Shown here: positions 1-64,000 of the stretch, piece after piece
Position numbering within the stretch: position 1 is the first letter of the stretch
How the letters are laid out: each line of letters opens with the position of its first letter
Source: the human T2T-CHM13v2.0 reference genome, Homo sapiens
Assembly (NCBI RefSeq): GCF_009914755.1
Contig: NC_060926.1
Reading direction: 5' to 3' (one strand)
DNA: 64,000 nucleotides
The notes under the pieces: model-generated
Told to the model about the DNA's origin: nothing
What the model saw: the letters and a program-made list of their open reading frames with translations, nothing else
The model's database searches: none
Translations under genes and position numbers: made by a program

Positions 1-340
<340 letters not shown>

Positions 341-1589
341 TCACTTCTTGGGGGAGTTAATAAGAACCAATAATGCCAGTTTATTGAGCTGTGCCTGGCA
401 TGGCGCATACATTATCTCATTTGATCCTCACCAAATCCTGTGGGGGAGATACTGTTTTGCACCTACTTTACCCATGAGGAAAGAGAGACTCAGGAGGGTT
501 AAAGATGTGCTCAAGGTCACACAGTGATCCAGATTAAAACCCAGCTTGTGGGACCCCAAAACCTGACTTTGAACCACTGAATTGAAGAAACCTGCAATCC
601 TCTCCCTGATGGTGGTTATGTGCTCACGAGCACACAGTGGGGCTGCAAGTACACAGGTGCCCGAAGCCCTTCCGGGAAAACCCAGAAGCGACTCCTGTAA
701 GAGCAAGGCCTGGGCTGTGAGTGTGCATTTCCTCTCCTGGCTGAGACACACCCCGGCTCTTCCCGGGGCCCACTTGCTTTTTGTCCCCTAGGAACTGAAT
801 ACTCCGGGCTGTGGCCAAGGCCCTGCTGTGTGCTGGACATGGAGCCAGGCCTCACTGCATGTTCCCCTCGGTAACCCAGGAATTCCATTCTCAGAGGGAC
901 CTGATGTTTCTAGATCCATCAGTAATGACTTTAGTGCTCTGAACGGCCTGGGCTGTTTCTATTTATGATGTTGCACTCACTGGGCCAGAACCCCCGGCGG
1001 GCAGGCCTTGTCACCCCCTGGCAAGATGACCAGCTTTGGGCTTTTTGGGCACGAGAGCAAATCGACCAGTTTGGGTAGTTTTCCGGGTGTGTGGAGGCTT
1101 CTTCCAAAAGGCAGTCTGGCTGGGCTTATTCAGAAGGACAATCCAGATGCCCCATCCAACTCCAACAACCCAACCTCCAGGCTGCTTCCTAGGGAGCCAC
1201 GCTACCCATGACACCCAACACCAGCGACATCAGGGAGAACGGGAGCCAGAGGGATCACCCTGCCCTAGCCCTCCGAGAACTGAGAACGCCCGATGTTTGT
1301 CTGATTGTACTACAAACACTTCCCCGGAAGTAATAAAAATGTGTCCACAGGACCCATGGCCTGGCCAACCTTCCTCCGAGCACATCCTGCGGGGACCCTG
1401 GGCAGGGACCTGTTTCCTTCCCCTGGTGACCTCCAGCGACCCTCTCTTTCCTTCCCTCACTCGCTCCCCTTTTCACTGCCTCCCCTTCTCCTGCGTCCAG
1501 GCTTTTGAGGGGAGGTGGCCTCAGTCCAGGGGCTCTCCGGTCCCCCGGGGTAATGCGATATGGGGGTATTTTATTTCCACCCTTAGGGA

Positions 1590-2060
1590 CCGTGCCTGCC
1601 AAGCTGCCTCCCGGGCGCCCCGCCACCGCGGGCTCGACGCTGCACCCTGCCAGGACCAGGGCCAGGACAGCCACTTATCACCTCCCCGCTCAGGCCCCGG
1701 GAGCGCAGACCCTTGGGTAGCCCGCGCGCCGCCGCCTTACCTGTCAGCTGCGCGGCCAAGAGGAGCCACAGCCGCGGCCGCATCGTGGCGCGCCCGGGAC
1801 ACCTGGCCCCGGGGGCTCGGCGGAGACAGTCGCGGCTGGGGTGGGTGAGGAGCTGGCCGGGCGGGGCGCCTGGGTCGGGGAGCTGGGGGGGCAGTGGGGA
1901 GGGCGGGACCGGGCGCGGTGGCGGCGGGAGTCTGGTGTTGGGGACCGCGAGGTCTCCGCCCTCATCCTCCTAGCATTGCAAAGGTCTGGGCTGCGTTTCC
2001 AGAGCCCACCAGGACCCTCCGCTTTCCAGAAAGGAGGGGACACCGCCGGCCTCCCCCAGG
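1590..2060. promoter_or_regulatory. CpG island / CD8B promoter
   Basis: CpG-dense, GC-rich stretch around exon 1; GC boxes (gggcgggg ~1859, gggcggg ~1901), multiple G-runs. Confidence 0.8.
1741..1783 (-). CDS. CD8B: CD8 beta chain, exon 1 coding part (signal peptide MRPRLWLLLAAQLT, phase 1); rest of gene lies left of window
   Basis: ATG at 1783-1781, 43 nt, then GTAAGG donor (ccttac at 1735-1740); peptide matches recalled CD8B N-terminus. Paralog CD8B2 not distinguishable from this exon alone. Confidence 0.92.
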
Positions 2061-2954
2061 CAGCTGCATGTGTGTCATCGCCCCCTGCCCCGGGAGGTGC
2101 TCAGGAAAGGGTTGTGACCCCGAGTGACAGTAGAGGCTCAGAGAGGTCAGGATGTGTAGTGCATGGTGGAGCTGGCCACTAACTCGGGCCGCTTCTTGTC
2201 TTGTTTGAGTAGCAATTGAGGGGCTCCTGGGTGCCCCGGGCTGGGCTGGGCCTGGAGTCAGCAAGCCCCAAGTCTTGCCCTCCCTTGCCAGGGAGGAAGG
2301 AAAGGTAACCGGCTGTGACACTGAGGGAGGTGAGCTGGGAACTGGAGGTGCAGAGAAGGCCCCGACGCTGTTTGTAGGTTGTGGGGGTGCAGCAAGACCT
2401 AGATCTTAAGAATTTCGAAGGACTGTGACGATCACCGGCTGCGCCCTGCCGGCGAGTGCCCTGGGGCTGGCTCTATTTGTTGCGCGATCCAGCCCTGGTG
2501 GGGAGATTTGTGAGGGGAGACCTGGCTCAGGCTGTGTCTTCCTGTTCAAACGGGGGTTAGTAGAGAGGGGGTTGGGGAGGTCCAGGGAGAACTGGGCATG
2601 CAGCCTGCAGGGGAGAGGGACCCCTTGGAGGGCTGCGGGAGAGGCTCCTTGTAAATGTCAACAAAGACCCAGCCAGGCAGGTCCATGGGTTACCCTAAGA
2701 GCTTAGAGTTTATCGGAGAGGAAATGGCGTGTCCCCTGAGATCTAAAGCAGGCAGCCGGGCAAGGACACTGTCACATTTGGTCTCCACATCCAGTATTCT
2801 TTCCATCCCACTCTTGCCCCAGCCCCTCTGCCCATTGCTGGTGACAGCATTGCTCATGGCTGAGTTGGGTGCAGAGAGTTCAAAGGCACTGGGGGAAAAG
2901 AAGTCACTCAGCCCAGCCAGAGGCCAGAGTCTCGCTGGATACTGCCTTGGCTCC

Positions 2955-3520
2955 CATACAATGTGTGGTCTTTAGCGAATGGCTTCTTTGACTCAGCGCA
3001 ATGTTTTTCAGGTTCATCCCCATTATAGCACCATTTCTTCTTATTGTTGAGTAATATTTTGTGTATGTACCTGTATATACCACATTTTCTTTATCTGTTC
3101 ATCTAATGATGGACATTTGAGTGGGCTACTATATCTACTTTTTGACTTTTGTGAGTAATGCTACTGTGAACATTCTTGTACAAATATATGTTTGGGTGCC
3201 TGTTTTCAATTCTTTCAGGTATGTACTCAGGCAGTGCAATTGCTGGGTCATACAATAATTCTATGTTTAACTTTTTGAGGGACTAACCAACTGATTTCCA
3301 TAGCAGCTGTGACCATTTACATTTCTGCCAACAATGAAAGGGTTCCAATTTCCCCACATCATCGCCAACACTTGTTATTTTCTGTTTTTGTTTTGTTCCA
3401 TCCTAGTGGGTGTGAAGTGATATCTCATTGTGGTTTGGATTTGTACTTCCTGAATGAGAAATGATGTTAAGCATCAATTCATGTGCTTGTTGGCCATTTG
3501 TATTTCTTCTTTGTATGTGT
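2955..3520 (-). mobile_element. Old L1M 3' fragment
   Basis: Typical antisense L1 3' motifs (ctattgtgaacatt-like, ggttccaatttccccacatcatcgccaacacttgttatt, gatatctcattgtggtttggatttg). Confidence 0.75.
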
Positions 3521-3699
3521 ATTAAAAGTATTTGTTGTTTAGAAAACACAAGCTACCTCTTTCTATCCACTCTCTCATGGGCGCCACAGCATTGCAAAAG
3601 GAACAACTTTCTCAGTAAATGATTAAAAGTTACTCACTGCTTTGTCAGGTATTGTCTAAAATCATAGACAGGGAACCCCTGGATGCATTAGTTATGGAA

Positions 3700-4110
3700 A
3701 CTCTTGCGTCTGTGATAAATTAACCTCTAAATATTAGTGGTTTAACTCAATACAAATCCCCTGCATTGTTCTGTGACATTCAAGTGCAGTTGTGCCAGGG
3801 AGTAAGGAGTATTTGCTCCACTCAGTCCTGCAGGGGACCAGGGTCTTTCCCCCATCTTCAACTCATGGCTCCAGAGATCACTGTGCAAAGGGAAAAGAGG
3901 ATGACTGCCTTCACCAGGGCAGTGTAGGGGGTGCTGGGGCTGGGTACCAGGCCTGGAAGCATCAACATCACTCTGTCTACTTTCCACTGGCCAGAGCTCA
4001 GTCACATGGACTCAATCATACCATAAGGGGCCTGGAAAATGGAGTGTACTTGAGTGCCCAAGAGGAAAGGGGAAATGGAATCAGTGAATACATAACCAGC
4101 ATGGACCGCA
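3700..4110. mobile_element. MLT1-like MaLR LTR relic
   Basis: Motifs ccactggccagagctcagtcacatgg and ctggaaaatggagt...gtgcccaagagg resemble MLT1 consensus. Confidence 0.5.
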
Positions 4111-5197
4111 CTGGTATAGCAGAAAGAGCACTGGTTAGCATCACTTCTCTGCTACTTACGCACTCTCAGGCCTCTGTTTCTACGTGGATAAATGAGGAAA
4201 ATAATACCAACCATGCCATCTCACTGGGTTATCTTCAGGGCTAAATAAAATCCGGGATCTGCTTGCCCATTGAACTTGGAGGAGGTAACTCAGCAGGTCT
4301 CAGATGAAGCTATCACTTTCTTGTGGGACTGGCTTGGAAAAACATTGAGGGCATGGAGATGGTCATATCGCTTGAGGTGGGCTGTGGGCAGTTAGTGGGT
4401 GGGGTCAGGGAAGCCAGGTGCACAGAAGGACCTTTCCTTTGATGTTCATGTGTGCCATTGGATATTCATTCAGGTGAATAACCTGTTTGTAATTAATTGT
4501 CTGAACCTGGAACAAAACTCAGTTTTGCCTGTCAACATAAAGTACCTTTCCCTCTCAGGTTTTGCCTTCTCTGAATGTAGCGGTTTTTAGTCCACCATTC
4601 ACTTGTGCCTTTGCTCTTCCATTTTCCTGGTCTTGGCTACAGATCAGCTCATGCTCTGACTTCTCTTCGGTTGACGTTTGTTCAGTACAGGTTGGTATAA
4701 GTATTTGGGGACCTCACTATATTGTCTTCTGCAGCTGTGCCTGAGTGTTGACTGGTTAAAATACTTGTCCATTTATTATAAAGCAATCTCCTCTTTTATA
4801 TAGTTCAGGATTTTTGTTGACTTGTTTTGAAATTACATGTGTAGATAGAGCCTATTATCTGTGAAATTCATTTCAGGACAGTGAAAGTATCATTACAAAG
4901 AGTCGTTCTGGTGAAGGAGGGCTGGTCTGATGGGTTGAGAACTGCTAGATTGGGTCATCGCAGTGTGACCCGCTGCCACTGTGGTGCCTGGCCAGAACTC
5001 AGTCACATGGACTCAACCAAACTGTAAGGGGCCTGGAAAATGGAGTTTAGTTGGGTGCCCAAGAGAAAAGGGAAATGGAATCAGAGAATACATAACCTGC
5101 CTGGACTGCACTGGTATAGCAGAAAGAGTGCCTGTTAGCATCGCTTCTCTGCTATTTACCCACTCTCAGGCCTCAGTTCCTATATTCATAAATGAGG
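3987..5197 (+). repeat. Old diverged direct duplication of ~210 bp (3987-4197 and 4988-5197)
   Basis: Colinear match ctggccaga...ataaatgagg in both copies; similar peptides in ORFs 3792 and 4981. Confidence 0.85.
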
Positions 5198-5265
5198 GGT
5201 GCTCTTTAAATAGCTGTGGAAGGAGTGAACAGGTAAAAGGACTAGTGTAAAAATTAAGATAGTGC

Positions 5266-5604
<339 letters not shown>

Positions 5605-6043
5605 TTAGATCAGTTTTACAGAGAACATTTTGAACCATGTAGAATAAAAGCTTATTAGGCTGATGCTCACTTTCCACTTGGAAATCTCACACTTAGTTCT
5701 AACCCAAATCAAAGAGAAGAAGTCTAGATTGCTTTTTATAGTCTCCTTAGGAAAAAGTCTCAAATATCAAACTAACCACCATCAAAGGGAGCCCAAATCA
5801 AACAAAAATATATTGAATAAGCCTCTTTTAGTAGGGAGTTAATGATTCCACTGTTACCATTAAAAGAAATGAAAGCAGAATCCCTCCTACTCAGAGAAGT
5901 GACATGAGGTGTAAAGCAAAGAAAATAATGTCTTTAGAGAGTTTATTTCCAAGTTGGAGACCAGGCCCATGGAATGCTCCCCTATTGGAGGTCAAAGTGC
6001 AGCTCCATATCTCAAAATCAAGTTCGTACAAACACTTTACTAG

Positions 6044-6436
<393 letters not shown>

Positions 6437-6614
6437 TAAAATGTTGAAACACTATGTTCATATTGTACTGTCAATCAAAAATAAAAAAAAAAATGTTAAA
6501 AAACATAAGAAAGAATATCCAGGATTTTTAAAATCACATAAAGAAATGAAAGTCTCTTTTTCTGCTTCTACCAATTCCAGACTCTAGGGTGAGCCTTTTA
6601 ACAAAAAGAAATTA

Positions 6615-7125
<511 letters not shown>

Positions 7126-7856
7126 AAAAGCTAATTTAAAAATTATGACTACCCAGAAGACATCAACCATTTCTGTATCTAAATTAGCAAACTTATTGCA
7201 ACATAAATCTCTGTTCCTTAAATACTTTTCAGACTAAGTGTGCCATGCTTGTTGGTCTTTTACTTCTTTGTGCACAAATGCAGTAGTAGAAGGAAGAAAA
7301 TGAGATGGGCTGGGGTACTGAGTGTCAGTTAAGGGATCTGGCTTTGCTCAGGACCTTGGCCAATGAGAGATCTATCGGTTCTAATTATATCTATAGCTAT
7401 ATACGCAGGTGCATATGCATTTATATTATTTTACATAGTTCAAAACATTCTCTGATAGATTGATCTAAAATCAGCTTGTGTTTGGGAAATTTTCTTATTG
7501 TTTGGCAGTCTTAGCTCTTAGCTCAAACCTGGTGAGCAGAGTGGTCTAGATTCGAGCCCCCACTCACCTCCTTGGCTGAGCATCTGTATCTTGTGGCCCT
7601 GGGCCTATCAGCAAGACATAAATTGGAACCTGGGCTGGACACTAACTGGTGCCCTGCCTTGGGGGAATGGCTTTCCTATCTGGGTCCCACAGTTCTCATA
7701 TGAATCACACCTACTTCACAGGACATTTTGTGTGATCAGAGTCAGCATGTAATGCAGTGTGTTCTATGCCCACCACCCCACACATGCTTACTGAGCACAT
7801 GCTCTGCTATTCCAGGCCCTGTGCATTCCAGGCATTGTGCATATATTGATAAACTA

Positions 7857-8422
<566 letters not shown>

Positions 8423-8446
8423 GGAAAATAAATAATTTAAATAAGT

Positions 8447-8700
8447 TGTTGCAACCTTATTCTGTGGCTTGAAGAAAATGTGACTGTGGAACCTGAGCTA
8501 CATAGCTAACAGCTGCAACTTCTGCTTATCTGATTATAGATTCATCCTTTTTAAATTTTTTTTTGTTTGTAAAATGTTGTGAAAGACTGAATGGCACCAA
8601 GATAAGACCCCTTCCCTTCTGAGTCACTGATCTTTTGTTATAGATTAACTTCTTCTCTTGTACCAGGTGGCACAAAATACTCCATGACTATTAAATTACT
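8447..8700. mobile_element. ERV1-class LTR-like fragment, truncated at the inverted duplication junction
   Basis: Resembles MER4-group LTR (agataagacccct...ctttgttatagattaact); family uncertain. Confidence 0.4.
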
Positions 8701-8733
8701 CAAGATGCAGCTGGAAGCTGCATCAGCTCAAGA

Positions 8734-9636
<903 letters not shown>

Positions 9637-9719
9637 AAGAATAACATTTAATTCACAGCAAAATAACTTTGTGGCTTTAGAGGAGCTGCAAAGGAACTAC
9701 ATAGGCTTTGGGTGTTTGT

Positions 9720-10472
<753 letters not shown>

Positions 10473-11224
10473 AGTTATCCACATTTTTTTAGTAATAAAC
10501 TGTACTGTAATAGATTAATAATTAGATTAATTAGATGTAATAATTAATTAAAACCTAATACCCTTAAATCTGCAAGCATAACTGTTCCATGGCTAGAGTT
10601 ATTCATGCCTCAGTTCTCTGGGTTTCGACCAATAATTGAAATTGATTGTAGTTATATATTTAGGTGGGATTGGGGGTGTCACAGCTACTTAAGACATTTG
10701 ATAACCTATGTTTTTTGTAGATTGGTCAGCTGAAAGCAGTTCAACCTCTGATGAATTAGAGTAATGTGTGGTTTTTTATTGTTTTATTCCAATATGACAA
10801 TGATCCCTTAGATGTACTTTTCAAATGAGGTTCTGGCATCTAACCAGAAATGACCTTAAATGTTGAGAAGCCATGTAGTTATGGGACTACAGAATACAAC
10901 TTGTCTAAATACTTCATATATAAAGTATGGAAAAATTAGCGTATAGTAGTGGGAAACACGGGATAGGTGGTGCGGGACATAAGTACTTGTTGCATCTCAG
11001 TGGTTTCCTATAGTGGTAACTGTCAGTCTGTGACTAAAATGTGATAATTGCAACTGTCTGAATCAGATCTAGAATGCCCTTTTATGTTATGACCAACTTA
11101 TACACTTACCAGTCTGATATAATTACTTGACACCTATGTAAGGATTAATGACTTGTGTGTTTATGGTATTTTTATTCTAGTTTTGAGTCTGGAAGCTGAC
11201 CAGAATGTGTTTGAATTCATACAG

Positions 11225-11461
11225 AAATAATGTTGATATTTGGAACCCATGTCGAACTTCTATGAAGAAAGGACAACGAAGTTTGCAGCCAGGGATTTGC
11301 AGGAATTTGTTCCTTTTGGTGGAGACCACTGCAAGCACCACCCTAATGCTTTGAACCTTCAACTTCGCCAGCTGCAGCCAGCTTCTGAATTATGGTCTTC
11401 TAATGGTGCTGCTGGCTTTGTGGGATCCCTTCAGGAGGTTACAATCCACGAGAAACAGAAG
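11225..11461 (+). pseudogene. ANAPC1P1: ANAPC1P exon 2 (ATG at 11249; MSNFYEERTT...HEKQK)
   Basis: acag acceptor, 213 coding nt, GT donor at 11462. Confidence 0.9.
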
Positions 11462-11659
11462 GTTCCATTGAGTTTCCCATTGTGTTTTTGAAATGTAGAG
11501 TGATATAATCTACTTGTAATTTAAGGCTACTAAGATGCAACTGAGAGATCGGTGTGATGCCACTTCTAGGGTAGAGTTAAGGTGTGGTAATTTCAATAAA
11601 TGTTGAAAATAATGACTTTATTACATTGTCATAGCGACTTATTTAGATACCCTCTATAA

Positions 11660-11981
<322 letters not shown>

Positions 11982-12177
11982 AACTTGTGGTTTTATAATG
12001 TGAGTCAGGTTCAGTAGTACGATTGTTGTCCATTTTAAACCTTTTTCTTTTCACTTAATATGTGGGGACCAGATTTCATGTTATTTAATGATTAAATGGT
12101 AGAGATTAGAAGTAGTCCCTGCTGCAGAAGATTTACATGTTTCTAAAGGAGAGAAGAAATGCCACAAAAGTAGGTAG

Positions 12178-12503
<326 letters not shown>

Positions 12504-13104
12504 TAGGGGAATGAGATGTTAAGTGTGTGTCAGAAAATGAATCCCTCCTGCCTTATTCCATTGTCATATCCCTTTGGGATACCAAAATCTCGGGGAGGGA
12601 AAGCCTATGTAGTTACAAATGGAAACTTCTCTTTCTTCCATTCATTTTGGTGGGTGGGACAAAGGAAAAGAAGGTGAATATATATGTGATTGTGAAGCAG
12701 GAAGTCTGCATTTGTGCGTAAACTCCCCGAGTGATTCCCACGTGCACCTCACTGTCCTTTCCCTACCCTACCTCATATACTTAATATGTCTTTTTAGTCT
12801 CCCAAGCATGTGATTTGACTTTTGGAACTATAGAGAAGGTGTACTTTTTGTTCGTTTTTGTTTTTGGCAGAGTAATATAGAGGAATAATATAAAACATTC
12901 AATATAGAGAATTATTGCGTAAATTCTTCATGTAATTCTGTAATGTAATGCATATATCCACATCCTCTGTTAATCAGTGTACCAAACTTTGTAGGAGTTG
13001 TGTTTGAATTGAGTCTTACTCCATGGGCAAATAAATTTTGTTCCAGATTTTTGAAGAACAAAAAAAGAGTCCTTGAATATGTCTTACATGTGTTAATTTT
13101 TAAG

Positions 13105-13266
13105 GAAAGCTGGCAGTTAAGGAAAGGAGTAAGTGAAATTGGAGAAGATGTGGACTATGATGAGGAACTCTATGTTGCTGGAAATATGGTGATATGGAGC
13201 AAAGGAAGTAAAAGCCAGGCATTGGCAGTTTATAAAGCATTTACAGTTGACAGTCCTGTTCAGCAG
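13105..13266 (+). pseudogene. ANAPC1P1: ANAPC1P exon 3 (ESWQLRKG...SPVQQ)
   Basis: 162 nt, taag/gtgagt. Confidence 0.92.
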
Positions 13267-14234
13267 GTGAGTTGATTTGAATTTTAGCATTTGATTCACT
13301 ATTTAATGCAATTAAAAAAAGTTTTGTTTTAAAATTTAACAGAAATGATAAAACCAGCCTAATGATCTCAGCAGCTGGGTGTACGTTGTAACATGACATA
13401 ATGTAATGTGAAGATAATCGCAGGAAAATAAAAATTTAATTTTATTTTATATATCATCACTTTTTTTACACTCTCCTTTGTCACTTTAATGGTAATCTTT
13501 AAACACTCTGTCCTTATGTAATTCAATTTGTTATTGCCAGCAAAAACCTATGAAACATTAAGAGTACAGAAATATTTTAACACATGATTACTATAATTGA
13601 TTGCAAAGATTTGAATAAATAAAAATCGTGGGATTCATAATGGTAGAGAGAAAGGAAAAAATCTGCTTTGCAACCATTGCAGTTGGCTGTTATAACTAAC
13701 TGTTCTGAAAGTTGATAATGAAAGGGAAAGAATTAAGCATTTGCCATATTTTTTCAGGAAGACATGCAGTTCATCTCCATTTGATGAAGGAAAACTTGTA
13801 CTTAGAGAAGAATGCCAGCTAATAAATGTAAAAGGAATTGTAGAATTAGAATATCACCATTTTGTAACCTCCATTGCAATAATGGATTCAAACAAGGATT
13901 GTAAATGGATACTAACACGGTTGGTTGAAAGAATATTACCATGGCACCAACACATCACCCTATGGATTACCTGGTAAATGTGAAGGAACAAATGTACCTC
14001 TACTTTGGAGTTATTTGTCAATCTCCACCTCAATCAAGTGATTGAGTTTAGCATAATTAGTAGTGACATGAAGGAATATTATGTGCTTCTAGCTGTAATA
14101 CAGAATGAAGTACGTGATGTCATCTAAGTTTTCTTCCCAAAAATATGAATATTTAGACCTAACTTCCTGTTTATAGGAAATATAGGCAATAGAGAATTAT
14201 ATTTTAAAATACCATGAGATAAGGAAATAGATAG

Positions 14235-14585
<351 letters not shown>

Positions 14586-16789
14586 AAGCTTGATAATTAT
14601 TAAAACTGGCTGATGGGTATTCATTATCCTATTCTGTTTACTTTGTATTTATTTGAAATTTTCCATTATAAAAAGTTTGTAGTCTACATTCTGGTTTCTT
14701 TAAAAAAGTCACGGAGAAAGAAAAAAAGGTGGGGACTGTTCTATATTGAAAGAGACTGAAGAGACATCACCAAATGCAGTAATTTTTGATCCTTGTTAAA
14801 TGAACTTTGATTGAGTCCTGGTTTTAGAAAACTAGCTAAAAAGATATTTTTGGGGAAAATTTGGGAAAGTTGAAAATTACTGGCCAGTAGCTGATGTTAG
14901 AGAAGTATTATTTTTTTCTTAGGGATGATGATTTTATGGTTTCATAGGAGAACATCTTTATTTTTAGAAAAGGCATGGTGAAGTATTTAGGGGTGAAATG
15001 TCATGATGTGTGTGCAATTTATTTTTAGACAGTCAGCATTCCCATTCCAAAAATCCCATATGTACACAAATGCACACATACAAACAAATATGGCAACATT
15101 TTCATGATTGTTGGATTTAGGTGAAATATGTCTGCTGCATTATTTCAACTTTTCTTACTGAAAATTTTTATAACAAAAAGTTGGAGGAAGAACTAATGCA
15201 TTTATTGTAGATGAATTAGGGTTGACAAGAGGTTTTGGAGGCTTTGACTAATGTTAAGTTTCATTTTTGTAAACGCTGAAATCTTTGTATCTGGACACTG
15301 CTTCCTCCCACTCCTCCCACCTACCATTAACTATTTCCTGGTGAGTATTGTATTCTAACTATTTATTGGAAAGGATAAACTGAATCATTATTCCAACATT
15401 TGAGGGCATATGTGAAAGCATTTGTGTCCTGGAGTGTTGAAGCCAGTGATCTTTTTGATGGTAATTTTTTTCCCATATAATTCATATAGTTAGTATAGAT
15501 GTGAAAAGTGCATTTGATGATATCCAAGTAGTTCTTTGCTTCTATATCTTCATCTTAATTTCTCCAAGAATGGTTGCCTGTTTACTAGATTCCATGGAAG
15601 TGCAGTTAGATACATTATCTCCTTTATCTTAAGATCACTTGTAAGTGTAATTGTAAGATTTGGAATTTCAGTCTTTTGATCTGGAAAATATATTGTTACT
15701 TAATCTTCTTGCTAATATGGAGAAAGATAATTTTCTATTTTGTTTATGAAATAATATCAGGTATATGTGACTCCGATTTTATCTGTTCATTGTTTTACCT
15801 ATCCTGCAAGTATTTTTTTTTGGTTGTTCTTTTTATTTTTTCATTTATTCTTTTTGTTTTTTAATAGAGATGGGGGTCTCACTATGTTGTCCAGGCTGGT
15901 CTTGAACCCCTGGGCTCTAGTGATCCTCCTGGCTTGGCCTCCTAAAGTGCTGAGATTACAGGCGTGAGCCACTGTGCCTGGTCTTCTGCAAGTATTTAGT
16001 CTCACTCTGTTTCAGACATTATGCTGGGGCTACAAAGGTGAATGTAGTTTCTGCCATTGAAGGACTCATAGCCTAGAAAGGAGAACAAACAGATCAACTG
16101 AAATGCTGTATTCTGAATGCTGTATAATAACTACCTGTCCACAGAGTGATGAGAGCCCAAAGGACTGAGTGCCAAAGGGAGGGTTTTTCAAAGAAGATGC
16201 TATTTGTGTTATAAAATGGTGGCAGAAGGGCATTCTAGGCAGAGGAAATCATAGCAAAAAGAATTATGGAAAAAGATGACTTTTTAAACTTCAGAATGGC
16301 TGTACAAAAAGAGTGGGTGTGGAGAGATGCAAGTGGATGCTGGCAATATACAGACCAAAGGGCCTTGTATATAAACCAAGGAATTTGGATTTTAAGCTGT
16401 GTGCTGAAGGGAGCTTGCCAAGGATTTTAAAATGGAAGCGATCAATTTTGTGTTTTGAGAAGAGATTGCTTTGTTAGCAATATATATATAGGATTGACTG
16501 GAGAGGAGGGAGACTGTTGTCAGGGGCACTATTTTGTGACTGTTCAGGTAAAAGATTGGTGCCTTGGCAAAGAAGGGGTGATAAAGCAGAGGGAGATGTG
16601 GAAGGGGTTAGTGATCTCTTAGGTATCAGGGATAAAAGAGATGTTAAAATATTTACTTTTAGAGGCTGAGAGGATGGGATTTCATGAAAGGAAGTTGAGA
16701 CTGTAATCGGTGCATTGTAGATTTTGGACGTTTCAGGTTGGAGCACAGCTCTCATGCATGGTTTTCTTCATGAATTTTCATTTCTTAAC

Positions 16790-17850
16790 CATTAAAATCT
16801 CCCACAACTCAGCAATAAAACAAACTACCCAATTAAAAAATTGGGCAGAAGGACTTAAATGGACATTTTTCTAAAGATGCACACATGGTCAATAAGCACA
16901 TGAAAAGATGCTCAGCTTCGCTAATCATTAGGCAAATGCAAATTACAACCACAATGAGATACCACTTTACTAGGTTGGCTGTTATTAAAGAAACATAACA
17001 AATGTTGGTGAGGATGTCCAGAAATTGGAACTCCTGTGCATTGCTGATGGGAATGTAACATAGCTGCTGTGGAAAAGTTTGGCAATTTCTCAAAAAGTTA
17101 TACATGTAGCCAGGCATGGTGGTGCATGCCTGTACTCCCAGCTGTTCAGGAGACTGAGGCAGGAGGGTCACATGAACCCAGGAGTTCTAGGCTGCTGCGA
17201 GCTAGAATCATGCCTTGCATTGCAGTTTGGGTGACAGAGTGAGACCCCATCTCTTAAAAGAAAAGTTACGCTTAGAATTACCATTATGATCCAGCAGTTC
17301 CAGTTCTAGGTATATGCACAATTGAATTGAGAGCAGGAACTCACAAATACTTGTATACCAGTGTTTTCAGCAGCATTATTTATGACAGCCAAAAGGTAGA
17401 AACAACCCATGTCCACTGACAGATGAATGGATAAACAAATGTGGTATATGCTAACAGTGGAATATTGTTTAGCTTTAAAAAGGGATAAAATTCTGATACA
17501 TGCCATAACATGGATGAACCTTGAAAACATTATGTTAAGTGAAATAAAAGAGATATAAAAGGACAAATGTTGTACAGTTTCACTTACATGAGATACCTAG
17601 CACAGGCCTTTTCATAGGGAAAGTGGAATAGAGGTTACCAGAGCTCAGGGCATTGGGAAATGGGGAGTATTGTTTAATGGGCACGGAGTTTCTGTTTGAG
17701 ATGAGGAAAAAGTTCTGGAAATGTGCAGTATTGTACAAGCTCACAAATTGTACTAAGCTCATCAATTTAATGTTAATGCCACTGAATTGTCTACTTAAAA
17801 ATTGTTAAAATGTTAATTTTCATATTGTGTATATTTGACCACAGTTTAAA
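16790..17850 (+). mobile_element. Old L1M 3' end interrupted by an Alu monomer (~17107-17262)
   Basis: L1 ORF2 end and 3'UTR motifs (aataagcacatgaaaagatgctc, atggatgaaccttgaaaacattatg). Confidence 0.85.
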
Positions 17851-18434
17851 AAAAACCACAAAATGCTGTTAAATAATAAGTGATTGCCAAGTATGTCAGT
17901 TAAAGTTTAATAGCTTTTCCTAGTTTATATTTTGTAAGATGGGCTTTTAAGAAAAGGAGGAGTTAATTTTTCTAAATACTTTTTCAAAAGTCAGTCTAGA
18001 GAGAGTCTAAGAATAAGATCAATTGTTTAATCTAGAGATTATAAAGTTTGAATAATCTTTAGTTTTATATAGGATATAGGGTTTAGTATGGTTTGAGCCA
18101 CTATTTGAATTTTTGCTGCAAAGTTTCTATCTGGTAGATTTTTTGATTCTTGTCTTCTCTTTTTGTAAAATTTATTTTTTTAATTTAAAATTTTAATTCC
18201 TATGGATCTTTTCATAAAATTTAATTGTAAACGTATTTCGTCTTTCCTTATCATATTTATCATTTATTACTCTAATTTATTTTTTCTTATTCTTTTTGTT
18301 CCCATGATTGTACATGTTGAGCTGAGGAGGCAAAGTTATTATGTAGATGCTATTATTATTATTTAGATGCCATTAGTTAATAGATGATTATTTAGATATA
18401 ATTTTCTTAGGTAAGCATTTTGTTTTGATTTTAG

Positions 18435-18486
18435 GCACTGTGGTGTGACTTCATTATATCACAGGATAAGTCTGAAAAGGCCTACA
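18435..18486 (+). pseudogene. ANAPC1P1: ANAPC1P exon 4 (ALWCDFIISQDKSEKAY)
   Basis: 52 nt, ttag/gtaagt. Confidence 0.9.
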
Positions 18487-18690
18487 GTAAGTTTCTTTTT
18501 GAAATTTTATTTTTCTTATGATGATTCCAAATATTTATCTCATTGTATTTTTCATTCAAATGAAGTAGCCACTAGTAATAGTGGTTTACCATAAGCATCT
18601 TTATATTGTGCATTAAATAATTTGTGCTGTTAGGATTGAATTCCTTTGAGGGAAAAAACATATAAGTCTTGTTGTACCCTTTCTTTTCAG

Positions 18691-18791
18691 GTAGCAATGA
18701 AGTAGAAAAATGCATATGTATATTGCAAAGCTCATGTATTAACATGCATAGCATAGAAGGAAAGGATTACATAGCTTCCTTACCATTTCAG
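18691..18791 (+). pseudogene. ANAPC1P1: ANAPC1P exon 5 (SNEVEKCICILQ...SLPFQ)
   Basis: 101 nt, ttcag/gtaaac. Confidence 0.9.
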
Positions 18792-19386
18792 GTAAACAAG
18801 TGTTTCAAATTTTGGGGGGGTTTTGTTGGAGAACATTTTTGAATTAATTGGTTTTAGAGGCATGTCTTATGTCTCATGTTTCGTAGTAGTCAAAAATGTT
18901 ATTTTTACTCAAAATAACTAAATTTTGGCAGCTTTAGTGGCTTACCATTTTTCTGTACTTCACAAAAAAATAAGTTATTTAATGAAGTAAATTAGGAAGT
19001 CTTCTGTGGTATGTGTTTGTTGGTTTAAATGATATGTAAGAACTTTTGGTTATATTAAATAAGGCATATGAATAACACCAGTCTTTTTTTGTTACTCATC
19101 GTCTTTTTAATGCCTAAGGCTATTGTTAACACATTGTCATTTTGTTACTGATCCTGGCCAGTGGCAGGAATTTCACATTGAACAACTCCTCTTTATTAGA
19201 TTTGATTTTATCTTAGAGTTGCTTATTTGTATTACTTTTTAAGAAAATACCATATTTAATGATTATGTTACTTTGTAAAGCTATTACTAAATTGGAAAAT
19301 AAAACATTCTGTAATGTTTCTTTAAAACATTTTATAAAGGGGTAGGTTCTCTTACTTCTATCTTTTCCCACCCTTTTACCTGAAAG

Positions 19387-19469
19387 GTTGCAAATGTTTG
19401 GCCCACTAAATATGGATTGTTGTTTGAACGAAGCGCTTCTTCACATGAAGTACCTCCAGGTTCACCCAG
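19387..19469 (+). pseudogene. ANAPC1P1: ANAPC1P exon 6 (VANVWPTKYGLLFER...PGSP)
   Basis: 83 nt, aaag/gtattc. Confidence 0.9.
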
Positions 19470-19610
19470 GTATTCATTTTATTCACTTCAGAATATTACT
19501 GCTTGGGATTTGTGTGTGTGTGTTGGTTCTGAGGTTTATCTAAAAGTCTGAGATGATGATAATTTTCATGCTGACAGCATAGATATATGCCATTTTCTCT
19601 CATCTCAGTA

Positions 19611-22453
<2,843 letters not shown>

Positions 22454-22556
22454 TAAGTATACTCATGAGCTCTACGCACTTGGCACTTAATTAGCCTTTT
22501 TTCCCAATCTAAGTGGTAAAATTGAATATGCAAATAAATGGCTTCAAAAAAGATTT

Positions 22557-22866
<310 letters not shown>

Positions 22867-23273
22867 TTAATTTACTTGAAGTAGTTTGTTTCTTCCTTTT
22901 TTAAAAAATGCATTCCTTTGTCAGCAGGTATGGGACACACTGCCAGTAAGAGAGGTCAATAAAAAAAGACTGCTTTATACACATTACTCCATTTGTTCTG
23001 TACTGTGATGACTGCTGTTTGCAGAAATTCTCTGGACTATATTGATTTTCCTCTGTTGGTGCATTGATAGAATTACTCTCAGGGGAGAGATTTCTAGGAA
23101 TGAAATAGAAGACAATGTGAAAAATAGTATGTACAAAGTTCAGAAGATTGCATTTTGAGATAGTAGGTTTCTAGTTGCTCGTGTAATCTGGAGATTTCTT
23201 TTCAATAGAAGTGCAAAATTTGTGCACAGACATACTCGTATTGGTAATTAATTGATTATTTGTTTATTGCTAG

Positions 23274-23347
23274 AGAATCTTTACCCACTATGTTCAGCAT
23301 GCTGCACCCACTAGATGAAATAACTCCACTTGTTTGTAAATCTGGAA
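23274..23347 (+). pseudogene. ANAPC1P1: ANAPC1P exon 7 (ESLPTMFSMLHPLDEITPLVCKSG)
   Basis: 74 nt, ctag/gtaagt. Confidence 0.9.
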
Positions 23348-23639
23348 GTAAGTGTGCTTCTATATTCTTTTAGATAAGCTCTTTTGTTTTTGTTTTTTTT
23401 TTGACTTTGGTGAGGGAGATTATAAAGGCGCTTATATGAAAACTGACTTATAAAAATAATGTAATGTAAACATTTCACAAAAATAACTTCTATTTTGAAT
23501 TTCTTGAATATCATGGTATTAACTGCTCAACAGTTATTTTAGTAAAAATAAGGTATATAAATCAGTGAGGAATACCGATATATTTATTAACCTACCTGTA
23601 GATGCTTTGTTCTTTAATAGTTAATAAGTAAATGAATGA

Positions 23640-24392
<753 letters not shown>

Positions 24393-24559
24393 CATAAGAA
24401 TGGTTTTTACCTTTTAAAGGGTTGTAGGAAATAACAAAGATTATGTGATAGAGTCAGTATGTGGACAGCAAACTGCACTATTTAGTCTTTGATCTTTTAC
24501 AGAAAAAGTTCAAATTTTATGTTGTTACTAATTGCAGACAACCCGAATAAACATACTAG

Positions 24560-25034
<475 letters not shown>

Positions 25035-25128
25035 TAAATCGGGGTGGGTGTGTTTGGTCCTTGTGGGCTTTACAAGGTGGATTCCTGATGACTTTTCTGT
25101 GAATTGCACATCTCACACAGTAATTTAG

Positions 25129-25526
<398 letters not shown>

Positions 25527-26501
25527 TCGAATGATGAATTTCTTAATGGCCTTGTCCTTGGGCACGCGTCAGGCACAGTTTGTGCAACGAATAGGCTGCA
25601 TGTGGCTGCGCCCCTTTTTGGCACGATTGTTGTTCCTTCTTTTCTTTGTCTTCTTGGAGGCACGGACTGGAGGGAGGAGTGCAGCCATTATTGATCATAT
25701 TTTTGAATAATATTTAGTGAACTAGAAGTTGCTTATTTGTAATGTCAAGTAGGATACAAAACTTTAACACAGTATGATTATAATTTTGTAAAAATGTATA
25801 AAGTGTGTATATATGTATGAAAAAAACAAAAATTCTCTAATGTATTAATAGTAGATATTTTGAGATGGTGGCATGATTTTTATTTATAAAGTATTTCTTA
25901 TGATTATAAAATCATATTTTAAAATTTTTCAATATTTTAACTGAATGGGAAACATTTCCTGTCAAATAAGGATATGGAGACCAGTCCATGGTACTTTAGA
26001 TTAAAAGCTGAACTCACTGGGAAAAACCTTATTTTGCATGTGTAACTAGTAAAGCAGAAACAACAGTGTACTGTTCGGCACTGTCTGAATAGTAATTATA
26101 GAGTACAGCTTTCATACAGAAGAACAGAACCAATAAGGAAGTCAAACTTGGCAGAATAGTTGAGTGCAATTTATAAATAAGTCAGTTGAAGAAATCATCG
26201 ACCTTTTACCTGTGGCTGATTCGTGTAATGGTGAGAGTCAGCACAAATCTTAACATTTAGCAACAGCATGTATGTGAAGCTAAAACTTGTAATGCTCTCA
26301 TCTTTAATGTATTTTAAGGAAGTTGATGCCTAAAGTAAATTTATTAAAAATTCAGAGTTAATTATTTAAGATAGTAATAGATTTCGTGCTCTCTTTGGCT
26401 TGGTTGTTCTTTATCTTTAACAATTTTAAGAGCTCCGTTCATAAATATCAGTCTTGTAAAGCCCGTTGTTCTATACCTGATTTTTCTATTTTATTTTTAA
26501 G

Positions 26502-26647
26502 GTCTTTTTGGTTCATTACGGGTGCAATATGTTGTAGATCATGCAATGAAAATTGTTTTCCTCAATACTGACCCCTCTATTGTAATGACTTATGATGCTG
26601 TTCAAAATGTGCATTCTGTGTGGACTCTCCGGAGAGTCAAATCAGAG
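26502..26647 (+). pseudogene. ANAPC1P1: ANAPC1P exon 8 (LFGSLRVQYVVDHAMK...RVKSE)
   Basis: 146 nt, taag/gtaagg. Confidence 0.9.
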
Positions 26648-26690
26648 GTAAGGAGAAAGGCAAGTCACTTCTCCTTAACAGGAAAGGGTA

Positions 26691-27164
<474 letters not shown>

Positions 27165-27213
27165 TCATACCCTCACATTTTTTTTTTGGAAAAATCACTT
27201 GTGAATAGTTGTT

Positions 27214-27224
27214 TTATTATTATT

Positions 27225-27260
<36 letters not shown>

Positions 27261-27545
27261 TCTAGAGACAGGGCCTCACTCTGTCACCCAGGCTGAAGCA
27301 TAATGGCACAATTACAGTTCACTGCAGCCTTGAACTCCTGAGCTCAAGTGATCCTCCTGCCTCAGCCTTCCGAGTAGCTAGGACTACAAGTGTGTACCAC
27401 CACTCCCAGCTAATTTTTAATTTTTTGTAGAGATGGGATCTTGCTATGTTGCCCAGGCTGGTCTTGAATTCCTTGGCTCAAGCTATCCTCTCGCCTCACC
27501 CTCCCAAAGTGCTGGGATTATAGATGTAAGCCACGGCACCTGGCC
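27214..27545 (-). mobile_element. AluJ-like with (ATT)n(ATC)n tail microsatellite (27214-27260)
   Basis: Trinucleotide run followed by antisense Alu. Confidence 0.9.
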
Positions 27546-27690
27546 TCATTTGAGAAATAGATTGAGCTTCTTAGGAAAGAAGAAATACTGTGTCTTTAGT
27601 AACTGACTTCAACTTGCATTCTTACAAGGAAATTGCTATTTTATTCTAATTATTGTTTTTTTTTCCTCTTTCTCTTTATTTTGACTTAAG

Positions 27691-27911
27691 GAAGAGAATG
27701 TTGTTTTAAAGTTCTCTGAACATGGGGGAACCCCACGGAATGTGGCCACTAGCAGCTCCCTCACAGCACATCTCAGAAGCCTCTCCAAAGGAGATTCCCC
27801 TGTGATTTCACCTTTCCGGAATTACTCCTCCATTCACAGCCAGAGTCGCTCAACCTCATCACCCAGTCTACATTCTCGCTCACCTTCTATTTCCAACATG
27901 GCAGCTCTAAG
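27691..27911 (+). pseudogene. ANAPC1P1: ANAPC1P exon 9 (EENVVLKFSE...NMAAL)
   Basis: 221 nt, taag/gtagaa, open frame. Confidence 0.9.
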
Positions 27912-28033
27912 GTAGAAGGGTTTCCTGGTTTTTCTTTCTAAGCTTTCTGTTTTGTTTTGAAGGATTTAGAATTGCTGTTGACAGCTGTTTTTAGGGGAAA
28001 TATATTTAGGGGAGTTTTTTTTAGGGGAAATAG

Positions 28034-28361
<328 letters not shown>

Positions 28362-28984
28362 CTGAGCCAGTTTTACTAAGATTTCTAAGTTTACCATGTC
28401 ACATTCTTTCCTGAGTCATATTTTGAAGCTGCCTATGCTTGTCCTAAGGTTAGTTGCCTCATTTCTACCACTATGTGGGCAACAGTTTGATGAATATTAA
28501 TTCCCAAAATATTGTGGCACTATTTTATTTTTGCCTTAATTTATGTTAGTTTTTCTTTTTTTTCTTGTTATTTGATATCTAAATGTATCTATTTCTCTAT
28601 ATAGATATTTATTTAAATCACCAGATATGTATATCTGGTGCTACAGGGACATTGTTTTGTTGATATATATATGTCTGACTATACAGGGACATAGTTTAGA
28701 GCTTTTTGAATAATCATTCATTTTCCGAAAAAGAAGATGATCTAAGTTTTAGTTGTAAAAGATGAGTTCTTCTAATAATAATTCTAAATCTTTAGAATAT
28801 AGTAAAGCACATTGACATGAACCATTTAAATAGCTACTCCTTTTTGAAAAATTTTAATTTCTGACCTGGATTATGCCATGAATGCTCTTCTGTCTGTGGA
28901 ATTTTGGGAAGTGTCATTGGAGTGTGTGTCATATAAGCCTGCCCTGCTAACTGTGATGTACTCTCTCCTCTGTTTCTTTTGCAG

Positions 28985-29194
28985 TCGTGCTCATTCTCCT
29001 GCCTTAGGAGTGCACTCTTTTTCAGGGGTGCAAAGGTTCAACATTTCAAGCCATAATCAGTCTCCAAAGAGACATAGTATTTCTCATTCTCCAAATAGTA
29101 AGTCTAATGGCTTCTTTCTTGCACCAGAAACGGAGCCAATTGTTCCTGAACTGTGTATTGACCATTTGTGGACAGAAACGATTACTAATATAAG
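28985..29194 (+). pseudogene. ANAPC1P1: ANAPC1P exon 10 (RAHSPALG...ETITNI)
   Basis: 210 nt, gcag/gtttgt. Confidence 0.9.
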
Positions 29195-29297
29195 GTTTGT
29201 TATATATATTATTATATTCAAAGAAAAATGTTGCTGAAAGTCTTGGGAAATATATGGCATTTTGTTTAAAGTTTCCTTTTAATGTGATCAGTTATTA

Positions 29298-29667
<370 letters not shown>

Positions 29668-30209
29668 TCATCATAAAAATATTATTTTGTCATCTGATAT
29701 TTCTTCCTTTATAGTAATAATCTCTCATTTTTCAGGTGTTTTTTGTTCTGGGGAGAAACAGTTAATTTCTATCCGTGAGGAAATGTGGGTTTTTTAGCAC
29801 GTTTCCTAAGTTTTATGTTCATGTTAGTTGAGTGCCAGCTTTACTTTTTGGGAAACATAGCTTAGATCTCTGTTCTGGGTGACCTTTCTTCTTTTATATT
29901 CTCTTTAATAATTCACGTGTTAATTTATATGCCAATGTGTGTGCTAGTTAACAGTCTAATAAGTCACTGTCCCTGTCCTCAAAAGAGGCAGATAGCTGAA
30001 GGATGGTGACACAGGAGGGACTACTTTTGCTGGTAGGGCTTTGAAAAATGAACAGGTATTTGCTAGGCAGGTAAGTTTAGAAAGACCACAGACGGCAGCT
30101 GGGATCAGAACAAAAGTTCTGGTGAGTGCGTGGTGTATTTAGGGAATTATAAATACTCCCACTCTGGTTTTTGCAGAGGGGAGGGAAAAGGCTAATGAAG
30201 AGGAGGCTT

Positions 30210-30539
<330 letters not shown>

Positions 30540-31270
30540 TTAGGCCTCTGGTCTGTTTGATGACAGCGGTAAGAAGGCACTTCATAAGTGTGTCGGAAGT
30601 TTGGGAAACAGCAGAACAATAAATGTGGAATTGTCAGCTTATAAGTGGTGATTGAGGTAAGAGAATTAGATTAGAATTGAAGAATTATTGTATTCAATAA
30701 TTGTGTGTACATGTAGTATATAGGCCTTTTCCCAAGGAGAGGGTTTTAACAGTCCTTAGATTCTCAAAGGGATTTGTGGCCTCCAAATAGTTAAAATCCA
30801 GTGGTGTAGAATTAGAAGAGGGCTAGGAACTGAAGTCCTGGAAACTTAAGATTTGGGGAATGGAAAGAGACAAAGCTGGCGCAGAGAGACAAAGCAAAAG
30901 AAGTCAGATGGGAGAAGCAGCAGGAAATACAGAATACAAAAAAGAACATTTCAAGAATACAGAGATGCCAGTATTGCCAGGTACTGGTGAAGTGTGGCCC
31001 TGAGAGTTGAACCCAGAGAGGAGGTACCTGGGTGGCAGTGGGTTCCTTGGTGACCTTGGCCAGAGCATTTTAAGCTGGGAGGGTGGCGGGGGAAAGTGGG
31101 GTAGAAAAAGTAAATGGGGACTGAGGAAATGAACATAGGCATACAGACTCTTTAAGGAGTTTGCCTTTGAATAGGAATGAAGATACAAAATTAGAGGGAG
31201 TCTTGGTCAAGGAGAGTTTTGTTTTTGCTGAACTATAATAAAATTAGTTTTCATGACATCTTGCCCCAGT

Positions 31271-31570
31271 ATTTTCTTTTTCTTTTTTTTTTTGAGACAG
31301 GGTCTCACTCTGTCACCCAGGTTAGAGTACAGTGAGTGACTCAATCACAGCTCACTGCAGCCTTGGCCTTCTGGGCTCAGGTGATTCCCCAACCTCAGCC
31401 TCCCAGGTAGCTGGGACTATAGGCACACACCGCCACGCCTGACTAATTTTTGTAGAGAAAGGATTTTGCCGTGATGCCCAGGCTGGTCTCAAACTCCTGG
31501 GCTCAAGCAACCTGCTTGCCTCTGCCTCCCAAAGTAATGGGATTACAGGTGTGAGCCACTGTGCCTGGCC
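31271..31570 (-). mobile_element. AluJ-like
   Basis: Antisense dimer. Confidence 0.9.
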
Positions 31571-32043
31571 CCCAATATTTTCTTACCTAACCACAATACA
31601 AGTTTTATATCCAGTCAAATTGAGAAGGTCTTTTATATACTCTAATGTTGAGTCTATTTTATATTTTAAGACTTTTAATGTGAAATAGTAGGCTATACGG
31701 ACTATACTCAAGGGAAAGTATTGAAAATACAGAAGAGAGGAAACGATTGATGGAACAAGTAACCAGAAAGGTGCACAAGTGGTGAGATTAGCGTTGGGAT
31801 AAAGAAGTGAAGGTTGATCAGATACGTAAGGCAGGAGGTTGAGCTCAAGCCTTAGAGCCTCATTTTATCTGAAATGGAAGGCAAATGCATAATCTTAGAG
31901 AGAATGAAATGGGGGATAGGTAGTCTGAAGAAAGTAAAGATGTGGATACAATGTTGAAGTAGTCTCTCTGGCTTGTTTCTCATATATCAAATAAAAGTAT
32001 CCTACAATTATAGATCATTTTTCTTTAAATAACTTATTTGTAA

Positions 32044-32471
<428 letters not shown>

Positions 32472-32809
32472 TAATCTGAGAAGGAGAGGGGGTAGATAGG
32501 AGAAACAGCATTATGAAAGATCTGGCCCTTTGCGGGATAGGAATTCAAGTTTGCATGCATTACTTTACAAGTAGGTGGCTTAGTTTGCATTACAAGTAGG
32601 GAGCTTAGATAGTATGTAATTTAAAAGTTCATCAGTAATTGTTAAATTTATTGTAGCTTTCCCCAGCAAAGCTGTGTAATGAGCTCATAATCAAAGAACT
32701 GAAAGGATCTTAGAGATCATGAAGTTTAATTCTTAGAAATGTTTGTGTCTTTGAGATTATTGCTTGACCTAAGTAGTTTTTAGATTTCTTGCAGAATATT
32801 TTCAAAGAC

Positions 32810-33117
32810 TTTTTTTTTTTCTCTCTCTCTTTTTGAGACGGAGTCTGGCTCTGTCGCCCAGGCTGGAGTGCACTGGCGCGATCTTGGCTTACTGCAAGCC
32901 CTGCCTCCTGGGTTCATGCCATTCTCCTGCCTCAGCCTCCAGAGTAGCTGTGACCACAGGCGCCCGCCATCATGCCTGGCTAATTTATTTTGTATTTTTA
33001 GTAGAGATGGGATTTCACCGTGTTAGCCAGGATAGTCTGGATCTCCTGACCTCGTGATCTGCCCGCCTCGGCCTCCCAAAGTGTTGGGATTACAGGTGTG
33101 AGCCACCGCGCCCGGCC
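32810..33117 (-). mobile_element. AluY-like
   Basis: TSD tcaaagactttt. Confidence 0.93.
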
Positions 33118-33194
33118 TCAAAGACTTTTAATAGTTACTGTGGTAGATTCTTGGACCAGTGCTGACAGTTACTTTATTGATGTATCTATTATAG

Positions 33195-33289
33195 AGAGAA
33201 AAATTCACAAGCCTCAAAAGTGTTTATTACATCTGACCTATGTGGGCAAATTTCCTGTGCTTTTCAGTGGAGTCCCAGCTCCAGTTATG
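33195..33289 (+). pseudogene. ANAPC1P1: ANAPC1P exon 11 with 1-bp deletion frameshift near 33250
   Basis: 95 nt between phase-2 boundaries (needs a multiple of 3); EKNSQASKVFITSDLCGQ, then FLCFSVESQLQL continues in a shifted frame. Confidence 0.88.
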
Positions 33290-33369
33290 GTAGGTGTATG
33301 TATTTCCCATTGTTTCTGTATAAATAACTCAGCATTGCTTTTTCTTTTTCTTTTCTTTCCTTTTTTTTG

Positions 33370-34690
33370 GCTTAAGTAGTTTTATTTAGAAATAATTTAC
33401 ATGTCATAAAATTAACATGTTTTAACTGTACAATTAAATGATTTTTAGTAAATTACAGTGTTATACAACCATCACCATGACCCAATTTTACAAGATTTAT
33501 ATCACCATAAAAAGATTTCCTTGTGCTTGTTTGTAGTCAGTCTTGTTCCCATTTCCAGCCTCAGGCAACCATGCTAGGCTTCTGCCTTTATAGATGAGTT
33601 TTTCTGGACATTTATATATATATAATGTATGTACACACAGTGTAGCTTTTTGTGTTTAGCTTTCACTTAGCGTGATGTTTTTAGGATCCACCGTTTTGTA
33701 ACATGTATCATTATTTCATACCTATTGCTATGTAATAGTCCATTGTATAGATCTACCACCATGTTTTGTTTATCTGTTCATCAGCTGATGGACTTTTGGT
33801 TTATTTCCACCTCTTGACTGCTGAGAATTAGGACAGTATGAACATTTGAACAAAGGTCTTGAGCAAAAATGTGGACATATGTGATTTTATTTTTCTTGAG
33901 TAAATGCCTAGGATTGGGTCATTGGGTTGAATGGTAAATTCATATTTAACTTTTTAAGAAATCACCAAACTGTTTTCCAAATAGCCTGTATCATTTTATA
34001 TTCCCACCAGCAAAATATGAAGGTTAATGTCTCTTTATCCTTGACAGGATTGGATATCATCACACTCTTTGATTGTAGCTATTTTCCAGTGGTTGTGAAA
34101 TGGCTTTAATTTGCTTTTCTCTAATGCATTCTGATGTTGATCATCTCATGAAGTTATTAGCCATTCATTTATCTTCTTAGGTAAAATATCTATTCAGATC
34201 TTTTGCCCATTTATTTACCTTCATATTTTGAAATACGATAGATCACAGGAAGTTACAAAATAGTAAACAAGTCCTGTGTACCTTGCATTCTTTTTCCCTC
34301 ACAGGTAACCTCTTGTACAACTATAATACATTATCATAACCAGGAGATAGATGATGTACACACTTTATTTCAAATTTCATCAATTTGACATGTACTCATT
34401 TATGTGTATGTATGGTTCTATGCAGTTTTTTCACATATGTAGATGTGTGTAAATACCACCACAATCAAGATACAAAACATCTTTATCTGTCTTACGTTAA
34501 CTCCTTATAGTCACATACACCATTACCCACTGATCCTGGTAACCACTAATTCTCCATCTTGATAATTTGGCATTTGTGAATGTTTTATAAATGGGCTCAT
34601 ACAGTATGTAAACTTTTGAGATTGTCTTTTTCTGTTCAGCATAATACTTTTAATACCCATACAGGTTGTTGCATGTATCAAGTTTCTTTT
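33370..34690 (-). mobile_element. Old L1M 3' fragments
   Basis: Antisense L1 3'UTR motifs (aaccatcaccat, tctgttcatcagctgatggac, caaactgttttccaaa). Confidence 0.7.
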
Positions 34691-34705
34691 TATTTTATTA
34701 TTTAG

Positions 34706-34796
34706 CTGTGTAAAGTTTCAAGAGAGTAATGATAAAACCCAGCTCATCTTTGTTTCAGTGACCAACATACCAGCGAAGGATGCAGCACCAGTGGAG
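34706..34796 (+). pseudogene. ANAPC1P1: ANAPC1P exon 12 (CVKFQESNDK...AAPVE)
   Basis: 91 nt, ttag/gtaatg. Confidence 0.9.
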
Positions 34797-34915
34797 GTAA
34801 TGTAGGCACATTTGAGAAGTTGACAATTACGCTTCATCAGATTTTTCAGTCAAAAAATCTATTAATTTGCTCAAATCGGGAAATAAATTTTTAGTCTTTT
34901 TTTTTTTTTTTAAAG

Positions 34916-34981
34916 AAAATAGACACCATGCTGGTCTTGGAAGGCAGTGGAAACCTGGTGCTATACACAGGAGTGGTTCGG
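34916..34981 (+). pseudogene. ANAPC1P1: ANAPC1P exon 13 (KIDTMLVLEGSGNLVLYTGVVR)
   Basis: 66 nt, aaag/gtaagc. Confidence 0.9.
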
Positions 34982-35380
34982 GTAAGCAATAAGTAGCACT
35001 TCATGCCTTTAGTAGGACTTCAGGCTGCCTGCATGAATATTTGTAAAGTTACTTTAGATTGATATTTTAAATTTGTTATGTTCCTGTCTGCACAATTTGG
35101 CAGAAGAATTTTGTTAATAATTCTCAGTGAAGCTTCCCATTTAGGTGGGTCCTAATTTGGAGGGCTATGGCTCACTGCTATTAAATGCATTGGTACTCTA
35201 AACCTGTCACAGATGGGAAACCTTCAATGAGTATAGGTAGATTTTTTTTTTTTTTTTAAAGTTAAACTAGTTTTGAAATTGAAGCATGGGTACCTTTGAA
35301 ATTGAAGCATGGGTACCTTTGGTAAGTACTAAAGTTTTGGTAAAGTTTCACTATATTAAATGTGGTGTATGTTAGCTGTA

Positions 35381-35660
35381 TTTTTTTTTTTTTTGAGATG
35401 GAGTCTCGCTCTGTTGCCCAGGGTGATCTCGGCTCACTGCAAGCTCCGCCTCCCGGGTTCACACTATTCTCCTGCCTCAGCCTCCCGGGTAGCTGGGACT
35501 ACAGGCGCCCGCCACCAAGCCTGGCTAATTTTTTGTATTTTTAGTAGAGATGGGGTTTCACCGTGTTAGCCAGGGTGGTCTCGATCTCCTGACCTCGTGA
35601 TCCACCCGCCTCGGCCTCCCAAAGTGCTGGGATTACAGGCGTGAGCCACCGCGCCCAGCT
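35381..35660 (-). mobile_element. AluY-like with short internal deletion
   Basis: TSD tgttagctgtatttt. Confidence 0.93.
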
Positions 35661-36118
35661 GTTAGCTGTATTTTTTTAACATTTGTGAAATGTACATAGA
35701 GAATATACATTTTACAAATTTAAATTATGAAATTTAAATACATACAATTTGAATAATAATAATGAAGTGAATATTCATCTACCCAGTACTCTGGTTAAGA
35801 AATAGAATATTGCCAGTATCCTTATTTTTATTACATTCTTTTCTGATTGCATCCTATCTTCCCCTGCCCTCGAGATAGACAGAATCCTGATTTTGTGATA
35901 AATCAATTGTTTGTATTACTAGTTTTTACAGTTATGTATGTATCACTAAAGAATGCATTATTTAGTTTTCCTTGTTTTTGAATTTTTATATAAAAAATAC
36001 CATGTACTCGCCTCTGATGTACTTATTTTGCTCAACATTATATTTGTTTTAGATTTGTCTGTGTTGATGCGTACTGTTGTTTACTCATTCAGTGTGATGT
36101 ATATATTCAATAGTATTC

Positions 36119-38232
<2,114 letters not shown>

Positions 38233-38774
38233 GGAACATACAGAAAACAAACATTAAATGGCAGATTTAAATCCCACTAGGCCACTAATTAAATACAATG
38301 GTCTAACACAAATAACAGAGACTAGCAGAAGAGATTAGAAAATACAGCCCAACTATATATGTTGGTTATAAGAAGTGTTCTTCAAATATAATGACATAGG
38401 TAAGTTAAAGGATGGAAAGAAGATATATTATGCAAACAGTAATCAAAAGATAGCTGGAGTCGCTATAAAGTGGGAAAAAAAAAATGACCAGGAACAAAGA
38501 GAGACTTTAAAGGGCCAAATCACCAAGAAGGCACCCTTGAGTATTTTGTAAATGTCAGTTCATTCCATTTGGTTGATAATGTTGTTCATGTCCTCTCCAA
38601 CCTTGGCAATTTCTTTTCTTCTTTTTCGATACAGTATCTCGTTCTGTTACTCAGGCTGGAGTGCAGTGGTGGGATCACAGCTCACTGCACCCATGACCTC
38701 CTGACTCAAGCGATCCTCCCACCTCAGCCTCCCAAAGTGCTGGGATATTACAGACATGAGCCACCACATCCAGC

Positions 38775-38975
38775 CTGGCAAACTTTTTATGTAGGAGTTC
38801 AGACAAGTATCTTAGCCTCTATGGGCCGCATGCAGTCTCTGTTACATATTTGTCTTCTGTTTTTTTTTTTTCCTTAACCATTTAAGTACATAAAACCTAT
38901 TCTTAGCTCACAGACTGTACAAAAATGGGATACAAGCCAGATTTGGTCATGGAACATGGTTTGCTGACCAAGGAT
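38775..38975. mobile_element. MER58-like hAT MITE
   Basis: ggcaaactttt...ccagatttgg...ggtttgctgacc termini. Confidence 0.6.
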
Positions 38976-39796
38976 CTAAATAGATGCAGAGAAATCATTT
39001 GATAAAATCAAATATCCGTGATGAAAAAAAATCCTCAGCATCTAGAAATAGAAGGGGACTTCCTCAAATAGACGAGGGACATTCAAAATTTTCACTGTGC
39101 CTCCTGATGAGGAGGAAGGGACGGCCATGACTTTTTTCTTGGTGTTTGCAAAAAGTAGGGCAGATATAGTGAAAAGTTTCTGTCCTGGTCGGTCATTCTT
39201 TTCCCAACACTTTGGCTGGAAAGAGTAAGATTTTCTTAGGGCGTGTTTTGTCTGTGAACGTTGGCATGTCTGTGTTATAGGCACTTTGAAAGCCTGAGGC
39301 CTGGTTATGTAAGGAGTCAAAAAAACCAGAAACCTAGGAAATTCATCATTAGGTCATTCCTGGGTCTCAGGTTACTAGCCAGTTTGTCTTCTTTTCTTCA
39401 CTTTTTCAGAATCCTCTGTTAGTTGCATTATAAATTTTATTCAGTTTTTTTTCTTTTTGGTGATTAATGAGGGAATAGCATGGTATGTGCTTATTCCATC
39501 TTTTCGTAAATTAGGGGTTTGAGATAGCTTTTAAAAAATTATGCATAATTAGTTCTCACTGTTATTTTGTTTTTTAAGCCTAAGGATTTTATTGGGGCAA
39601 CTTCTGTTATTTTGTTAGCTGTTGAGTAGTGTGTTAACATGAATATGTACGTTGTTAAGATCTCATTTTAGTTCTGAGCATCTCCTTTTTAGTCTTATCA
39701 AGTTTTCAGCCTGTACAGATGTGAATTTCTGTTTTTGCTAAGTACCCTACAGATAGCCAAAATAAGGAGTGGTTAGCACGGATTGTCAACTCATTC

Positions 39797-40515
39797 TTTT
39801 TTTTTTTTTTGAGACAGAGTTTCATTCTTGTTGCCCGGGCTGGAGTGCAGTGGCGCGATCTCGGCTCACTGCAAGTTCCGCCTGCTGGGTTCACACCATT
39901 CTCCTGCCTCAGCCTCAGAGTAGCTGGGACTACAGGTGCCTGCCACCATGCCCGGCTAATTTTTTTTTTTTAATTTTTAGTAGAGATGGGGTTTCACTGT
40001 GTTAGGCAGGATGCTCTTGAACTCCTGACCTTGTGATCCGCCTGCCTCGGCTTCCCAAAGTGTTAGGATTACAGGCGTGGGCCACCGCGCCTGGCCGCTG
40101 TTCTTACTGTCTTTATGACCAATAAGGTAGAAGAGTACATAGTGTACAGATTTTTATATAATGTGTTGACTATATTAACATTCCTCTCCTTGCCTTCCAA
40201 AAAAGTCTTCAGTAATGAAGAGAAGGAATCCAACCAAGAGAAATTATACCAAGGTATGAGAGGTCTAGGTGGGCAGATGGCTTCAGCCCAGAAGTTCAAG
40301 ACCAGCCTGGATAACATGGTGAAACCCTGTCTCTACCAAAAAATACAAAATTAACCAGGCATAGTGGCATGTGCCTGTAGTTCCAGCTACTCAGGAGGCT
40401 GAAGTGGGAGGATCACTTGAGCCTGGTAGGTTGAGGCTGCAGTGAGCTGAGATCATGCCACTGTACTCCAGCCACAGGGAAAGAGTGAGATCTTATCTCA
40501 AAAAAAAAAAAAAAG
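39797..40515. mobile_element. Alu (-, ~39797-40096) and 5'-truncated Alu (+, ~40255-40515)
   Basis: Alu consensus; TSD agaaattataccaa on the second. Confidence 0.9.
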
Positions 40516-40715
40516 AAATTATACCAACATATTTGCAGTTGGATAGTGGAATTCAATAGATTATTGACATTTGAATTGTTTCTTTGCTGTGTTTGGTGAG
40601 AATAAACTTAGAAATATCAAAAGAAATATATGTTTATATTCCTTAACATTTTATTTAAGGATGTGATGCATTAAAGGCAGTATTTTTTTTTTCCACATGT
40701 TTTTATTGCTTAAAG

Positions 40716-40850
40716 GTGGGAAAGGTTTTTATTCCTGGACTGCCAGCTCCCTCTCTGACGATGTCCAACACAATGCCTCAGCCCAGTACTCCACTTGATG
40801 GCGTTAGTGCTCCAAAGCCTCTTAGTAAACTCCTTGGATCATTGGACGAG
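40716..40850 (+). pseudogene. ANAPC1P1: ANAPC1P exon 14 (VGKVFIPGLP...GSLDE)
   Basis: 135 nt, aaag/gtaaga. Confidence 0.9.
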
Positions 40851-42785
40851 GTAAGAAAAGGACTAGGTGCTGCCAAAAAGTTAACATTTTTTAAAGAAGT
40901 TTGGTTAAATATTAGTTCTTTCCATGGTTAACTTAATTTTAGTTTCTACTTGCAGAATAAATGTTTTCAAACAGAAGTGATTCAGTTAACATACGCTGAC
41001 CTCCCTTGTGATGTATGTGATACTTTTTGAAGGTGCTGGAGAGATGGAAATGATACATTCTTTTCCATCTAGGGATCTCACAATCGTGTGGAGTTGATGT
41101 ACTGTCTGCATAAGAAATTAGAATTTAAGAAAGACTCATGACTCAGTAATGTGGAAAAGAGAGTACCATCGTTGATTGACTGATGGGAAGATAACATCCA
41201 ATGGGAGGACATGGCAAAATCAAAGCCTCATCTCTGAGAGACATGTCAGTCTTCGTTTGGACCTTGGGGATGAGTAGGATATCTGTAGGTAGAAAGGAGC
41301 ATTCAGGGCAAGGAGAAACCACACAGGCACAGGCAGGAAGGCCAGATAATGCGGAACATTTTTTAATGGATATTTGTATCTTCATCTCCTAGTCATAAGG
41401 ACTGAATAAATCTGTAGAATAAATACTTATAAAAGTACAAGTAGTCTGTAGGGTGAGGCAGGATAGGGTTTGGATAACAATAATAACCTTTTTTGAGCAT
41501 TTTCTATGTGCTAGGCATTGTTCTCAGTGCTTTATTGGTAATAATTATTTCCTTAGAACAGCTTTATTGAGAAGATAGTACTATGATTCTTTTTTTTACA
41601 AATGAGATAGAGGTTACAAATGAAATAAACCTACTAAGTGGTAGAACTGGGATTTACACTCTTACTAATGTGCTCTTAAAGGGAGAAAGGATGAAAAGGT
41701 GGTTTTCTTCTGAATGCAATTGACAGGGCATTACAGGATTTTGAGAAAGGAGTTACGAGGTTTTGGATCTGTGTTGTAAATAGGTGTATTTTGGGATTCA
41801 AGATAAGGAGACCAGTTAGCCTCCAAGTGAGGTTGTCTGTGTCAGTTTAAGAAGTATGAAGAGGGTCTGAGCTAGGGCAGTATATGTGTGGAAAGGAGGG
41901 ATTAATATGAGAGGCCTTGAGAGGTGGAAATGAGTTTGTCAGCTGATTGGTTTTGTGCTGCTGGGCTGGGGAAAGGTGATGTGGAAGGAGGCTCCGAATT
42001 CTCTGAACGACCTGGGAAGGTACCTGGATTTACCAAGTTAGGAAGCCTGGAGAAAAGTGGTTTGTATTTAAAGGACATGTGAGTGTGGATGTTTAGGGAC
42101 GGTTCAAAGGGAAGGTTAGTGCTATCTGTTGTATTTGATAATGTCTATGTCTTCATTATATTTTTAAACATGTGCCACATTGAATTTTTTTTCCTTCAAA
42201 CCAGCACATTTGCAGAACATTCAAAGGGGGAACTGGAGAAGTGTCAGAGTGTTTTGTGTGATTTGGAAGAATTTCTTTTATAATGGAAAATGGTTTCCAA
42301 CTTTTTTAGAATTCTATAAGCCTGGTAATAGTGCCTTTTTGATAGGTGTAAGGTCATGGAAATGATAGTCTGACACATTGGCTGATGGCTTTTCCACTTC
42401 TCTGGAAGATTTTGCTAGTAGACTTAGAGCCAGGACCAGTGGAGCTGAATTTTTCCTGGTGACTTTTAGAGTAGAATCTGGAATAGAATAAATACGTCTT
42501 AGTCTTGATTGTCAGTGTTGACAAGATATTCACTTAGAGATATATAAATTGAATTAAAGGAATCAAAAAAGGATCAGTGGTCATGACTAGAGATTAAGAT
42601 TGGAAGCATCTGCATGTAGATAGTAACTAAGACCATTTAAATTTTTTGTTTGCATATCTGCAGTTAAGCAAATAAATGCTGTTCCTGTATTTTTGAATAA
42701 ATAATTGCCTATAGGGGAAATACCACTAAATCCTGGTCTCATTTGTTGGCTTTTTCATTACTGTCCTTTCTTCCTGGGCTCTTAG

Positions 42786-43136
<351 letters not shown>

Positions 43137-43755
43137 TAGTCTTTAGCCCTGTAAGGTTGCTAACAGTGCTGCTGGCTTCTCTCCCTCTTAGCTATGACTT
43201 TCCTTGCATATTGTCAGCCTTTCCATATGTTCCTCTTACCACCAAAATTTGCAGATGGCCAGAGCAGAAAAAGCAAGGTTCTCCAAGAACGTTGGCCCCT
43301 TTCCCTGCAGTTGCCTTCTCTCCTAGATCTTGGTCCCTCAAGTCCAGGTTGCTTCCACAGCTTTTCCACAGCCACCAATCAGATGTTTTCCTTTTACCTA
43401 CCTTTTCTAGCTGTTTCCTGTGAGGACCTTGGTTTGCTGGTACTTCATTGTATCTGGAACAAAATGTTTTAAACAGCCTGGGTCTTGCCGTGTCATCCAG
43501 GCTGGAGGGCAGAGACTATTCACAGGCTCACTACAGCCTCAAATTCCTAGGCTTAAGTGATTCTCCTGTCTCAGTCTTCTGAGTAGCTGGGACTATACAG
43601 GTGTGCACCACCATGCTTGGCTTGGAGCAGAATGTTTTTGAATCATTACATATTATTGTTTGTTAGACCATATGCAAAAAAGAAATAGTTAAATTTCCTT
43701 GTCCTTAATTTCTCAGAAAACAATTCATTTGTGTTGTATTTACGACTTTTTACAG

Positions 43756-43896
43756 GTTCTCCTGTTGTCCCCAGTTCCAGAACTGAGGGATTCTTCAAAA
43801 CTTCATGATTCTCTCTATAATGAGGATTGTACTTTCCAACAGCTTGGAACTTACATTGATTCTATCAGAGATCCTGTCCATAACAGAGTCACCCTA
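43756..43896 (+). pseudogene. ANAPC1P1: ANAPC1P exon 15 (VLLLSPVPELRD...NRVTL)
   Basis: 141 nt, acag/gtaagt. Confidence 0.9.
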
Positions 43897-44422
43897 GTAA
43901 GTATAAACATTTGGTAGCTTTCCAAGAAGTGGGCTGGCATTTCAAATTTGACAGAATACAGAATTTTGTCTGAAAAATGACAACAAACATTTCTCATGAT
44001 TTAAAAAAATCTATTGTGTCATTTTTTGGCACTATTTTACTTTTTACTATACAGTAATTCTGCTTGTTTTCTACAGTTTCTGTATTATTAAAAACTTAGT
44101 GAAAACAAAAGCTTGTTGAGTCAGTTGAATTGTAAATTGATGTGATTTTTTGTCGTCTCATTAAAAGTAAATGTCCTTTTGATGATGGTGACTCACTGTA
44201 TAAAGATTAGACACTTTTTATTAAAACAAGCATTTTGGAAAACATTTTGCAAATAATTACATTTAAAGTTTCTGAAATTTGGAAGTGTTCATTTCTGTTT
44301 GAAAATTGTTTTTCATTTATTTTATTGCTTTGATGGGCAAAGTCTTGTACCAGCTATTTTTAAGACATTCAAAGACTTAGAATGCACAGATTTTATTTAC
44401 TTTCTCATTTGTTTCCATCTAG

Positions 44423-44483
44423 GAACTGAGTAATGGCTCCATGGTTAGGATCACTGTTCCTGAAATTGCCACCTCTGAGTTAG
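44423..44483 (+). pseudogene. ANAPC1P1: ANAPC1P exon 16 (ELSNGSMVRITVPEIATSEL)
   Basis: 61 nt, ctag/gtacga. Confidence 0.9.
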
Positions 44484-44751
44484 GTACGATTGAGAAGTTT
44501 CATTTATAAGACATGAAGTAATTGTGATTTACATTAATAATTGGGGTTTTAAACATTATTTTGCCATTTTTGAAGCCACTGGATCAAGTTCTTAGCTTTG
44601 TAGAGGAGCCTTAAAGAGCTAGGGAGTGCTTTGTGATGTCCACTCTATGTGTGCTCTAAGGCTGGAGTACAGGTGAAGGATGTGCTATTTCTGTTCTCTG
44701 AGGTTCTTCTGTTGGGGAATATTGTGCAGTATAATAATATATGGACATGCC

Positions 44752-45038
44752 TGCTGGGCATGGTGGCTCACTCCTGTAATCCCAACATTTTGTGAGACTG
44801 AGGCAGGTGGATCGCTTGAGGTCGGTAGTTCGAGACCAGCCCGGCCAACGTGGTGAAACCCTTTCTCTACTAAAAATACAAAAATCAGCGGGGTGTGGTG
44901 GTGCACTTCTGTAATCTCAGCTACTTGGGAGTCTGAGGCAAGAGAATCGCTTGAACCCAGAATGCGGAGGTTGCAGTGAGCCAAGATCGTGCCACTGCGC
45001 TCCAGCCTAGGTGATAGAGTGAGACTCAGTCTCAAAAA

Positions 45039-45088
<50 letters not shown>

Positions 45089-45184
45089 GTATATGTATAT
45101 ATATATGTATATATATATGTATATGTATATATATATGTATATGTATATGTATATGTATATATATATATGTATATGTATATATAT
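44752..45184 (+). mobile_element. Alu with poly(A) extended into a (TA)/(TATG) microsatellite (45047-45184)
   Basis: TSD atatggacatgcct on both sides. Confidence 0.93.
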
Positions 45185-46218
45185 GGACATGCCTCTTGCA
45201 AGAACATCTGGGAAACTGGAAGCCTAAGCGACTAAGATAATTCTTGGCATATTTAATGTTTTTTTCTGTAATGTATTAATGATGTTTTTAATTTTAAAAT
45301 GAATATCTCAATTTTCAGATAAATTGTGAAAGTAACCTAATTGCCTTAATTGAATAAAACTTAATATTATTGTCAAAATACAATCAGAATTATCTTAATA
45401 AATATTGGATTCTGCTTGAATTATTCCTGAGATGCAATTTCAAAAATGCTAGAGGAGAATATTTCTGAACATAGCATAGTAAACAAAATGTTAGAATTGA
45501 AGGGATTTGCCAACAAACGTAGGTTAAGAAAAGAATGCCTGTATGATATAAGGAAGTTCATGACATATCTTGGTTTCCAATCTAACTGCCAAAGCAAGAC
45601 ATTGGCAGATTGTAGACAAGAATAACTTTTTCATTTTAGGAATTTTCACTGCTGGTAAATGGTATTCCAAGTTGCTATAGAGATTCCTTGCCTTCTAAAA
45701 GGTATTTCGTAATCACAAGGCCAGGTACCTAGAAGTATGATAAGCCTAAGCAAAATATATAAAAACAAATAATAATGGAAGAAATTAAATAAATAAAAAC
45801 AAAAAATCTTACCCCTTTATAGCCAAATAGAAGCCCCATAGTTTATGCACATAAGTTTATGTACTTTACCTGCAAAGGGTTCTCACACACTCATGCAGCA
45901 TTGGGTTTACACTTATTTTGGATTCAGCTATGACATACTTGGTTATATGGTATTTTAATATTATTTGCTTCCAACCTGTGCTGTGTGAGTTTGCATATTG
46001 CAAACTGACGGGATAGAGGATATGCTGATGAGGGTGGGCCCAGTGGCATGACAGTGGAAAGGGAAAAAAGAATCCTGGAAGAGAGGATATGTGAGTACAC
46101 AAACATTGCAGTTTGGGATTATTTACTACTAAAAGCAGATTTGGGTCTCTTCACAGTGGTAGCCCTGGCCACTCTGAGGGGATCATTGTATGACAGTGTA
46201 GTGCTATAATTGATGTGG

Positions 46219-47555
<1,337 letters not shown>

Positions 47556-47778
47556 AGCTGTCTTCAGACCCCTTTCAAGCCCTGTTGAATTCAGTAGTTG
47601 GTTTTAGTTTCAGATGATGGGTTAGGTAATGTTTGCATCTCATTGGCTCTTTAATGACAGTTTTCTTTTCATAATAATTGGCCTTTACATAGTAGAAGTT
47701 AAAGAAACTTGGTTATTGAAAGGGGAAAAGAAATGCATGCAGAGTAAGAATACTAAAATTAATCTTTGCTTTTAATAG

Positions 47779-47966
47779 TACAAACGTGTTTGCAAACAAT
47801 TAAGTTTATCCTGCCAAAAGAAATAGCAGTTCAGATGCTTGTCAAGTGGTACAATGTCCACAGTGCTCCAGGAGGACCCAGTTATCACTCAGAGTGGAAT
47901 TTATTTGTGACTTGTCTCATGAACGTGATGGGTTTTAACACAGACCGCTTAGCATGGACTAGAAAT
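47779..47966 (+). pseudogene. ANAPC1P1: ANAPC1P exon 17, copy 1 (QTCLQTIKF...MNVMGFNTDRLAWTRN)
   Basis: 188 nt, atag/gtaagt. Confidence 0.9.
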
Positions 47967-48651
47967 GTAAGTAAATACAATTGTTTTCTTTATGAGTTAT
48001 TCTGTTAATGTAATGGTTGCATAATTGGTAATATAACATTGAGACTATATAATAGGCGTACCATATTCAAAATAATAGAATAATATTAAGGTTTATTGTA
48101 TCTATATGTTGTAAATCAAATCTCACTTAATATTTAATGTTAACATTTTACTAGTGATTATAATTACTGAGCTTTAGAATGTTAAAGCATATATGACTAT
48201 TTCTCATTTCACCTTTGTAAAATGACTGCAAGTTATGCTAGGATTAGTGATAGTCTTGGTTTTATTGATGAAGAAACTGGATCACAAAGAAATCACAGAT
48301 CTGTGATTTTTTAAAAACTATGACTAGACTGCATCTTCTGACTCCTTGTTTAACATTGTTTTCTGAAGATAAGATTGTCTTTTTACACACATATTGCTTG
48401 GGATGTGAAGAGGAAGGTTTGATTTGAGGGAGATTTAAAGTGCTTTAGCCTGAGTATCTACTCTGTTAATGGTAGAAAGCCTTACCTCTCACCCTCTTCC
48501 CCCAGTAACATCCTTACAGGCCCTTATTAGATTATTTACAAAATCAGCAGAGTGGTGTCTTCAGTATTGGTGATCTCCTTCTAGCTTTGGAGATCACTCC
48601 CAGGACAACTTTGCCTGGGTCACTCTGAAAAAAAATCACTCTAGACTATAA

Positions 48652-49015
<364 letters not shown>

Positions 49016-49599
49016 AGCAAATCCATTTTTAAAACTTGTTTTTTGTCTTAATTATGAAAGGAAAATGTGGAAAATGGAGGAATTAAGAAAATAATTATAC
49101 TACTCAGAGATAACCACTCTAAATATTTTTGATGTTACCTTCTATATAAAAATACCAATGAAAATTTCCCGTTATCATTAAAAATTTTTTCTAAAATATC
49201 TCCATCATTTCTTCATAGTGTAGTTTTATCATAATTAACCAATAGCTAATAATTGTGCCTTGTGAATCTGTTGTTTTTGTTATTGTAATTTATAAGCATC
49301 CTTTTTCACGAATCTTTAACCACATCTCTAGTTACTTCCCAAGAATTGAATCTTAAAAGAGAAACTATGAGGTCAAGTAATGTTTGGAAAGGGGTTCCCA
49401 GGTGACATTCTTACTAGCATCATTTAAAAGCGCCCATTTCACCACAGTGTTTATTTGTGGTGTGGTGAACCTTTGCCAGCTTCCTGAGAAATTTTATCTT
49501 ATTTCTCTATAAGTAAATGGGAATGGTTTTTTCAAAATTTCATCAGTTATTTATAGTTCTTATTTTTTGATTCGTATTTCATGTCCTTTGTCTATGTTC

Positions 49600-50205
49600 C
49601 AGTCTCTTCTCAGACCAGTGGCCAAAGTAATCCTGTTTGATAACGTCAGGTTGCGTTCGTCACGCCTCTGCGTAGAATCCCCCAGTGACTTCCCATGTCA
49701 CTCAGAGTAAAGGCCATAGGCCTATAAGATGCCATGTGACCTAGCCCTTGCTCACCTTCCTGGTCTTATTTCTTAATGCTTTGCACACATCATCCCGGCC
49801 ACATTGGCCTCAGCTCTGTTCCCTGAGCACTGCCAGCATGTTTCTGCCTCTGAGTGTTTGCACTTGCCATTACCTCTATGGAGAATGCTTTCCCTCCGAC
49901 AAGACGTGCTTAGGTCTTTATTCAGATGTCACCTCAGTGCTGCCTGTCCTGTCTCTCTCTATAGAATTACACCTGCCTCCATACCTTTAGTGCCATTTAC
50001 CTGTTTTTCTTTCTTCTCACTTAATTAAATATAATATACTATATGTTTTACTTATTTTGTTTTGTATCCCTCCTCCCCCAACTGGAATGTAAATTCTAGG
50101 AAGGCAAAGATTTTTGCTTAGTTTTGTTTACTACTCTCTCTCTCCAGGACCTGTGGTATTGCCTGGCATAGAAGGATACTCAGTGAACATTTGTTGAGTG
50201 AATGC
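49600..50205 (+). mobile_element. L2 3' fragment (copy 2 ~59260-59866)
   Basis: Ends with L2 tail gcctggcatag...atttgttgagtgaatg. Confidence 0.7.
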
Positions 50206-50317
50206 CATTTTCCATCTGAGTGAGATACTGTTTTTAAGAGTTTGTGTCTATTTCAGCACATGAAGGAATTGCTGTCTGCAATTTCCTTGAGAAAAATCTT
50301 ATGGGAAAATAGGGACA

Positions 50318-50626
<309 letters not shown>

Positions 50627-52874
50627 TTCTTTTCTAATTTTAAACAATTGTATCCAAGTGACATTATCCTCAATTTTTCTGTTCTTTATTACATGTGAAA
50701 AGATTAAGCCTCATAGAAACTGGATTTCTACATTATGAAAAAGCATGTCAGCTTTCTGTAGTTTTGTGTATCATTGTCCTTGGAACTTGTTGATGAGTAC
50801 AGATTGTTGTGTCCTAGTCTCTGGCAGAGAACCTATGCCCCCTCGCGTTTCCATGTTTTGGGGAGGACTGAGCACCTACCCATTTTTTCCTTTGCAAAGA
50901 AGGACATGGCTCTTTGACTTACTTATTGCATGATAATTATAAAGGAAGGAATAAGGAAATCAATTCTTGAGGCCAAGTTGCTTTGCCATTTATTTATAGG
51001 ACTGCGTGGTTAAACCCTTGCTATCTTTTGTCCTCATAGTCAAAGCTTAGGATGAAATGGTCCTCATTGGCAAATGGTTTTCATTTTGCTTTGTTCAGAT
51101 TTATTCTTTTTGTTTTCACATATATAATGTGGTGGAGTACAGAATTTCTGCCAATGACTCGTTACACAATTTTTGGCATTTCTTTGTGCTTTCTTTAATT
51201 TGCTGATGTGTTACATGAGTGCACTGGACTGTACATTGTAGGAACAGTTGCATTTGGGGTTAACTTTTTGTGGCTTTTGGGCTGCTCTTTTTTTCATTAG
51301 ATAAATATTGAATCCCTGCTGTGGGCCAGGCATGATGCCAGGTTTCTCACATATACCCCAGACAAAACAGATTGTTCCTCTGGAATTGACTGTCTTGAGG
51401 GAAACAAATAAATAATATTTGATACATGTGTTATGATAGATGAAGGGTAAGGGTCCATAGGAGCATATAACAGGGTTGGCTAACCTGAGACACATTGAAA
51501 GAGTGAAGATTAAACAGATCCATGTATGGCACAAAGAGCCATCCTTATCAGGCAGTTTCTACTTTCTCATAACTCCAGGCCTTATGAATCTGATAATTAT
51601 AGCAGGGACATTCTTTTTGACTGTGGGACTTTGTGTGTGTTACATTTTGGTTGAAGTTTTAGGTTAGATAGTTACTGTTATATTTGTTGCTTTGATTTCA
51701 CTGTTACTACCAGGTTTTTTATAATATATATGAGTTGGGCTGTTTTTTATTTGAATGCTTCACAAGCAAATCTTCTCTCTCAATAACATTCGGTTTTAAA
51801 AATCACTTTATTGCTACCTATGTTTAGTTTTTATATAGAAATCAACTCTGTTTAGGTGAGTGAGTTGATAAATATGTAAGTTTTTCAGCATAGGAAAATA
51901 GCCATTGCCATTTATAGAGTTACAGTTTATTAGTTGATGGTCAATGTCCATGTGAAGTAGCTGGGGCAGCAAAGATTATGCCAGGGGAAATTGAAGAAGA
52001 GCAACTTGCAGAAAACTGCTTTGATGTAGTTGTACTAGTTAAAAGATAGGCTCACTATTGTAATAGAAAGGCCTCAAAAGATACAATGGCTCAAACACAA
52101 TAAAAATGTCTGTCTTGTTTACATAACAGGGCTTAGCAGATAAACAGGCCACACAGTTATTCAGGAACCCAGGTTGATGGAGGATCTTTTGTCTTCGGTT
52201 CAAAGCTTGCCGTTGGTTGACTGCATTCCAGTCAGGTGGAAGGGGCAAAGAGCCTGGAGGAGCAGGGGTAGGACTGGACTGGTCCTGGAAGTGATGACAG
52301 TGACTTCCATTTATAATTAACTCTGTCAAAGGGTCACACCTAACTTCAAAGGAGGCAGACGTATGTATGTAGTCTGGCTGTGGGTTCAGTAGAAAGAGGA
52401 GAAAAAAGATTTTCCAGAGTAGCTACTTGTCTCTGCCATAGAATTGTTAGATAGTTTACTGTAGGTGGACTGTAAATAAATGTTTGCTTAGTTCTAACAT
52501 TTGACTGATATTGGGTTGATCCTTTGAGACTTGGTATATTGTGGATATGCCTAAAGTTTCTTTTTCTACCAAAGATGTGATGTAATCTATGTCGTTACAG
52601 AAGTAGGAGAGGGAAGGAAACTACCATTAAAATCAGTCCTTAGGAGCCCAGGCACTGTTCTAGATGTTTGCATATATTAATATGATTTCATTTCATCTTT
52701 ACAGTAACCTGGAAGAAAGATATTTAAATAATGACTTTCCAGATCAAAAAATGAGTTTTGATGGCTTTTCTCAGTTTTCATAATTGGCAGAACTGATTTC
52801 CGAATCCTTTAAGTTGATCAGTTGACAGGAATGCATTTATGATTTTTATCTTTTCTTTTGGGGTTACTTTTCAG

Positions 52875-52949
52875 TTTGACTTTGAAGGATCACTTTCCCC
52901 TGTCATTGCACCCAAAAAAGCAAGGCCTTCTGAGACTGGATCTGATGAT
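52875..52949 (+). pseudogene. ANAPC1P1: ANAPC1P exon 18, copy 1 (FDFEGSLSPVIAPKKARPSETGSDD)
   Basis: 75 nt, tcag/gtaagc. Confidence 0.9.
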
Positions 52950-53212
52950 GTAAGCATTATTATTTCTTGCTAATATAAATTAATTTATGGATATTCATAC
53001 TATTCTTCCACTTCTGTGGTATTCCTATCAATTCCTCTATCTTTCCAACACCTTTCACTTTATTTATTTTAATACTGAATAGCAATTATTTTGAAGAGTA
53101 GGATCTGTTACATTTTCTATGGTCTTTAATGATTATCCAAAAATTAATGTATGTATTACTGCATGATTTCAGTTTGGGTTTGTAGACATTTTATTATCAA
53201 CTGATCACCTGA

Positions 53213-53592
<380 letters not shown>

Positions 53593-53818
53593 GGGCAAGA
53601 CACCCTCAGAGCACAGGGTGCTGCCAAGAGCCCGGCCGAGTGCAGCTGGAGCGCCGACGTCGCCAAGGATACACAGTGCTGACGCAGTACACAAGTGCGT
53701 CACAGTGGTCCTCCGCCGGCTACGTCAGTGGCTTTCAGGCGCTTTCCTGTTGGAATTGGCGACTGCTGCGGGGCTGAGCGCTGGTTTCACGCGTCTCGGG
53801 AGCCAGGTTGGCGGTGCG
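53593..53818 (+). promoter_or_regulatory. RANBP2-derived CpG-rich promoter / 5'UTR of RGPD
   Basis: CpG-dense; CRE/ATF-like motifs tgacgca (53680), tgcgtca (53696), acgtca (53722); lies directly before the RGPD ATG. Confidence 0.75.
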
Positions 53819-53890
53819 ATGAGGCGCAGCAAGGCCTACGGGGAGCGGTACCTCGCCTCGGTGCAGGGCTCCGCCCCGTCGCCTGGAAAG
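53819..53890 (+). CDS. RGPD1: RGPD (RANBP2-like and GRIP domain containing) exon 1, [24 protein letters not shown]
   Basis: 72 nt, phase 0, GTGAGT donor at 53891; homologous to RANBP2 N-terminus and matches recalled RGPD1/2-type sequence; symbol inferred from CD8B adjacency. Confidence 0.85.
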
Positions 53891-53914
53891 GTGAGTGGAT
53901 CTCGAAGAGACCGA

Positions 53915-54278
53915 CGGCCTCGACCTGGCCGGGCGGCGGCCTCGACCTGGCCGGGCGGCGGCCTCGACCTGGCCGGGCGGCGGCGGCGGCCTCGGCCTCC
54001 GCCTGGCCGGGCGGCGGCGGCCTCGGCCTCCGCCTGGCCGGGCGGCGGCGGCGGCCTCGGCCTCGGCCCCGGCCTGGCCGGGCGGCGGCGGCGGCGGCGA
54101 CGGCGGCGGCCTCGGCCTCGGCCTGGCCGGGCGGCGGCGGCGGCGGCGGCGGCGGCCTCGGCCTCGGCCTGGCCGGACGGCGGCGGCGGCCTCGGCCTGG
54201 CCGGGCGGCGGCGGCGGCCTCGGCCTGGCCGGGCGGCGGCGGCGGCGGCGGCCTCGGCCTCGGCCTTGGCCTCGGCCG

Positions 54279-54311
<33 letters not shown>

Positions 54312-54395
54312 CTCGGCCTGGCCGGGCGGCGGCGGCGGCGGCGGCGGCGGCCTCGACCTGGCCGGGCGGCGGCGGCGGCGGCCTCGACCTGGCCG

Positions 54396-54434
<39 letters not shown>

Positions 54435-54983
54435 CTCGGCCTGGCCGGGCGGCGGCGGCGGCGGCGGCGGCGGGGGCGGCGGCGGCGGCCTCGGCCTGGC
54501 CGGGCTGCGGCGGCGGCGGCGGCCTCGGCCTGGCCGGGCTGCGGCGGCGGTGGCGGCCTCGGCCTGGCCGGGCGGCGGCGGCGGCGGCGGCGGCGGCGGC
54601 CTCGGCCTCGGCCTCGGCCTCGGCCTTGGCCTCGACCTGGCCGGGCGGCGGCGGCGGCGGCGGCCTCGACCTGGCCGGGCGGCGGCGGCGGCGGCGGCGG
54701 CCTCGACCTGGCCGGGCGGCGGCGGCGGCGGCGGCGGCGGCGGCCTCGACCTGGCCGGGCGGCGGCGGCGGAGGCGGCGGCGGCGGCCTCGACCTGGCCG
54801 GGCGGCGGCGGCGGCGGCGGCGGCGGCGGCCTCGACCTGGCCGGGCGGCGGCGGCGGCGGCGGCGGCGGCCTCGACCTGGCCGGGCGGCGGCGGCGGCGG
54901 CCTCGACCTGGCCGGGCGGCGGCGGCGGCGGCGGCGGCGGCGGCCTCGACCTGGCCGGGCGGCGGCGGCGGCGGCGGCCTGGC
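53915..54983 (+). repeat. Compound GC-rich VNTR: core CTCG(A/G)CCTGGCCG plus (GGC)n, with CTCGGC hexamer stutters
   Basis: About 1.07 kb; pure GGC runs up to ~13 units (54396-54434); starts ~25 bp into RGPD intron 1. Confidence 0.97.
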
Positions 54984-55304
54984 CTAAGGTACTTCTGTTG
55001 GGGAATATTGTGCAGTATAATAATATATGGACATGCCTGCTGGGCATGGTGGCTCACACCTGTAATCCCAACATTTTGTGAGACTGAGGCAGGTGGATCG
55101 CTTGAGGTCGGTCGTTCGAGACCAGCCTGGCCAACGTGGTGAAACCCTTTCTCTACTGAAAATACAAAAATCAGCGGGGTGTGGTGGTGCACTTCTGTAA
55201 TCTCAGCTACTTGGGAGTCTGAGGCAGGAGAATTGCTTGAACCCAGAATGCGGAGGTTGCAGTGAGCCAAGATCGTGCCACTGCACTCCAGCCTAGGTGA
55301 TAGA

Positions 55305-55328
55305 GTTAGGGTTAGGGTTAGGGTTAGG
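55305..55328 (+). repeat. Short interstitial telomeric sequence, G(TTAGGG)3TTAGG
   Basis: Perfect hexamers at a deletion junction; absent from copy 1. Confidence 0.93.
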
Positions 55329-56091
55329 CAAGACATTGGCAGATTGTAGACAAGAATAACTTTTTCATTTTAGGAATTTTCACTGCTGGTAAATGGTATT
55401 CCAAGTTGCTATAGAGATTCCTTGCCTTCTAAAAGGTATTTCGTAATCACAAGGCCAGGTACCTAGAAGTATGATAAGCCTAAGCAAAATATATAAAAAC
55501 AAATAATAATGGAAGAAATTAAATAAATAAAAACAAAAAATCTTACCCCTTTATAGCCAAATAGAAGCCCCATAGTTTATGCACATAAGTTTATGTACTT
55601 TACCTGCAAAGGGTTCTCACACACTCATGCAGCATTGGGTTTACACTTATTTTGGATTCAGCTATGACATACTTGGTTATATGGTATTTTAATATTATTT
55701 GCTTCCAACCTGTGCTGTGTGAGTTTGCATATTGCAAACTGACGGGATAGAGGATATGCTGATGAGGGTGGGCCCAGTGGCATGACAGTGGAAAGGGAAA
55801 AAAGAATCCTGGAAGAGAGGATATGTGAGTACACAAACATTGCAGTTTGGGATTATTTACTACTAAAAGCAGATTTGGGTCTCTTCACAGTGGTAGCCCT
55901 GGCCACTCTGAGGGGATCATTGTATGACAGTGTAGTGCTATAATTGATGTGGAGCCACTGAGAATGGTATAAGGCCAGGTGTGGTGGGCTCGTGCTTGTA
56001 ATCCCCTCCCTTTGGAAGGCTGAGGTGAGGGGATTGCTTGAGGCCAGGAGTTTGAGACCAGCTTGGACAACATAGTGAGACTCGGTCTCTA

Positions 56092-56259
<168 letters not shown>

Positions 56260-57409
56260 TTACCAAAAAAAGAATGGTGTAAATTATGTGGTATCAACTC
56301 TTAACCCTTTTAAGGCAGAGAGCATGTGAAACATTTTAGAAACTGAACGACATCAGAAATAAAGTTATAAAGCTTTGGTTAATAGGCATGTTAAGTCATT
56401 TAGAACATCATGTAATGCTAGCTAAGCATTGCTATTCGTGGATGCATATATTGAATATTATATATTTACTGGAGTGCAATGGCGTGATCTTGGCTCACTG
56501 CAACCTCTGCCTCCCGGGTTCAGGCGATTCTCCTGCCTCAGCCTCCTGAGTAGCTGGGATTACAGGTGCCTGCCACAATGCCCAACTAATTTTTGTATTT
56601 TTAGTAGAAATGGGGTTTCACCATGTTGGTCAGGCTGGTTTCGAACTCCTGACCTCAGGTGATCCACCCGCCTTGACCTCGCAAAGTGCTTAGATTACAG
56701 GCGTGAGTCACCATGCCTGGCCCATAGTGACTTTTAATTTGTCACCCGAGCTAGAACATCTTTAAGAGTGAAGGGGAGCAGTTAGTAATTGCTAGGCAAT
56801 GGATGTAAATCAGGACTGTCTCTGGCAAACTGGGCTATTTGGTTACTTTATTTCTGATGCAAAATTAATGATCAAAAAGCTGTCCTTGGCCGGGCACAGT
56901 GGCTCACACCTGTAATCCCAGTGCTTTGGGAGGCCAAGGCAGGTGGATCATGAGGTCAGGAGTTTGAGACCAGCCTGGCCAACATGGTGAAAACATGGTC
57001 TCTACTAAAAATACAAAAATTAGCCTGGGGCAGTGGCAGACGCCTGTAATCCCGGCTACTTGGTGGCTGAGGCAGGAGAATCGCTTGAACTCAGGAGGCA
57101 GAAGTTGCAGTGTGCCAAGACTGCGCCACAGCACTCCAGCCTGGGCAACAGAGCGAGACACCCTCTCAAAAAAAAAAAAAAGAAAAAGCTGTCTTCAGAC
57201 CCCTTTCAAGCCCTGTTGAATTCAGTAGTTGGTTTTAGTTTCAGATGATGGGTTAGGTAATGTTTGCATCTCATTGGCTCTTTAATGACAGTTTTCTTTT
57301 CATAATAATTGGCCTTTACATAGTAGAAGTTAAAGAAACTTGGTTATTGAAAGGGGAAAAGAAATGCATGCAGAGTAAGAATACTAAAATTAATCTTTGC
57401 TTTTAATAG

Positions 57410-57597
57410 TACAAACGTGTTTGCAAACAATTAAGTTTATCCTGCCAAAAGAAATAGCAGTTCAGATGCTTGTCAAGTGGTACAATGTCCACAGTGCTCC
57501 AGGAGGACCCAGTTATCACTCAGAGTGGAATTTATTTGTGACTTGTCTCATGAACGTGATGGGTTTTAACACAGACCGCTTAGCATGGACTAGAAAT
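57410..57597 (+). pseudogene. ANAPC1-derived exon 17, copy 2; its last 48 nt (ATG 57550) are a candidate alternative RGPD1 first coding segment
   Basis: Same peptide as copy 1; phase-0 GTAAGT donor. Confidence 0.85.
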
Positions 57598-58309
57598 GTA
57601 AGTAAATACAATTGTTTTCTTTATGAGTTATTCTGTTAATGTAATGGTTGCATAATTGGTAATATAACATTGAGACTATATAATAGGCGTACCATATTCA
57701 AAATAATAGAATAATATTAAGGTTTATTGTATCTATATGTTGTAAATCAAATCTCACTTAATATTTAATGTTAACATTTTACTAGTGATTATAATTACTG
57801 AGCTTTAGAATGTTAAAGCATATATGACTATTTCTCATTTCACCTTTGTAAAATGACTGCAAGTTATGCTAGGATTAGTGATAGTCTTGGTTTTATTGAT
57901 GAAGAAACTGGATCACAAAGAAATCACAGATCTGTGATTTTTTAAAAACTATGACTAGACTGCATCTTCTGACTCCTTGTTTAACATTGTTTTCTGAAGA
58001 TAAGATTGTCTTTTTACACACATATTGCTTAGGATGTGAAGAGGAAGGTTTGATTTGAGGGAGATTTAAAGTACTTTAGCCGAGTACTATACCATCTACT
58101 CTGTACTTATACCATCTACTCTGTTAATGGTATAAGGCCTTACCTCTCACCCTCTTCCCCCAGTAACATCCTTACAGGCCCTTATTAGATTATTTACAAA
58201 ATCAGCAGAGTGGTGTCTTCAGTATTGGTGATCTCCTTCTAGCTTTGGAGATCACTCCCAGGACAACTTTGCCTGGGTCACTCTGAAAAAAAATCACTCT
58301 AGACTATAA

Positions 58310-58582
<273 letters not shown>

Positions 58583-60032
58583 TAGCCAGGATGGTCTCGA
58601 TCTCCTGACCTCGTGATCTGCCCGTCTCAGCCTCCCAAAGTGCTGGGATTACAGGTGTGAGCCACCGTGCCTGGCCAGCAAATCCATTTTTAAAACTTGT
58701 TTTTTGTCTTAATTATGAAAGGAAAATGTGGAAAATGGAGGAATTAAGAAAATAATTATACTACTCAGAGATAACCACTCTAAATATTTTTGATGTTACC
58801 TTCTATATAAAAATACCAATGAAAATTTCCCGTTATCATTAAAAATTTTTTCTAAAATATCTCCATCATTTCTTCATAGTGTAGTTTTATCATAATTAAC
58901 CAATAGCTAATAATTGTACCTTGTGAATCTGTTGTTTTCGTTATTGGAATTTATAAACATCCTTTTTCACGACTCTTTAACCACATCTCTAGTTACTTCC
59001 CAAGAATTGAATCTTAAAAGAGAAACTGTGAGGTCAAGTAATGTTTGGAAAGGGGTTCCCAGGTGACATTCTTACTAGCATCATTTAAAAGCGCCCATTT
59101 CACCACAGTGTTTATTTGTGGTGTGGTGAACCTTTGCCAGCTTCCTGAGAAATTTTATCTTATTTCTCTATAAGTAAATGGGAATGGTTTTTTCAAAATT
59201 TCATCAGTTATTTATAGTTCTTATTTTTTGATTCGTATTTCATGTCCTTTGTCTATGTTCCAGTCTCTTCTCAGACCAGTGGCCAAAGTAATCCTGTTTG
59301 ATAACGTCAGGTAGCGTTCGTCACGCCTCTGCGTAGAATCCCCCAGTGACTTCCCATGTCACTCAGAGTAAAGGCCATAGGCTTATAAGATGCCATGTGA
59401 CCTAGCCCTTGCTCACCTTCCTGGTCTTATTTCTTAATGCTTTGCACGCATCATCCCGGCCACATTGGCCTCAGCTCTGTTCCCTGAGCACTGCCAGCAT
59501 GTTTCTGCCTCTGAGTGTTTGCACTTGCCATTACCTCTATGGAGAATGCTTTCCCTCCGACAAGACGTGCTTAGGTCTTTATTCAGATGTCACCTCAGTG
59601 CTGCCTGTCCTGTCTCTCTCTATAGAATTACACCTGCCTCCATACCTTTAGTGCCATTTACCTGTTTTTCTTTCTTCTCACTTAATTAAATATAATATAC
59701 TGTATGTTTTACTTATTTTGTTTTGTGTCCCTCCTCCCCCAACTGGAATGTAAATTCTAGGAAGGCAAAGATTTTTGCTTAGTTTTGTTTACTACTCTCT
59801 CTCTCCAGGACCTGTGGTATTGCCTGGCATAGAAGGATACTCAGTGAACATTTGTTGAGTGAATGCCATTTTCCATCTGAGTGAGATACTGTTTTTAAGA
59901 GTTTGTGTCTATTTCAGCACATGAAGGAATTGCTGTCTGCAATTTCCTTGAGAAAAATCTTATGGGAAAATAGGGACAATTTTCTTTTCTTTTCTTTCCT
60001 TTTTTAAGACGGGGTTTTGCTCTGTCGTCTAG

Positions 60033-60224
<192 letters not shown>

Positions 60225-62535
60225 TGATCCTCCCACCTTGGCCTCCCAAAGTGCTAGGATTACAGGTGTGAACCATGGCTCCTGGCCTTCTTTTCTAATT
60301 TTAAACAATTGTATCCAAGTGACATTATCCTCAATTTTTCTGTTCTTTATTACATGTGAAAAGATTAAGCCTCATAGAAACTGGATTTCTACATTATGAA
60401 AAAGCATGTCAGCTTTCTGTAGTTTTGTGTATCATTGTCCTTGGAACTTGTTGATGAGTACAGATTGTTGTGTCCTAGTCTCTGGCAGAGAACCTATGCC
60501 CCCTCGCGTTTCCATGTTTTGGGGAGGACTGAGCACCTACCCATTTTTTCCTTTGCAAAGAAGGACATGGCTCTTTGACTTACTTATTGCATGATAATTA
60601 TAAAGGAAGGAATAAGGAAATCAATTCTTGAGGCCAAGTTGCTTTGCCATTTATTTATAGGACTGCGTGGTTAAACCCTTGCTATCTTTTGTCCTCATAG
60701 TCAAAGCTTAGGATGAAATGGTCCTCATTGGCAAATGGTTTTCATTTTGCTTTGTTCAGATTTATTCTTTTTGTTTTCACATATATAATGTGGTGGAGTA
60801 CAGAATTTCTGCCAATGACTCGTTACACAATTTTTGGCATTTCTTTGTGCTTTCTTTAATTTGCTGATGTGTTACATGAGTGCACTGGACTGTACATTGT
60901 AGGAACAGTTGCATTTGGGGTTAACTTTTTGTGGCTTTTGGGCTGCTCTTTTTTTCATTAGATAAATATTGAATCCCTGCTGTGGGCCAGGCATGATGCC
61001 AGGTTTCTCACATATACCCCAGACAAAACAGATTGTTCCTCTGGAATTGACTGTCTTGAGGGAAACAAATAAATAATATTTGATACATGTGTTATGATAG
61101 ATGAAGGGTAAGGGTCCATAGGAGCATATAACAGGGTTGGCTAACCTGAGACACATTGAAAGAGTGAAGATTAAACAGATCCATGTATGGCACAAAGAGC
61201 CATCCTTATCAGGCAGTTTCTACTTTCTCATAACTCCAGGCCTTATGAATCTGATAATTATAGCAGGGACATTCTTTTTGACTGTGGGACTTTGTGTGTG
61301 TTACATTTTGGTTGAAGTTTTAGGTTAGATAGTTACTGTTATATTTGTTGCTTTGATTTCACTGTTACTACCAGGTTTTTTATAATATATATGAGTTGGG
61401 CTGTTTTTTATTTGAATGCTTCACAAGCAAATCTTCTCTCTCAATAACATTCGGTTTTAAAAATCACTTTATTGCTACCTATGTTTAGTTTTTATATAGA
61501 AATCAACTCTGTTTAGGTGAGTGAGTTGATAAATATGTAAGTTTTTCAGCATAGGAAAATAGCCATTGCCATTTATAGAGTTACAGTTTATTAGTTGATG
61601 GTCAATGTCCATGTGAAGTAGCTGGGGCAGCAAAGATTATGCCAGGGGAAATTGAAGAAGAGCAACTTGCAGAAAACTGCTTTGATGTAGTTGTACTAGT
61701 TAAAAGATAGGCTCACTATTGTAATAGAAAGGCCTCAAAAGATACAATGGCTCAAACACAATAAAAATGTCTGTCTTGTTTACATAACAGGGCTTAGCAG
61801 ATAAACAGGCCACACAGTTATTCAGGAACCCAGGTTGATGGAGGATCTTTTGTCTTCGGTTCAAAGCTTGCCGTTGGTTGACTGCATTCCAGTCAGGTGG
61901 AAGGGGCAAAGAGCCTGGAGGAGCAGGGGTAGGACTGGACTGGTCCTGGAAGTGATGACAGTGACTTCCATTTATAATTAACTCTGTCAAAGGGTCACAC
62001 CTAACTTCAAAGGAGGCAGACGTATGTATGTAGTCTGGCTGTGGGTTCAGTAGAAAGAGGAGAAAAAAGATTTTCCAGAGTAGCTACTTGTCTCTGCCAT
62101 AGAATTGTTAGATAGTTTACTGTAGGTGGACTGTAAATAAATGTTTGCTTAGTTCTAACATTTGACTGATATTGGGTTGATCCTTTGAGACTTGGTATAT
62201 TGTGGATATGCCTAAAGTTTCTTTTTCTACCAAAGATGTGATGTAATCTATGTCGTTACAGAAGTAGGAGAGGGAAGGAAACTACCATTAAAATCAGTCC
62301 TTAGGAGCCCAGGCACTGTTCTAGATGTTTGCATATATTAATATGATTTCATTTCATCTTTACAGTAACCTGGAAGAAAGATATTTAAATAATGACTTTC
62401 CAGATCAAAAAATGAGTTTTGATGGCTTTTCTCAGTTTTCATAATTGGCAGAACTGATTTCCGAATCCTTTAAGTTGATCAGTTGACAGGAATGCATTTA
62501 TGATTTTTATCTTTTCTTTTGGGGTTACTTTTCAG

Positions 62536-62610
62536 TTTGACTTTGAAGGATCACTTTCCCCTGTCATTGCACCCAAAAAAGCAAGGCCTTCTGAGACTGG
62601 ATCTGATGAT
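62536..62610 (+). pseudogene. ANAPC1-derived exon 18, copy 2
   Basis: 75 nt, tcag/gtaagc, same as copy 1. Confidence 0.88.
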
Positions 62611-62916
62611 GTAAGCATTATTATTTCTTGCTAATATAAATTAATTTATGGATATTCATACTATTCTTCCACTTCTGTGGTATTCCTATCAATTCCTCTA
62701 TCTTTCCAACACCTTTCACTTTATTTATTTTAATACTGAATAGCAATTATTTTGAAGAGTAGGATCTGTTACATTTTCTATGGTCTTTAATGATTATCCA
62801 AAAATTAATGTATGTATTACTGCATGATTTCAGTTTGGGTTTGTAGACATTTTATTATCAACTGATCACCTGAAATGACAGCATTTGCCTTTTTTATGCA
62901 GTGTTTTTTAAATTAA

Positions 62917-63256
<340 letters not shown>

Positions 63257-63436
63257 TCCATGGTGTTATTCTTAAGTGGTCCAAATATGTTTTTTTAAAT
63301 TGTGGTGTAATTTACAAAAATGAAATACATCTTGAGTTTACAGTTTGATCAGTTTTAATATATGCACACTCATGTAACCTACACTCCTATATAGACACAG
63401 AATATTTTTATAACTCCATAAAATTTCCTTGTGCGG

Positions 63437-63720
63437 TTTTTTTTTTTTGAGACGGAGTCTTGCCTTATCGCCTAGGCTGGAGTGCAGTGGCACGATGTTG
63501 GCTCACCACCTCCTGGGTTGAAGCTATTCTCCTGCCTCAACCTCCTGAATAGCTGGGATTATAGGCATGCGCCACCACGCCTGGCCAATTTTTGTATTTT
63601 TAGTAGAGATAGGGTTTCACCATGTTGGTCAGGCTGGTCTTGAACTCCTGACCTCGTGATCTGCCCACCTCGGCCTCCCAAAGTTCTGGGATTACAGGCA
63701 TGAGCCACTGGGCCTGGCCC
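63437..63720 (-). mobile_element. Alu nested in an old L1M fragment (~63290-64000)
   Basis: Antisense Alu flanked by antisense L1 3'UTR motifs. Confidence 0.85.
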
Positions 63721-64000
63721 CTCTTGCTGTTTTTAATCAGCTTTATTCTCTTCTTCTAGCAATCACTGATCTGAATTCTGTCACCATATCTTAGTTATGC
63801 CTGTTCTAGAACTTGATGTAAATAAAATAATATAGTATGTAATCTTTGGTATAAGATTTATTCAGCATAATGCTTTTGAGATTCATTCATATTGTTACAG
63901 ATACCCGTAGTTTGTGCTTTTTTATTGCTGAGTAGTATGAATATACCATAGTTTGTTTATCCATCCTTCTTCTGCTGGTAGATATCTAGGCTATTTCCAT

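What the first reader, a model, noticed from the sequence alone, without database searches (positions are those of the whole stretch)
55290..55345. 573-bp deletion filled with an in-register telomeric tract: candidate telomerase-healed break with its pre-break allele 10 kb away
Seen: copy 1 reads ...gtgatagaGT(45020)-[573 bp]-(45594)Gcaagacattgg. Copy 2 reads ...gtgatagaGT + TAGGGTTAG GGTTAG GGTTAG + Gcaagacattgg, a 21-nt insert at 55307-55327. Established: the human telomerase RNA template specifies 5'-GTTAGGGTTAG-3' and repeat cycles end in GGTTAG; short interstitial telomeric sequences are proposed to arise during double-strand-break repair. Inference: a broken end finishing in GT can pair with the template start, and 9+6+6 = 21 nt equals three complete cycles, followed by end joining. 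The deleted segment includes the Alu poly(A) and the ~140-bp (TA)-rich microsatellite (45047-45184), a plausible fragile break site. The G at 55328 is ambiguous, so the right edge is uncertain by 1 nt.
Basis: partly seen in the sequence, partly recalled or inferred. Interest (0 to 1): 0.8.

Follow-up and report, generated by a model that had tools for sequence, protein, structure and literature searches.

The report
Short telomere-repeat scar in RGPD1 intron
A 23-base run of telomere repeats replaces about 500 bases in one of two neighbouring duplicated segments, which looks like an ordinary, already catalogued scar of an ancient chromosome break repaired with telomere repeats.

Summary
Window 55306-55328 reads (TTAGGG)3TTAGG. 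It sits where copy 2 of an ANAPC1-derived duplicate lacks copy 1's 45021-45593: the Alu 3' end, A-tail, (TA)n, target-site duplication and about 390 bp of unique DNA.

Copy 1, a paralog at chr2:88.0 Mb and the ANAPC1 parent all keep the undeleted state without telomeric repeats. Copy 2 is therefore the derived copy, and the junction is unique in the genome. The (TA)n tract is 88 bp longer in copy 1, so the loss was 485-573 bp.

This fits the published class of short interstitial telomeric sequences inserted at double-strand breaks, with flank deletion and in-register microhomology (Nergadze 2004/2007; Santagostino 2020). The broken end ...TAGAGT matches the telomeric register at 5 of 6 bases and can pair 3 nt with TERC. 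Synthesis by telomerase is the best reading but is not provable. The "three complete cycles" and "(TA)n fragile site" arguments are weak.

The locus is very probably entry 18 of the 2020 hg19 catalogue (28 nt, 1 mismatch).

New details:
- The deletion is more than 10 times larger than the published primate cases.
- The tract lies 323 bp from the junction of the RGPD1-specific tandem duplication.
- The tract marks a switch in paralog affinity (Fisher p=0.005).

Gene-conversion mosaicism blocks dating.

The parts
55306..55328 (+). Short interstitial telomeric sequence, (TTAGGG)3TTAGG, G-rich strand on +. The strictly inserted letters are 55307-55327.
   Evidence: Read directly. It is absent from copy 1, the 88.0-Mb paralog and ANAPC1. 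It is the only TTAGGGTTAGGG in the 94 kb around it.
55301..55306 (+). 3' end of the left broken end, TAGAGT. It matches the telomeric register at 5 of 6 bases. GT is in register, and AGT can pair with TERC.
   Evidence: The sequence is ancestral, since it is also present in copy 1, p88 and ANAPC1. The TERC reverse complement shares AGTTAGGGTTAG with the junction.
54984..55305 (+). Left flank in copy 2: about 50 bp of unique ANAPC1-intron DNA plus an Alu that has lost its last ~14 bp, its A-tail and its 3' target-site duplication.
   Evidence: Alignment with 44698-45020 shows 9 differences in 323 bp. The paralog affinity here is p88-like.
55329..56475 (+). Right flank in copy 2. It is nearly identical to copy 1, with 1 mismatch in the 1148-bp BLAST block 55328-56475.
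   Evidence: It shares 4 derived sites with copy 1 and none with p88.
45021..45593 (+). Segment kept in copy 1 and missing from copy 2: the Alu 3' end and A-tail, the (TA/TG)n tract, the Alu target-site duplication TATATGGACATGCCT, and about 390 bp of unique DNA.
   Evidence: The TA tract is 88 bp longer here than in p88 and ANAPC1.
44698..53592 (+). Copy 1 of the duplicated ANAPC1-derived segment (end of ANAPC1P1). It ends in a hybrid Alu whose crossover lies at about 53496-53528.
54984..64000 (+). Copy 2 of the duplicated segment. It runs on past the window, collinear with ANAPC1 and p88, to a second RGPD exon 1 at about window 85504.
53593..54983 (+). Spacer between the copies: the RGPD/RANBP2-type promoter, exon 1 (ATG at 53820) and the GGC-rich intron-1 minisatellite. 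The tandem-duplication junction is at 54983/54984.
   Evidence: Sequence read. Ten genomic copies of 53593-53915, including one 31.9 kb downstream.
56469..56475 (+). Junction of a second deletion found only in copy 2. It removes 100 bp: an Alu poly(T) end plus 63 bp of unique DNA, with short microhomology at the junction.

Best explanation
The tract is a short interstitial telomeric sequence that entered in one step when a double-strand break in copy 2 was repaired. Copy 2 is now part of intron 1 of the long RGPD1 transcripts.

Proposed sequence of events:
1. About 485-573 bp around the Alu tail and (TA)n were lost.
2. This exposed the C-free 3' end ...GGTGATAGAGT.
3. Telomerase most likely aligned this end on its RNA template. 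AGT can pair with TERC, and TAGAGT matches the register at 5 of 6 bases.
4. Telomerase added TAGGGTTAG and then two or so GGTTAG repeats.
5. The extended end was joined to the other end at G|CAAGAC by non-homologous end joining, with 0-1 nt of microhomology.

Shown: the derived state, the one-step insertion, the absence of any seed or local template, the in-register end, and the TERC template sequence.

Inferred: that telomerase made the repeats rather than a captured telomeric fragment, where the original break lay, and the number of cycles.

No function is implied. The tract is a repair scar.
For: - Sequence and paralog alignment.
- Three telomere-repeat-free copies with a complete Alu tail and target-site duplication (copy 1, chr2:88.0 Mb, ANAPC1).
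- Only 1 of the 40 scored genomic matches covers the junction, and the unique right flank has just 4 copies.
- No other telomeric 12-mer in 154 kb of related sequence.
- TERC in this genome carries CTAACCCTAAC once, and its reverse complement shares 12 nt (AGTTAGGGTTAG) with the junction.
- Both flanks abut the tract with no extra letters, so there is no room for TERC-derived or random filler.
- Published model (PMC2246262, passages and Table S8 read): deletion is the commonest flank change in primates (13 of 25 loci), and 2 or more in-register nucleotides occur in 49-67% of species-specific loci against an expectation of up to 6.25%.
- Catalogue (PMC7215372, Table S1 read): entry 18, chr2:87142399-87142428 in hg19, is '28 (1)'. 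That is exactly the length and mismatch count of this tract. It is the only entry on chr2 between 75.76 and 114.36 Mb, which argues that the junction is also in GRCh37.
Against: - Nothing in the sequence separates telomerase synthesis from capture of a telomeric DNA fragment. A 2-nt register match arises by chance at about 6%, and the right-end register is compatible at about 1 in 3.
- The deletion is more than 10 times larger than the 13 primate deletions in Table S8 of PMC2246262, which range from 1 to 42 bp.
- The tract lies only 323 bp from the tandem-duplication junction, and a second deletion private to copy 2 lies 1.1 kb further on. The paralog affinity of copy 2 switches exactly at the tract. 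A simple isolated break does not predict any of these.
- The identity of this locus with catalogue entry 18 rests partly on hg19 and hg38 gene coordinates that I recalled. No tool verified them.
Confidence: 0.7

Rival explanations
1. One complex event. The tract is filler at a multi-junction rearrangement that also created the RGPD1-specific tandem duplication and its extra promoter and exon 1. A broken end in the GGC minisatellite primed replication at 44698 and came off after 323 nt. Telomerase, or a telomeric template, extended it. It then re-entered at 45594, slipped again at 46741 to 46841, and afterwards copied stably (template switching of the break-induced-replication type).
For: - The tract lies 323 bp from the duplication junction at 54983/54984.
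- The only two copy-2-specific deletions of 50 bp or more in the 9.2 kb that has an outgroup both fall in the first 1.5 kb. My own arithmetic for two independent uniform events gives about 0.03.
- Copy 2 is p88-like at 6 of 7 informative sites left of the tract and copy-1-like at 6 of 6 to the right (Fisher p=0.0047).
- Two substitutions private to copy 2 lie within 8 nt of the duplication junction.
Against: - The clustering argument is post hoc.
- Patchy affinity also occurs far from any junction. Block 48442-50066 is p88-like. Extensive RGPD1/RGPD2 gene conversion is reported (PMC13639854, passages). Conversion tracts that simply stop at the heterology would give the same switch.
- The rival still needs a source for the telomeric repeats.
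Confidence: 0.15
2. Capture of a pre-existing telomeric DNA fragment, or a cDNA of telomeric RNA, between the two ends during end joining, without telomerase acting on the break.
For: The authors of the model proposed this as the alternative (PMC2246262, abstract and background). A 21-nt insert carries no mark of its maker.
Against: - The ancestral 3' end is in register (GT, with 5 of 6 bases matching), and the G-rich strand continues that 3' end, as priming requires.
- Across loci, the published excess of in-register ends favours telomerase.
Confidence: 0.13
3. Assembly artefact, or a change private to the sequenced cell line.
For: The region is a high-identity segmental duplication. No reads could be inspected here.
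Against: - A 28-nt tract with one mismatch is listed in the matching region of the independent hg19 assembly.
- The flanks carry paralog-specific differences that are consistent with a real third lineage.
Confidence: 0.02
4. Microsatellite-type growth by slippage from a chance TTAGGG seed.
For: None found.
Against: The three undeleted copies have no TTAGGG at either edge. The tract replaces about 500 bp instead of expanding in place.
Confidence: 0.005

Closest known systems
Short interstitial telomeric sequences inserted at double-strand-break sites, 'deletion' class (Nergadze et al. 2004, cited only; Nergadze et al. 2007, PMC2246262; Santagostino et al. 2020, PMC7215372)
   Same: It is a perfect short array in one orientation, inserted in one step into unrelated conserved sequence. 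Flanking DNA is lost and the ancestral 3' end is in register with the repeats. The locus is very probably entry 18 of the 2020 hg19 list.
   Different: The deletion is 485-573 bp, against 1-42 bp in the primate table. The empty site is read from three paralogs in the same genome rather than from an ortholog in another species. The tract lies in a gene-converting segmental duplication, 323 bp from a duplication junction.
Chromosome healing, or de novo telomere addition (neotelomeres). This is referred to in PMC2246262. PMC11293586 was seen only in the search listing.
   Same: Telomerase primes on a non-telomeric 3' end that has a few nucleotides of complementarity to its template.
   Different: Here only about 3.5 repeats were added, and the end was rejoined to the other side of the break. 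No terminal deletion and no functional telomere resulted.
TERC-ITS: telomeric repeats flanked by retrotranscribed telomerase RNA (PMC2246262; PMC8537989, abstract only)
   Same: A telomeric insertion at a break that is attributed to telomerase.
   Different: No TERC-derived letters are present. Both flanks are ancestral right up to the tract. The only TERC match longer than 7 nt is the template plus one base, and that base is itself ancestral.
Fusion-type and subtelomeric-type interstitial telomeric sequences, for example the 2q13 fusion site (entries 19-20)
   Same: TTAGGG repeats at an internal chromosomal site.
   Different: Those arrays are hundreds of bases long and degenerate, lie head to head or beside subtelomeric duplicons, and arise by fusion or recombination. 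This one is 23 nt, perfect, and sits between an Alu and unique intron DNA.
Templated sequence insertions at repair junctions (PMC5110952, seen only in the search listing)
   Same: A short foreign sequence lies at a deletion junction.
   Different: No DNA template for the tract exists within 94 kb or in the paralogs. The repeat unit is the one that TERC specifies.

Membership tests
Short ITS inserted at a double-strand break (Nergadze/Giulotto class) | At least four telomeric hexamer units with fewer than one mismatch per unit | tested here: met
   24 nt perfect as (GTTAGG)4 at 55305-55328, or 28 nt with 1 mismatch from 55301. The criteria are quoted.
Short ITS inserted at a double-strand break (Nergadze/Giulotto class) | One-step appearance in a pre-existing unrelated sequence, with an empty site that has no telomeric seed | tested here: met
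   Three copies without telomeric repeats, namely copy 1, chr2:88.0 Mb and ANAPC1. The test used paralogs, not orthologs.
Short ITS inserted at a double-strand break (Nergadze/Giulotto class) | Break-site modification typical of end joining (none, deletion, addition or duplication) | tested here: met
   A deletion of 485-573 bp with no added filler. The size is outside the published primate range of 1-42 bp.
Short ITS inserted at a double-strand break (Nergadze/Giulotto class) | Ancestral 3' end in register with the inserted repeats | tested here: met
   GT is in register and TAGAGT matches at 5 of 6 bases. AGT pairs with TERC.
Short ITS inserted at a double-strand break (Nergadze/Giulotto class) | Empty orthologous locus in an outgroup species, which dates the insertion | not testable with these tools
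   No ape genomes are held. Divergence-based dating is confounded by a gene-conversion mosaic.
Telomerase-synthesised tract (as opposed to a captured fragment) | Dependence on telomerase and priming from this particular end | not testable with these tools
   The only available evidence is compatibility: the register, the strand orientation and the template sequence.
TERC-ITS | Letters retrotranscribed from TERC outside the template, adjacent to the repeats | tested here: not met
   Both flanks are ancestral up to the tract. The longest non-template match to TERC is 7 nt.
Fusion or subtelomeric ITS | Long degenerate arrays, head-to-head orientation or adjacent subtelomeric duplicons | tested here: not met
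   The tract is 23 nt, perfect and in one orientation. Its flanks are an Alu and ANAPC1 intron sequence.

The most novel reading that the evidence does not exclude
The telomeric tract is not an isolated later break. It is a scar of the same error-prone, template-switching event that built the RGPD1-specific tandem duplication and gave the gene its extra upstream promoter and exon 1. In this reading, a nascent strand was released after 323 nt, was extended by telomerase, and then re-engaged a different paralogous template. That would be a natural record of telomerase acting on a replication-repair intermediate during the birth of a segmental duplication.
Probability: 0.15. Interest if true: 0.55.

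Novelty: already known. Interest (0 to 1): 0.22.

Why it matters
The finding does little to change what is known. The mechanism class has been in print since 2004-2007, and the locus very probably already sits in a 2020 catalogue.

It has three modest uses:
1. It is a clean before-and-after example in which the break site can be reconstructed from three paralogs inside one haplotype.
2. Its deletion is more than ten times larger than in the published primate cases.
3. It is a fixed heterology that marks one paralog. Because of that, it delimits gene-conversion tracts between the RGPD1 copies and the RGPD2-side copy, and it could serve as a paralog-specific marker in pangenome work.

If the tract proved to be part of the duplication event itself, it would bear on how segmental duplications form.

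Tried and rejected
- **Counting short internal telomeric tracts genome-wide.** I tried the 23-mer pattern. Its 15,809 matches are swamped by true telomeres, and only the first places are listed. It gave only the reversed-pattern control of 0.
- **Scanning a further 200 kb of chr2.** The aim was to prove that no second tract could be catalogue entry 18. The identification therefore rests on three things: the matching '28 (1)', the single catalogue entry on chr2 between 75.76 and 114.36 Mb, and a coordinate conversion from recalled CD8A positions that lands within about 120 bp.
- **Dating from paralog divergence.** I rejected this as unreliable. Divergence between copy 1 and copy 2 alternates between blocks near 0% (0 differences in 50067-53225) and blocks of about 1.6-2.2% (44698-45020 and 48442-50066). 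The tree also flips between ((c1,c2),p88) and ((c2,p88),c1), which is a gene-conversion mosaic.
- **Site counts need trimming.** They include 8 spurious 'c2 only' columns inside the misaligned deletion and 14 'c1 only' columns inside the hybrid Alu (53529-53589). I excluded these from my reasoning.
- **Literature searches.** 'RGPD1' together with 'interstitial telomeric' gave 0 papers. Supplements of PMC2246262 list no HSA2p11 locus (5 files held). Searches failed on term format. One search was corrected, and one search was dropped.
- **The left 323 bp is not merely an unrelated Alu.** I rejected that idea because the homology includes about 50 bp of unique sequence upstream of the Alu.
- **First hand-in.** One search was turned back because a schema field was missing, and I resent the report with the field added.

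Full report
**What is there.** Window 55306-55328 reads (TTAGGG)3TTAGG on the + strand. To its left is ...GGTGATAGAGT and to its right GCAAGACATTGG. In copy 1, the same two flanks lie at 45020 and 45594 and are separated by 573 bp. BLAST of the two halves of the window gives 54984-55306 = 44698-45020 (97.2%, 9 mismatches in 323 bp) and 55328-56475 = 45594-46741 (99.9%, 1 mismatch in 1148 bp). It then gives 56469-63255 = 46841-53592 (98.9%). The left homology is not just Alu-to-Alu similarity, because it includes about 50 bp of unique sequence before the Alu.

**Chance.** The tract is the only place in the window with TTAGGGTTAGGG at up to 1 mismatch. The 3 matches overlap, the expectation is 0.52, and 4 of 100 shuffles reached 3 scattered matches. 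The contiguous 23-mer read backwards has no match in the whole 3.1-Gb genome, while the forward pattern is common only because of real telomeres. Exact TTAGGGTTAGGG occurs nowhere else in 94 kb around the site, in 40 kb of the 88.0-Mb paralog or in 20 kb of ANAPC1.

**Polarity.**
- A search of the window's own genome with 171 bp across the junction found one full-length match among the 40 places scored, which is the window itself.
- The unique right flank has four copies in all: copy 2, copy 1, chr2:88.0 Mb (minus strand, here called p88) and chr2:112.27 Mb (minus strand, the ANAPC1 parent).
- I fetched p88 and ANAPC1 and aligned all four copies. Copy 1, p88 and ANAPC1 all have the complete Alu 3' end (GAGACTC.GTCTC), the A-tail, a (TA/TG)n tract, the Alu's second target-site duplication (TATATGGACATGCCT) and the following unique DNA. 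None of them has any TTAGGG.
- Copy 2 is therefore the derived state.
- The TA tract is 88 bp longer in copy 1 than in p88 and ANAPC1, so the amount lost from copy 2 was between 485 and 573 bp.

**The junction in detail.**
- The strictly new letters are 55307-55327 (21 nt). GT on the left and G on the right are shared with the undeleted copies.
- The ancestral 3' end TAGAGT matches the telomeric register TAGGGT at 5 of 6 positions. The 11 nt before the break contain no C.
- The Rfam telomerase RNA model finds one TERC gene in this genome (353.6 bits). It contains CTAACCCTAAC once, which specifies GTTAGGGTTAG. Its reverse complement shares 12 nt (AGTTAGGGTTAG) with the junction, so AGT-3' could form 3 base pairs with the RNA.
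- The G-rich strand continues the left 3' end, as priming requires.
- No TERC-derived or random letters flank the tract.
With the ambiguous G, two of the six possible end registers would fit. The 2-nt left match has a chance expectation of up to 6.25%, which is the figure the literature itself uses.

**What is known.** I read passages and Table S8 of Nergadze et al. 2007 (PMC2246262).
- Short interstitial telomeric sequences appeared in one step at break sites.
- Deletion of flanking sequence is the commonest accompaniment in primates (13 of 25 loci).
- In-register nucleotides at the ancestral 3' end are strongly over-represented.
- The authors' rival to telomerase is capture of telomeric fragments.
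- The 13 primate deletions in Table S8 range from 1 to 42 bp, so the present loss is more than ten times larger.
- The held supplements of that paper list no 2p11 locus (5 files).

I read section 2.1 and Table S1 of Santagostino et al. 2020 (PMC7215372).
- The paper lists 229 hg19 loci found with (TTAGGG)4.
- Entry 18 is chr2:87142399-87142428, '28 (1)'. That is exactly this tract's length and mismatch count when read from 55301.
- It is the only chr2 entry between 75.76 and 114.36 Mb.
- A conversion using my recalled hg19 and hg38 positions of CD8A, together with the hub's T2T position of CD8A, places entry 18 within about 120 bp of the tract. That step is recall and was not verified by a tool.
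- The paper reports no allele lacking the telomeric tract at any listed locus in the 1000 Genomes data. However, a ~500-bp restoring allele in a segmental duplication would be hard to see at 4x coverage.
- A search for 'RGPD1' with 'interstitial telomeric' found no paper.

The kind is known and the locus is very probably catalogued. Its break-site reconstruction is not in print as far as these searches reach.

- The 1.39 kb between the copies (53593-54983) is an RGPD/RANBP2-type promoter, exon 1 (ATG at 53820, donor at 53890/53891) and a GGC-rich intron-1 minisatellite.
- The first 323 bp of that spacer has ten copies on chr2, including one 31.9 kb downstream in the same gene (3 mismatches in 323 bp).
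- Copy 2 runs on, collinear with ANAPC1 and p88, towards that second exon 1. Copy 1 stops in a hybrid Alu. The left part of this Alu matches copy 2's Alu, and its last ~60 bp match the Alu in front of the downstream promoter. The crossover lies in the shared stretch at about 53496-53528. This is an Alu-Alu deletion of about 22 kb.
- p88 has a single, unduplicated copy.
- The locus is therefore an RGPD1-specific tandem duplication whose junction is at 54983/54984, and the telomeric tract lies only 323 bp inside copy 2.
- A second deletion private to copy 2 lies 1.1 kb further on. It removes 100 bp, including an Alu poly(T) end, and has short microhomology at its junction.

**Mosaic affinity.** Among sites where copy 1 and p88 differ, copy 2 agrees with p88 at 6 of 7 in the 323 bp left of the tract. 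It agrees with copy 1 at 6 of 6 in the 1148 bp to the right (Fisher p=0.0047). Further along, blocks with no differences between copy 1 and copy 2 (50067-53225) alternate with a p88-like block (48442-50066), which holds 9 of the 11 derived sites shared by copy 2 and p88; the other 2 lie in the left flank. A 2026 preprint reports extensive gene conversion between RGPD1 and RGPD2 (PMC13639854, passages). The simplest reading is that conversion tracts stop at the heterology that the tract and deletion create. The bolder reading is that the 323-bp piece, the telomeric filler and the following piece are successive template switches of the event that made the duplication. I cannot separate these two readings here, and the mosaic also defeats dating by divergence.

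**Verdict.**
- The mechanism fits the published class of break repair with telomeric-repeat insertion.
- I give about 0.7 to a break-repair insertion made by telomerase as a separate event, 0.15 to the complex-event version, 0.13 to fragment capture and about 0.02 to artefact.
- It is a tidy but ordinary member of a known class, with an unusually large deletion and an interesting position.

Noticed in passing
window 53298-53592: Copy 1 ends in a hybrid Alu. Its left part matches copy 2's Alu at 62960-63255. Its last ~60 bp match the Alu in front of the downstream RGPD promoter at about 85243-85503. This implies an Alu-Alu recombination that removed about 22 kb from copy 1.
   Followed up: yes
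window 53593-54983 and about 85504 (outside the window): RGPD1 has two copies of its promoter and exon 1, 31.9 kb apart and 99% alike. The paralog at 88.0 Mb has neither the upstream copy nor the tandem duplication. A preprint notes an extended 5' end for RGPD1 in long-read transcripts.
   Followed up: partly
window 54973-54991: The 16-nt RefSeq exon 54973-54988 straddles the tandem-duplication junction. The two substitutions private to copy 2, at 54986 and 54991, turn GAG|GTTCTT (copy 1) into AAG|GTACTT, which is closer to a splice-donor consensus.
   Followed up: no
window 56469-56475 (copy 1 equivalent 46742-46840): A second deletion private to copy 2 removes 100 bp: 63 bp of unique DNA plus the poly(T) end of an antisense Alu, with short microhomology at the junction. 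Both copy-2 deletions remove an Alu A-tail.
   Followed up: partly
window 45047-45184: The (TA/TG)n tract behind the Alu tail is 88 bp longer in copy 1 than in the 88.0-Mb paralog and in ANAPC1. This looks like a lineage-specific microsatellite expansion.
   Followed up: partly
window 45693/45694 equivalent in ANAPC1 (L011): ANAPC1 carries a 317-bp insertion that starts with a poly(T) run. It is probably an antisense Alu. All three pseudogene copies lack it, so it probably entered after the duplication.
   Followed up: no
window 48442-50066 versus 50067-53225: There is a sharp gene-conversion mosaic. A block of about 1.6 kb has copy 2 sharing 9 derived sites and a 27-bp indel with the 88.0-Mb paralog. 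It is followed by 3.2 kb with no difference between copy 1 and copy 2.
   Followed up: partly
window 8736-9234 and 22934-23432: A 499-bp inverted repeat pair at 98.4% identity lies inside ANAPC1P1, 14 kb apart. I did not identify it.
   Followed up: no
window 53915-54983: A GGC-rich minisatellite of about 1 kb lies in RGPD1 intron 1. Its units are of the type GGCCTCG(A/G)CCTGGCCGGG(CGG)n and vary in length. It forms the left side of the duplication junction.
   Followed up: no
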